From assembly GCF_000150275.1 (NCBI RefSeq), contig NW_002060948.1, positions 3,547,183 through 3,611,182 on the forward strand: a stretch of 64,000 nt of DNA, in the 5' to 3' direction. A program made the position numbers and the translations under genes. Each line of letters begins with the position of its first letter. The first letter of the stretch is position 1. This document shows positions 1 through 64,000 of this stretch, in pieces. The notes beneath the pieces are model-generated. The model made no database searches, was not told the DNA's origin, and worked only from the letters and a program-made list of their open reading frames with translations. The DNA comes from Trichoplax adhaerens. Lineage: Eukaryota; Animalia; Placozoa.

Positions 1-2
1 GA

Positions 3-2159
3 TCATCGCGACGTTCATGCAGATCAATAGACACAATATTGTCCTGCTCTAATGACGATCAGGATACAAAGGCATTTCCTGGTCTATGTCATTGCGATTC
101 AGAATGTATTCTATATGGAGATTGCTGTATGAATTATAAAAATCCTTGTCCAGAGACTAATGTAAGTCTTGTGACTACGACAAATCGGTCTTGCAAAAAA
201 GTTCAGATGACAAATTGGATAAAGCAACGATTGCCAGCTAGACAGAATAAAACGTTGGTTAGTTTATATAACTATCGTTGTCTAAAAGGCTCTTTGGTCG
301 TTACAAAATGCCCTTCGCATTGGAGCGATAGTTACTATCGCAATAAATGTGAGAATATATCAGATACATTCAACTTTTATAGTCATGTACCTGTTGTCCA
401 TAATACAACCAATATCGCCTATAGAAACATTTACTGTGCTCTTTGCCATCGAGTTAATGTAACAAATTTACAAGATATCCGCTTTTGGAGCATTGCTATA
501 AAATGTAATTTATCGGAAAATGCTATTGAGTTTTGGAGTTTACAGAGTGATGGTCTATGGAAATATTGCTCATTGATATCGTTGATTAATTATAATGATA
601 CGACATCGGCTCCGCGTAGAAAGTGTCGTCTAGAAATGGGTAATGAAATGATCTCTACATGTTTATCTGATCCAAAATCTCTGAAGATGAATCAAAGTTT
701 TTTTCAAGCAATTCGAGACGGCTGCCAAAGCTATATCGCACCAATCGTTTCTGGCGGACAATTATACCACAATCCGTTTTGTTTAATGTGTAGTACAACA
801 GCTATCCATCTTAATGTTAGTTGTCTGATTAGATCACCGCTTCCACCTCAAATGGGTACTCTTGCATTCGGGGAAGGCTTCATAACAGATCTGGCAAATC
901 CCGTGTACTATGACCTACATTATAATCCACTCACGAGCACGATTACTTATCGAAAGTTTAGAGGCAATATGAAAGACAGTTTTACGCTTACAATATTGCT
1001 CTTTTGTGAAGTAGGAATGTTGTATAATCCTTGGACAAACCAATGCCAAAATGTGTTCCCAAAACCTATCGCTATATTATTGCATCAAGAGAATAAGACT
1101 GATCCATACAAAAATTCAACCAATAATAATAGTAGTAATTTTGAAAACACTATGCAAAATCGAACTTGTCATCTTACCTATGGAAATGCAAATACTACTG
1201 CTTATTTCAACGCTACTCATGTTGTTTTTCTACCTACCAATAAGACTTTCTTAGCTGCAAGATTACCAAATCACAATAACCATTTTTCCTTTTATAACTG
1301 TACTACCAATAGCAGTAGTGCGTTAGTCAATCAGACGTTAAGTACTGTTGTCTTATCCTCAGCTTTATATTATTCACCTGCTGTAATGTCTATCGTTGCA
1401 TTTATGTTGCAAATTTATTTTCATTTTCACAAGAGGTTAATTTGCCGATGGTGTATAGCATGTTGGTCACTTACAGTTATGTTGTTAGAGATTTCTATCA
1501 TCATTAATCAATCGATACAGTCAACTCCATCTGCAATATCCTCGATCGATTGCGATATACTATTAGCCGTCCATCACTTTCTTGAACTTTCCACATGTCT
1601 TTGGACTGTTGCGATAAGTAAGGATGTCTATTACCGCAGTCGCCATGATGATTTTTTACATCATTCATCCTTTCCTTGCAATATATTTTGCTTCTCCCTT
1701 ATGGCTTGGCTATTGCCTGGTGCAGCGGTTGGATGTTTCATAACTATCAATAAATATAGTTTAGGACTAACGTATGGTAACCATACTCATTGCCATCTCC
1801 AAGACGCTACCATTCTGGTATGGTATTCTTGCGTACCCTATTGCATCCTTGCAAGTGTCTGCCTTTTAATCTATATCGCGGCATTGCTATCAAGAGTGCA
1901 ACATCATCGTCAAAGCAATAAGAATGATCGTCGCCTCAATGATGATTCTACGTGTGGGTACACGACCGATCAAGATCAATTCAGTGAATATCAAAAAATT
2001 TTATTCTTGATGCTTATGTCCACGGTTGTTAACTCCAATCTCATTGTACGCAGTATTGCAACTATGGCCACAACTACCCTATCGTATATGCAATATATCA
2101 GCATTAGTGTTCATTTTCTTCAGGGATTGATTGTCGGTTGTGTTTCATTTGTTGTATGA
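3..2159 (+). CDS. Somatomedin-B domain, cysteine-rich ectodomain class B/adhesion-like 7TM receptor (5' truncated by the window)
   Basis: Frame is open from base 3. SMB motif CHCDSECILYGDCC, two Y-x-N-x-[FY]-C-x-x-C repeats and many N-glycosylation sequons. Seven hydrophobic segments carry class-B hallmarks (TM3 C..LAVHHFLELSTCLW...KDVY, TM4 AWLLP, TM7 FLQGLIV). Confidence 0.8.
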   Translation, partial: SSRRSCRSIDTILSCSNDDQDTKAFPGLCHCDSECILYGDCCMNYKNPCPETNVSLVTTTNRSCKKVQMTNWIKQRLPARQNKTLVSLYNYRCLKGSLVVTKCPSHWSDSYYRNKCENISDTFNFYSHVPVVHNTTNIAYRNIYCALCHRVNVTNLQDIRFWSIAIKCNLSENAIEFWSLQSDGLWKYCSLISLINYNDTTSAPRRKCRLEMGNEMISTCLSDPKSLKMNQSFFQAIRDGCQSYIAPIVSGGQLYHNPFCLMCSTTAIHLNVSCLIRSPLPPQMGTLAFGEGFITDLANPVYYDLHYNPLTSTITYRKFRGNMKDSFTLTILLFCEVGMLYNPWTNQCQNVFPKPIAILLHQENKTDPYKNSTNNNSSNFENTMQNRTCHLTYGNANTTAYFNATHVVFLPTNKTFLAARLPNHNNHFSFYNCTTNSSSALVNQTLSTVVLSSALYYSPAVMSIVAFMLQIYFHFHKRLICRWCIACWSLTVMLLEISIIINQSIQSTPSAISSIDCDILLAVHHFLELSTCLWTVAISKDVYYRSRHDDFLHHSSFPCNIFCFSLMAWLLPGAAVGCFITINKYSLGLTYGNHTHCHLQDATILVWYSCVPYCILASVCLLIYIAALLSRVQHHRQSNKNDRRLNDDSTCGYTTDQDQFSEYQKILFLMLMSTVVNSNLIVRSIATMATTTLSYMQYISISVHFLQGLIVGCVSFVV

Positions 2160-2495
2160 CTATTTTAGACAAGTATTTGCTTTCAACAGTTTATCATGCA
2201 TGTATTGATTGAATTTCAATGTTGGTAAGTTTTCAACTGTTTCACTTAACATGGTAATCTTCTTAGGTGTTGGCCTGGTGTTAAAACATGAGCCATTAGC
2301 GTTAATTATCTGTGGCGTAGCGCATTTCTTGAATAGCGTTCTTTCTTTGAACCTTCATTCACTTCATTAAATACTGTAAAGTGTCAACCTAGTCTATCGG
2401 ATATCTGTAACATTTGATGCATGTACACTGAGCTAATGTTCAACGATAGTATGAAAGTATTTTGTTATTGCAAACAGCCCTGTCCTGCCCAGTGC

Positions 2496-2561
2496 CATGG
2501 ACTACAAAAAGAAATACCTATAGAGCAATTCGCTGGTAGCGTATTTCTTTGATAGTCCATG
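2496..2561. repeat. Imperfect inverted repeat / hairpin (66 nt)
   Basis: CATGGACTA pairs with TAGTCCATG, AAAGAAATAC with GTATTTCTTT, and CTA with TAG. Confidence 0.75.
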
Positions 2562-4565
2562 ACTGTGATGAACATTGTCTGGATCAACGCTCGATTGCAA
2601 TATCGATTGATTTTTACTGACGTCTGCTTAAATTCATATTGAGTAGTCTCATTTTAAACTTTTGCACGTTTGTATGCATCCATTTGGCTGGCCCAGAAGC
2701 CAAAGGCATTTGCGATCTACTGCACATCCATCGCTTGCTTGGCATGATTCACTTAATATCCATGATTGCTAATGATAGCTAGTTAGATCCATCTTGGCAC
2801 CAATTGCGACAAGCCGTTGCGCTCATCCACAACCGCTATACAGTAGAGTCGAATCCGCCACGCCTGTCCATCACTCTAGCATACTGTACTATACTGTACG
2901 TACAGTACGTAGATGCACTCATACTGTAGAGTATCGGGTAGTCCGTAACAACCTCGGACACGTTACCGTATCGGCTCGTCGTTACAGCCTGTTACCATGT
3001 GAGCCGATACGCTGACGTAAACACCAGTGTTGACCGTTGAAATTTCACTCATAAAAAGCTTGACGCTAGAGGACGCTGAAACGGATCGCAACCACCCACG
3101 TCCCAATGACGAACCACTGACGCATGTCACTCAACAACCAACTTTCTTCATCACTCCATGTCAACAACAAGTCTGCAAAGATGATTGCAGCTGATAAACT
3201 ACCATGACCTAAAACTAGTACTACTGTAGTACTTGCTACCGGGATCAGCATTAATCAACAGCTCTACGACTTCTAGATACTGTACATAGATATCCTTCCA
3301 TGTGTCAATGGATGTTATTCATTGGGTGCTTGCCTGCTCATGGGCTAGCATCGCTGCATCTGTCGAAAGAAGTGTCGATGTTGATCTCCGTTGCTAAAAC
3401 TTGTATGTCTATATTTCATCTCGACAAGCTGATAAAGGCTGTGATTGATTTCTTTCAAGTTTAGCCGACAGTCCATTTTCAACAAAATGATCAATAGTAT
3501 CCAGCATTTGGTAATGATATTTTACTACCTACTGTACAGCATTGCTGAAACTGCAATACTGGAGGTAGTAAAATGTATGATGGCAAAATGCCAGAGACTA
3601 AAGATCACTCCATGACACATATCTATCTGTTATCATGCTTTTTCAACTGCAGAGAACTGAAGCAATCATTGGTGCCATCAACAATAACGTTCCATGATAT
3701 ACTGATATGGTACTGTACTTTACTTGGCCTGGTGAACGCCTATATCTGCTATATACTATACTGTATGTCCATTGAGTGTATTTTATCTAGGTCCAAGGTG
3801 GGAATCTTGGACAATTTCCAGACTTGCAGTCGCGCCAAAGTACCCTACGATCTAATATGTAACAATAATCAACAGTAGTATACGGTAATACATTAGGCGA
3901 ATCGGTTCATGTTCAAGATGGCGCACAGTAGTTCCATCACTGCGATCAATATGGAAATTGATGCTATCGATGCTCGATGCTTTCTATGTAGATACAGTAG
4001 ATCTTTGGCAATCATATTTCTATTTACTAATGCACACGAATCGTTATGATGTGTCAATTCTTTGCATACCTATACAGCATTGCTCATCCACTCATGATGA
4101 CTGCAGTGGACTGCATCAAGACGGAATAAATTGCCTTTCTCACTTCATGGACCGATTTGCAAATGCATCAATGTTATCTAATGACCAGACAGATAAAAAT
4201 AAAAAGGAAAATAATCCATTGCTATTCAACAAGATCAGATAAGGATTCCTCCATTCAACAATTCTTTATTATCAACAACCAATCAAAGTCTTTACGCCTC
4301 TTAAGTTATCTATGTTGGAATGGCCAGCCATCACTGGTCTAGTTTTGTAGGCGTTCCACTTGGGCCGATCAGCACCGCCCCATCGACATAATCGCGCGAT
4401 CAAAATACGATTGCTTTTAAATTAAAATTAATTAACGACTATATCACCATTTCTGCGACTTGGCGTGATTACAGTAGACCGTGTATACCGAAAGCTGGAA
4501 CAGACTTGGTTCTGTCAAAGTGCTGTATTTCTACAATTTCCTAGTACTGTCATTACTCTTGTTTG

Positions 4566-5515
<950 letters not shown>

Positions 5516-7372
5516 ACGATAGGAACTATAAAACAGCATCAAGCGACGACTCAACGCAGCAAGCCTAATGGTAGTCAACGTATGCTGTATTTTCTAGTTT
5601 CCCATTTTTTGCTTTTGATTTGCCTAGCGTTTAGCACTATTCATTGTCTACCTCTACAATATGATATGACTATATATATTTCTTATGCATGCTTAAAAAG
5701 AGAATTTGTTACTGTATTGCAATGCCTATGGTTTATTCCGGTTTAAATGGTGAATTTATTGTTAATTCTTAAAATAGTAAAAAGAGGATGGCAAATTGAT
5801 GCTTTTAAAATCAAACATTGATATGAAACAATTCGAGCATAGTGATGTACCGTGGTAGGGAATGAAAATACGTCTTGATTCTACTATTGTATTACGTGAA
5901 AACAAATTGAAGTTTATACTCTGACAAGCGTACATAATGTTAGCCTTGGCAATTTAGTATTTCTACTAGTAAATTTCTTCAGGTAGATTTCTCAAGGTAA
6001 TAGTTGATTAATTATAGTGCATAAAGATGCAGGTATATCTTTCATCAGTAGGAAGTATATATATAGTCCTTTAATACCATTATTTGAGAAACGCATTTTT
6101 CAGAGCTTATTTATTATATTCTCAACTGAACATCCTGTTTACCCTTTGTCGATCGTGTTGTGCGTAATTCCGATTTGAAATATCAATGCATTTACTGGAA
6201 ATTTATTTCAATTCAATTTTACCTTTGCTGCAATTTTCAGTTATGTAATAAATTGATGCTACAATTGTTAACTGCCCATATTTATATTGGAATATTAGTG
6301 CAATGATTTAGTTTTGCTTAGGTATAGAATACCTATCGATGATCATTAAATATTTCATTGAATTACTTAAATTGCGTTTTATACTAGTTTAATAATGCGA
6401 CATCAAAAGCGACTACGCAGCTGGCTGCGTATGTCAAGTAGGATATCCTTTTTTAAATTGGACTCGCAAAGATTCTTTGCATCAAAAATGATCTTATCTA
6501 ACTAAAATCGAAGAATACTAACTGGATTATGTCGCAACCAAATTAATTACTTTATCAATCTAAGTATAAAAAGGCTAACCAAGCAATGATAGCAATTGAT
6601 ATGTGTGCTGGCTGCATAGCGAGCAGATGAATTTTCATTCAATAGTTAGTTTTCATATCGCATAGTGAAAAGCGCAATTGTCTAATGTTATATTATAGAT
6701 TGGACAATGCCGCCGCATCAGTAGAATTGAATGATTTTCTAGTTCCGATTAATTGTAAATTGTTCCTGTGTTCGTCACAAATTGGCGCAATATGGCGTGA
6801 GAGACTAACGTTCAATTCTATGCTGATAGCCAAACCAATGTTCATAATGACTAGATAACGCTGTGCAATTACTTAGACTCTATGTTCAACGTGATTTATC
6901 AATTCAATACCTTGCAATAGGAGTACAAGAGGTTATTCAAGTCAGACCGACGTCTGATACAGTAAACTTGCCAAGATTAGTCATCATCCAATGTTTGCGA
7001 AAGATCCCTAATGAAGTTAATGGCTGTTAACTACTGTATGCGTATATCCGTTTACACGAGCCTGCTATACGATGCCATTCTGTACAACATTTGACACAGA
7101 ATTTCAATCTAATTTATAGCCTAATATTAGAATAATACGCATAAAAAGCGAAACGACGACAAAACCTTCTATAGAGTAACGCACATTGCTCTACGAAGAA
7201 TTACGCCAAGCTCAATCATAAGTACTATCGATTTATTGCATTACAAAGTATAATAATTGGATCTTGTAATTCGTGTGATACCTTTTCTGTTGGGTAAGCG
7301 AACGACGAATAAAAAAGTGATTATTATTATTATTCTCAATTATAAATTATACGTTTAGATATTGGCCGTAGA

Positions 7373-7389
7373 ACACACACACACACACA
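7373..7389. repeat. (AC)8 microsatellite
   Basis: acacacacacacacaca. Confidence 0.85.
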
Positions 7390-10300
7390 TCTAGTCTATC
7401 GTAGTCGACTAGCCTAAATGTCTTGTTAATCAGTAAGGCATATTGGCAACGGCAGCTGCTAGACTACTATATTTTACTAAAATGACAACTTCCTTTGAAA
7501 ATAATAATAATATTAATTAATAGACATCCACAAATTGTATGGTCACTTGGTCAGGACTAAGCCTTTTTAGCCATCTCTTTCTGCCAAATACAACAGATTA
7601 CTCCACCTAGAATAACATTCTTTTACGTAGATATCATTTTCACCCACAAAAGTACATCAATTTTAATCATAAAAAAGATTATCATAAGAATTCCTTGGTA
7701 TACTGTAGTCTAGGGTATTTTCACATATTCCAACGGAATAGATAGACTGTCTTACAATCCTTGAAATTTTATTTTAGCAAATGAATAAAAATTACCTACC
7801 TTGTTAATCGTTGTCGGTAAAGCAAGACATTTAATCAGTAACAGTACTGACAATTCAATCTATGATTAAAATTCCGACATTAAATGATCAAATGAAATCA
7901 GAATAAAAATATATATTCCTGTATTATTCTACTTAAGCAAGCATGTGTATCCAATTAATAAAGAAGAATAACTGGTAGTCTCATTCTTAGGCTATCCAAT
8001 TAAACAATTATTAATTATTGGCGTAACTAGTTATCACCTTACTAAATTTAAATATAACCAGCTTGATTCAGTTTTTTCGAAAAAATTGCCATCAGGGTAC
8101 CTATGAAATTAATATCATAGACTATCAGCATCTTCTGTATGCTGGATATTATTAAATAGGGTGTAGAATTTCGTATAGGTAATATACTCCATTATGACAA
8201 TGTTATAATATAATCCATTCTAAATATTAAATTCATATTATCAATTGGGACTGTCTTAAATTTATCGATCGAAATAAATTGTCACCAATGATGTGGCACC
8301 GCTCAAGATTGAATGGCCTCAACGGATACAGTACTATCTTGTCTAAGAAAATTAATTAAGATTCCATTAGACGTGTCTATATTTAATGATTGCATTTTCA
8401 TCCTGGTGTCTACTCTAAAACAAAAGTTAAAATAGTCCTGAAAATGTCCCACACGTCGAATACGGATGAAATCATGACTTTAACTCAACATATCTCAAGC
8501 AAAGCTTTCATAATTTTGATGGTAACTATGCATCAATTGAAAGATAGAATAATATCACCTTATCATTACTGTATCGTTATTCCATATTATGTATATGGAG
8601 AATTAATTGAACGGTGGGTCTTGCATTCTTTAAAGAATAAAAATTAAATACGCAAATTACCATTATGGACTTTGATATTGTCAAGGGATACCGACGTCAT
8701 TAGGATGTTATGGTATTATCAATAACTTAAATTTCCTTCTATAATTTGTAATTTAATTTTTCAATTAATATCAATAAAATAGTTGACACTCTTTCATGTT
8801 AAGAATACTTTATTTATTATTGAGGACATTTTTTTATATCATTGCTGGCTGGTTAGAGAGGGAACTATCACGAACTAGCGGTTACGCAAATGGTCGGCAG
8901 ATTGAGCATAATTCAAAGAATAAAAATACAATTAGATTATTTCTTATCGTAAATTGACTCCATTTCTCTATCGCGGAGATAGAAAGCATTTTAAACATTA
9001 ACCAATTGGCATAGGTATCGATCTCTTTGCAAATAATGCAAACTATCATCAGTGATACTCAATTTTAGTTTATACTCGTATACTAATAGATAGTTATAAA
9101 TCATACGTGGATTAAAATGCATACAATCTTCATCTATCACCATCATTAATTCATACGATAAAAATATAGCGTCAGAAAAGCAATATAATAGTAATTTTAA
9201 TTCAATTTTATCATGATTGATGATATCGTTATCCTATATGATAGGAGAAATGAAAAAGACTGTACGTTGATTTATAGGCTATAAAAAAATTGTCATGGTT
9301 AATTATCGTCAGTAGATTAAATATCCAACTTTAATTGTTATATCATCATTGTATAGTTGTCTTAAGACAAGGACAAGTAGGAATGCAATATGACGTCAAA
9401 TATCAAGTGACAAAAGTAAAAGAACGATAAATGGTCAATTTTAGTATGAAGGTTGAGTTTGATTTAAAATTTGGGGGGATATCTCAATATCATGCCTATC
9501 GATATGGACCTAAACCTCTATTCAAGCATAGCTAGTTATTCTACGAGTATGGATAGGTCTACTTTTAGTGTAATTACTATCATGAAGATGAAAACTGATA
9601 AGTAACGAAAACAATTAATCATCATCTTGACAATTTTAAAACTATAGTATTGGAATTGACATCATTCAACCGGATGTCTTGGCCGAAGGTAACCGGAATT
9701 ATTGGGTATTGATTCGATTAAATAGATTTGCTTTTCAATCTGTCATTGATTTGATTAATTTAAACAAAATAAAAAAAAAATGATTGCTATATCAATATTA
9801 GCTCTGGGTAATAACAAAAGCATAGAAGAATAAAAGTGGATTCCTTTCTCAAAACATTCAATTTAAATTACTAGGTAAATCCTATTCATTATTCAAACCC
9901 ATTTATTTCTCACCTTTTCAATTGGCCATCCATTATGAGTAAAATAGATGATTTGTCTTGTATCATCACAAGTTTAAATTATGCTACAAAAAAAATGGAA
10001 AAACCATTGCCGATGATCACGTATACCATTTATTTTATTTATTTTTATTATTTCAATGCAGCGAATTAAAAGGCAAAATGCATGTGAAGAAAAAACTCAG
10101 CACAACATTTTCTGGTACTTACCAGAGAAAACTTAATTATGACTGATCGCATGGCAGACGGTGTGAAATATCGTCGGTTTCGTAGACTATACTAAAATCA
10201 ATGTTGTTATAATAAATGACGAGAATACCTAATGTTAGGGTATTTTATTTCTTACAAGTTTAAAAATTCTAATGCGAAAAAAATAATATGAATTTTTTTA

Positions 10301-12299
10301 TTGAATATTATAACTAAACAATCGTACCAAAGTCAATTAATAAGCAAGAGTTGAAAGGCTCTCATTTGCAATCAATGGTATTTAGACTTGAATTGCGATA
10401 GGTTTAGAACTGATAGTTTATCCATTTATAATTTCCAATAATAGTTATTCTTATTTTATTACTCTTTCTAATTATAATAGCAATAATGTTTTTTTAGAAC
10501 AAAAATAATCATTTCAAAATAATATTGAAAGAATTAAAATTAATCAGTAAAAATAATGATAACAAAAAATAGTGATGGCGTTTTTACATCTCCAGTAGCT
10601 TCTTCCCCTTCATCTGCCTTCATCGATGAGCTATTTTTTACCTTGACTAATTTACAATTTCAAGTAGCATTACAATTTTATTCTATTATATACTTTAACA
10701 ACGATAGCGAACATAAGACTGCTAGATAGAAAATAAATAAATATATTCATGTTAATTAATCGAAAGTAAATGAAGTAGCATTACATTAAATTAATACTGA
10801 AAGTAATTGCATACATTTTAATCTATTTACAAGTTACTATCAAATAAGAATAATTATATCATCGGTAGATTGCTTTACAACTTGATAAGATTGTAAATCT
10901 ATCAGGCTTTAATAATCAATTAATTAATTAATAATTCAAGTCATGATCATTTAATCTTCAATCTTTTAAGCTATTTTTTTTCTTATGTTAGCAACGATAG
11001 TACTGGAATGATAAATTATCTGACTAACCATCAGAAATTGCTTATCCACAACTATTGGTTTTATTATCATCAATTATTTTCGAATACTATGGACTAGTTT
11101 TACCCATCTTTTAGATCAGTGCTTTACCTTACTCGATAAATGACAGCAACACCCAGTTATCGTATTATCAATTCGTAGGCGAACTGCCTGTACAATGCAG
11201 GAAATGCAATGATTGCCATTGATTAACTTACTCTCCATATATGAAGTACAGTTAAGCGGTCAGATGGAATAAACGATAGAAGGCGAGAAAGAACAAATGA
11301 AAATATAGAATTAAAAAAAATATTAAAGATCAAAAAAATTAACAAATTAAATTGGATAACAAAAATTGATTTATCAATAGTGATAAAATACTAATTTTTA
11401 TTTTTTTATTTTTTCTATCAACATGTAAATCAATATAAAAAATAATTATAATCAATCTTCATCTTCGTCCTGTAACCGATTTCAACATGGGTACATCCCT
11501 TTCAACTGGACTAATGTGAAAAGTAGCCAACGTCAAATGATTGTGAACACATCATATCATCAAATAACGTATAGGATTTTTATTTCCTCTCTTCCCTTTT
11601 TTCATCATTGAATAACAATTAAAAAATATCAATAGCATAGCATTGATTCTTGGTCACGCTTTCAACACGGTAAACAGGAAATAAAGTACTCATTTGAATA
11701 AGAATTTTAAAGTCAGACAGTAAGAAGTAAAAAATAAAGATTGTACATCCATCACTGCTTCCATCTCCAAGCTATACATTAACCTGCAGTCATCTTAACA
11801 ATAGTAGCTTTATTGATCGTCCATCAATCCATTTTTCTAATTTATGCCATGGAAATTGTTTGTTCAATGCAGAGAAATGATCTTCATATAAGAATGATCG
11901 CCATCTACACGATATATTAATAGCGATAAGAAATTGATTGAAAGAGGTTGTTTCCTGAATTTTTTTCTCCTATTTATATTTAGATCAAGAAGCTATCGGT
12001 AATTGATTCATGATTGCTTTAAATACGATCTATTTGCAATTTGATGATTATTTTTTCCACCTAGGTTATTTATTGATGATAACTTATTATTATTATTTAC
12101 GCCTGCAATTAAGGTATATCAAGCCTGAAGTATTGGAATTTGAATTGTTACTTCTACTCCGGTTGACTTAGATCTTTGGTACTCTTTTAATTAATCCTCA
12201 TCTCGTTGTGTAATTGAAATTACAGTAGGCGATATAGACTTCAGATTAATTTCTCTTATCCACCAGATCTAAATCAACTAGTAAAATCCAATACAAGTT

Positions 12300-14261
12300 A
12301 TGTCTCAAGCTGTAACTTTAGCACATTTCGATAAATTCTTAGATACCACACCAATCAATCGTTCATACTATGATGATTGGGTATCTTGCTGCTATCAACT
12401 TCAATTACTCTTGAAGCAAACGAGCTTGAAAACTATTCCACTCATTTCGGTATATCAACGCTTAACTAACCTGATCGAAAAATGGCCTAACCTTTGGCCA
12501 GCAACTCCAACACCACCATCTTGGGATAATTTTCACATGGCCATTGGTAGTACTGACTTTAAATCTTGCCATCATCAGCTACAAGCAATACTAGCTGAAA
12601 TTACCAATCATATCAATGTATTAGATCATGAAAAAGATCATGTCAAGAAGAATAATAGAGACAATCACCATCATCATCATTTACTACTTTTGACATCATT
12701 AACTACTTCGATATCACAATTACTTCAATGTACCGATCTTACATCATCGATTCCATCTTATATTAATAGCAGTAATGTAAGTGTTAATTTACGCGCTATA
12801 CTAGAGGTAATGTTCTCAATTGTAGCTAATTCAACACCTAACCGTCATTTACCCAATCAAAAAATTGCAGAACAAATAAAAACTTGTATTACTAATCGAT
12901 CACATTTTCAACTGCAAAGTAAAGTGGATGATCGGCATGATCAAGCAACAACAGCTGAAAATTCATCATCAACAACATTAAAAGACGAGACTGAGACTGA
13001 TGATGGTGACAATAGTGGACGTATTGGTAAGAAAATATCCTTTAGTATCAACAGTATCATCAATTCAAATTGCATTGAACAACAGAAGCAATACGATTTA
13101 CGTTGCCAAGATCAGCCTCAATTACTATCGCTTCATCCATCTTCAAACTCATCACCATCCCTATCTATGGCATCATCAACTTCATCATCTTCTTTACGCC
13201 AATCGCATTTGGTAGCATTATCGGTTCCTGCGAATAATCAAAATCAAATTATCAGCTACCATTATCCAAACAAATTACCTCATGACCCTCACCCATCGCC
13301 CCATCATCGCCATTCTAATTGTTTGCCATCATCATCACCACCTTCAGCTTTACATCATGCACCTAATTCTGACTTATATTCAGCACGATTACATCCATTA
13401 GGTCAAGTAATAACAACAGCAGTAAGTACAACAGTGTCTACAACTCCAGCAGCGACGATAGCAGCAACACCTACTGGTGGAGTTGCCAATTACTTCCAAG
13501 ATGAATTTTGGAATGCTTCAAAACATACCACTAACAATATGGACATGACATTATCACCTCCATCAACAGCACCATTAATCGGTCGACACGGTATCCATCC
13601 AAGTTTCTTTAGTTCAACATTTCAATCTAATGGACAAGATATGATGACTGCAGTGTTTGATAACAACAAAATCTACCGTTGCCATCAATGCTTGCGTTTA
13701 TGTAGTAGTCCAGCTGAATTAAAACGCCATACTAAATCCCATCATCAAACTAATGAACGATTACGTTTTTGTTGTTCTCATTGTAACAAACGCTTTGCGC
13801 AATCATCGCATTTACAGCAACATTTACGCGTTCATACTGGCGTACGACCATTTAAATGTCGTTTTTGCTCCAAATCTTTCGCACAGTCGACCCATCTACA
13901 ACAACACATTAAAATGCATACAGGCGATAAACCATTTCGCTGCAATTTTTGCGAGAAGCATTTCTCTCAGTTATCCCATTTACAAAAGCATACCCGAGTT
14001 CATACAGGTGAAAAGCCGTATAAATGTATTTATTGCTTTAAAAGTTTCTCTCAATCATCCAATCTGCAGAAGCATTTACGCGTCCACACAGGTATAAAAC
14101 CATACAAGTGCACTTACTGCTCTAAGAGTTTTACCCAATCACCTAATTTGCAAAAGCATATCCGAATTCATACCGGAGAACGTCCCTATACATGCCATTT
14201 ATGCTCGAAATCATTTAGTCAGTCATCATCTTTACAGCAACATTTAAAGCTACACGACTGA
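12300..14261 (+). CDS. Single-exon C2H2 zinc-finger transcription factor (7 fingers, ZNF384/ZNF362/rotund-like recognition helices) with an eh1 motif
   Basis: 653-aa ORF. Six tandem fingers with HTG(V/D/E/I)(R/K)P(F/Y) linkers plus one divergent finger. Helices read QSSHLQQH, QLSHLQKH, QSSNLQKH. FSINSII at 13041-13061. Confidence 0.9.
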   Translation: MSQAVTLAHFDKFLDTTPINRSYYDDWVSCCYQLQLLLKQTSLKTIPLISVYQRLTNLIEKWPNLWPATPTPPSWDNFHMAIGSTDFKSCHHQLQAILAEITNHINVLDHEKDHVKKNNRDNHHHHHLLLLTSLTTSISQLLQCTDLTSSIPSYINSSNVSVNLRAILEVMFSIVANSTPNRHLPNQKIAEQIKTCITNRSHFQLQSKVDDRHDQATTAENSSSTTLKDETETDDGDNSGRIGKKISFSINSIINSNCIEQQKQYDLRCQDQPQLLSLHPSSNSSPSLSMASSTSSSSLRQSHLVALSVPANNQNQIISYHYPNKLPHDPHPSPHHRHSNCLPSSSPPSALHHAPNSDLYSARLHPLGQVITTAVSTTVSTTPAATIAATPTGGVANYFQDEFWNASKHTTNNMDMTLSPPSTAPLIGRHGIHPSFFSSTFQSNGQDMMTAVFDNNKIYRCHQCLRLCSSPAELKRHTKSHHQTNERLRFCCSHCNKRFAQSSHLQQHLRVHTGVRPFKCRFCSKSFAQSTHLQQHIKMHTGDKPFRCNFCEKHFSQLSHLQKHTRVHTGEKPYKCIYCFKSFSQSSNLQKHLRVHTGIKPYKCTYCSKSFTQSPNLQKHIRIHTGERPYTCHLCSKSFSQSSSLQQHLKLHD

Positions 14262-17200
14262 TTAATGAATTGGCGATCATCAATATCGTATCCTTTAAGT
14301 TTATTCTTTCCTGAATTAGATAATTTAAAGACTAAACTTAGCATTTTTGTTGTTCAATTTTTCGCGATAATAGTTCCTTTTAATCACATATTTGAAATGC
14401 AAAAAGGTATACGTAGATGCCATCCAATTTCAAAATTTTTTTGCTCTATCATTAGCTGTATCTTACTAAATTATGATCATTGTATGCATTTCAATTGCCT
14501 ATCAAATCATTAGGTTAACCAGTCTATATGATTAGGTTAAGAATTGGCAAATGTCCACTGTTTCTTTCTGCCTTTAAAAACTGTTCATCATTTTCATGAT
14601 GTCAGTATTACGACATCTGTTAAATTGACTATCCTTCTACGTAGTCTCGTAAAGCTTAGCCAAATATGAATAAGGACACTAAATATTGATGAAATTCTTA
14701 ATGAACTTTTTAAATCTTTAATTGGACCATATTATATGGTGTCAAATTTATCAATTCTTTCTCCTGGATGAAATCGAAATATCCTTAATGTAATATAGAA
14801 TCCTTCTCCCGTATGCCTGTTATTATTACTGCAATTCAGTGATTATTTATGATGTTAATGATATTGATTTTATCCCTTGCCTTATACCTAATTAATGGTC
14901 ACCCTTTTTCCCAGAAAATTTACGCAACTCAATTCATCTGGATCCTTTTGTTGTAAAAAAATGATTTTATCTATCGATATGGCAAGATTATATATTAGTT
15001 AAACCACTTTGACAATATCTCCATCTTAATTTTAAGTACTTTTCCTATGCAAATCCGTTAACTAATAATTGATTAAATTATGATGATTTGATTTCTTTCT
15101 CATTTTAACTATATACCATCTGATATCTAATAAAAAAGTGTTACAGCATATTTCTGGTCTCAAATTAATAATTTCTTATCGGTCTCTCAAAGAATTCTTC
15201 ATGTTGCCTTTCATACTGTAACAATCTTAGAACTAAAGTCGAGACTTTTCAGTTTTGGTAGTTGCTATTAATTAGTAATGTATAATAGAATTTTTATTAT
15301 AATGAGCTTACGCCATAATTTTATGATTGTTATTCCTGCCTTAGTAAGTTAATTTTTTCGTCTTTATCCGATTGAACGGATATTCTCTTCGGCAATACCA
15401 TATTATCCCGCTATAGTAATTTTCAAACTGGTTTCCCAACACAAGTATAGGAAAATCCTCTAGATTTGCCATAAGTAGGAGTAGTAACGCAAATAATCGC
15501 TTCGACTTCCAACCCTAAAATTGCGATATATTACTACCTATCGTGCATCTACCGGTCAAAGCTCATAAGTACTATTAGCATACGGTATTCATTTGTCTTA
15601 GAAGTACATAGATAAATGCGCATTATTTTAACGTACCATATACAAACAATCTTTGTTCTGATCTAGTAATTTGTGAAGTAGTACAAGTATCTACGATTTT
15701 ACGGTTATTTCTTATCTCCTTTTTACTGGTACTATAAAAGCAATACAGTAAATAAAAATAGATAAATTAAAAGGAAATTTATCGATGACTTTCAAAAAGG
15801 ATTAAAGTATAGCTATGAGGACGTCAGTTGCATTTATTGTGTCTAGTTTCGAAGTGAATTGAGCTAACATTTTATAACTATTTATAATAAAATTAATATA
15901 CTCAGTTATTAGCTAGGCCACTTGGCAAATTCAAGAGCCCACAATAAAACAAGAGAATAAGTGGGAGATGTGAAAATGCTAAAAGAACCATAGCAACAGG
16001 GGGACAATTTGATTCGTTTTGGATTGGCGCGGTGCATGAATGCGATAATTCCGCGAAAGAATAAAAAGGTATCTTAGCATAAAGCTATACTACAGTAGTA
16101 TTCGTATACTGATATCCATCGCTATATTCTCAAATATTTCATTTAGAAAGGCTTTATCTGTCATATACTCTGTAATAGTATACCAGTGGAGTTATGCTGG
16201 GAGCAAAGGGCTTTGAAGTATAGAATAATGCGTATAATAAAGGTGGGAAATATAGTAATCATTAATATATAAGTACCTCATGTTATCATTTCTATTAAAA
16301 GTACAACAATAAATATGAATTGTGTCTATCAAATCATCTAAACTGTGCCTGCCAAAGTAAGATGATGTTGCAATTTCAAGCTGTTGATGTTTTTAATACA
16401 ACCCTTTGACATGCATAGTGGAAGAAATCTGAAGAACTACGATAACCACTTAAAACGCGATATTAAAAATAATATTATACCAACTTTTTGCTTAAAGTAA
16501 TAAGTGGAATTGGGTAATAATCAGATAAGATTACGTTAATTCAAACAATTTTCACCTTTTCTTTATTCCATCATGGATAGAATTGAATTAGAGTGATATA
16601 GTCTAAAAATTGGATATATAATAAAATAAATAATGATGCTCATCTTCCATTTCAATGATTTTAATTATTAATCCGGCTAGCGGTAGCATTTCGTTCATCT
16701 GCTTTCAGATATCTATTCGCTGCTATAAAGATACGCATACATATTAATATTGTCATAAATTAATATTTAAAAGAAATTATGCAAACAAAGCTATTTAACC
16801 TTAAATAGATAATTTTGTAGTTATAAAACCTTTATTTCATTAGGTACGACAATCTGCATATATAGTAGTGGAAGTGAAAGTTTAAGGAGTCACTGCAAGA
16901 GAGTTACAATGACATCAGAGCATTACATTATGACACAGATGATTGAAATAAATTCAATAATAAAAAAGCCAGATGTATTATATCGCATTTGATATTTGCC
17001 GTTGTAATACAATCGATATTAGAATTATAAAGAAGCCTAGCGCGATTATTGAAATAACATTAATCGACGGCAAGCTAACGAGAAAATTTTATTTTATCCA
17101 ATTGCCAAGTTTAATAGGTAAATGATTCACAGTTTAAGGCTTGTTTATAAGATAAATTATAATTGGAATTAAACTTGGTCTATAACTCTAAAAATTATGA

Positions 17201-20200
17201 TTCAGTATCGCGATTTATTCTATAACCTCAAATTTTGATTACTATACGTACAATTATACTAGTATTATTGTTAACTTAGAAATACCTTTCTATTTTCTAT
17301 CCCTTTTTATGCTTTATCGATATGACTACATATCTTAAATTTCCCTTTTATTTAATTAGAGCTGAATAGTTAATTAAAAGGGGAATTATAATGATTTATT
17401 GAACTAGCCGATAATAATGAATTTTATATTTCTGGCGTTGAATTCCTTGTTCGTTATTCCTTAGCTTTACTTCCTAGTGTGTACGCAGATATATGTCTAC
17501 GTTATCATTCTAACGTATTGATGATAATGTAGTGCTTGATACAAAGAGTTGCATGAGATATTATAGTATAACCTTAACATAACTTTAAGTAGGCAGAGAA
17601 TGTGTAAATGAAGGCAAAGAAAGGCGGTCAATACCTGTAGAATTAGGACCATTATTTGTTTCTATCAATACGAGCAGTTGGTGTTTTTTTCACAAAGCAC
17701 TATCGCCTATGCATTACTTTTAAATTAAAGTAAAAAAAGAACAATATTATCTTTAAATTAATTCTATTCTTAGAAATGAGCAGAAAAAATTTGAAGTGGT
17801 TCTGTATTGTTCATAAACTGCTAATAATCGTCTTAAACCCAAATTATTCTAGAAATATACACTAGTAGAATTTTGAATAGACGGGTAAAATGAATCACAT
17901 TCTGTCCTAACAGCGAATTGCCTTACAAAAAATTTTGTTTTTATTAATAATTAATCAACCATTCATACGTCTCTTTACTTTTTACAGGAAATTTTCGGCC
18001 AAAATAAATAGAACTATTATGACGCAATTTTTTTATTAATTGCTCTAAAGATTATAAAACAATTAGAGTTGGTTCAGTAAGGATTATAATGTGCCAGGAA
18101 ATAAAAATTTTAAGTGGTAAATGCACACATTCCATATTATAGTGCTTAAATTGTATGTAGAGGTCTACATAAGATCAATTAGGTCTATTGGTTGAAAATG
18201 GTAAGTAGATATGGCATTTCTAATTTTCTTTTTTAATCAATCATTCCATATTCTACCACCTTATACGAATAGAGGATTGTAATCATTTGAGAATACTAAA
18301 GCCGTTTTATGAAAAGCTACTTTAATTTAAATATGGGCTAAATCTAATGTTTACGTAGTATTCAGTATTTTTCTCAACAAGGACGATTTCTTGTTTTCAA
18401 TTGCAATTGTTATGGTATTGTCTTCGGTATCCATTGGAACGTCAATTTTCTTTCATTTCTAAAAGCTTTCTTCTTTCTTTAGTCATTTCATTTCTAATGT
18501 TATTTTAACTACGTTATTAGTCATTAAATACTCAGCATGTATAAATCTACCGACGAGTGTCTAAATAAAAAAATATAGAGAGAATAATATTTGTTATGGA
18601 ACAGAAATAATAATGCCCGTCTTTTATTGTTAATTATTTCAAGAACAACGAGTAATGAAAGATATTATAGTTGGCATGGTCTCAATGCTTTTAACAGGAT
18701 ATCTATACTAGTTTTTGGACGAAGTAATTGATTTGGGAAGGATGATACTATTATAGTTGCAGTAGTTTCACTCAAGCTTAACGAATTTATTGAGACACAC
18801 CCTTAGAATATAGCTCTATTGCTTCAAGCTTATTAATATCGCTAGATAGATGTTGTAATTTAAAAGCTGAATTTCCAGTAAATAGTATTCCAGTAAAATG
18901 TACATTGTAAATACTATTAACCTCTTGTCTATTCGAGATTAATAGCCTAGGAATTAATTAAAGTTTTGCTGCCTGGACAAAGGCCTATATTTGAAGAGAT
19001 CTTATATTAATATAACATTACATTAATATACTGTATATTAATTTATAATCAATCTAGAAATATATAGTAGTATGATTTACTTAGAGATATTAATGCACCA
19101 GCTGACAAGGAATGTCTTAAGAGTGCACAAATAATTATAATCAACATCATACCTTAAAATTGACTCGTAATTCATTGATATGCATACTATCGAGCTTTAA
19201 TAAGATTAATGTCACGCCATTTATGTTTACGATAAGCTTGGATGATGTTACTGAAGGCAATTTACCATTACAAGAATTACTAAATGAGTACATCTTATCT
19301 GAAGATAAAATGTGATTTAATATCTTACTACTGAGCTAACTATACCTGTACCATCATCTTTCAGCTTTTCATCTGTTGCATCTTCACATATAATCCCTGG
19401 ATGCTGAATCGTTCTAACAAACTGGAATACCTTCTCTTATAGTATTTAAATTTTAAAATGCCTATTACTAGTGAATAATATCTATTGTAGATATAGTATA
19501 TACTTGTATGAGATGTATTCGTTTATCGAACATACGCTCTAATTGGATTGCAAATTAGTTCACAGAATCTACTGATATCGCAAGATCGATAATGCAATAG
19601 TTCACCAATATAGTGTATGTATCGTGATCGATATTGTTATCCTAAAGACTATTCTAAATCTATTGATAGAGAAGGTAGTAGATACTCTAGACTATCTGAC
19701 GCATTCGCAAAACTGATTCGATCATAAAGTTTTCTATTATGTTATCACGGCATCAACGCGCAATGACGCAATGTAATAAAATGTCAGAAAAACTGTATAC
19801 AGATGTTACAGCTTATATCTCTTACTAAAACAGCTATTCTTGCTTTCCCTATTTAAAGAACAATTAAAGCGATATTAAATTTATACGAACCTATAAAATG
19901 AAAAGTCTTAATAGTTTAGATTAGAGAAAAGCCAGCATTAGCAAAAAAAACTTTCGCGCATTAATTAACCATATCTTGTTTTATATTACATCACTTTCCT
20001 GTTATATAGTCTATTAAGATTAATATGCATCGTAGAAAATGCAATTAACAACATTCGAATCATCACCGAGGACATCATTTTAAAATATACTGGTAGAAAC
20101 ATACGATGAATTTTAGAAATTCTTCACATTAATCATGACACACAATAGATGAGTCTTTATACGCCTACACATAGCATAATGTAAAACTGCCATGTTGAAT

Positions 20201-23200
20201 TACGGCTATGTCTCAATTTATTGGCTTATGTCAATTTAAATTCGAAGTTGAAATTTGTATAGCATTTGGGCAATTTTATGTTACTGTAGGATGATACTAC
20301 CGTATTAAATTATATGAATTTTAATGATATCATTATTCGACGACACCGAAATTGAACACTGTATCCTAAAATACAACATTTATGGACAATGTCTGAAAGA
20401 GCGTTTGATGCTTGGCATCCTACAAGGTTCAGCTATCATTTATCCCAGTCGATATTTTTGTTTTTACGATATTATTTTTGTGTAGTTCAACAAAATATTT
20501 AGTAATTTGTTAACAAGGTGTTCAAGTACAGTTGCGGATATTAGAATTATGATTAGAGAATATTGACGAGCAGAGGATAAGATAAAATCAGTGTTCAGTC
20601 AAGGTAACCTTGATACTTTTAAATGAATATGGAGAAAATATGGCCGTGCCTAATTAGTAAATACAGTATATGAAATGCAATTGATATTGGTTTATCACTT
20701 GACATTAGGGCTGTATCATACTTAAGCCAATTATCCCATCTATGAAAAAGGATAACACGACCTGGCATGATAAATAGTGATTTTCCAGATAGTTATTGTA
20801 CTATAGTCATAGGCGCATGAATCACTGATTTTATTCGACATAGTATGGGAGAGATTCCATTAGCATATTCGTCTAGAAGTAAAATTATTCTCTTCCATTC
20901 TACTCCATCATACTAAATGTATTGTTTTGAGCGACAGCTGGTCTAATTACTAACGTCATTAGTCTCATAGAACAGATGACAATAAAAGCGATATTGCCTA
21001 GACAAACTTGACTTCTTTCTATGACTGGAAAAATATATTTAAATGCGATCTATTAACAGCCTCGGGAATCACTAGGATTATTCCCAATAGAATTTTACTT
21101 TATCAGCCTACTATACATTAAAGTCATCTCATACAGTTAATTCCTAGAAATGGTTTAATTTCCCTCCAATTGCAGGCGATATTGTAAATAGGTCTGTTAT
21201 TACAACATAAGGGCTAAGAGAAATCTCAACTATGTGTCATCTTCTCTTTCGACAGTCAGCTATTATGATTTTTACGTGATCGAAATCGATGTAACTTTCA
21301 TTTCGCTGGTAGATGACATTAGATATGACATTCTTTTCAAATCCATTTCGCCGCATTAGCTATGTATGTAGATAGTAGATTCTTGCCTGAGTCAATCGAT
21401 TAAGTCAGAAATCAATATCAACATTGAAAGGGATTTAATTTAAACTAAGCCTTACCATGTGCACAGATTGAGCGATACATTTTGATTGCTTTAAGGCGCA
21501 ATAATTATCATCACAATCATAAATGTATTTCTTCATTAAATTAATCTAATTTATAATACGATGTACCTTAGTATTAATAAATAAGGCAGTCTTAACAATA
21601 CTGGCCATTATTAATAACAAAATTCCTTTACATTAAGAATACCATTACAATTTATGACAGATGTTTACGTCCTTGAAGTTACTTTACCGGCGTAGAATGT
21701 TGATTATCAGTCAGACGGAAGCGTGGTAAAAAAAATGTAGGAAGTTTCTTCTTCATTGATTAATGATTGCAGCCGACGCACAGTGCACATGACAAGTCAT
21801 TCTTGGTAGAAAATCAGTGTAGCACCTGTTAAATTAAGTTATTCATTTTAAAAAAAGGTTAGCATTGTAGCTGACCTTTCGCCACTTTCAATTCAATGCG
21901 TACTATTTTATGATCAACTTTTTTCAATAGCAATCCAGATTTTAATGACTCCTTTTCCCTCAGTAGAAATTTACATTATAGCTACAACTGAAGTTTTTCA
22001 GTCCATTAAATGAATTTTCCTTGCTTCAATTAATGGCATGTGATCAAGTCGTTATATGCCCTTGCACTATATTAACCTTTATCGACCGTTCTAAATACTG
22101 ATTTAGCATTCATCTTATCTAGGCGTAAAAACAATTTTTCTCCACCACTTTGTATGATAGAATTTTAAAAAGTATTGTAAGATATACTATTTTAGTGTGA
22201 AATCATTCAAATAACGGAACAATTTTTATTGTGACCTTGACATGATAATGACCCTTATATTAATATAATTTAAATGACTAGTTAGGGATCATAAAATTGG
22301 CTACCATTGTCCTTCCTAATTTACGGAGAAGCGCATTATCGATTATGAGAATGCCATTGCTCTCATTATATCTTTACTACTTCAATGAGCATCAAACATT
22401 CAATGTGAGACCATTGAAATTTTCTAGATGTAAAGCGCGGAGATTCAATATTCTACTGCAAGATATAACAAATATCTATATGAAAAGTATTCGATACTGC
22501 AGCATTTGCTGTATCCTTACTACGGTAGATACTCAAATATGACTAAACTCATTTCTCCGCGAATAATAAGAACTGGCAACATCAAGTTAGACGTTAATGG
22601 AAATTTTACAACGAAGGAAAATACAATCCATCTAATTTGTTATGCTCGACTAAAGATATTTTTGCATTAGACAGGTTCTCTATTTTAGTTTCCGTACACT
22701 TAATCCACATACGGGAACCAAGTAGCAATATCACATGGATCACTCAGAATCACGACAGTAATCTATTCAATTTACTGTGTGATATAGAAATTTCAAAAGC
22801 AGTTATTTCATTTGCATTCGCTACAGCGATATTATAACATTTCAACTGCAGTTTGGATCAATCGAAAGTAAGATTAAATGTTACACTTATTTCAGTTAGG
22901 CGGCATAGCTACTTGGTACACTTACGCGGTAAAATTGCGGATTTACAAACTGCTTAACCTCGTTACCAATAGCAAACCCAATTGAATAAAGTCGTTAACA
23001 TTTTCCCCCATGACTACACGTCTATAAGAGTAGTATTATTAGTTTATGATTGATATCGTTCTATAATAACTATAATTGGCTCTGTAGCCATTTTTAACAA
23101 TGAATTCCTTCAATTGTTAATTAATACAATTCACATCCATAAGTTAGGTCGCGGATTTAAATTGTAAACAGTTACTCTAGATCATTGTCAGGATCGTAGC

Positions 23201-25004
23201 AATTCACGTACTAGTTTGCACTTGATAATTTTCAAACGACTAAAGCATTGATCGATTTGATTTTTATTATGCCTATTAGCAATAACGGAACAAGATTATT
23301 CGAATTATACACAAGGGCCCTATGTCTTTAGCCGGTATTATTTTAGCCCACGTTGTACAGTGTACAAGTCCGAATATTGCCTCGAGCCTTAGTTACGGCA
23401 CAGTACTGTTGCAAAATTTATTAGCCCATGTCTAAGATGTCAAAAGACTATTCTGGCTTAGTAACCTTATTGAATATGAAATTTCTATAATGGAATGTTG
23501 ACCAAATTATTCGGGCGCCCTTATACAAATTCAAGTAGTTATAAAGTAGTCAATTCTGCATTCAATCTGGAGTACTAAGTAACCCGGAACATTTTATTAG
23601 TTTTAGTAGTCCGTGGATTGGCCTATGCGCCATTTCATCGAGCTCTGTCGGCGATTCAGCGGGGTAGAGGAAATTATGGTTCATGCCTTGAAGGCTAACT
23701 GTATCAATCTTGGTGATTCTGCCTCAAATTTATTCGCTCTTCTCATACGCATCAAAGTGTCCATAAAGCATCTATTTCTGTATTGAATTTTCTACTACTA
23801 CACTTCTAAGTACGACCGCCATATTATTTCGTAATTCACTGTGCTCACTTAGCGTTCCAAGGTGTCTATGCGTACAATAGCGGGTTATGCTGGACGACTG
23901 ATTGCGATCGCCTTACAGTCAATTCGGTATTTAAGTCACACTACTAGTCCAATCATCATAATTAGAAATAAGGGAATCTACAAGTCCTTGCCTTCGAGGT
24001 TCTACTATCGATATGGATGTCGGTAAACGAGTAGAATGCTAGAAAAATTAGTTTCCTCGTTTACAAATTAACTGAAGCATCGGTGTAAGCAGTTATTCCT
24101 TCCCTATACAGTAATTGGTGATTGTCCATATTTTTAATCCTCTATGAGTGCAATCTTCTATGGGCTGCTCTAATTTTTACCACGGTAAAAATTGAAGTAA
24201 TTTATGAATCCATCGGTTATATTTGATATTTTACCTTGCTCGCTCAGTGATTTTTGATACTATTTCGTGCTGCGCCAGCGGTCCAAGCATACTGTACAGT
24301 ACTGTAGATCTCCCTATTGAGACGAGCTTGAGCTTGTATTACTAAAACAGTAAGCAGGATCGGTGTATCTGATATTTTACTGGCTATATTACTAAGATCC
24401 GACAGGGATCCAGAGGAGTCTGTAGATCAATATTTATGATCAAGTATTGCATCAGCAAACGTATGATTTAGCTTTTAACAGCAGGAACTATTGTATTTCG
24501 GTCTAGAATCTTCTACTGCGCTGCTACGAATACGGTCACCGTCGTTAATAGATTACTGTTGTGCATGAGGTTATGTTCTCTCCGGCGACAGGAGGTCAAT
24601 CACGCAATACTAGGTATTACCAGTCTATCATAGAGTAGATTTTCAGAAATGGTGGTGGCTAAAATGTGATAATATGCCAACTCGACAGTGCATGCCTTCC
24701 AGGCAGCTTGATCGGTTTTTGCCTCATCATCGGGTCTTTGATTGTGATCGCGTATTGCATCAGCCTTGACTGTTACATAATGCATTGTACAGTACTGTAC
24801 AATGAATGAAGCAGCCGCGATCCTATTTCTCTCCTGAGCTTCTGTTGTACTACTCCAGTTTTAAAGTAAGACCATTATTAATTAATCAATCTACAGTAGT
24901 GTAGCACTAGTAGTGTGGAGAAGATATCCATTTTTAGAAATGGACGTAGCAAATGTCCTTTCTTGCCGGCAGCTGGATAGGGATTTCGCTTGATTTTTTT
25001 GGCT

Positions 25005-25245
25005 TCAGTACAGTACAGAATAGGGGTACAATGTACTGTAGTTGCGGTGCTGTACACTGTACACTGTACAGTATCGTACTGTAGTGCGGTATTATATCAG
25101 CTTTCAGTCCAGTACTGTACTGGGCCGGGCTGGACCGGGCCGGACTGGACTGGACTGGAACGACATACCGTATCGAGGTAATGACGCAGAAGGGAGCGTG
25201 GCGCATGCGTATTGATAACGCACGTGAGTTTAAAAATGGCAGGAC
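25005..25245 (+). promoter_or_regulatory. Putative ATAD3 promoter: CNG pentamer array, NRF1-like GCGCATGCG (25201-25209), E-box CACGTG (25221-25226), YY1-like AAAATGGC (25233-25240)
   Basis: GC-enriched island about 260-500 bp upstream of the ATG, with clustered motifs. Function is inferred. Confidence 0.55.
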
Positions 25246-25499
25246 TGTGCGCCCAGGGCAGCTGCGTTTTACTGAGAGTGGTTGCCGTATGGCTACTGCA
25301 CTGTTGTTACGGACATTGCACTAGAGGGGTTGGCAGAAATACTCCTCAAGCGTGACGTACCAAACCAATCCAATTCATTCCTCTACCTAGGTTCCATGAC
25401 GATTTGCAACCTGTCTGCAGAAGATAGCAGCCAATTTTTAGCTTTAATCTTTATTCTGTAAGCATTACCATTAGAAATTTTAAAAATTAAGCCAACGAC

Positions 25500-28400
25500 A
25501 TGTCTTGGATATTTGGAAGCAATCGTGGGCCTAATCAACCAGGCGGTGTACCAGTTGTTCCGGTGCCTTCTGGTGGTGGAGACGCTTCTGGAGGAGGTGA
25601 CAAAGATGGCTCGGGTGACAAAAAATGGAGTGGATTCGATCCTACTGGTTTAGAACGTGCTGCTAAAGCTGCTAGAGAATTGAATGCATCACGTAAGAAT
25701 TATTACTATTCATTATGGCTACTAGATTGCCAAGAGATAGATAGACTGTTATAGTACTTATTAGTCGTCTGTAATATCGAGTTGGAATTTTCATTCAAGT
25801 AGGTCATTCATCACATGTTTCTCTAATTTTATTACTGTATGTCAGCTTTCTTTTGCATAATAGCTTGAAAATATCGAGTAGTACTGTAATCGATAGCGTT
25901 TTACCAAGTTCAATTATACTAGGTACATAAACTCGTAATGATATAATGTGATGCTTCTTTAATAGCGCATGCCAAGAATGCTTTAGAATTGAGTCAAATG
26001 CAAGAGCAAACAAGGCAGTTAGAACAGCAAAGACACATTAAGGTCAGTTAACTCCTCATTGAATCTTTAAAGTTCCATTGTTTGAATTATATATGATTTA
26101 GGAGGTAAACAACGATGTAGTTATAAAACGACATGAGTATTACCTTGTACTGATATCATAATCATCATGGTGCAGGAACAAGAAGCTGCAATTCATCAAT
26201 TACAATCGGAAAGAGTACGTATTGAACAAGAAGAAAAGAGGAAAACTTTACAAACTGAAACACAACATCATCAGCAGGTTAATATTAGATAGATGTAAAA
26301 TTGTTTTCAGGGATATCACTTTACTACTCTCTATAAATTGTAGGAAACATTTATGCATGCTCTATAGATGTATCATACTGTAATATTTCTTGATATAGAG
26401 GGCACAATACAACGATCAATTAGCTCGGAAAAGATATGAAGACCAACTACAACAACAGGTAGATACGAGTATTTCAATAGGCTTGCAAAAGTGTTAAACT
26501 GCTATTTCCATTGATGCCCAACATCAATGCATTTCTCACGTAATACTGCTCTAGTAGTAAGAACTAGCTTATAAAATATTTTCGTAGAAACGTGTAACTG
26601 AAGAAAATTTAAGAAAACAAGAGGAGTCTGTTCAAAAACAAGAAGCCATGAGAAAAGGTTATTATTATATTACCTCACCTTTCTACAAAATTCTGTTACT
26701 CATTCAAGATTAATTCATTTCCTTAGCTACCATTGAGCACGAAGCTAAAGTACGGCATGAATACGACATGCAACGAATGCGGGCTGAAGTACGCGAGAAG
26801 TAAGCGTTGTATCATATGAGAATTATTTATTAATTAGTTATCAATGGCTAAATCAGCCTCAGAAGTAACTTGCGCCTATTTTGTTCGCGTGATGATATCA
26901 CATAGAGCTAAAACCGATAGGGAAAATCAAGATTTAACGTTAGAAAAAATAAGAGTAAAAGCCAAAGAACAACGTGATACAATATTGCAATCAATAAGGT
27001 AACACGAATTTAAATAAACATCCCTTACAAATGATAACCTGTTACAGTAGCCAGACTTTAATGATAAATGCTTTTACCTGTAGAACTGCATCAACAGTTC
27101 TTGGAGAAGGTGCTTCTGCTTTCATATCGGACTGGAATAAGATAACCGCCACTGTATGTAATATTAATTTGCGTTTGGTAATACTGTTTATTAAGTTTTT
27201 ACTTGTCGTAACTGGTAGGATAATATATCCATTCTTATGCAATTGACATACCAGCATATCTTACAGCATGTACCGTAGATCGTACACAGTATTTTCCGTT
27301 TAGACTATAATCATTTTTAAATTACTCGGTAATATACTAAATTAGGATGCTTTCTTGTTAGATTGGGGGACTTACTTTATTGGCCTTAGGTATTTACAGC
27401 GCTAAGCATGGTACTGGTGTAATTTCAAGGTATGCTCATTCTCATATGAGATGTGCTCCATCATTTCCAAAATAGATGATAAAAGTATAACATCTTATTA
27501 ATTTTCCAATCTTAGATTTATTGAAGCTAGACTTGGCAAGCCTTCTCTCGTCAGAGAAACTTCTCGTATGACTCTATTTGGTGGGATGCTTCGACACCCA
27601 ATACAGGTGCTTGCAATCGATTTTCTATGATATTTAATGAATTAACTAAAGCATATATAGAAAACTTATTTTTAACACTATCTGATTTGGACACTGATAG
27701 TATTACCGCCGAAGATTTACCAAGCCGGAAGACGCGCTAGAAGGTATTATCTTAAAGGTAAGATTTAGCTGGTGTATCTATTGACCTTTTTTAATGGATA
27801 GTTTTTAATGCTATAAAACGTTTATATATCTAGTCTACTCTAGAAAAACGTTTAAGAGATGTAGCAATTGCAACCCGAAATACCAGAAAAAATGGTGGAG
27901 TATACCGGAATTTATTAATGTATGGACCTCCTGGAACTGGAAAGACTTTATTTGCAAAGGTACAATGACGCTAGCATAGATAACGTTACTGGAATTTATT
28001 ATTTTAATTACTTATCTAACTAGCGAAACTTTGCGCTGGCAGAGTCTTGCTAAACATTCTGGGATGGATTATGCAATTATGACTGGTGGAGATGTTTTAC
28101 CTTTGGAAAATGAAGGCGTCAGTGCTATTCATAAAGTGTTCGATTGGGCTAAAACCAGTAGACGTGGGTAAATATGATTCTAGCGTTTATTGCTACAAAT
28201 ATACTTTAAAAATATAGGATATTTTATTTTCTGCAACTTTGGAAAATTTACTGAATGCTAATGTAACCAATCTTTGTTAGATTAATGTTGTTCATTGACG
28301 AAGCTGATGCTTTTCTTCGAAAACGTAACACTGAAACTATGAGCGAAAATCTTCGAAGCACATTAAATGCCTTCCTTTATCGTACAGGAGATCCATCAAA

Positions 28401-29030
28401 GAAGTAGGAATAGCTTTGATCTCAAGGCCGTATAATCGTCTAAGTAATTGTCTAATTGCTTTTATCCTTTTTTCCAGATTTATGTTGGTTCTTAGTAGCA
28501 ATCAACCAGATTTGTTCGATTTTGCCATAAATGATCGAATTGACGAAATGGTCAAGTTTCATTTACCGGATCAAGTGGAAAGAGAAAGGCTAATACGATA
28601 TTACTTTGATAAATATGTACTGCAAGCAGCGGAGAAAAGAGGAACAAGGTTTCTGATAAATTAAGATAACATATCAAATATTTGTAAAGATATTAATGCC
28701 TAATCTTATTTAAACTTATTATAGCCGCTTAAAAGTTGAATCGATGGACTTTAATAGTAAAGTGAAGGAAATAGCGAAAAAAACTGAGGGGCTATCTGGA
28801 CGTGAAATATCAAAGCTCGGTGTTGCATGGCAGGTTTGTAAAAAGTCGATAACAATTTAGTCAACCTTACAGTGCTAAAGTTCTTAACTGTATGTACACA
28901 TCAATTTTTATAGACAAGCGCGTTTGTAACTGATGATGGAGTATTAACAGAAGATGTTATTGATGCTCGTGTAAACGAAATGGTAGACCAACATAGGCAA
29001 AAGATTGAATGGAAAACGCAAATTGATTAA
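25500..29030 (+). CDS. ATAD3: ATPase family AAA domain-containing protein 3 (mitochondrial), multi-exon
   Basis: MSWIFG...[16 protein letters not shown], coiled-coil exons, [17 protein letters not shown], Walker [15 protein letters not shown], Walker [24 protein letters not shown]. Stop TAA at 29028-29030. Confidence 0.96.
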
Positions 29031-30495
29031 TTTGTTTATTATATATTTTTTGAAACTATTTTTAGTTTAGTCACGCTGTCTTTATCTAAATGCGCATTAT
29101 AAGTTATTATTAGTATTTTAAATCAATAACCCTCTAGAAGGTATAATTGTAATTAAAAGCGCCTCAATGCTATATCTAGATAAAGGACTTTACATCTGGC
29201 AAAATAGGTGTTGGAAATTTATATTTAGCTCTATCAATGCATAGACTATGGAACACACTCTGTCTATAAATTCGATTTATAACGGCTATAACGATTTTAT
29301 ATGCGTAGAGCTGTTTATTAAGTAAAATTGAATTCTTTTGTACTGCATGAAGAGAGTTAAAAAAATTTGCTTTATTTTATGATTCATAATGTCACCATTA
29401 CCTAGCACAATATGGGAGAATTTTTATGTAATGTCATAACCTTTTCTTGATTATAAATTCTGTTTTCAGCAATGAAAGAAATAGTGGATACTAGTCTACG
29501 CTGACGGTAATAATTTCCTAAACAAACTGTTTTTTATCAGTATTTAAGTTCTTTTCTGTTTGTATTATGTTATATAAGATGGGTTCAGTTAGAAAAGGCG
29601 GAGACTAAATTTTATAAACTCTAGAGGTATAACTCTTATCATGTGGGCCTATAATAGAGTTATTGCTGAATCCTATTCTAAGCGCAATAAGATACCACCA
29701 CAACCGTCGTTATTCTGTTATTGACCTAAAATTGCTAAATGAAATGCTAAGTAAGATATTACAGAATTTGTTATAGAAAACCATTGATGTAAAAAATAAA
29801 TCTCGTTATAATATTATTTATTCGTTTATTGATGTCGTATAGATTAATCATCTACTTAGTGCTATGCAAGAAGCATCTTACTCTATGACATAGTCCAATT
29901 TCAACATTATGTAATTCTACTTAGTGAAAATTGATGCGATACTTTATTTGTACTACCTACTACATCAAAATTTACAGTGTATAAGTTAAAGTTACGAACA
30001 CCAAAGAAGTTGTATTACTTTTAGATACAAAAATAAATGCATAAATTGCGAAATAAACAATACATGCATGTCGTTCCTGATTAATTCAATGAAGGAATAG
30101 TTTGTTTGTTGAGTACGTTATCGCCACAATTTTACAAATGAGACGTCAGAAAGTCCTAGAAATAACATTTAAACTTGGTATGAAGTAATTAACAATTTTT
30201 CTGTATCCATCATTTGGTTGCACGGTGATTGCCAAGTTTAAAAACAAAACAATCTTACTATACGTGTCGGTATATTTTAAAAGTTCAACCATGATAGTAT
30301 GTTACAGGAATTTTACATACTGTGTTTTTCTTATCCTTTAACGATTAGTCTATTGATGGCTTGGCTTTTATTATATACGCATACAACTTGGCTATAGATA
30401 ATTAAGCTGTAAAGAATAATTTCATGATTATTCATGATAAACCTTACCAAATTGGCGATAAAGAGTAAATTTGTAAGAATCCTAATACAATGACA

Positions 30496-32007
30496 TTAAT
30501 TCAAAGTATTTGAGAATTTTGGATGGGGCCAACTCACAATTTGAGGGACGGGGTTGATGATTGGTAAGCTGCGAAGTGCTAAATCTTTATTCAAATGATG
30601 AGGATGCATACGACTTGAAATATGTTTAGGGGTAACTTGATGTTTTGTTATAAGTGAATTCTTAGGCAATTCAGCAAATGATGTCATTGTTTCACTCGAG
30701 TAAATACCCCTATTTTCCTCTTCTACTTCCTTTTTCCATTGCTCCTTCTTTTTTTCTAAAAGGCCAAATTTGGTTGCATTACCTACGGATAAATTGCGAT
30801 GCATTTTAATAAAGTCAATAGAGGAAATTATTTCACAAATCATGAAGGTGACAAGTCATGCTTTGTTAAGAGGAAAGTAATAAGATATGGAAAAAGTAAA
30901 TATCTACCGTAAATAGGGACATCTGATTTTTCCGGTAGCCATGCAATTCTTTTAAGGTCCCATCTTCTATTCGTAGGTATATGTTCTAGGTCTCGTTTAT
31001 TATAAACTTGATCATAGTAAGAGATCATGTTATCGTTGTATTTCTTGCCATGATGAAAGAAAATTTGTTGTTTATTAAGGCCCTACAGCATTAAAAATTG
31101 AAAGTATGTACAGTATATATAAATCATTTATTTTAATAGCGATATCTGTCAATATCCAGAAAACAATAAGATATTATGTCATAGTAGCATTATAGTACCG
31201 AAAACTTACATTATTCCTTGCCAGAGCGGCTCGTCGAATAAATGTATCAGGCTTGGCATTACCGTAAGGTTTATAGTCATGTCTTTGTGTACTACTATGA
31301 TTGAAATTCTCTCGTTGATACTACGAGCGGAAACGAAACAATGCCAATATAGTCATTAGTAATCAGTGTGCTATTTTAAAAGTATAACAATGTAAACGTT
31401 TTAGGATATACGTAAAAATGTAACAAAAAATTTTGACATCAGGCTACTTAGTTTGCTTAATCGCAAAGCCAGTAAACTGTCATTGCATTATAAATAAATC
31501 TTGCGCTTAAATGATTTGGCACGTTAAGAAGGATGTCTAATGAACACAAATGATAGTCTTTCCTTGTCAGACTGTTTTATTTAAAATAATTGCTACAGTA
31601 GCAACAATACGATAATTCGTGGATAATTAAGATGATCGATGTGAAAATTAACCGTAATTATATTACATATCGTTTTCGATTAAATTATACTATACAAAAT
31701 TTTTACAATCAACATTAGTCCATACTTTAGGGATCCAATCCACACTATTAGGATATGCCTTATAAGTTTTTGGGTAATATCGATACATTACGTTGTTAAC
31801 TTGAATAGGTCTTCAAAGGCAGTATGATGGATAGATGATATTGTGTTACAAAAAAAATTATGACGATAATTTTATTTCTCGAATTTAATTATCTTACACT
31901 ATAGCCCTATACAGTACCTGCATTCGTTCTTCATACCAGTTACCAATGAGCACGCCATTTTTAAATCTAGATTCAACTTTCCAACTAGGTTGACCAGAAG
32001 CCGCCAT
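30496..32007 (-). CDS. CFAP107: Cilia- and flagella-associated protein 107 (C1orf158-like), 4 exons (approx. 32007-31918, 31320-31210, 31083-30909, 30782-30496)
   Basis: MAASGQPSWKVESRFKNGVLIGNWYEER (PSW...VLxGNWxEER motif), ...IFFHHG..YNDNMISYYDQVY...RRWD...AWLPEKSD.P..GNATKFGL. Confidence 0.8.
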
Positions 32008-32419
32008 AGCAATAGTTAGTTTTTTAATGCTGATTACTGTAGCTAATCCTAATGTCAACTAAACTAAAAAAATAAGAATAAACTGCTGTCTTCCGTTTCC
32101 GTACTGGTTAAAGTTGGCAAGAAGTAATTGCTCGTCTGTACAAAGAATACTTGCAAATTACTTGCCTTCAATATTCTACTCCTAGCTAACAAAGGTGCAA
32201 TTACTGTATATGAAATAATTAAAATAATCTGGTTGCCAACGTCTGCGATAATAAAACCAGGTGAATCCAAGGATTATAGTTCTACTTTTAGTTAACTTAA
32301 TACTAGGCCTATACGCTCAATTAATGCAGCATACTCTAATCAACGCTTGTCTACTGCCTCTACCCTTATGGCCTAATGTATCAGATTTACTGTTGTTCTA
32401 ATGAAACAAGCGCTTCATG

Positions 32420-32433
32420 ATTTCTATGGTAAC
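32420..32433. promoter_or_regulatory. RFX X-box-like motif upstream of CFAP107
   Basis: ATTTCTATGGTAAC resembles GTTNCYATRGYAAC. It lies ~410 bp upstream of a ciliary gene, next to ATCACGTGAT. Confidence 0.5.
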
Positions 32434-33237
32434 GACCAAGATCACGTGATTTCTTCTTGGCTTAGTTTAGCCATAGGATATGATTGGATTTGATAGGAGG
32501 CTTTTGCCGTCGTCGAGACATTTGTGATCGATTCGATAGAATTAAAATGATTATATGTACTCATTCGGGTAGCGCTAAAGCAGAGAATAACGTTTATCCT
32601 TTGATATTAGAGATTACCATAGGGGAATTTCATTATGATTATTATTTTTTTTTGCAGTAGCTCCTGGCACAATAGTATTGTATGTCAGTATTGACTGATG
32701 AATATACTGTACAGCTAAGTATAATATTATTAGTAGGGTAGCGACTATAGTCGTCTTGTTGGAACTCAATGTATCAGCAGGGACGACTAATCAAAAGAAG
32801 CAAAGATATCAGTGCTTGGGCTGGCAAAAAAGTCCATTGCAGTATCTTGGAGTACCTACTAAGTACTATGGATGCCACGTTAACGTAGACAAGGAACAAT
32901 CAATGTCTACGTTAACGTGGCATCCATATTACTTACTGTAGTAGGTACATGGACTGATGGACTACTGTACTGGATAGGTTACATTTGTCTGGTGCTGTCT
33001 TGGAGGCCGTCCGATGTCAGACTGACTCAGATATCATATCTTAAGTGTCTACAGTACAAAAGCTTTTGTACTGTACTCTATGTACTGTAAGGACTGCAGT
33101 CAAATCCAGTAGTTTTAGTTTCGTCCAGGACAGTACAGTGCTCAGTACTGTACTGTTCTGTACTGTGGCAGTGTGGCAGCAACGCTTGCACAAACTGCTC
33201 AACTGGTGTTCCATTAAAGTGTCCAAAATTATCCATC

Positions 33238-36042
33238 ATGCCTCCATTCATTAAAAGTCATGTCAAGCAACCAACAGAATCAATCTGGACTGTCAATTAT
33301 TTCAAGCATTTGCTGCTTGACTTGTTGTTCAACCCAAGATCGATTGGCAAGATATGTTTACCGTTGCTCCTTTTTGAAATCTTGCTCAACATCATCGTTA
33401 TCTTTAAAGTATCATGTAATGGCGTCGTATATTAAATACTGTACTGACTAATTGTCAATAAGAATGGAACATGACTTCATTTTACTCATTATTGAATGTG
33501 ATTGTAATTTAATGGATGCATTAGATACTGAGATTGATTGGGAAGCATATATGAGCGAAGTTGAAGGCTTTCTGAATGGAACCTATGATTATAGTCAATT
33601 GAAAGGAGCAACGGGACCTCTTGTGTGAGTATACTGTATGCGTAGTAAATAACATCATCGACTCGATCTATCTAATACAGCAATAATATTGGAAATAAAC
33701 AAATGATACTGCAATTATTAAGAAAATAGAAAATACCGTGTTTTATTGACTAGTCCTCGTAGAGCAATGCTATGGTTAGATCTAATGCTACTGACTTGAT
33801 TATAGTAGATCCTTGATTACCTCGGGCTACTACACAACTGAACTGTACTGTACATTCGTACAATAAAGGCACTGTAATGTACTGTACTGCAAATCAACCT
33901 ATCGATGTCATGGCTGATTATATATTTGCACTTCTTTTCCACAAGATACCTATGAGGATTTCCCTTATCGTGTCTAGTACTCTGTACTTACATGCGGTGA
34001 CAATCATTGCTGTCTTCCATCGTATAATAACTCTATCTTATCCTTTACTGCTGTGCTATCTTTAGGTATCCTGCAGGATTTGTCTACATCTACTCAATTC
34101 TATATATGGTTACTCGTAGCGGCCAAGATATTTTGTTAGCTCAGTATATATTCGCTGTGCTATATCTGATCAATCTAATATTGGTAATGAATATTTATCG
34201 AAAGACTGCAATCGTAAGTATTAACGGCTCATCAACATCATGCAATGGTAATAATAAGGACGTGTATACTCGACCGTAAACAACATCGCACAAATTCTAA
34301 TCAACCTACATAAAATGATAACCACACTTCTTCGTCAGACTATTACTGTAGAATAGCGTAGTAATACATAACTTCATATTTCACCTTTGTGAACAACAAT
34401 GTCTACAACCTTGCTGTCGTGCGATGGAATTCAAAAAAATTCAATCCTGCTGTGTATTTTTATTAACTTTCAGGTTCCACCTTATGTTCTGGTGATCATA
34501 TGTTGTACATCATATCGAATCCATTCTATATACATCCTTCGAATGTTTAATGACCCTGTAGCTATGCTTTTCCTATACGCAGCTATAAATTGTTTTATAT
34601 TTGGCTATTGGACGTCCGGATGTGTCTGTTTTAGGTATTTCTGAGTTAGTATACTGTAATCTTGACTGTTTCTCAAAGTTAATATTAGGGTACATTAACA
34701 TCCTGGACTTGTTCATTACAGCAATATGCATGAGGACTTCATTTACTCGTACTGAATTACTTACGGAAACAAACAACTTATTAAAGTTGGCTACTTAGAA
34801 GTAGTCTAACCTTGACAAATGATTACTAAATTTGCCTCTAGCTTAGCTGTTTCGATCAAGATGAATATACTCCTTTTTGCTCCTGCGTTATTAATCTTGC
34901 TGCTACTGCAATATGGTATCATCGCTGCCATTCCAAGATTAGCTATATGTGCTATTATTCAGGTCAGTTTTCTACTTGCTAATCTAGTCCCAAGTATAGT
35001 AATGTATCGTATACCCGTACATCATGCATGCATAGTCGTCAACTTGAGTAAGTCCTTGAACGAACCAACAGAAAATTTATAGAAATACATTTTATTGTAG
35101 TAAATAAATACAAATATATGTGTTCTGCTTAACAATTTCAACTGTACTTAATTCAGATTGCTCTCGCTGCACCCTTTCTATTAAATTATCCCAAAGCTTA
35201 CCTAACTCGCTCGTTCGATTTTGGACGCAAATTCTTTTTCAAGTGGACTGTTAATTGGCGTTTTCTTAGCGAAGATATTTTTTTAAATCGGTGGTTTCAT
35301 TTGTCGTTACTAGCAGCTCATCTATTGGTGTTGATTGCGTTCATATTCCGACGCTGGCTAAAGTATTTTTTTTAAGTTATCAAAAATTGTAACACCATTC
35401 ATTAAGCATTATTGATTTACATAACGCACTTATACATCAAACTCTGCTTTTGCCGTTAGGAAATGCGGAGGTTATGAATCACTCTTAAGAATGAGGGCTA
35501 GTATGGCATATGAACCAGACTCTAAGAATATCCTTTGTATGATTATTTGACATTACCACTTAATTATTACAATACTCCGGTATACACACTTTATGTTACT
35601 AAAATTAGTGTTGCATAGCTATTATCAAGTGCCAATTTTTTTTTTCAATTTACCTTAACCTAACCAACGCATTGTTACCATGCTCTTCATTTCCAACTTT
35701 ATTGGCATAACCTTTTCACGATCTTTGCATTATCAATTCTATGTGTGGTACTACCACACTATTCCATATCTGTTATGGCTAACAGACTATCCAACAGTTA
35801 TCAGGTCAAGCTTGCAGCTTTTCACCTTATGTATGTCGTTTTAGGCAATTGCGCTTATGGTTATTCTTGTATGATTTCCGATTTGTAGACTCTTGATTTT
35901 AGGTGGAATTGAAATGAGCTGGAATACCTACCCATCAACCGTCATTAGTTCTATTAGACTACATGCATGCCATTTAGCTCTACTAGGAGCTTTATGGAAA
36001 TGTAAACCGCTCCAGTTTGGCTTTAGACATAAATCGTCATAA
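33238..36042 (+). CDS. ALG3: Dol-P-Man:Man5GlcNAc2-PP-Dol alpha-1,3-mannosyltransferase, multi-exon
   Basis: Spliced motifs [125 protein letters not shown]. Confidence 0.96.
35528..35668 (+). other. U12-type (minor spliceosome) AT-AC intron in ALG3
   Basis: 5' ATATCCTTTG, branch TTACCTTAAC 9 nt before the terminal AC. Removal restores the frame ...[16 protein letters not shown]. Confidence 0.92.
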
Positions 36043-38052
36043 CTATAAACTGACATGATTTGTTTACTTCAATATAAAGTCTCCTAGTTCTCTATCAATT
36101 GATTCGAAACAGAGATCCTATATTATTGTCATTGTCAGGCAGAAATTTCAGGCCTTAACTAAATGTACAAATGTTATTTTTCTGTAAATTACAATAATAC
36201 ACGCATATTAGTTCAATTTTAATTATGAGTGTCATGATTATTTTTTTGGATTAATATGACATGAAATTAGTAAATAATTGAGGACATTAATAATGCTATA
36301 AAGTGCCGTATTAAATATGTAAATAAATACCCCTACAGTCCTATTTTTACGTCTAATATGCAAGTTGCTGCCATTTTACAATCAATAAATTATTCATAAT
36401 TATAATGATACAATCGTAAACTTATGTGTACATACTGGGCTGGTGCTACTGAAAAACTTAAATGTGCAATAGTTTGTTCATAATTAACCAAGTTATGTAA
36501 TATAGTCTGTTATGTTACTGCATCAACCTAACAATCAAACAAAGTGATTAAAGACGCGAAATCCTATATACTTCATTTTAATTTATGGATACCTTTGTTA
36601 TTCACTTGCCTTATAGAAAACACACTGATCTACACAGATGTCTGCATGTGAGACAAGAACATCAGTAAGATCGATCTTTTCATTATCTTCATAGAATGGA
36701 GGATGCAAATATATTCGTATGAATACGGTACACTACCTACAGTTTATTACCAGTAGCTATGTCTACTTTCACCTTGGCTACTCTTGTATAATTATCTGCA
36801 AGCTTTTCAAAGACTTTCACACGTCTATATACGACGTAAGATAGATTCAGGCAGGTATTTTTCTAGATGTATCTACTTTATCAACCCTCGAAAAGTAAAG
36901 CAGACGTGAGAATAATCTAGTAGATAAGTCCATAACGAATTAGTTTTAAGCATTAATAGCTACAGTCTATAGTGGTGCTGGTTGCAATTGTATACTATTA
37001 ATTTTAAAGTGCTTAACGAGTTAAATAAGCCATTTTTAGTATTTTTAGTTTTGAAAAAAATTGTGTTTGATTCTTTATTACGGTTCAGATTATAAAGAAG
37101 TGTTCAATATTACTCTTCAGGTAAAGAATCTACCCAAAAGTACTCATTAAGAACAGCCTAGTTATGAAAATTCGAAATATTGTAAAACATCAATAATACT
37201 GTATAGTGCTGGAAACTCAATATCGTCGCATAATAACTTAATTGATCATGTAAATTGATTCACTACATCAGCAGCACCTGCACAATCTATACATCATAGG
37301 TACGCATCAGGAGGAGAGTAATTAATCAATTAATTCGTTAATACAGCGGTCGTATCGGTTAATAAAATGAAAAGATATATTAATTCTGGATTAAGCTGAA
37401 GTAAAATTAACCACGTCTAAATTACAGCAAGTTATTCAATAAATATAACCCGATACATGTCTGCACCTAAAAAATGATTGCAAAAAATTTGAGTTGATTC
37501 GACCAACTTGCACAGCATAGAAAACACCTCTCGCCACTTTCATTTCCTGCAGTATCCAGGAATATTACAATACATACATAGCATAAAAATCTCCGTCGGA
37601 ATAAATAAGCATAGCTTAAATAAAAGACCAATTATAGTACATGGAGAGAAATTTTAACTATATATTAGAAATGTAGTTTGAGAGGAAGAGTACTGTAGTA
37701 CTACTACGCTATCAACTGCAACTAGTGCTATAATAAAATCAAGTTAATTTAAAATGCTTACTTTCACTTATGATTTCGAACCGGTTCATCATCATTTCAT
37801 TGTCCGGTCTTTAATAATATTTACTATTACCTTAATCAGCTGTTAAAATAGTAATCATGTGACGGAAAGAACTACCGATTAAGCAAGTATTGAATTAGAG
37901 TGATCCAGCGCATCAATCCGAATTGATATTACTGGTGTAAAAGAAACTTCTTGCTGTCATTTTATATTCTACATTAGGTAAGAATCAATGCATCTCCCAT
38001 ACTGGCACAAATTATAATATACATTAATTCGTATAATAATAATTCAATTATT

Positions 38053-40851
38053 TTAACTTGAAAGCGTAAATAAGTAGGTAAACATTGCCAGGGTAAAGAC
38101 CAAGTAATGATATGGTACGATATTTCGAGTACCACCAAAGACGCTAGAATCAAAGCTGTAGCAGCCCAGAGTTGATGTGCGAAATTTTAACGCCGTACAA
38201 AACTCAGTCCCATTGTGGTAAAGAGAGGAAAATAACGTACCGTTGTAAATTGCCGTACGGCAATGATTGAAAATGGTGTTACAAAATGAACTACAAATTA
38301 TAAATCGACCAGCGCTTCGATTGTACCAATTTCCCTGATTGGGACTACAGAAATAACAGCGTAAGTATTCCATACGTTGCTGGCAAGGAGCAGAAGCAGA
38401 AGTTAACCTTGGCATATTATTAAATACGGAAGTGACTTCAGTACGGCGACAACATGTTTTGCTAAACCAGGTGCAATGACTAAGGCCCGCATGAGTCTCC
38501 GGCTTTCTCGCATTACCTTGGAAAGTTATAAAGTGTACCAATGATGGTATGTTAGAGTTATTAAAATTAGTATACTAGTACAGTAGGTAAAATGGAACCA
38601 CAATTTAGATCAATATTCGGTAAGCTATCATTTGTATAACCACACATCAAGTGCCGTCACTATTGAATACATTGCGTTCATTTTGACAAGTCTTTATTAT
38701 TGCCTAATTTCTTATACTGTACTAGTCCATTCCTTGCTCGTTATACTTTGCGTGTTCACTGTACTAACTATACATATCTCTTTCACTTTATATCATTACT
38801 GATTCATTAAGCAAGGATATCGCAGCATACGTGAGATTGCTATTAATCACATGCTCCTTTCGTATACACTTTATCAAGTTGTCATCACTATCTCTGCCAA
38901 TGTACTCGTACATTATGACAGACACTACACCACAACACAGACAGCTACATTACTGAGAACGAATTGGATAAGATAGTGTAATAGTTGAAGTATCAGCAGC
39001 GATGGGGTAAACGAAATATTGTGAGTAGTTTTGATACTTTAGGATAGTCTCGTGTGCATGGTGTAGGAGAAAGAAGTCAAATCAATCAATACTATGCCTA
39101 TTTTATTTCTCGTATAGCTCTCTAGTATCAACTAAGTTACACGTAATTCCGTAATTGTAAATTTATACGGTAAGCGAAATAGATCGCAGTGATTAATCAT
39201 TGTACACAAGAGACCCTGTAACATTTTTTAGCAACGATTTCAGAGCCTTTGCCAGTCTCTCTTTTGTACAGCGTCGCTATTGTATATTACTAGTAATGTT
39301 AAAGCGATGGGTAGGCTCTTTTACAAGAAAGTAACTTTACCCAATGCTAGCTAGTATAGACGTTGAAAAAGATATAGGTGTACACTGTCTAGTCAGGGAT
39401 TTTCTTACAAGTCCATGGTAAATGTTGTGCGGTAGTTGAGAAATTAATTCAGTAGGACGAGTAGCACGCTACGTCGTCAGATTGAAAACCGCAGTGTACA
39501 ACATTGGTCAAAGCCACTGTTGTTGGCATAAAGAAGAAGGACATTTTGGATGATTATCTATCATTATATAATAAATGATGGTTCTCTATCACTTCATGTA
39601 ACTACTGTACTATGGTCATTGATGTTCAGCCTTGTTTGTCTATTTTGCAATGGCGGTTGATCTTGCTCGTATGTAAAGACAAAAGTGATCAGAGATAATA
39701 CTACTATATTTCAAGCTTCCTCAGCGTTGATTGAGTTATTTTAATGCCAGCCTGTCCTTGTTTGCATTCTTTTTATATAACTAGACTACTTTTGACCCCG
39801 TATCAAGTAAACAAGACGTTGCAATGGATAGTCAAAAGTATAGGAGAAATACTTGCAGAAGCAGCGTACAGTAGACTGCAAACTCGAATAAGGGCCTTAA
39901 GGCAGATACATGGTATGCATTATTCACTACTCTAGCCATGATGCACTGATGTGCTGTACTTTGTGAACTCCATAGGCAAGATTTTGATGATCGCCTTGAA
40001 TAGTACGTTATCAAGTTCAATTGAACTGATGGCTAAGAGGGAAATGTGAAATGATGGCTAGTAATCACAACAGTGACGGCTGACTGAGTACCAAATATGA
40101 AAAGCTATTGGATCAAGCATTATCATAGTAGCATACTACAGCAACGAATGGATTGGTTGACGAGTTGTTTAGCAATCAAGAATGAAATGGGCGACTAACA
40201 ACAGTATGTCGATTTGAGTTGATTTCCGTAAGTAGGATTGGTCCCTGTCCGCAGGGACTCCTTTTTCCCTTTTGGTAGTCGCTGCTATCTGTTGTATGTT
40301 AAGTTTAAGGATAGAGTAAGATTGGAGTGTCGATTAAGCTGGAAGTGATAGCCCTTGTTGGTAGTTGTTGGCTCTACGTGTACACAACACTATCCATCAC
40401 CCCTATTCGATTCTATGACTGGCGATATGGCAGCCATGAAAGTTAACATGATTCGTTGCTATTCACGATGATGATGATGATAATAACAACAATAATATAC
40501 GGTAGACGAGCGTATGATTAATTGAAGTAGCAAGTATTCATCTACCCCACTGCCTTTCGTCATCGATCCATCAGTCTAATAGCAATGGTTATCCGACTAT
40601 ACAAGCCATCATCCACCTGGATACCATGTTGCAAAAGCGAAATTAACAATCACATTAACATTTATCAAGCCGTGAAATAGCGCCATTGGGCATTTTCGAT
40701 GGCTTTTTCTCCCTACTCTCCACTTGTATATGTATAGGTGGACAATTGTTGTTCATACTATTGACTTTATCTTACCGAAATAAGGACATTCTTGACCATG
40801 AACCATCCAAGCTGTACAAAGGATGCAAATAACTAAAGCTTTGAATCGCAT
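38053..40851 (-). CDS. Folate receptor / riboflavin-binding-protein family secreted, probably GPI-anchored protein; exons 40851-40776 and 38516-38053
   Basis: Exon 1 MRFKALVICILCTAWMVHGQECPYF (signal peptide) splices in phase 1 to GNARKPE...CTWFSKTCC...CQQRMEYLRCYFCSPNQ...ICSSFCNTIFNHC...GTEFC. Hydrophobic C-terminus. Confidence 0.8.
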
Positions 40852-41345
40852 ATCCACATATCAATCGTAAACCACTAGCAAGGCTGAAAGTATCAAAACT
40901 AGATAGAAGAGTAATTAGTAATTACAATTAATATCCAAAGGTGGTGTGGAATGGCTGCTTGATTGGCTCTTGACGAAGATGCTTTTGATGCCTGCGATAC
41001 TAATACTACTCTACTATCCAATGTGTATACAGTATACCAGTGTTAGCATAATAGTACAAAAGAGCAGCAGACAAGCTATAGCATGCCTGACCAACCGTGT
41101 CATACTGTAGTACTAGTACGGAACGGTACGGTACAGTATGACTTGACAGGATAGGACGGATCGACGGATAATCGTCATGCATGGAGAAAATTATGCAAAT
41201 GAGAATAAAGCGAAACGGTACGGTACAGTACGGTACAGTACAGTACAATGAAGCTTATCAAACTATACTGGCCTGGTCCGGTCCGGGCCGGGCCAGGCCC
41301 AGTTAGAGAGAAATGATGGAGACTGGGTAGAACGTCTGGGAGAAT

Positions 41346-41534
41346 ACTGTATCTCTATGGAAATTGTATCCATGTATTGTACAGTATAGTAGAGATAGGC
41401 AGAAATGATATAGGAGATCGTGCAGCTCTGAGAATAGTGGATCTCTATAGAAACTGCATCGAGAGATGGATTGTACACTACAACTCTGACAGTAGACTGC
41501 ATCTCTATAGAAACTCTATCCATGTATTGTACAC
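41346..41534. repeat. Dispersed ~39-bp direct repeat (ACTGYATCTCTATRGAAAYT...ATCCATGTATTGTACA), two full copies and one partial
   Basis: Copies near 41346-41384, 41440-41458 (partial) and 41496-41534. Confidence 0.65.
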
Positions 41535-41706
41535 TTTGGAACACACTCCTCGGACAGGCGGACCTTGCCTAGCGGACAGTGGACAGCAGGACTCTATCTG
41601 ACATACAGTACTACTGTATTATCAACTGGCCTAATCAACACTATGTCACGACATACTGACGTCTGTAGTCGCGTCTTACTGTATCAACGATGAACCACTT
41701 TGCAAC

Positions 41707-41739
41707 AGGACTCGGACGGCGTCCTACCGTCCGAGTCCT
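41707..41739. repeat. Perfect 13-bp GC-rich inverted repeat with a 7-nt loop
   Basis: AGGACTCGGACGG-cgtccta-CCGTCCGAGTCCT. Confidence 0.9.
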
Positions 41740-42276
41740 ATGTCCTGCACAACACCATACAGGATGTACAGCATAATAACGTAGCAACTACAGCTATCTA
41801 CTGCTCATGACAGTGCTATGCGCTGTAGTAAATGACCTAACTAGAGCACTACTGCCTACTGTAGCTGACTGGAGTCAAAACAGTAGAAGAACAACATTTC
41901 CTGCTCTCAACGTGGCTGCGATCTTCAATCCATCATTTAGTAAGTTTTATTGCAGTTTTCACTCCGATACTGTTGGTAGATTGCTATTGACTTCAACTCT
42001 AATAGTTAGATGCAGTATTGTTGCACGATTGAAACTTTGATTATGAATACAAGTTGAAGAATATACATTACAACACTAGAATAGGTTGGAACAGTAACAG
42101 TGCCATCTAAATTCTACTGTACAGTGTACAGCTTAAGTGGATTAAAATGGACGTAATATGATGTGTACATTTCATCATCATTTTCATGTAATATACTATG
42201 CTTCCCTATGGTCATTATAGAACAGAACAAGGCATCGCAATATCTTTGCTTACAATTAAATACTTTGCAACTCAAC

Positions 42277-43392
42277 ATGATTGAAATCATTTGCAACGAT
42301 CGACTTGGCAAGAAAGTACGAGTAAAGTGCAAGTATGTTAGCCAAAATGAATGCTATTCAATAGTACAAATGGATTGCATAGCTAATTATTGTATAATTA
42401 TGGACCTAAAAATCACTGTGTCTCATCAATAAACTTATCATACATATTGAATCTTATATTCTATAGTGAAAATGATACAATTGGTGACTTGAAAAAGCTA
42501 ATAGCGGCGCAAACTGGTACAAAATGGGACAAAATTATGCTTAAGAAATGGTAACATTACTGCCATCGAGTACTTGTAGTGATTTTCGTATAGTGATGCA
42601 CTGTACTTTGAAATGTTGTTGATAGTATAGTATTTTCAGATAAAGCGCACAGCACAAATAGACACTGCTATGAAAGTTGTTAGTTGTTTGACCAGTCTAT
42701 ATATTGATTATCTATTATAGACTAGCAAAATAGGTTAGTAGATCACTTTCGCACATACTCAGTAAGCAGTGTCACGTATTTGAAATGATAGATTGATCCT
42801 AAAGTTGAGCATATTGCCAGACTGACTACGTTAACCCCTTTTCATTGCTATATACGCTCTTTTACTAAATTTCTAGGTATACAATCTATAAGGACCATAT
42901 CACTGTAGGTGATTGTATCTTTTATAATAAACGTAAAATATACGTCTGTAAGAATTACAATATTTCAATGTCAAAATGAGTAAATCTGAAACTTGGTGAA
43001 ATCGTCACTGATGACGTAAATGCAATTTTACTCTACAAGATACAAACACGCCTTAATTGAACCATACAGATTTCCAACCTGTAAGAATTTCAGTTTCTCC
43101 TATAATTGCTTATAAAAATTGACGTAACTGTACGAGTATATCTACACTAGCAGTGTTGACCTGAATAGATTGATCTATTTCCTTATTATAACCGATGAAC
43201 AAGTTTGCATCTGGATTTATTAATTTCTCAGTAATAGTAAAGCTAAACGTTACTACAATAGGATTATTCAGTGTAGACGGCGTCTATATTGCGGTATTTA
43301 CTTGATGATATTTTACGTACGTATTGAGTCCTTAACCTTTGCGCTCAGATGAAATACGCGATGGTATGAATTTGGAACTTTACTATCAGTAG
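42277..43392 (+). CDS. UBL5: Ubiquitin-like protein 5 (Hub1); exons 42277-42332, 42467-42550, 42877-42914, 43349-43392
   Basis: Spliced product [73 protein letters not shown] (73 aa, C-terminal YYQ). Confidence 0.97.
42915..43348 (+). other. U12-type GT-AG intron in UBL5
   Basis: 5' GTATCTTTT, branch TCCTTAAC at 43329-43336 ending 12 nt before the intron end (CAG), no long polypyrimidine tract. Confidence 0.85.
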
Positions 43393-44407
43393 CTGATGAT
43401 ATAATAGCTCCATAGCAATGGCGTCATGAATACTTTCCGGTAATCATTGGATTGTCTCAAGATAGGAACCACCATATTAACAGTAAATTCATCATCCTAT
43501 GCTTCCTTTAAGTTCCTGGTAGGCATCAAAATATGCTAGCATTTTGTGTCTTTAAACATTTATTGAATGCTATCTTGTATTAAATCTTCTACTCTGAAAC
43601 ATGATACCATACTGCGAGATAACCCATCGAACTGTTACATTGTACTGTACGATAGCCTATATTTATGATAATGAAGCGTAATATTGTACTCGATTTGAAT
43701 AATTGTGTCGTTGTTAACATTAGTTTAAATTACGAATAACTTTTTGGTGGACTTGGTGGACCTGCTTTATGAATGAACTATGTGTCATTCGTTGTAAGTC
43801 GATTTAACTCACGGTTAAATTTCTACTCGACATGTATTCACAACATGTTTATATACAATAAAGTTCAATATAATTGCCAGTACATTGTTAACTGGTTTAG
43901 ATTTATTACACCAGGCGATAAAGGAACATTCATTATTCGTATAGCTATTTACAAAAAATAATGAGTGATTAATAATAATATTAAATAGCTTTTACATATT
44001 CATGTTTCACTGCTAATTATCATGTAGGCAAAGTACAAGATGCCATAATTCTATAAAACTAGTCGGCAGTCTAAATTCGGTTGTATCTATGAATTTATGC
44101 AGCAATTGTATTACTAGTATACGCGTATAATAGCTCAGATCGGTGAATTCCTACCGTGAATTGCATGAATAAGCAGCATACGAATGTGGATGTTTAAGAC
44201 ATTTCTAAAACTGTGACGAGTTGTTAAGCCAACAAGACTACAGCTAACGTGATTAGATTATAAAAGTGTTAACATACTAATTGAATTCAACTTATCCATA
44301 GCCCAACCTTAGCCCTACTGTAAATAAACTCTACCGATACTGTATTCTTTCTCGAAAATTCTACAAGACGAATCTTATATCCATCTTGTACAGCAACGAT
44401 ATACCGT

Positions 44408-44894
44408 GCATTTATATAATTTATATATAATGTGAACCATTAGCTGGTAGACAGACTCAATTTTACATGGTTGCGAGCATGTAACCGCCTATACATACAG
44501 CATTTACATAATTTATATATAATGTGAACCATCAGCTGGTAGACAGACTCAATTTTTCATGGTTGCCAGCATGTAATCGCCTGTACATATAGCATTTATA
44601 AAATTTACATATAATGTGCACTATCAGCTGGTAGACACACTCAATTTTATATGGTTGCGAGCATGTAATCGCCTATACTCTACAATGTACATATAGCATT
44701 TATGTAATTTATATATACTGTAATGTGAACCATCAGCTGGTAGATAGACTCAATTCTACATAGTTGCAAACATGTAATCGCCTATACATATAGCATTTAT
44801 ATAATTTATTTATATATAATGTGCACCATCAGCTAGTAGATAGACTCAATTCTACATAGTTGCAAACATATAATCGCCTATACTGTATATATAG
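44408..44894. repeat. Tandem array, 92-bp unit, ~5 copies
   Basis: GCATTTA.. unit starts at 44408, 44500, 44592, 44696 and 44793. Confidence 0.92.
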
Positions 44895-45199
44895 CTCAGT
44901 TGCTAGCTGCCTGTCCAAGTGGATCTCAACGCTGTCGTGAGTACACTGTCAACACATGTACAATATGACTGAATATAAAATTTAAGGTACTGTACGGTAT
45001 ACTGTACTACTGTCGATGGTATGCAGTACTCCATCATACAGTATCAACAAATAGAAGTAATTATATCAGGAATCTTAGCACTTGCTGCGAAGCTGATCAC
45101 TATAGCACACAAATCCTGGCCAACATTGGATGCTAAGCATCTCCAGCTACGAATATTTTAGCTTTCTGCAGACGATTTTCGACTTAGATCAATTCAGCG

Positions 45200-47703
45200 A
45201 TGCCTAAAAATACAATAACTGATTCGATTGTATCTGGTGCAGAAGCCTCCAAGATCGTGATGATACAAGGTAATCAAGAGCAGCTGTAGCTAATCTTGTA
45301 ACATATACAAAAGTAGTGCAGATTTCCGAGATTTCCTACATCCAACTTGATCTCTTAGCAATGACAATCTTGATAAACTGTAGGTACGGTCAATACTGCC
45401 ATAAAATGGATACCTTGATAATTTACTATGGCATCCTTAGTGCTAATAGGAGTCTTATTAGCGTTTACAGTAACGAAATCATTCAAATTTGTAGCATTCA
45501 TTTTACTATCGTACATCGTTCTGCAAATGTCTCTGCAGCGCCAGAATTGAAGCGCTGACATGAATGAGATAGTCCTTCATCAGTATGTAATACCTAGTAG
45601 TACTTACTCTGCTGCTGAAACACTTGCATGGAGTTAACCAGTCATAAAGACAATCGACACTTTTTTAGTGCTCATAGATTATATATTCAGTTCGATATAC
45701 TCATGACATGAAACAGTTGAAGTACAGAGCGGTAAAATTCCGACTTAAACTCAAAATTTACTGTTCCAATGCATAGATAATCTGCAACATAACGGGAGAG
45801 CTTTTCTTAAGGGATATATAGAAAAACTAGTTAAAAGGTGAGTTTGAAAATGTACACAGTGGTTTCTCAGTTAATTATACGGAACATTTTACTGGATACA
45901 GTATAATAAATTGTTAAATAATTTTCGATTAGGGTCGATATTGTGCATATCTTTGTCCTCGATCTAGCGATCGAAAGTTACAAACAGTATTTGACGTCAA
46001 AACGTTACAAGAATAAGTAAGATATAAAAGATTTACCTCCTAAGTAACACCAGTCAATTGTATTTTAAAAATTCTTACCGATATCATCATAAATAAGATC
46101 TTGATATCAACCCTACGATCAATGCTTTAACTACTTGTATATTCACTTTATACTTATATACTGTATATCTAGAATTATATTACATGACGGTTACTCTGAT
46201 GTGGTCGGATGGGATAATAGCGGGTAACTTATCAACGTTATGTTAATCGATTATACATATTGTAAAAAATTATTGTTAAGGTTTTATGCAATATGTATAA
46301 GAACTAGATTAATATCTATCGTTTGTCCCATTGCAGCCAACAAGATTGCATTCGCTGGCAATCACCAGATGGCATCTATCAGCAATTTAATAATGCGCTA
46401 AAGAAAAATAAAAGTAATCACCACGAGCATTGCTACGTATTATTTTACAACTATGCACAGAAACATTACAAAATCCAAATCGTGCAGTAAAGTTGTATAT
46501 AATAACGCTACACCTGATGCAATCTATGCAGAGCTCATAAAGATAGTAAAGTAGTTTATCAACCAATAGCTGACATGGTTTTATTTCTAATAGATATCTC
46601 CAATGCTGCATCGGTAGCTGTTGTAGTCGATTCCTTAAGCCCATTTTTATCGCACAACTCTACTAATCATGTCTGCCTAAGTCTACAACAGCTAATGATG
46701 CCAGATACAAACATTAATCAAGGTAATTCAAAATTTTGAAAAAGACTATAAAAAGTTTGTAGATCTAATGTCTCCAATGTCATCATTCTTTTAAATTACA
46801 AATAATCACTTTTCGCCACTTTTTAGAGGACCTTAAGATAACTCAAATAGTCGCATTACTACATTCTGACCTACACGATGACTATGAAATATCTGCCATG
46901 AAACACATCGCATCAACAACTATTAGCCTTTGTGAAATGAGTATTGAGGACAAGTTAAAATTTGACGATTTAGGTTATAAATCGATCGCTTCATCATTGC
47001 AATAAATAATCACCATTAGGCAGGCAATATTGAAATCTATCTTAATTATACATTGCTTAGAAAATACATTTTATTTCGGCTTATGCAAAACAAATCACAT
47101 CAAGAAATCTGGAAAAATAATAAATAAGGTATTTGCTACATATGTTCAAATAAGGGAAGATATCTAAAAATCGGCATTTCTTGTTGATAACAGTATGTCG
47201 ACATAGTGGTATCTCGTAAAATTTTAATTTTTCTGCCTTTTTCAATATTAGAAAGAAGTTTATGGTATTTATAATGATTTCGTGATTCGGATATTTGAAT
47301 ATCACCAGACTGATATTAAATCTTCTACATTGGATAAAAGTACTTCGGTAAGCAGAAGGCTACATTTGTTCTTATGTATTATAATCATCTGAACCACATA
47401 GTATTCCTGAAACAGAATAATTCTACTAGGTGTAAGTTACTTTACACGTGTCTAAATTAGATACTACGTATCATGTGTTATTTTTAGTCTGATCCAACAG
47501 AAAATCTCACTTTCAACTTAAAGCTAACACAATCAGAAAAACAAGCAAGGTCTCGTTTGAAATTGCCTTATACCTACAGCGATGAACGTAAAGCAGCTGA
47601 ATTAAGTCAGCCTACCGCATCTTCTGGTGGTAAAATATTTTATCAACCAGATGAAGTCGATGACTTTGATGAAGAAGATCCAGATGATGATCTTGACATA
47701 TAA
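45200..47703 (+). CDS. ELP5: Elongator complex protein 5, multi-exon
   Basis: C-terminus PTENLTFNLKLTQSEKQARSRLKLPY...KIFYQPDEVDDFDEEDPDDDLDI* is diagnostic. Internal exons read IILHDGYSDVVGW, VAVVVDSLS, IVALLHSDLH. The start is inferred. Confidence 0.9.
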
Positions 47704-49098
47704 TGCTACCTTATGCAAGACTTGATCTGAAGGTTTTTCTTGACGAATTTGGGTTTTGTCATTTTATCACTGCAGCATTTCTGTCTTTTAAAAAGTTAAC
47801 TGCTAGTTACTGAATTATGTAAATATTTTAATTATTGCGTGCAAATTACGGTACAATTCGCTTCATCCACAGCTTAAAAGCCAATTTTTTAAGCTCATTA
47901 CCAAACGTAAATTGCACAAACTCTTACGGAACCCAATCATTTGAATCACATAGCTGAAAAACGTGTATACTTATAGCACTCTAATGTACTAACCATTGTA
48001 CGTACATTATTCGTTGACTTTTGGAACCCAACTTATTACCATTGAATTGTAACAAATCATTCAGATCCAGCAATACAAATTGATTTTTATGATCATTCAT
48101 ATCGTCCGATACGACAATTAAAGTACTGTAAAAAATTTTTTACTTAATTATAATTGACCATACTCATGGTCAAGACTTTATTGAGATTATCTGGTACATA
48201 TAAGGCTTTCATTTATATTACATCATTTGAATTATGGTTTTTATAAGGTATCCATTGAAAGTCAATATATATTAAACATGAATGTAGGTTCTAAATTTTC
48301 CTACGGCATGTCACATAATTCTATATCAAACAAGATATTGAAAGTTTATACAAGATTTTATATTTAAATAAAGTATCAAGTTTATCTCAACGTAACAGTA
48401 CCATATTTTGTTTTTGGTTCCACACTTTGGTAACTTATTTCAGTACTAAGTAATGTACTAGTGTTACCAATATCTTTCATAAAGTGATCTGGATTTCTTG
48501 CTATATTAAGGAATTATAGTTTCTTGGTATCTGACATTATCAGTTAACGTTAATGAATTAACAGGCATATATAATATCCTCTCAATACATCAATAGCTGT
48601 GCTTGTATCCAAAGAATATTGAACTTGCACTATACTGTACGACTATTCATAAAGCATTATTAAAATATTTTAACCTATATTCCTGCAATTACTTTGCAGT
48701 AACGTAAGTACTTACTTAAATAATAGTAGACCGTAACTGGCAAAATTTACGCACAGGGTAAAAAACACCATTAATCGATCATAAATCTGGATCCATGTAT
48801 CTTATAAAAGATAATTTACAAATTTGCTAAACTATCACTATAGTATTCATTATTACGTTGCAATCTTATTACACGATAAGGTGCAATTTATTTAATTAAT
48901 GTTATTAAAAATTTCAGGGTAACATCATATTTTACACTGCCAAAGTAGATATCTAATTTACAATAAAATCGTAATATAATTATGGATCATCGATAAGGGA
49001 AGATATTACAGTATAATATATACGAATAATAATAGTGATTTAATGAAACAGTGCATAATTTAAAAATACCTCGAACTATTTAAGTTGTATTTTTTTTT

Positions 49099-49895
49099 TT
49101 ATCTGCTCTGTAAATACAATAGTGTTCTCTGCTTTATATCCGCTTCAGCAATAGTCATTGATAAATTATCAAATTCGCGTTTAGGAATTTCATTAGTAAC
49201 AAGTATAAGACTTAAAACTTCAAGAGATTTGGCAGCGTAAGCAGCATATCGAATGATGTCATTTAAAGTATTACTTCGCCGAAACCATCTTTCGATCCTT
49301 TTTCCATTATTAAGCTTAACGGCTAACATAATACGATCTTCATCTTGATCATCTGGTTCTGGTGGTATAGGAATTTGTCGCCATGACTTCTAAATAAAAC
49401 ATTGACAGCCATAAATATGATATCAGCTAGTCAGAAGAATAAAACACTGTATGACGGTAAAGTATAATAAAGTTATAATTTTATCTAGCTTACCGGATCG
49501 CTCGCTCTTCTAGCTAAATGATTTCGTTTAAAAGTCGACGTTGTTGCATTGCTATTGGGAGGATGCGGTCGGAAAATTGGTGTTACTGTTTTAATGTCAA
49601 CTGTGTCTCGGTTACCAATAGAAGGCAATCGTTTATATTTAGATAGAGACGCTGCGGTTGATTCAGGTGCTGGAGGGAAATTAGGCAATGCGGAATCTTG
49701 CGATAGCCCTCGAACTAATGGTTTACTGCTTGATGCAGTTACATAGGTTGATTGAAGCTCTGATTTTGTATTATCAGGAGCGGTATGAGTCCTTTCACTT
49801 GAATGCTGATGATATGAAGGAGACGAAGGAAGGCTAGTAGGTGGAGGTCGTCGCCGTCCCTTTGCTGATTGTGGTCGATTTCTTGTAGAGCTCAT
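49099..49895 (-). CDS. UBXN10: UBX domain-containing protein 10-like; exons 49895-49494 and 49389-49099
   Basis: RPQSAKGR and SLSKYKRLPSI motifs, then C-terminal UBX domain PPEPD...IMLAVKLNNGKRIERWFRRSNTL...TNEIPKREF...TIAEADIKQRTLLYL. Phase-0 GT-AG intron. Confidence 0.82.
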
Positions 49896-52140
49896 TATAG
49901 TTGGCAGCCACAAAATTTATATAATTAAATTGACAACTTTCCAAGATTTGAAGATACCATCACACTCTTTTTATTTTAAGCAATTCTTATAAAATCTGTA
50001 ATCATAAATTAAATGTTTTTGAATGACAATATTACTATCAATAAGATATTTTCATATCATAATACTAGTTCTATCTAATACTTTTATTCAAAATTTAAGT
50101 TTACATCTATGAAATATTTAGTTATAAAATAATAATGATATACCGTAGCTTGCGTTTGTTATTAAAATAGTTTAAGTTCTATGTTATGAGTTACTGCATT
50201 GTAAATTGACCTGGTGCGCTTTTAGATGACTACTACATGGCATGCAGAACTTTCATATAGCAAATATGGCACCGTAATATGAAATTTTGTTAAATACTGT
50301 AGTCATTTAACGATCGCTACAAAAAGCTTCCAAAGTATATTAAACTCAAAGCGTTTCATTTACTCACTTAACCGGATGTCTGTACAGGTATAGAAATACG
50401 AAAGAACACTAAAGTGAATACGTTAGCTTCAAAAGCTGATTATTGCTTTAAAATTTTACGTAACTATCTTAGATAATGATTAAACAACACACTGTACCGT
50501 CATAGTATATATCGCTACACATGCTGTGTATAGCAGAATATTTGCGTTTATCCTAAAAACTATTGCTGCTATCGCACATAACTCTCCCTATACTTCAGTA
50601 ACCGAAAACTTAATATTGTTCTATCTGATATGGACTAAGACAATGCACTCGTTTTATTAATATCTATAGGCTTCCAAATATTATATTGTAGTATTTCATT
50701 GACAATATAGTAATTCTAGTACAAAAATATTAATCCTCGTTATATTGACTTAAACTTGTAGTTCTTATTGAGTTGGAATGGTACCGGTAATTATCGTGCT
50801 TTATCTGATTTATTGAGCACAGATTTATTCTACGCTACTATACGTAGTAGATTTACTCGACTGATTAAATCGTGGTATTGATAACGGAGAATGGAAAATT
50901 AATATTAAGGAGGTATTAGCTATAAACTACCTCATGCTACAAATATAGTATTCGATACCATGCTGTTAATGGCTATTATAACATATTTCATAGGTATTCA
51001 ATCGTATGGAATTAAAACTTCAGTAGTGACCGTAATTTAATCTGATTAACTTTCTCACTTCACCCTCTTCAGTACTACTTTGGAAAATATAGACGGTATA
51101 TAATTATATAGTATACTCGTATACGCCTCTCCAAGAATAGAATGGGAAGTAAAATGCGAATAGCTATGCTTATATCTACAGCATAATGATCATTCACAGT
51201 GACCACTGGCATATTAAGCTTGGCCATATATGCAGTTTAGGAGGAACGTTAATACCCCACTACGCCTAACTTATTGATAGACAGAGTCACAATGATACAT
51301 AATCAACCTATTTTAGTCAACCATAAGATAGGGTATACTCGTCCATATATCTATTTCATATTTAAAAATCATTGACAGTTTATCAATCTCAGTCCGCGAC
51401 TGTATTGCGTATTTTTGTAGTTCATTATCATAATCACAACCGTTCTTTGTATGCCTCTAATATTCGAGATTAGAATTCTCTGTATAAATTGTCCCTACCC
51501 GTCCCCATGCATGTCTAATCTGCGAGTATATAAATAAGTTATAAATACCTTCTTTTTTTCCATTATTTCATTGACAACCTGTACTTCTTTCTTATATTCA
51601 CAGCCAAGAATAAATTTAAATATTCCGATTGGCAAATAATTTTCCTCAAGTCTAGCATACGCGTAAAAGGAAGTTCTTCAATCATTGACCAATATAATCA
51701 ATTCAGATGTCAAGCAAGTACATCCTGGGCTCAATCATGTTGCCTTTGTGGGTGGGTGGAAAATATCACCAATAGAACCAGCAATCGTTGGCTATAACTT
51801 TAATCTTATAGCAACATAAGCTAAAGTTGTAATATGGATATTGACCGTTGTCCAATAAGACTGCAAATAGGGAAAATGGTCAATACAGTAGATTAATTGC
51901 TTCTACAGTATACAGAAATATTCTACCCATATCAAGCAGTCGATGGTATACTATTCCGTGTTGATTGGCCAAAGTATGAGGTTGCTTACTCCGTATGAAT
52001 AACAGTACTCAATCAGTAGTTATGTTGATAGTATTTATTAAGATTCAATTTGAAAATTTGGAAATGGTTTCCCATGATCGTTGATGGCCGTAGTCTGCAC
52101 TCTGCAGGTGCAATGGGAGCCTGGCTGAGAGGCGTCTCCC

Positions 52141-52154
52141 GTTCCTATGACAAC
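52141..52154. promoter_or_regulatory. RFX X-box-like motif in the UBXN10/DDX19 divergent region
   Basis: GTTCCTATGACAAC. Confidence 0.5.
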
Positions 52155-52736
52155 TGGAGTTGACTGGAGCTAGTGGCTAGGATCATTTTTGCATACTGTA
52201 CACAGTGCTGATACGCATGTAGCATTGCACGTTATACTGTACTAGTATGACCAATCGCCACCGAGCTGACTCATCGCTGCAGCAACTCGATCATACAGAA
52301 TCCAGTTCTGCAGCATCACGCATGAGTCATCTCACTGCAACTGCAACATCATCTCAATAGCAGCATTGTAGACGTTTCGGATCGTTTCGGATCGTTACGT
52401 TTGACGTGATGGTACTAACAGTGTTGACCCTGGTGAAAGACTGATGACACACTTTGTATGCCCACTGCAGTACAGTACAGGACAGTAGTGTGCTGTCCAG
52501 TATGCCTACTTTCAAGTGGTCCGTGCCTGGACCGTCACGTCACTTCATTGTGCGACTCACAACGAGCCCGCAACAATTTGAAATCTTGGCCAGCGTGTGT
52601 AAGCCATTTTCCTTCTCACTTCCACCACTGCCAGCTTTCCATTTTATCCACTATAACGTAAGATAGCCTGCCTTGACTGCTGGAGGAATCCAATTTATTC
52701 TATTGCATTCGATAGCCAAGTAGACTGATTCATATC

Positions 52737-55700
52737 ATGGATGATGACTGGGGATTAGCAGCTCGTAAGCAAGATGAACAAGCCAAATCCAACGAGGTAT
52801 CTTCTTGATAAAGCATGATGCATATTTCAAATGCCATCGCAAGACTGTACAAGGCGCTGTTGTCTGCCAATTTTGAAACAATTTAAGCGCGTGATAGTAG
52901 GGGCCATCGCTTACAGGATCATAACACCATGCTAGTCATGGCTGTTATTTTTTTGGAACCTATTTTACCGAAAGGATTTACAGCTGTAGAGTCCAGAATG
53001 CAACCCGATGATAATTTCAATTCGATTCGCTTGTAAAAATCGACTAGGTACCAATAGGGGCCGTGATGATAGGACTAGTCGATGGGAAGATACTGTGTGG
53101 GATATTATTCTAAATTGAAAATAGTCCATGAAGATACCTTACTGTCCATAAACTGTTGTAGTAAAATTGAATTTTTCCCGAGTATAGTATACACTTTACG
53201 TTGATTTCATTCGATCGAGTGGATGTGGATAAGCAGAAGCAGGATACTATCGATCCTTTTGACCAACATTGTCTCTTGTCCAGTGACCGCTACGACGAAT
53301 AAGGCGATTGAAAGCAAGCAGGTAGTTCAAGAGCAGCTGATTTCCGTCTTGTGATAATCGGACAAGATAGCAGCAGATCATGGTGCATCCCTACAAACTC
53401 TCAATCAATATCGTTAAAATGTAGCAGTCTACTTGGGCATGACATCCAACTCTAGACTTTAATTTGCTACTAAAGGCGTGCTACGACCGTGTTCTTGTAA
53501 TAGATGCAGTCGTTGTTAATCGGAACAGTCAAGGCCTTTGACTCAAGGATTCATAATAGTTCGATCGAGATTTCCCTATGGACTTTACATGCAACAGCCA
53601 ATACATGAAATCTACCGCTTATGGATGAATTAGCTCGCACTTTGCTACCATTCATTCAAGTTAAGCGACCTAACTAGTCACCTTCAGGATTTTAAATTAC
53701 TGCCATGTGACTCGAGCATGTTTTTGCCTTCTTGGCCGCCTTGCTTCCGCTGATAACACGCACAAACATTGCACGAGTAGACGCTTAAGATGTTCGCCGG
53801 TACTCGATAGTCAATTCAATGCCTGCCAAATGCCCTCATAGCTGCTCATTTTACGCGGACTGATCGCATCATTTCATTATCAGTAAACAAGATCATCATG
53901 CGATGGAATGACTACAAATGATCCATGAAGGCAATTATCGTAAAATGATTGAGCAAAGAATCGCAGTTAAGTACTACAGAATTCATAGAAACCCTATCCA
54001 CTATGGATGCCAAAATTCGCCACAGACTTTCCAATATTTTCGGCATTTCGTGAAATATGGTAGTGACTTCATTATAGCTGAATTCGTCTCTTCAACGTTA
54101 TGTTTAATAGTTAATCAAGCCGAAAGGAAGGTCACTCAATGGATATCTCGATCATTGACTATGCATTTTACGGTATTTTACCTACGTCGATGTTATCCGA
54201 CTAACCGCGTCTCAATTTTTTTCATTAGTTGTAGTTTGACTAACCCTGGGCAAGATCTAATGTACAGTGTATGCGCCGACACGAATAATGGTCCAATTTT
54301 TTGCAGTGAGCTACGCTTTTAGTCAATGCTTTAGTATGGTTATCCTATTATAACCAAAAGCATTAATATTGAGAGCTCTTGACTTGATTGATCATAACAA
54401 GTACAATCATGAGTCAATAATCTCTAGAGAGCAATATAAAACCAGGCGGCAACATGTGCAGCCGGTCTAGGAGCTACGTTAGTACGTAAGAGTGTGAATT
54501 AGACTTCCTTGAATCCTTACAAGATGCTAAGTAAACCATCCTAGTAGATTGCATTTTGGATGTGTAACATCCATGTCAAAGAGATACAAGTTTGAACCCT
54601 CAACTTGTAAAGAAAGGATAAATCTATAATTGTTAACTGATCATTTAGTCATGCACACCTTACACTGTATCTTACTGTGGTATCGATTATGTCATAATCA
54701 CCACACACATTTTTCAATTGACCCTTGAATAATTAATCCATCCATTCATTTTAATTTTAAGCAAGGTGAAATCAGCTACATAGCAAGAATGATATCTCAT
54801 ACTATTACGTTGTCTTTTTTTTTTAGCAGAAAAAGAAGGCCGATGAACCTACAACCAGCTCGGCTACAGGTGAGTATCTTGCATTGATAGATAGTTTGAT
54901 ATGCAGTAGGTGGAAGGAAAGAGCTAATTGAATTTTATATAACAATGGTAAAAAGCAGGGAAAGATTCAGACACTGCTTCAACCTCTACTGAGGATGATG
55001 CTGGAATTTCATCAGCAGAAATGTCTCTTTTAAATAAAGTTTTACGCTCCAAGCTCGTTAGCACTACTGCTGACATTGAAGTTCAGCGTCAAGATCCAAA
55101 TTCTCCGTTATATTCCGTAAAATCTTTTGAGGAATTAAATTTGTAAGCCACGTAATATCTTTTCAGACCTTTGAAACGGTAACAAAGAACATCATTTAAA
55201 CTAAATGATAACAATTTCAGGGCAGAAGCTGTTCTGAAGGGTGTATACGGCATGGGCTTCAACACTCCATCCAAAATTCAAGAAACCGCTTTGCCACTCC
55301 TTTTAGGAGCCAAGTAAAAGCAATCGAATATCTCTAATTTGTTGACATCATTGGATTGTATTAACTATTTTCTTTGTAAATTGATCCTTCCCAGGCCGTC
55401 GAATATGATTGCACAATCACAGTCGGGAACAGGAAAGACTGCCGCATTTGTATTAACGATGATCAGTCGAATTGATCCAAACAAAGAATATCCTCAGGCA
55501 AAGCAGATTTACTAGTTTCTACTCTTGGATTAACGTGGCGTTCTCATGCTTTCCATATTTTACAATTTAGGCCCTTTGCTTGTCACCAACGTTAGAATTA
55601 GCACAGCAAACGGGTAAAGTTTGTAAACAAATGAGTAAATTCTTAGATATTAAAATAGCAATGGCGACCAGAGGAGAAGAGCATGGTAAATATTATGATC

Positions 55701-56769
55701 TAGTTAACGTGGACGATAATAGCGAAGCGTAACCAGTTTACACATGCTCCCCTTAGGTAGACGAAGGGAAAAGAAGGTAGAGCAAATCATTATTGGTACT
55801 CCGGGTACAATTTTGGACTGGATTAGACTGAAATTATTTGATCCTAGCAAGTTGGGTATATTTGTTTTGGACGAAGCGGATGTAATGATTGATACACAAG
55901 GCCACCGTGATCAATCAATCAAGGTGCACAGGTAGGGAGTATAGTGCTATGAAGACTAAATTGAATAAACTGGATCGGTATTATCGATGCAAATCGTTGG
56001 CTATACAAGTAATACTAAATGAAAGACTTGAACGTCTAGGCACTTGAAGAAAAGTGCTCAATTTCTCTTGTTCTCCGCGACGTACGAAGATCGTGTCATG
56101 AAATTTGCAGAATCCATCGTTCCAAATCCCGTTATTATCAGATTAAAACGTAGTGAAGAAAGCTTAAGCAACATTAAACAATTTTATATTCGGTGTCAAG
56201 ACCGACAAGAAAAATTCGAAGCACTATCTAATATCTATGGAACTATTAGCATCGGCCAAGCCATGGTCTTTTGTCATGTAAGCCACTACAGTAGATTGCG
56301 ATTTATAGTGCTGCTACCGAGATAATGTATGATGTGGTTTTATTACGTCTAGACTAAAAAATCTGCGCAATGGTTAGCTATGAAGATGAAAGAAGATGGT
56401 CACGCTGTGGCTTTGTTAACGGGAGACAATTCTCCTGAAGAGCGTATGTTTGTCATTGATAGGTACAGAAGTGGAAAAGAAAAACTTTTAGTAACAACTA
56501 ACGTATGTGCTCGTGGTATTGATGTGGAGCAAGTGTCTGTTGTCATCAATTACGATGTGCCTCTTGATGGCCGTGGAATCCCTGATTGCGAGACTTATTT
56601 ACATCGTATTGGTAGAACTGGTCGTTTTGGAAAGAAAGGTATTGCTATTAATTTCGTGGATTCTGACCGATCTTTCAATAATTTAAAGTCGATAGAGAAA
56701 CATTTTGGTCGAAAGATTAATCAGATTATAGCAGACGACCCTGACCAGTTGGAACAATTAGCTGATTGA
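52737..56769 (+). CDS. DDX19: DEAD-box RNA helicase DDX19/Dbp5 (mRNA export), multi-exon
   Basis: [88 protein letters not shown]. First exon [12 protein letters not shown] at 52737-52796. Confidence 0.96.
55498..55570 (+). other. GC-AG intron in DDX19
   Basis: CAG|GCAAAG donor and TTTAG acceptor restore ...KEYPQ-ALCLSPT. Confidence 0.85.
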
Positions 56770-57228
56770 GGACGAACAATGTGATCGAGCCTGGTTTATT
56801 ACCATACTCTGTATATTAGCAATATTAAGTTTAATATCACGGTGAAAGTTGTTTGATTGAAACCATGAAAATGCTATAATCTCACAGCGGTTTCGTTTGC
56901 TTTTCGATCTGTTGTAAATGATGGAAGCATATTGACGAAAAGTAGGTGTTGAAACTGTCAAAGTAGTCGTTCAATTTAAAGATTACAAAATTATCTATAC
57001 CTTCTTTTGCACGGTCTGTACGTAGGTTGATATGGAATAGTGAAGCCGTGTCTATGCTTTGACTTTCTAAAATGTATTAATAAAAGGAAACGTTGACAGA
57101 TGCATTATAGCGAGAGGAAATGGATCATTTTGAGGAGGATATTGAGTCGTACTGTTGTTGTACGTTTATACAGTACAGTGCATCTATTCAGTATACGTAT
57201 GGCAAAAATGAATTGAAGTAGTTGCAAG

Positions 57229-58590
57229 TTATTGACAGTGGATCCATTTCTGAATAAAATAAGTATAGCGTTGATTCAAGAATCCGTGCTTTAAAGGGAT
57301 TGGCTTACTGCAACAATGTGGTTGCAGACTCCACTTGCAATACGTTGAAATGGTTGTACAGTATACGAGTCGATCATGGGATGCTAGTCCTTCAAGCAGT
57401 TGTGTTGCCGACGGACTGTGTGACTCAGGGTTATTTGATTTTCTCTTACTGGTTTCAATCGTGGAGAGTAATGTACTTGTTGACACTGCTTCATCAATAT
57501 CAGATATATCTTCTTGAGCAATGTTAAGCATGCGATTCAGATCTGTCAAGGCTAAAATAGAGACGCTACAGTAGTAAGTGCAAGTCCCTGAGATATCCTA
57601 TAGATCAGAGATTTGAACTACCACTACCGTTGGTCTATGTTTTTGAAGCATGCGATTGAGATCAGTCAAAGCTAAAATAGAGATGCTACAGTAGTAAGTG
57701 CAAGTCCCTGAGGTGTCCTATAGATCAGATCATCAGAGACTTGAACTACAACTACCGATGGTCTATGTTTTTAAAGCATGCGATTGAGATCAGTCCAGGC
57801 TAAAATAGAGACGCTACAGTAGTAAGTGCAAGTCCCTGAGGTATCTTATAGATCAGATCATCAGAGACTTGAACTACAACTACCGTTGGTCTATGTTTTT
57901 AAAGCATGCGGTTGAGATCAGTCAAGGCTAAAATAGAGACGCTACAGTAGTAAGTGCAAGTCCCTGAGATATCCTATAGATCAGAGACTTGAACTACCAC
58001 TACCGTTGGTCTATGTTTTTAAAGCATGCCGTTGAGATCTGTCAAGGCTAAAATAGAGACGCTAGAGTAGTAAGTGCAAATCCCAGAGGTATCCTATACT
58101 GTATAGATCAGATCATCAGAGACTTGAACTACAACTACCGTTGGTCTATGTTTTTGAAGCATGCGGTTGAGATCGGTCAAGCCTAAAATAGAGACGCTAC
58201 AGTAGTAAGTGCAAGTCCCTGAGATATCCTATAGATCAAGAGACTTGAACTACAACTACCGTTGGTCTACAGTATGTTTTTAAAGCATGCGGTTGAGATC
58301 AGTCAAGCCTAAAATAGAGATACTACCGTAGTAATGACGAATGATCATAAGACAAGCACAAGCAGAAATGGGCGAGTGTGTTCGTTTTTTACATGGCGAC
58401 TAGGAGCATTAGCATGCTGGCTATCCGACCATGATTTACTTCTCAAAGAGACATATTGACTCCCCATTTGTATTCTCCACTGCCAAAGAGGGAGAGACAT
58501 GGCGTTGTCTCCTCGTGTGTACTCGTTGGTGTATATCCATGTAAGGACTTTTCTAATGTTATGATTTGGCAACAATTTCGCTCTCTCCAT
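57229..58590 (-). CDS. Possible orphan two-exon gene (58590-58440 + 57551-57229) whose intron holds the tandem array
   Basis: Two short ORFs can be joined in phase 1 (A|GTAAAT ... TTTTAG|CC). It is divergent from the promoter-like island at 58620-58860. No recognisable homology. Confidence 0.3.
57526..58333. repeat. Tandem array, 120/128-bp unit, 6 full copies plus a partial one
   Basis: AAGCATGC starts at 57526, 57646, 57774, 57902, 58022, 58157 and 58283. Length variants differ by an 8-bp insertion near GATCA. Confidence 0.95.
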
Positions 58591-59352
58591 GCGAATGCCA
58601 AATTGTTGAAGATTGTCTAGACCGGTCAGAGGTTCCGTTCCAACCGCATACCAACCGATTCAAGTCAGGTTCTCCGCTTCGAGGGTCCTTGCGTCTGTCC
58701 GGTTCAGGTTCAAGTTCAGAATTAGGGATCCGCCAACGGTCGGTCCGCTTACAGTACTCTCCACGGCGAGTGTACAGTACTGTAGTGTACTGTACACTGT
58801 ACCGTTACAGTGTTTACTACAGTACCGTATCGGACCGCGCCGTACCGGACCGGATAACCGTTTCTCATTCAGTATTGTCATTTGAAAATACTGAACTTGC
58901 AGCTTTGGTTGACAATTTAAAACAGTTTGGAAAATTACACGAGGGAAAGAAAGTTGCAGAACTTTCATCTGTATGCGTGGTTTGCTTTAACTAAGCCTAA
59001 AAGAGCCCAAGTGATAGTATTGAGCGTACAACATCAAGATTGCCTTTTCCCCGTAGCAAGCAGTGCATCTACGCCATCATTACTGTACTGGATAGCAGCA
59101 GCAGCAGTGTTGGAAGAAAGAAAATAAAAATTCCAATTTACCTCGCTTGCAATAAGGTAAATTAGCTCGCAGTAGCATTGCAATAATGTCATGTTGAGTC
59201 ATCATGCACGATTATCGGTATTACGGCCTACATGGATAGTTAATCATGACCCTTGTTATTTGTATGCAGACAGGCAGAGGAGAAAAAAATAATCCACATT
59301 CAAGAAAATTAATCAATGATAGTACATGTAGACAGCCGATATTGGTTGTAGT

Positions 59353-61420
59353 ATGGATTTGATACAACATGCCTTTGAAACACGACTTAGCACTTCTGCT
59401 ACAACAGACATCCAAAAGATACTCCAACTCAACAGTGGATCGGACTATCAGGACACGGAAAGTATGTTTGCATTGATTGGTGATAAATTGATGGAACTGA
59501 CATTATCTGCAATGGTATATGATTACGGATCCAAATTATCCTACATCTGATCAAAGTTCTATAGTCAATGCTTTGGCCAGTGATCGAATCGTATTTCAAC
59601 AACTATTCGATGCGATCGGTTCAACAACAATCATCCACCAGTTCAATCCTAATTGGGATGGTCAAGGGCTTACCAATTCAATATTAAACCGAAAGTTAAA
59701 GGCCTTTGTGGGTGTCTTAGTCATGCATGGCAGCTGGGATACTCTTGCACGTTGTATTAAAAAGCACTTGCTCAATTATGTTACCACATACATTGATGGT
59801 CGTGTTGATAGCAGCAAATCCAGGAATGCATCAGCAAAAGAAAATGAAAGTAATTTTCATATCCACAAAAGATTCATACAAAATCCCATCACGCACCATT
59901 TCGATACTGAAGGAGGGAAACATAGCCAAGAATTGAAAGATCCTCTTGTAACGACGACGACGACGGATACCGCTGACGAAAGCCTACCATCATCCTTTGA
60001 AGCTGCACGCAAAATGCAACTTTTACAAAATGAAATGATGCAAAAATCTCAAGAGCGAGAATACCAATCACCTAAACGTGATAACTTGAGCAGTCCAGGT
60101 GAGCTTGACTATGTATTAATCTGTCCATCGACATCAATAATCGCAACACATTTAGCCAAGGGTACAGTACATCGGTGACGTAGATTGTGTTCAGTAGATC
60201 TAGCCAAAGAGAAAGCATCTAACTAGGATATATGTATATTTATATTGATACTTCTAGGCAATGTATCTTTCAATAATCCACGTAGCGCAGTAACACCAAA
60301 AGAACAACGCGTATTTTCCGCTATTAGTGGATCAACTTGTACCCTACTACAATTTAAACAGTACGTCGCCCACCTGCCAGACATCAATGCTAGGAATAGC
60401 GGTAAAGTAGGTGATACACCGTTAATGTTACTCCTTCGAAAGACTCACTTACGAAGTGACGACGAAATACCGAAAATTGAAGTCCTTTTAAGACTTGGTG
60501 CTTCTTGGACTGCAACAAACAATCAGGGTGCATCTGCAAATATAATCGCTCGCAAACATGATAGTGCTGTCATCGATAGATTAAGGAAGATTCAACCTGT
60601 TGATATAGATGAAAGAGTGCCATTAAGCGAACCGCTGGAAAATTACTCTGTATCACCAGAGATGCAAAAGGTATTTTCAGCAGTGAGTGGAGATACTTAT
60701 TCGCTACCTCAGTTTGAAGAAGCTGTGAATAATGTACCAAACATTAACTGTAGAAATTCTGGTAAAAAAGGTGATACAGCACTCATGATGTTATTACGAA
60801 AAGACGTACTAAAATTAGAAACAGATATTCCGAAAATTAAAATTTTACTAAGCTATGATGCTTCTTGGACAGCCACCAACAATAGAGGTGAGACTGCAAT
60901 GCAGCTTGCTACAAAGCATCCATCAAACGTTCTAGATATGATTAAATTCCCGGCAAATTCAGCTAATTCCACATCAAGTAATCCAGAACAAGTAAGCACT
61001 CCAGTATCCGAAAGAGAACCAGGTCAATCGCGTGGTGTATCAAGTCAAAAATCTGAAACTCCAAATTATTCCACTAACGCAAGTATTAATTACAGTCCAC
61101 CACTTAGGCATGTTGGCCTTAGGGAACGGAAAGTAATCGATGCGATCAAGAATAGAAACTCCTCCATAGGCGAATTACGACGGGTAATATCTAGAGTTGA
61201 AAATTTGAATTTTTGTGATAATAGCGAAGTTGGAGACCCTCCTTTGATGTTGCTTTTGCGTCAAAAAGATTTAAATCTGTCGACCGATGTATCAAAATTT
61301 GAACTTCTCAGAAATTTTGGTGCTTCATTGGATTACCGAAATAATCGTAACCAATCCGCTAGGGATTTGATTTCTTCACTTGATAAAAACTTTTTCCTTA
61401 AAATCCAAAAATTTTGTTAA
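59353..61420 (+). CDS. Degenerate RNase III-like domain + three ankyrin-like modules (~635 aa if corrected); 1-nt frameshift near 59527; intron 60099-60257
   Basis: DLIQHAF...ESMFALIGDKLMELTLSAMVY / DPNYPTSDQSSIVNALASD...SILNRKLKAFVGVLVMHG..DTL.RCI..LL follows the RNase III pattern. Exon 2 has three ~100-aa repeats with ankyrin-like motifs (e.g. DINARNSGKVGDTPLM and LLRLGASWTATNNQG). Confidence 0.7.
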
Positions 61421-62879
61421 AAGTTTCTCACTGTTATCGTTTCTTCCAATTGTTAAAATAGTATAGAGTTGAGTGACCAAGTCATATCCAGAAATGATCT
61501 ATATTTTTATTCAGGAATGATTCGCTCAACATGTACTTAGACCAATCATGATTACTAGCGATTGTAACGTTTTGAACAGTTTAAATTGATCAGCAATATT
61601 GTACAGTGTGCACATCTTTGACCTTGCTTGAAACTGCCTCTAGTTCACATGGATTGGTTCCTTATTTACACTTGATCACACCAGTCTGAATTGCATGTAG
61701 GCTATGAAGAAAATATTTTATTGTAAAAGTTTTAATAGGAAGTTCCAAGGGCGTCGTTGGCACTTATTATTTATTCAATATCAATCGTTTGTTACATAAA
61801 AGCGATCATGATGCTTGTATTTTGTTTTATCGCAATATACACAAAAATCGACTTAATTCTATTAATTCAGAAATAATATTATGTAACGGTTATGATATGC
61901 CAGCGTAGCCCTATTTATTCATGGACTTTACCAACGAATACAGTAATATCTATTTAAAGTTTTCGTACTCATATTAAATTGAACGTTCTAACGACAGTTT
62001 ACTAAAAACTTTAAAACTAGAATTGAAATGTTGTGACTGATAATGACCAGTCTTGTACAGTGGTGAAAAATAAATACCGATACAACACTATGATAAGAGA
62101 GGAATCTCATATTCATCTTTGTTAAACTTCGCTTACAATCTTTATCATAACTTGCCTAGTAGTGTACGTGTAGCTACCGCAAACGAAAGAAATAGTAATA
62201 AGTTCAAGCTATATTCAATGTGTTACATATTGTGTATACAATTGTTTCGATTAGGTGAAAATTCAGTCTGAAAATGAAAACTTCTATATCTATCTTAAGA
62301 TATTAAAATTACATCATTAATGAAGTTAACAATTACGCAGTCTTGGATAACTCTTTCTACCCTGATTTAATTATTATTAAGGTTAGATTAGAAATGTTAA
62401 TTTCGATATGTATAATCGTGTAATAAAAAAATTTCGTTGTTCGCACACATTAGACTTTGTCGACTAATAGAGATATTATCTTTAAACGAAGGAAGATAGT
62501 TATTGCTTCGTTATACCAGATTAAAGGACATTGAACAACATTTATAATAATATTAAAGGCTTATGCAATGATATATTGCAAGCATAAGCTGTAAGAGGGC
62601 TAATCCAAATTAGCAATAATCTATTTGTCTAAAAACTATATTTAAAAATATAAGAGTATAACATGTTCTTCAAACACCGCAGGTATCAAAAAACATTCTG
62701 TACTCGTACAGCTTTATTTTTATCCGTAATAACATCTAGAGCATCTATTATTTTCTTGGCCTTTTAATTGCGAGATCACATCTCATAGACTTAAAAACTA
62801 GGACAAGACTTTCCGATTTCCAACCGTTTCATGAATTAATTCTTAACTACCACTCGTATTAATTATAAAAAGTTTAATA

Positions 62880-63705
62880 AAGTAAGAATCACCGACCATG
62901 AAAAATATATCAATTTCGATTATTATATTAATTTCTTCAATATAGTAATTAGAGATTACCCATAAGTTAAATGTATTTTAGCTAATATTCAACAGATACT
63001 ATTAAATCATCGCCGTATATCATAATCGTATTTGTCATACAATGTTCAATACGTAAAACATCAGCAAATCCATGAAAAATATTTCAATTTCGATTGTTAG
63101 CATGTAAAAATTGCAGATTACCAGTTAAATTTAAGTATTATGACTAGTATTTAATAAGATACAGCTGTATTAAAATTATTACTGTATATCATAATCGTAT
63201 TTGTCACAAAAAGCTCAGTAGTAGGAATCAATGATTATGAAAAATATTTTGATTTCGATTATTCGATTATTCTTAATGAGTAGTAATTACAGGTTACCCA
63301 TTCAGTTAAACATTATGGCGAGTATTCAACAAGATACTATTAAAAATTGAAATCGTTGCCGACATCATAATCGCATTTATCGCAAAAAAAGCTGAATAAT
63401 TAAGAATTAACGAACATGAAAAATATTTCAATTTCGATCGTTAATGTGTGGTAATAAGAGATGACTGGTTAAATTAAAATATTATGGCTAGTTATCAATA
63501 AGATCTATTAAAATTAAAATCGTTGCCAATATCATAATCGTATTTATCGCAAAAAAGCTGAATAATTATAAATCAATGACCGTGAAAAATATTTCAACCT
63601 CGATTGTTAAATGTGTAGTAATTAGAAATGGCTCGTTAAGTTAAGACATTATAGTTAGTAATCAATAAGATACTAGTACAATCATTACAGTATATCATAA
63701 CTATC
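62880..63705. repeat. Degenerate AT-rich tandem array, ~165-180-bp unit, ~5 copies
   Basis: YRTGAAAAATAT...TTTCGAT at about 62897, 63071, 63236, 63415 and 63581. ATCATAATCGYATTT recurs. Confidence 0.85.
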
Positions 63706-64000
63706 TTTATGGTTATTTCTTTCAGGTTATACTTACTGTACTATTTGAAATTTAATGAACAAATTACCGTTTATTTATAGAATCTACTATCTTACAGCAG
63801 CTACTTTGTTAATACCGATTAATTAATAATAGTAGGATTCACGCCAGCACAACGTTGAAATTTTATAGCAGACTTTTTCCCTATCTAAAAAATGGTAATA
63901 GTTTTAAGCTAGTGCCCATTAATCACTTCATTACAATAACATGAAACTGGATAATGCAATCACAATACTACGATTTAGGATAAAATTCCATACAAAGATT

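What the first reader, a model, noticed from the sequence alone, without database searches (positions are those of the whole stretch)
59353..61420. Orphan pseudo-RNase III fused to three ankyrin-like modules: candidate non-cleaving RNase III-fold adaptor
Seen: the N-terminal ~130 aa follow the RNase III helical pattern by eye. SMFALIGDK aligns with the signature ERLEFLGDS, and SILNRKLKAFVG with E. coli SILADTVEALIG. Three of the four acidic catalytic positions are lost: E41->A, D114->R, E117->K; only D45 remains. Two of these are charge reversals. A low-complexity linker and a phase-compatible intron lead to three ~100-aa ankyrin-like modules. Known: inactive RNase III domains act as RNA-binding or dimerisation modules (MRPL44, trypanosome KREPB4/5, chloroplast RNC1). 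Ankyrin repeats serve sensing roles in RNA immunity (RNase L). I do not know this architecture from Dicer, Drosha or MRPL44. Inference: a lineage-specific protein that binds dsRNA without cutting it, or heterodimerises with Dicer/Drosha-type domains, and recruits partners via the ANK modules.
Basis: partly seen in the sequence, partly recalled or inferred. Interest (0 to 1): 0.82.

Follow-up and report, generated by a model that had tools for sequence, protein, structure and literature searches.

The report
Dead RNase III domain plus ankyrin modules
This Trichoplax gene encodes a strongly diverged, probably non-cutting RNase III-type domain joined to three small ankyrin-repeat units, one of a small gene family known only from placozoans, and in this reference assembly one extra base breaks its reading frame.

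Summary
Window 59353-61420 (+) is Trichoplax adhaerens gene TRIADDRAFT_57515.

**Frame break.** The intact form is the 635-aa Trichoplax sp. H2 protein TrispH2_008843. Against it, the window carries one extra base at 59545, which splits off codons 1-64.

**RNase III fold.** The window's own pieces match nothing on their own. The fold shows only through orthologues:
- Two other placozoan first exons, 44-45% identical, have RNase III families as their best Pfam hits, E about 1e-5 and below the curated cut-offs.
- An AlphaFold model gives RNase III-fold chains as the top 30 rows of a structure search, Z 11.8-6.9.

**Catalytic site.** Ala, Arg and Lys replace three of the four catalytic acids. They are invariant in the three orthologues.

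**Ankyrin modules.** Three 98-aa modules are real.

**Not an orphan.** This module type occurs only here and in two genes 38-60 kb downstream. The scan had already noted that family on neighbouring DNA (s1-778772, s1-778778).

The function, a non-cleaving dimerising or RNA-binding scaffold, is inferred and was not tested here.

The parts
59353..59544 (+). Codons 1-64 (frame +1): N-terminal helices of the RNase III-like domain, including the degenerate signature motif
   Evidence: tblastn of P0005 residues 1-64, 62 of 64 identical. The MDLIQ start is shared by P0005, P0006 and P0007. The six-frame hit of profile A1 has E 3.2e-27.
59458..59484 (+). ESMFALIGD: remnant of the RNase III signature. 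Gly-Asp is kept, and the catalytic Glu position is Ala.
   Evidence: Aligned to ERLEFLGD of C. jejuni RNase III. E36, S37, M38, A40, G43 and D44 are invariant in 3 of 3 orthologues. Codon positions were read.
59545..59545 (+). One extra base relative to the Trichoplax sp. H2 protein. It shifts the frame from +1 to +2, and frame +1 stops at 59548-59550.
   Evidence: The two tblastn segments end at 59544 and start at 59546. The orthologues P0005, P0006 and P0007 are continuous here. There is a single copy in the assembly.
59546..59803 (+). Rest of the RNase III-like domain (residues 65-150 of the H2 protein)
   Evidence: Model pLDDT is about 78-89 over residues 31-150, dipping to 66-72 at 91-110. 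The six-frame hit of profile A1 has E 8.5e-63.
59678..59713 (+). SILNRKLKAFVG: second catalytic motif, with Arg (59690-59692) and Lys (59699-59701) in place of the catalytic Asp and Glu
   Evidence: Aligned to ILSDALEAIIG of C. jejuni RNase III. R113, K114, K116, A117 and G120 are invariant in 3 of 3 orthologues.
59804..60098 (+). Low-complexity, poorly conserved linker (first part); end of exon 1
   Evidence: pLDDT is below 50 from residue 155. The orthologue ORFs P0006 and P0007 run into the intron after the same SPG.
60099..60257 (+). Intron, GT..AG, 159 nt, phase 1
   Evidence: Sequence. Spliced out in both deposited models P0001 and P0005. It appears as a 53-aa gap in tblastn.
60296..60589 (+). 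Ankyrin-like module 1 (98 aa)
   Evidence: Alignment A3. The six-frame profile hit has E 2.0e-48. PDB hits are ankyrin and DARPin chains only.
60653..60946 (+). Ankyrin-like module 2 (98 aa)
   Evidence: 55% identical to module 1. The Pfam Ank_2 best stretch lies here, residues 164-234 of ORF3, at 29 bits. Also found.
61118..61417 (+). Ankyrin-like module 3 (100 aa), followed by the stop at 61418-61420
   Evidence: 29% identical to module 1. The six-frame profile hit has E 1.7e-46.

Best explanation
The locus is Trichoplax adhaerens gene TRIADDRAFT_57515. Its intact form is seen in Trichoplax sp. H2 (635 aa). It has an N-terminal domain of about 150 aa with the RNase III fold, a disordered linker of about 100 aa, and three 98-aa mini-domains of 2-3 ankyrin repeats each.

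**Shown.**
- The RNase III fold of the N-terminal domain.
- Replacement of three of the four metal-binding acids by Ala, Arg and Lys.
- Conservation of these residues across placozoan orthologues that are only 42-45% identical.
- Membership of a placozoan-only cluster of RNase III/ankyrin-module genes on the same scaffold.

**Inferred.**
- Without the acids the domain cannot hold the two Mg2+ ions, so it does not cut RNA by the RNase III mechanism.
- RNase III domains work as dimers. This one most likely serves as a dimerisation and RNA-groove-binding scaffold, either with itself or with a paralogue.
- The conserved Arg and Lys may contact RNA phosphates in the former active site.
- The ankyrin modules probably bind protein partners.

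In this reference assembly one extra base (59545) cuts the first 64 codons, which carry the signature helix, from the rest. Here the gene is either mis-sequenced or N-terminally broken.
For: **Identity.** P0001 is 100% identical to the ankyrin exon. Its 90% cluster holds the H2 protein P0005.

**Orthologues.** An exhaustive phmmer search of 1.84 billion representatives with P0005 residues 1-188 gave 5 proteins at E<=0.001:
- P0001.
- Two placozoan-like first exons, P0006 and P0007 (E about 4e-32, 44-45% identity).
- Two repeat proteins judged spurious.

**RNase III.**
- The best Pfam hits are PF14622 for P0006 (E 1.7e-5, 25.4 bits) and PF00636 for P0007 (E 4.7e-5, 24.6 bits).
- Profile A1 against 177,635 PDB sequences gave 3 hits at E<=10. 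The top two are RNase III (E 0.022 and 0.044), over 90 residues in the catalytic register.
- hhalign of A1 against the paralogue profile A2 gave E 7e-4 in the same register.
- The AlphaFold model built with A1 has pLDDT 69 and pTM 0.62.
- In Foldseek, the listed rows (ranks 1-49) are RNase III, Dicer, Drosha, mL44, editosome and related chains by their descriptions, best E 2.2e-3.
- VIA-align against 48,161 chains put RNase III-fold entries in rows 1-30 (Z 11.8-6.9). The next row has Z 5.2.
- In the ESM Atlas, 24 of 30 feature hits are RNase III clusters.

**Conservation.** A40, G43, D44, R113, K114 and K116 are invariant in 3 of 3 orthologues.

**Family.**
- The module profile A3 gave 14 six-frame matches in the genome: 3 here, 7 in the 1441-aa paralogue, 3 in the minus-strand gene of L014, and 1 on the small contig C1107.
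- The 1441-aa paralogue carries Pfam Ribonuclease_3 and Ank.
- BLASTP of P0005 against that paralogue gave E 1e-27 over the modules.
Against: - The window's own pieces give no RNase III signal.
- Every Pfam RNase III score of the orthologues is below the curated cut-off.
- hhalign probability against the paralogues is only 26%.
- The structure model rests on three sequences. The single-sequence model was poor, pLDDT 43.
- No dimer was modelled, and no RNA binding, expression or transcript was examined.
- The frameshift is present in the only copy in the assembly.
- All 5 amino-acid differences between the window and the H2 protein fall in the first 146 residues, with none in the other 489. This fits relaxed constraint on this domain in at least one lineage.
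Confidence: 0.6

Rival explanations
1. In the T. adhaerens reference strain the gene is decaying. The frameshift is real and the RNase III-like domain is no longer made whole. At most a 580-aa protein starting at the internal Met (59519) survives, with a truncated domain plus the ankyrin modules. This bears on the H1 allele only and is compatible with a working gene in other placozoans.
For: - There is one extra base at 59545 in the only copy in the assembly.
- The JGI-derived model P0001 starts at 59519.
- All 5 of 5 H1/H2 amino-acid differences lie in the first 146 of 635 residues. A chance of about 6e-4 if spread evenly is my hand calculation on a split chosen after seeing the data.
- At three of these sites the window differs from a state shared by H2 and at least one outgroup. 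Two of them, V50 and N76, are invariant in the three orthologues.
Against: - A single-base error in a Sanger-era draft is equally possible, and no reads were seen.
- The rest of the ORF is intact and identical to H2 over 489 residues.
- The two genomes are 99.1% identical in nucleotides (passage of PMC6057997), so five differences are few.
Confidence: 0.25
2. The domain is still a nuclease with altered chemistry or substrate, as the Mucor RNase III-like protein R3B2 cuts single-stranded RNA.
For: - R3B2's ribonuclease core (6zdw) is among the best structural matches: Foldseek rank 2, E 6.5e-3, and VIA Z 11.3.
- One catalytic Asp is kept and the former active-site motifs are the most conserved parts of the domain.
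- For R3B2 I saw only the search listing and the start of the abstract of PMC8136814.
Against: Three of the four metal-binding acids are replaced. Two are replaced by basic residues, which should repel Mg2+. That these four acids are needed for catalysis is established knowledge, recalled and not tested here.
Confidence: 0.06
3. The N-terminal part is an unrelated helical bundle, and the RNase III likeness is chance plus model bias.
For: - The window's pieces alone match nothing.
- All sequence scores are sub-threshold.
- The VIA tool's own note says helical models often reach middling Z by chance.
Against: - Several different methods name the same family in the same register: Pfam on two orthologues, a PDB profile search, hhalign against the paralogues, two structure searches on the one AlphaFold model, and the ESM Atlas.
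- In the VIA search, 30 RNase III-fold rows come before the first other fold.
- The gene shares its special ankyrin module with neighbours that carry recognisable RNase III domains.
Confidence: 0.05

Closest known systems
Neighbouring placozoan RNase III/ankyrin-module genes (TrispH2_004532 = the 1441-aa ORF at G000:C1409:3646567-3650892, and the genes at 3666641-3669993)
   Same: The same special ankyrin module of about 98 aa is found nowhere else in this genome. The domain order is the same: RNase III-type domain first, then spaced modules. They lie on the same scaffold within about 60 kb.
   Different: The 1441-aa paralogue has 7 modules. It keeps Glu, Asp and Glu at three catalytic positions, with Asn at the fourth, in its alignment to Drosophila Dicer-2. 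Its N-terminal domain is barely alignable to this gene's (BLASTP E 0.04; hhalign E 7e-4). For the minus-strand gene of L014, the RNase III likeness of its upstream exon is my reading by eye only, with no Pfam hit.
Bacterial-type (class 1) RNase III nuclease domain, e.g. C. jejuni 3o2r, E. coli 7r97, A. aeolicus 1jfz
   Same: The fold matches (Z 11.1-11.8, 136-141 residues aligned). The register of both catalytic motifs matches.
   Different: Three of the four catalytic acids are lost. No dsRBD was found by Pfam. Ankyrin modules stand in its place. Sequence identity is 12-18%.
Non-catalytic RNase III partners of the trypanosome editosome (KREPB4-8)
   Same: These are RNase III-fold domains that have lost catalytic residues. 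[quoted passage not shown] An editosome chain (9dei_D) matches the model at Z 10.5.
   Different: They come from a different lineage, carry different accessory domains (no ankyrin modules) and act in mitochondrial RNA editing. No pairing was tested here.
Mitochondrial ribosomal protein mL44 (MRPL44)
   Same: It is an inactive RNase III-fold domain used as a structural module. Pfam RM44_endonuclase is the second hit of P0006 (E 0.0031), and the structural matches 3j7y_c and 6zm5_c appear.
   Different: The score is below the cut-off (18 against 27 bits). mL44 has no ankyrin modules.
RNase L (ankyrin repeats plus a nuclease)
   Same: Ankyrin repeats are combined with an RNA-directed domain.
   Different: In RNase L the ankyrin repeats are N-terminal and contiguous, and the nuclease is of the KEN/HEPN type, not RNase III (recalled). 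No homology was found in any call.

Membership tests
RNase III superfamily (Pfam PF00636 / PF14622) | Profile match at or above the Pfam gathering score | tested here: not met
   Window pieces: no hit at E<=10. H2 protein P0005: no RNase III hit. Orthologue P0006: 25.4 bits against 35. Orthologue P0007: 24.6 bits against 27. Both are nevertheless the best-ranked families.
RNase III superfamily (Pfam PF00636 / PF14622) | All-helical RNase III endonuclease-domain fold | tested here: met
   Tested on a predicted model (pLDDT 69, three-sequence alignment). VIA rows 1-30 of 48,161 chains are RNase III-fold, Z 11.8-6.9. The Foldseek rows listed are RNase III-family by their descriptions. The ESM Atlas model has TM 0.66 to a bacterial RNase III cluster.
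RNase III superfamily (Pfam PF00636 / PF14622) | Signature motif with catalytic Glu and Asp (ERLEFLGD type) | tested here: not met
   The motif reads ESMFALIGD. Gly-Asp is kept and the Glu position is Ala, invariant in 3 of 3 orthologues.
RNase III superfamily (Pfam PF00636 / PF14622) | Second catalytic Asp and Glu on the later helix | tested here: not met
   Arg and Lys occupy these positions, invariant in 3 of 3 orthologues.
RNase III superfamily (Pfam PF00636 / PF14622) | Dimerisation of two RNase III domains | not testable with these tools
   Only monomer prediction was on offer. No dimer was modelled.
Ankyrin repeat (Pfam clan Ank) | Profile match at or above the gathering score, in repeated units | tested here: met
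   Ank_2 scores 29.0 bits against 27.3 and Ank_4 24.8 against 22.7 on the window's ORF3. There are three internal modules. All 37 PDB hits at E<=1 are ankyrin or DARPin chains by name, with one oddly named as caspase-2.
Placozoan RNase III/ankyrin-module cluster (scan notes s1-778772, s1-778778) | The family-specific ankyrin module of about 98 aa | tested here: met
   14 six-frame matches of profile A3 fall in this gene, two neighbours and one small contig. BLASTP against the 1441-aa paralogue gives E 1e-27.
Placozoan RNase III/ankyrin-module cluster (scan notes s1-778772, s1-778778) | N-terminal domain homologous to the paralogues' RNase III domain | tested here: inconclusive
   hhalign of A1 against A2 gives E 7e-4 at probability 26%, in the correct register. 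BLASTP gives E 0.04 and 2.2.
Dicer / Drosha | Two RNase III domains in one chain, with helicase, PAZ or dsRBD | tested here: not met
   There is one RNase III-like domain. Pfam finds only Ank families in P0005.

The most novel reading that the evidence does not exclude
Placozoans evolved their own RNA-directed system from a single RNase III/ankyrin gene. This member is catalytically dead, with a charge-reversed, phosphate-binding former active site. It pairs with the near-intact 1441-aa paralogue to make an asymmetric dimer that senses or nicks structured or foreign RNA. The spaced ankyrin modules pass the signal to partner proteins. That would be a sensor-adaptor arrangement not described in any other animal.
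Probability: 0.1. Interest if true: 0.75.

Novelty: new variant of a known kind. Interest (0 to 1): 0.45.

Why it matters
Inactive RNase III domains are known as scaffolds, in mL44 and in the editosome partner proteins. An RNase III-fold domain joined to spaced ankyrin modules turned up in none of my literature searches:
- 'Trichoplax' + 'RNase III' + 'ankyrin': 0 papers.
- The gene's locus tag: 0 papers.
- 'Trichoplax' + 'Dicer' + 'innate immunity' + 'ankyrin': 0 papers.
- 'RNase III domain' + 'ankyrin repeats' + 'catalytically inactive': 1 paper, on another subject by its title and abstract.

If the family forms active/inactive pairs, it would be an independent, animal-lineage case of the asymmetric RNase III design known from trypanosomes. 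I recall that Trichoplax has been reported to lack microRNAs, and the abstract of PMC3563456 says as much.

More modestly, the result gives the uncharacterised proteins B3RZN2 and RDD39130.1 a fold. It also flags a likely error or lesion in the reference gene model, which omits the first 64 codons.

Tried and rejected
- **Short intron instead of a frameshift at 59515-59570.** A script listed 10 GT..AG pairs that keep the frame open. The best-looking pair, 59462-59564, would remove the signature motif. I rejected this because the H2 protein and both outgroup first exons read straight through, and tblastn places the break at one base.
- **Direct detection in the window's own pieces.** Pfam at E<=10, BLASTP against the paralogues, hhalign against A2 and a six-frame PF14622 scan of the genome all gave nothing.
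- **Word-indexed protein search with the 193-aa piece.** 46 candidates, none at E<=0.01. The length window excluded the 580- and 635-aa models.
- **phmmer of the whole P0005 against PDB.** Only one hit, a designed ankyrin protein at E 1.1.
- **Single-sequence AlphaFold.** pLDDT 43, unusable.
- **RNase III likeness of the upstream exon of the minus-strand gene in L014.** Seen by eye only. Pfam and hhalign gave nothing.
- **Relatives outside placozoans.**
  - The 386-aa ankyrin exon gave only one weak ankyrin protein of unknown origin, P0004, E 6.9e-5.
  - The exhaustive search with the N-terminal domain gave none.
  - The 1441-aa paralogue found only its H2 counterpart among the 8000 candidates scored.
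  - The Atlas search on the paralogue gave one sub-threshold viral RNase III cluster, 0.89, a lead only.
- **Whether the family is 'bacterial-type' or Dicer-derived.** The evidence is mixed and I did not settle it. A1 and L014's plus-strand ORF sit nearest to bacterial or plant RTL4 RNase III. The 1441-aa paralogue sits nearest to Drosophila Dicer-2 RNase IIIb.
- **dN/dS.** Not done, because no orthologue DNA could be fetched.
- **Supplements.** Supplementary files of papers were closed. Supplements of PMC6057997 (its per-gene data) and of the placozoan cell atlas PMC10580291 (per-gene expression) may bear on expression and selection of this gene, and I did not see them.
Full report
**What the window is.** The window is sparse in long ORFs and has 28-43% G+C. 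Its other ORFs carry metazoan domains: Somatomedin B, C2H2 zinc fingers and a folate receptor. The assembly has 105.6 Mb in 1414 contigs, and the window is G000:C1409:3547183-3611182. The ankyrin exon is 100% identical to NCBI protein XP_002113396.1, 'uncharacterized protein TRIADDRAFT_57515 [Trichoplax adhaerens]'. The contig is not human.

**Anatomy.** Three ORFs fill the finding's span:
- 59353-59550, frame +1, 65 aa
- 59519-60178, frame +2, 219 aa
- 60245-61420, frame +2, 391 aa

The last two are joined by a GT..AG intron at 60099-60257 (159 nt, phase 1). Both deposited gene models use it.

The JGI-derived model P0001 (580 aa) starts at the internal Met at 59519 and omits the first ORF. 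The 90% cluster of P0001 also holds TrispH2_008843 of Trichoplax sp. H2 (P0005, 635 aa), which starts MDLIQ... and reads through without a break.

tblastn of P0005 on the window places residues 1-64 on 59353-59544 and residues 65-635 on 59546-61417. So one base, 59545, is extra in this assembly. Only one copy of the region exists in the assembly. I could not see reads, so error and real lesion remain open.

The H2 models come from an 'evidence-based gene prediction', and the two genomes are 99.1% identical at nucleotide level (passages of PMC6057997).

**Is the N-terminal part an RNase III domain?** Taken alone, the window's pieces say nothing:
- Pfam gave no hit at E<=10.
- BLASTP against the paralogues gave E 0.04 to 2.2.
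- hhalign against the paralogue profile gave E 0.58 and 0.24.
- A six-frame PF14622 scan of the genome found 14 places, none here.
- The whole H2 protein also has no RNase III hit in Pfam.

The signal appears once orthologues are used. An exhaustive phmmer search of 1.84 billion representatives with residues 1-188 of P0005 gave 5 proteins at E<=0.001:
- P0001.
- Two unnamed ORFs of 251 and 270 aa (P0006 and P0007, 44-45% identical). They start MDLIQ, read through the frameshift site and run into the intron after the same SPG.
- Two repeat proteins that I set aside as spurious.

Several lines then agree:
- For P0006 the best Pfam family is Ribonucleas_3_3 (E 1.7e-5, 25.4 bits, cut-off 35). For P0007 it is Ribonuclease_3 (E 4.7e-5, 24.6 bits, cut-off 27).
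- A profile of the three orthologues (A1) searched against 177,635 PDB sequences returns 3 hits at E<=10. The top two are C. jejuni RNase III (E 0.022 and 0.044), aligned over 90 residues.
- hhalign of A1 against the two recognisable paralogue domains (A2) gives E 7e-4 at probability 26%, in the same register.
- AlphaFold2 with A1 gives pLDDT 69 and pTM 0.62, with blocks from residue 31 to 150 at 66-89. The single-sequence run gave 43.
- In Foldseek against the PDB, the listed rows are RNase III, R3B2, mL44, Rnt1p, Dicer, Drosha and editosome chains by their descriptions. The best is 3o2r_B at E 2.2e-3 and TM 0.67 by target. No row reaches E<=0.001.
- VIA-align against 48,161 representative chains puts RNase III-fold entries in rows 1-30 (Z 11.8 to 6.9, up to 141 residues aligned). 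The first other fold has Z 5.2.
- In the ESM Atlas, 24 of 30 nearest clusters by features are RNase III clusters (score 0.91). The Atlas's own model has TM 0.66 to a bacterial RNase III cluster.

No single sequence score is strong. Still, sequence, profile and structure methods name one family in one register. I take the fold as established at the level of prediction.

**The catalytic site.** In the alignment to C. jejuni RNase III, 's-m-l-a-l-i-G-d' lies on 'E-R-L-E-F-L-G-D' and 'i-l-s-r-k-l-k-a' lies on 'I-L-S-D-A-L-E-A'. The window therefore has:
- Ala (in ESMFALIGD, 59458-59484) at the second Glu of the signature
- the retained Asp
- Arg (59690-59692) at the Asp of the second motif
- Lys (59699-59701) at the Glu of the second motif

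That these four acids are the metal ligands (E. coli E41, D45, D114, E117) is recalled knowledge.

A40, G43, D44, R113, K114, K116, A117 and G120 are invariant in the three orthologues, which share only 42-44% identity overall. The invariant columns cluster on the former active-site motifs. The site has been remodelled and then held, which speaks for a retained function of the cleft. I infer RNA-phosphate contact; this is not shown.

**The ankyrin part.** Three modules lie at 60296-60589, 60653-60946 and 61118-61417. Modules 2 and 3 align to module 1 with 55% and 29% identity. Pfam Ank_2 (29.0 bits) and Ank_4 (24.8 bits) pass their cut-offs on the window's ORF. PDB sequence hits are ankyrin and DARPin chains, and the alignment shows a 6-residue insertion in the repeat. 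Orthologous ankyrin exons (P0002 at 54% and P0003 at 50% identity) exist on short unnamed contigs.

**Not an orphan.** A profile of the three modules finds 14 places in the genome:
- 3 in this gene
- 7 in a 1441-aa ORF 38 kb downstream (G000:C1409:3646567-3650892)
- 3 in a minus-strand ORF at 3668221-3669993
- 1 on the 7-kb contig C1107, with the same E-value as one of the latter and probably a second copy of that region

The 1441-aa ORF is 100% identical over 98% of its length to TrispH2_004532, with precomputed Pfam Ribonuclease_3 and Ank. It scores Ribonuclease_3 at E 2.2e-5. Its best PDB relatives are Drosophila Dicer-2 chains, and the alignment shows Glu, Asp and Glu kept, with Asn at the fourth catalytic position.

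A 213-aa ORF next to the minus-strand gene passes the Ribonucleas_3_3 cut-off (42.5 bits) and has lost the catalytic residues in its alignment.

The scan's earlier notes s1-778778 and s1-778772 describe this neighbouring family. The present gene is a further, more diverged member lying outside their span.

**How it probably works.**
- Shown: the fold, the loss of three acids, their conserved replacements, the architecture and the family.
- Inferred: no Mg2+-dependent cleavage. [quoted passage not shown] The ankyrin modules bind proteins.
- No dsRBD is present.

I put about 0.85 on the structural reading and about 0.45 on the mechanism, giving 0.6 overall.

**Against, and open.**
- All 5 amino-acid differences between the window and the H2 protein lie in the first 146 residues, with none in the remaining 489.
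- At three of those sites the window departs from a state shared by H2 and at least one outgroup. Two of them, V50 and N76, are invariant in the three orthologues.
- Together with the frameshift, this allows that the N-terminal domain is decaying in the reference strain. The numbers are small and the split was chosen after seeing the data.
- Transcripts, dimers and RNA binding were not examined.

**Novelty.** Pseudo-RNase III scaffolds are known. The fusion to spaced ankyrin modules, and a placozoan-only cluster of such genes, appeared in none of my literature searches. The databases name the proteins only 'uncharacterized protein', 'predicted protein' or 'hypothetical protein'. I class it as a new variant of a known kind, of moderate interest. 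The scan had already found the family on adjacent DNA.

Noticed in passing
window 57526-58334: A tandem array of 128-bp units, 6.4 copies at 86% matches, lies 1 kb upstream of the gene's start. Rows with periods of 120, 248 and 376 bp describe the same array.
   Followed up: no
window 63308-63675: A tandem repeat of 167-bp units, 2.2 copies, lies downstream of the gene.
   Followed up: no
window 12300-14261 (+), 39-2159 (+), 38053-38541 (-): Other long ORFs in the window are a C2H2 zinc-finger protein (zf-H2C2_2, E 6.7e-44), an ORF with a Somatomedin B domain, and a folate-receptor-like ORF.
   Followed up: partly
L015 (G000:C1107:1-7268), match at 663-866 (-): A 7-kb contig, mostly a run of N, carries one ankyrin module with the same E-value as the module at C1409:3669076-3669279. 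It is probably an unplaced second copy or haplotype of that gene.
   Followed up: no
L014 4642-5283 (+) and 6222-7994 (-): A 213-aa ORF with an RNase III-like domain that has lost the catalytic residues lies tail to tail with an ankyrin-module gene. That gene's 590-aa ORF begins with what looks by eye like the end of an RNase III domain. Its upstream exon (9380-9655, -) looks RNase III-like by eye but has no Pfam hit.
   Followed up: partly
G000:C1414 around 6.32, 6.97, 7.05 and 7.08 Mb: Several strong RNase III-domain matches lie in long open frames on another scaffold, two per locus at some places. They are presumably the Dicer genes of Trichoplax.
   Followed up: no
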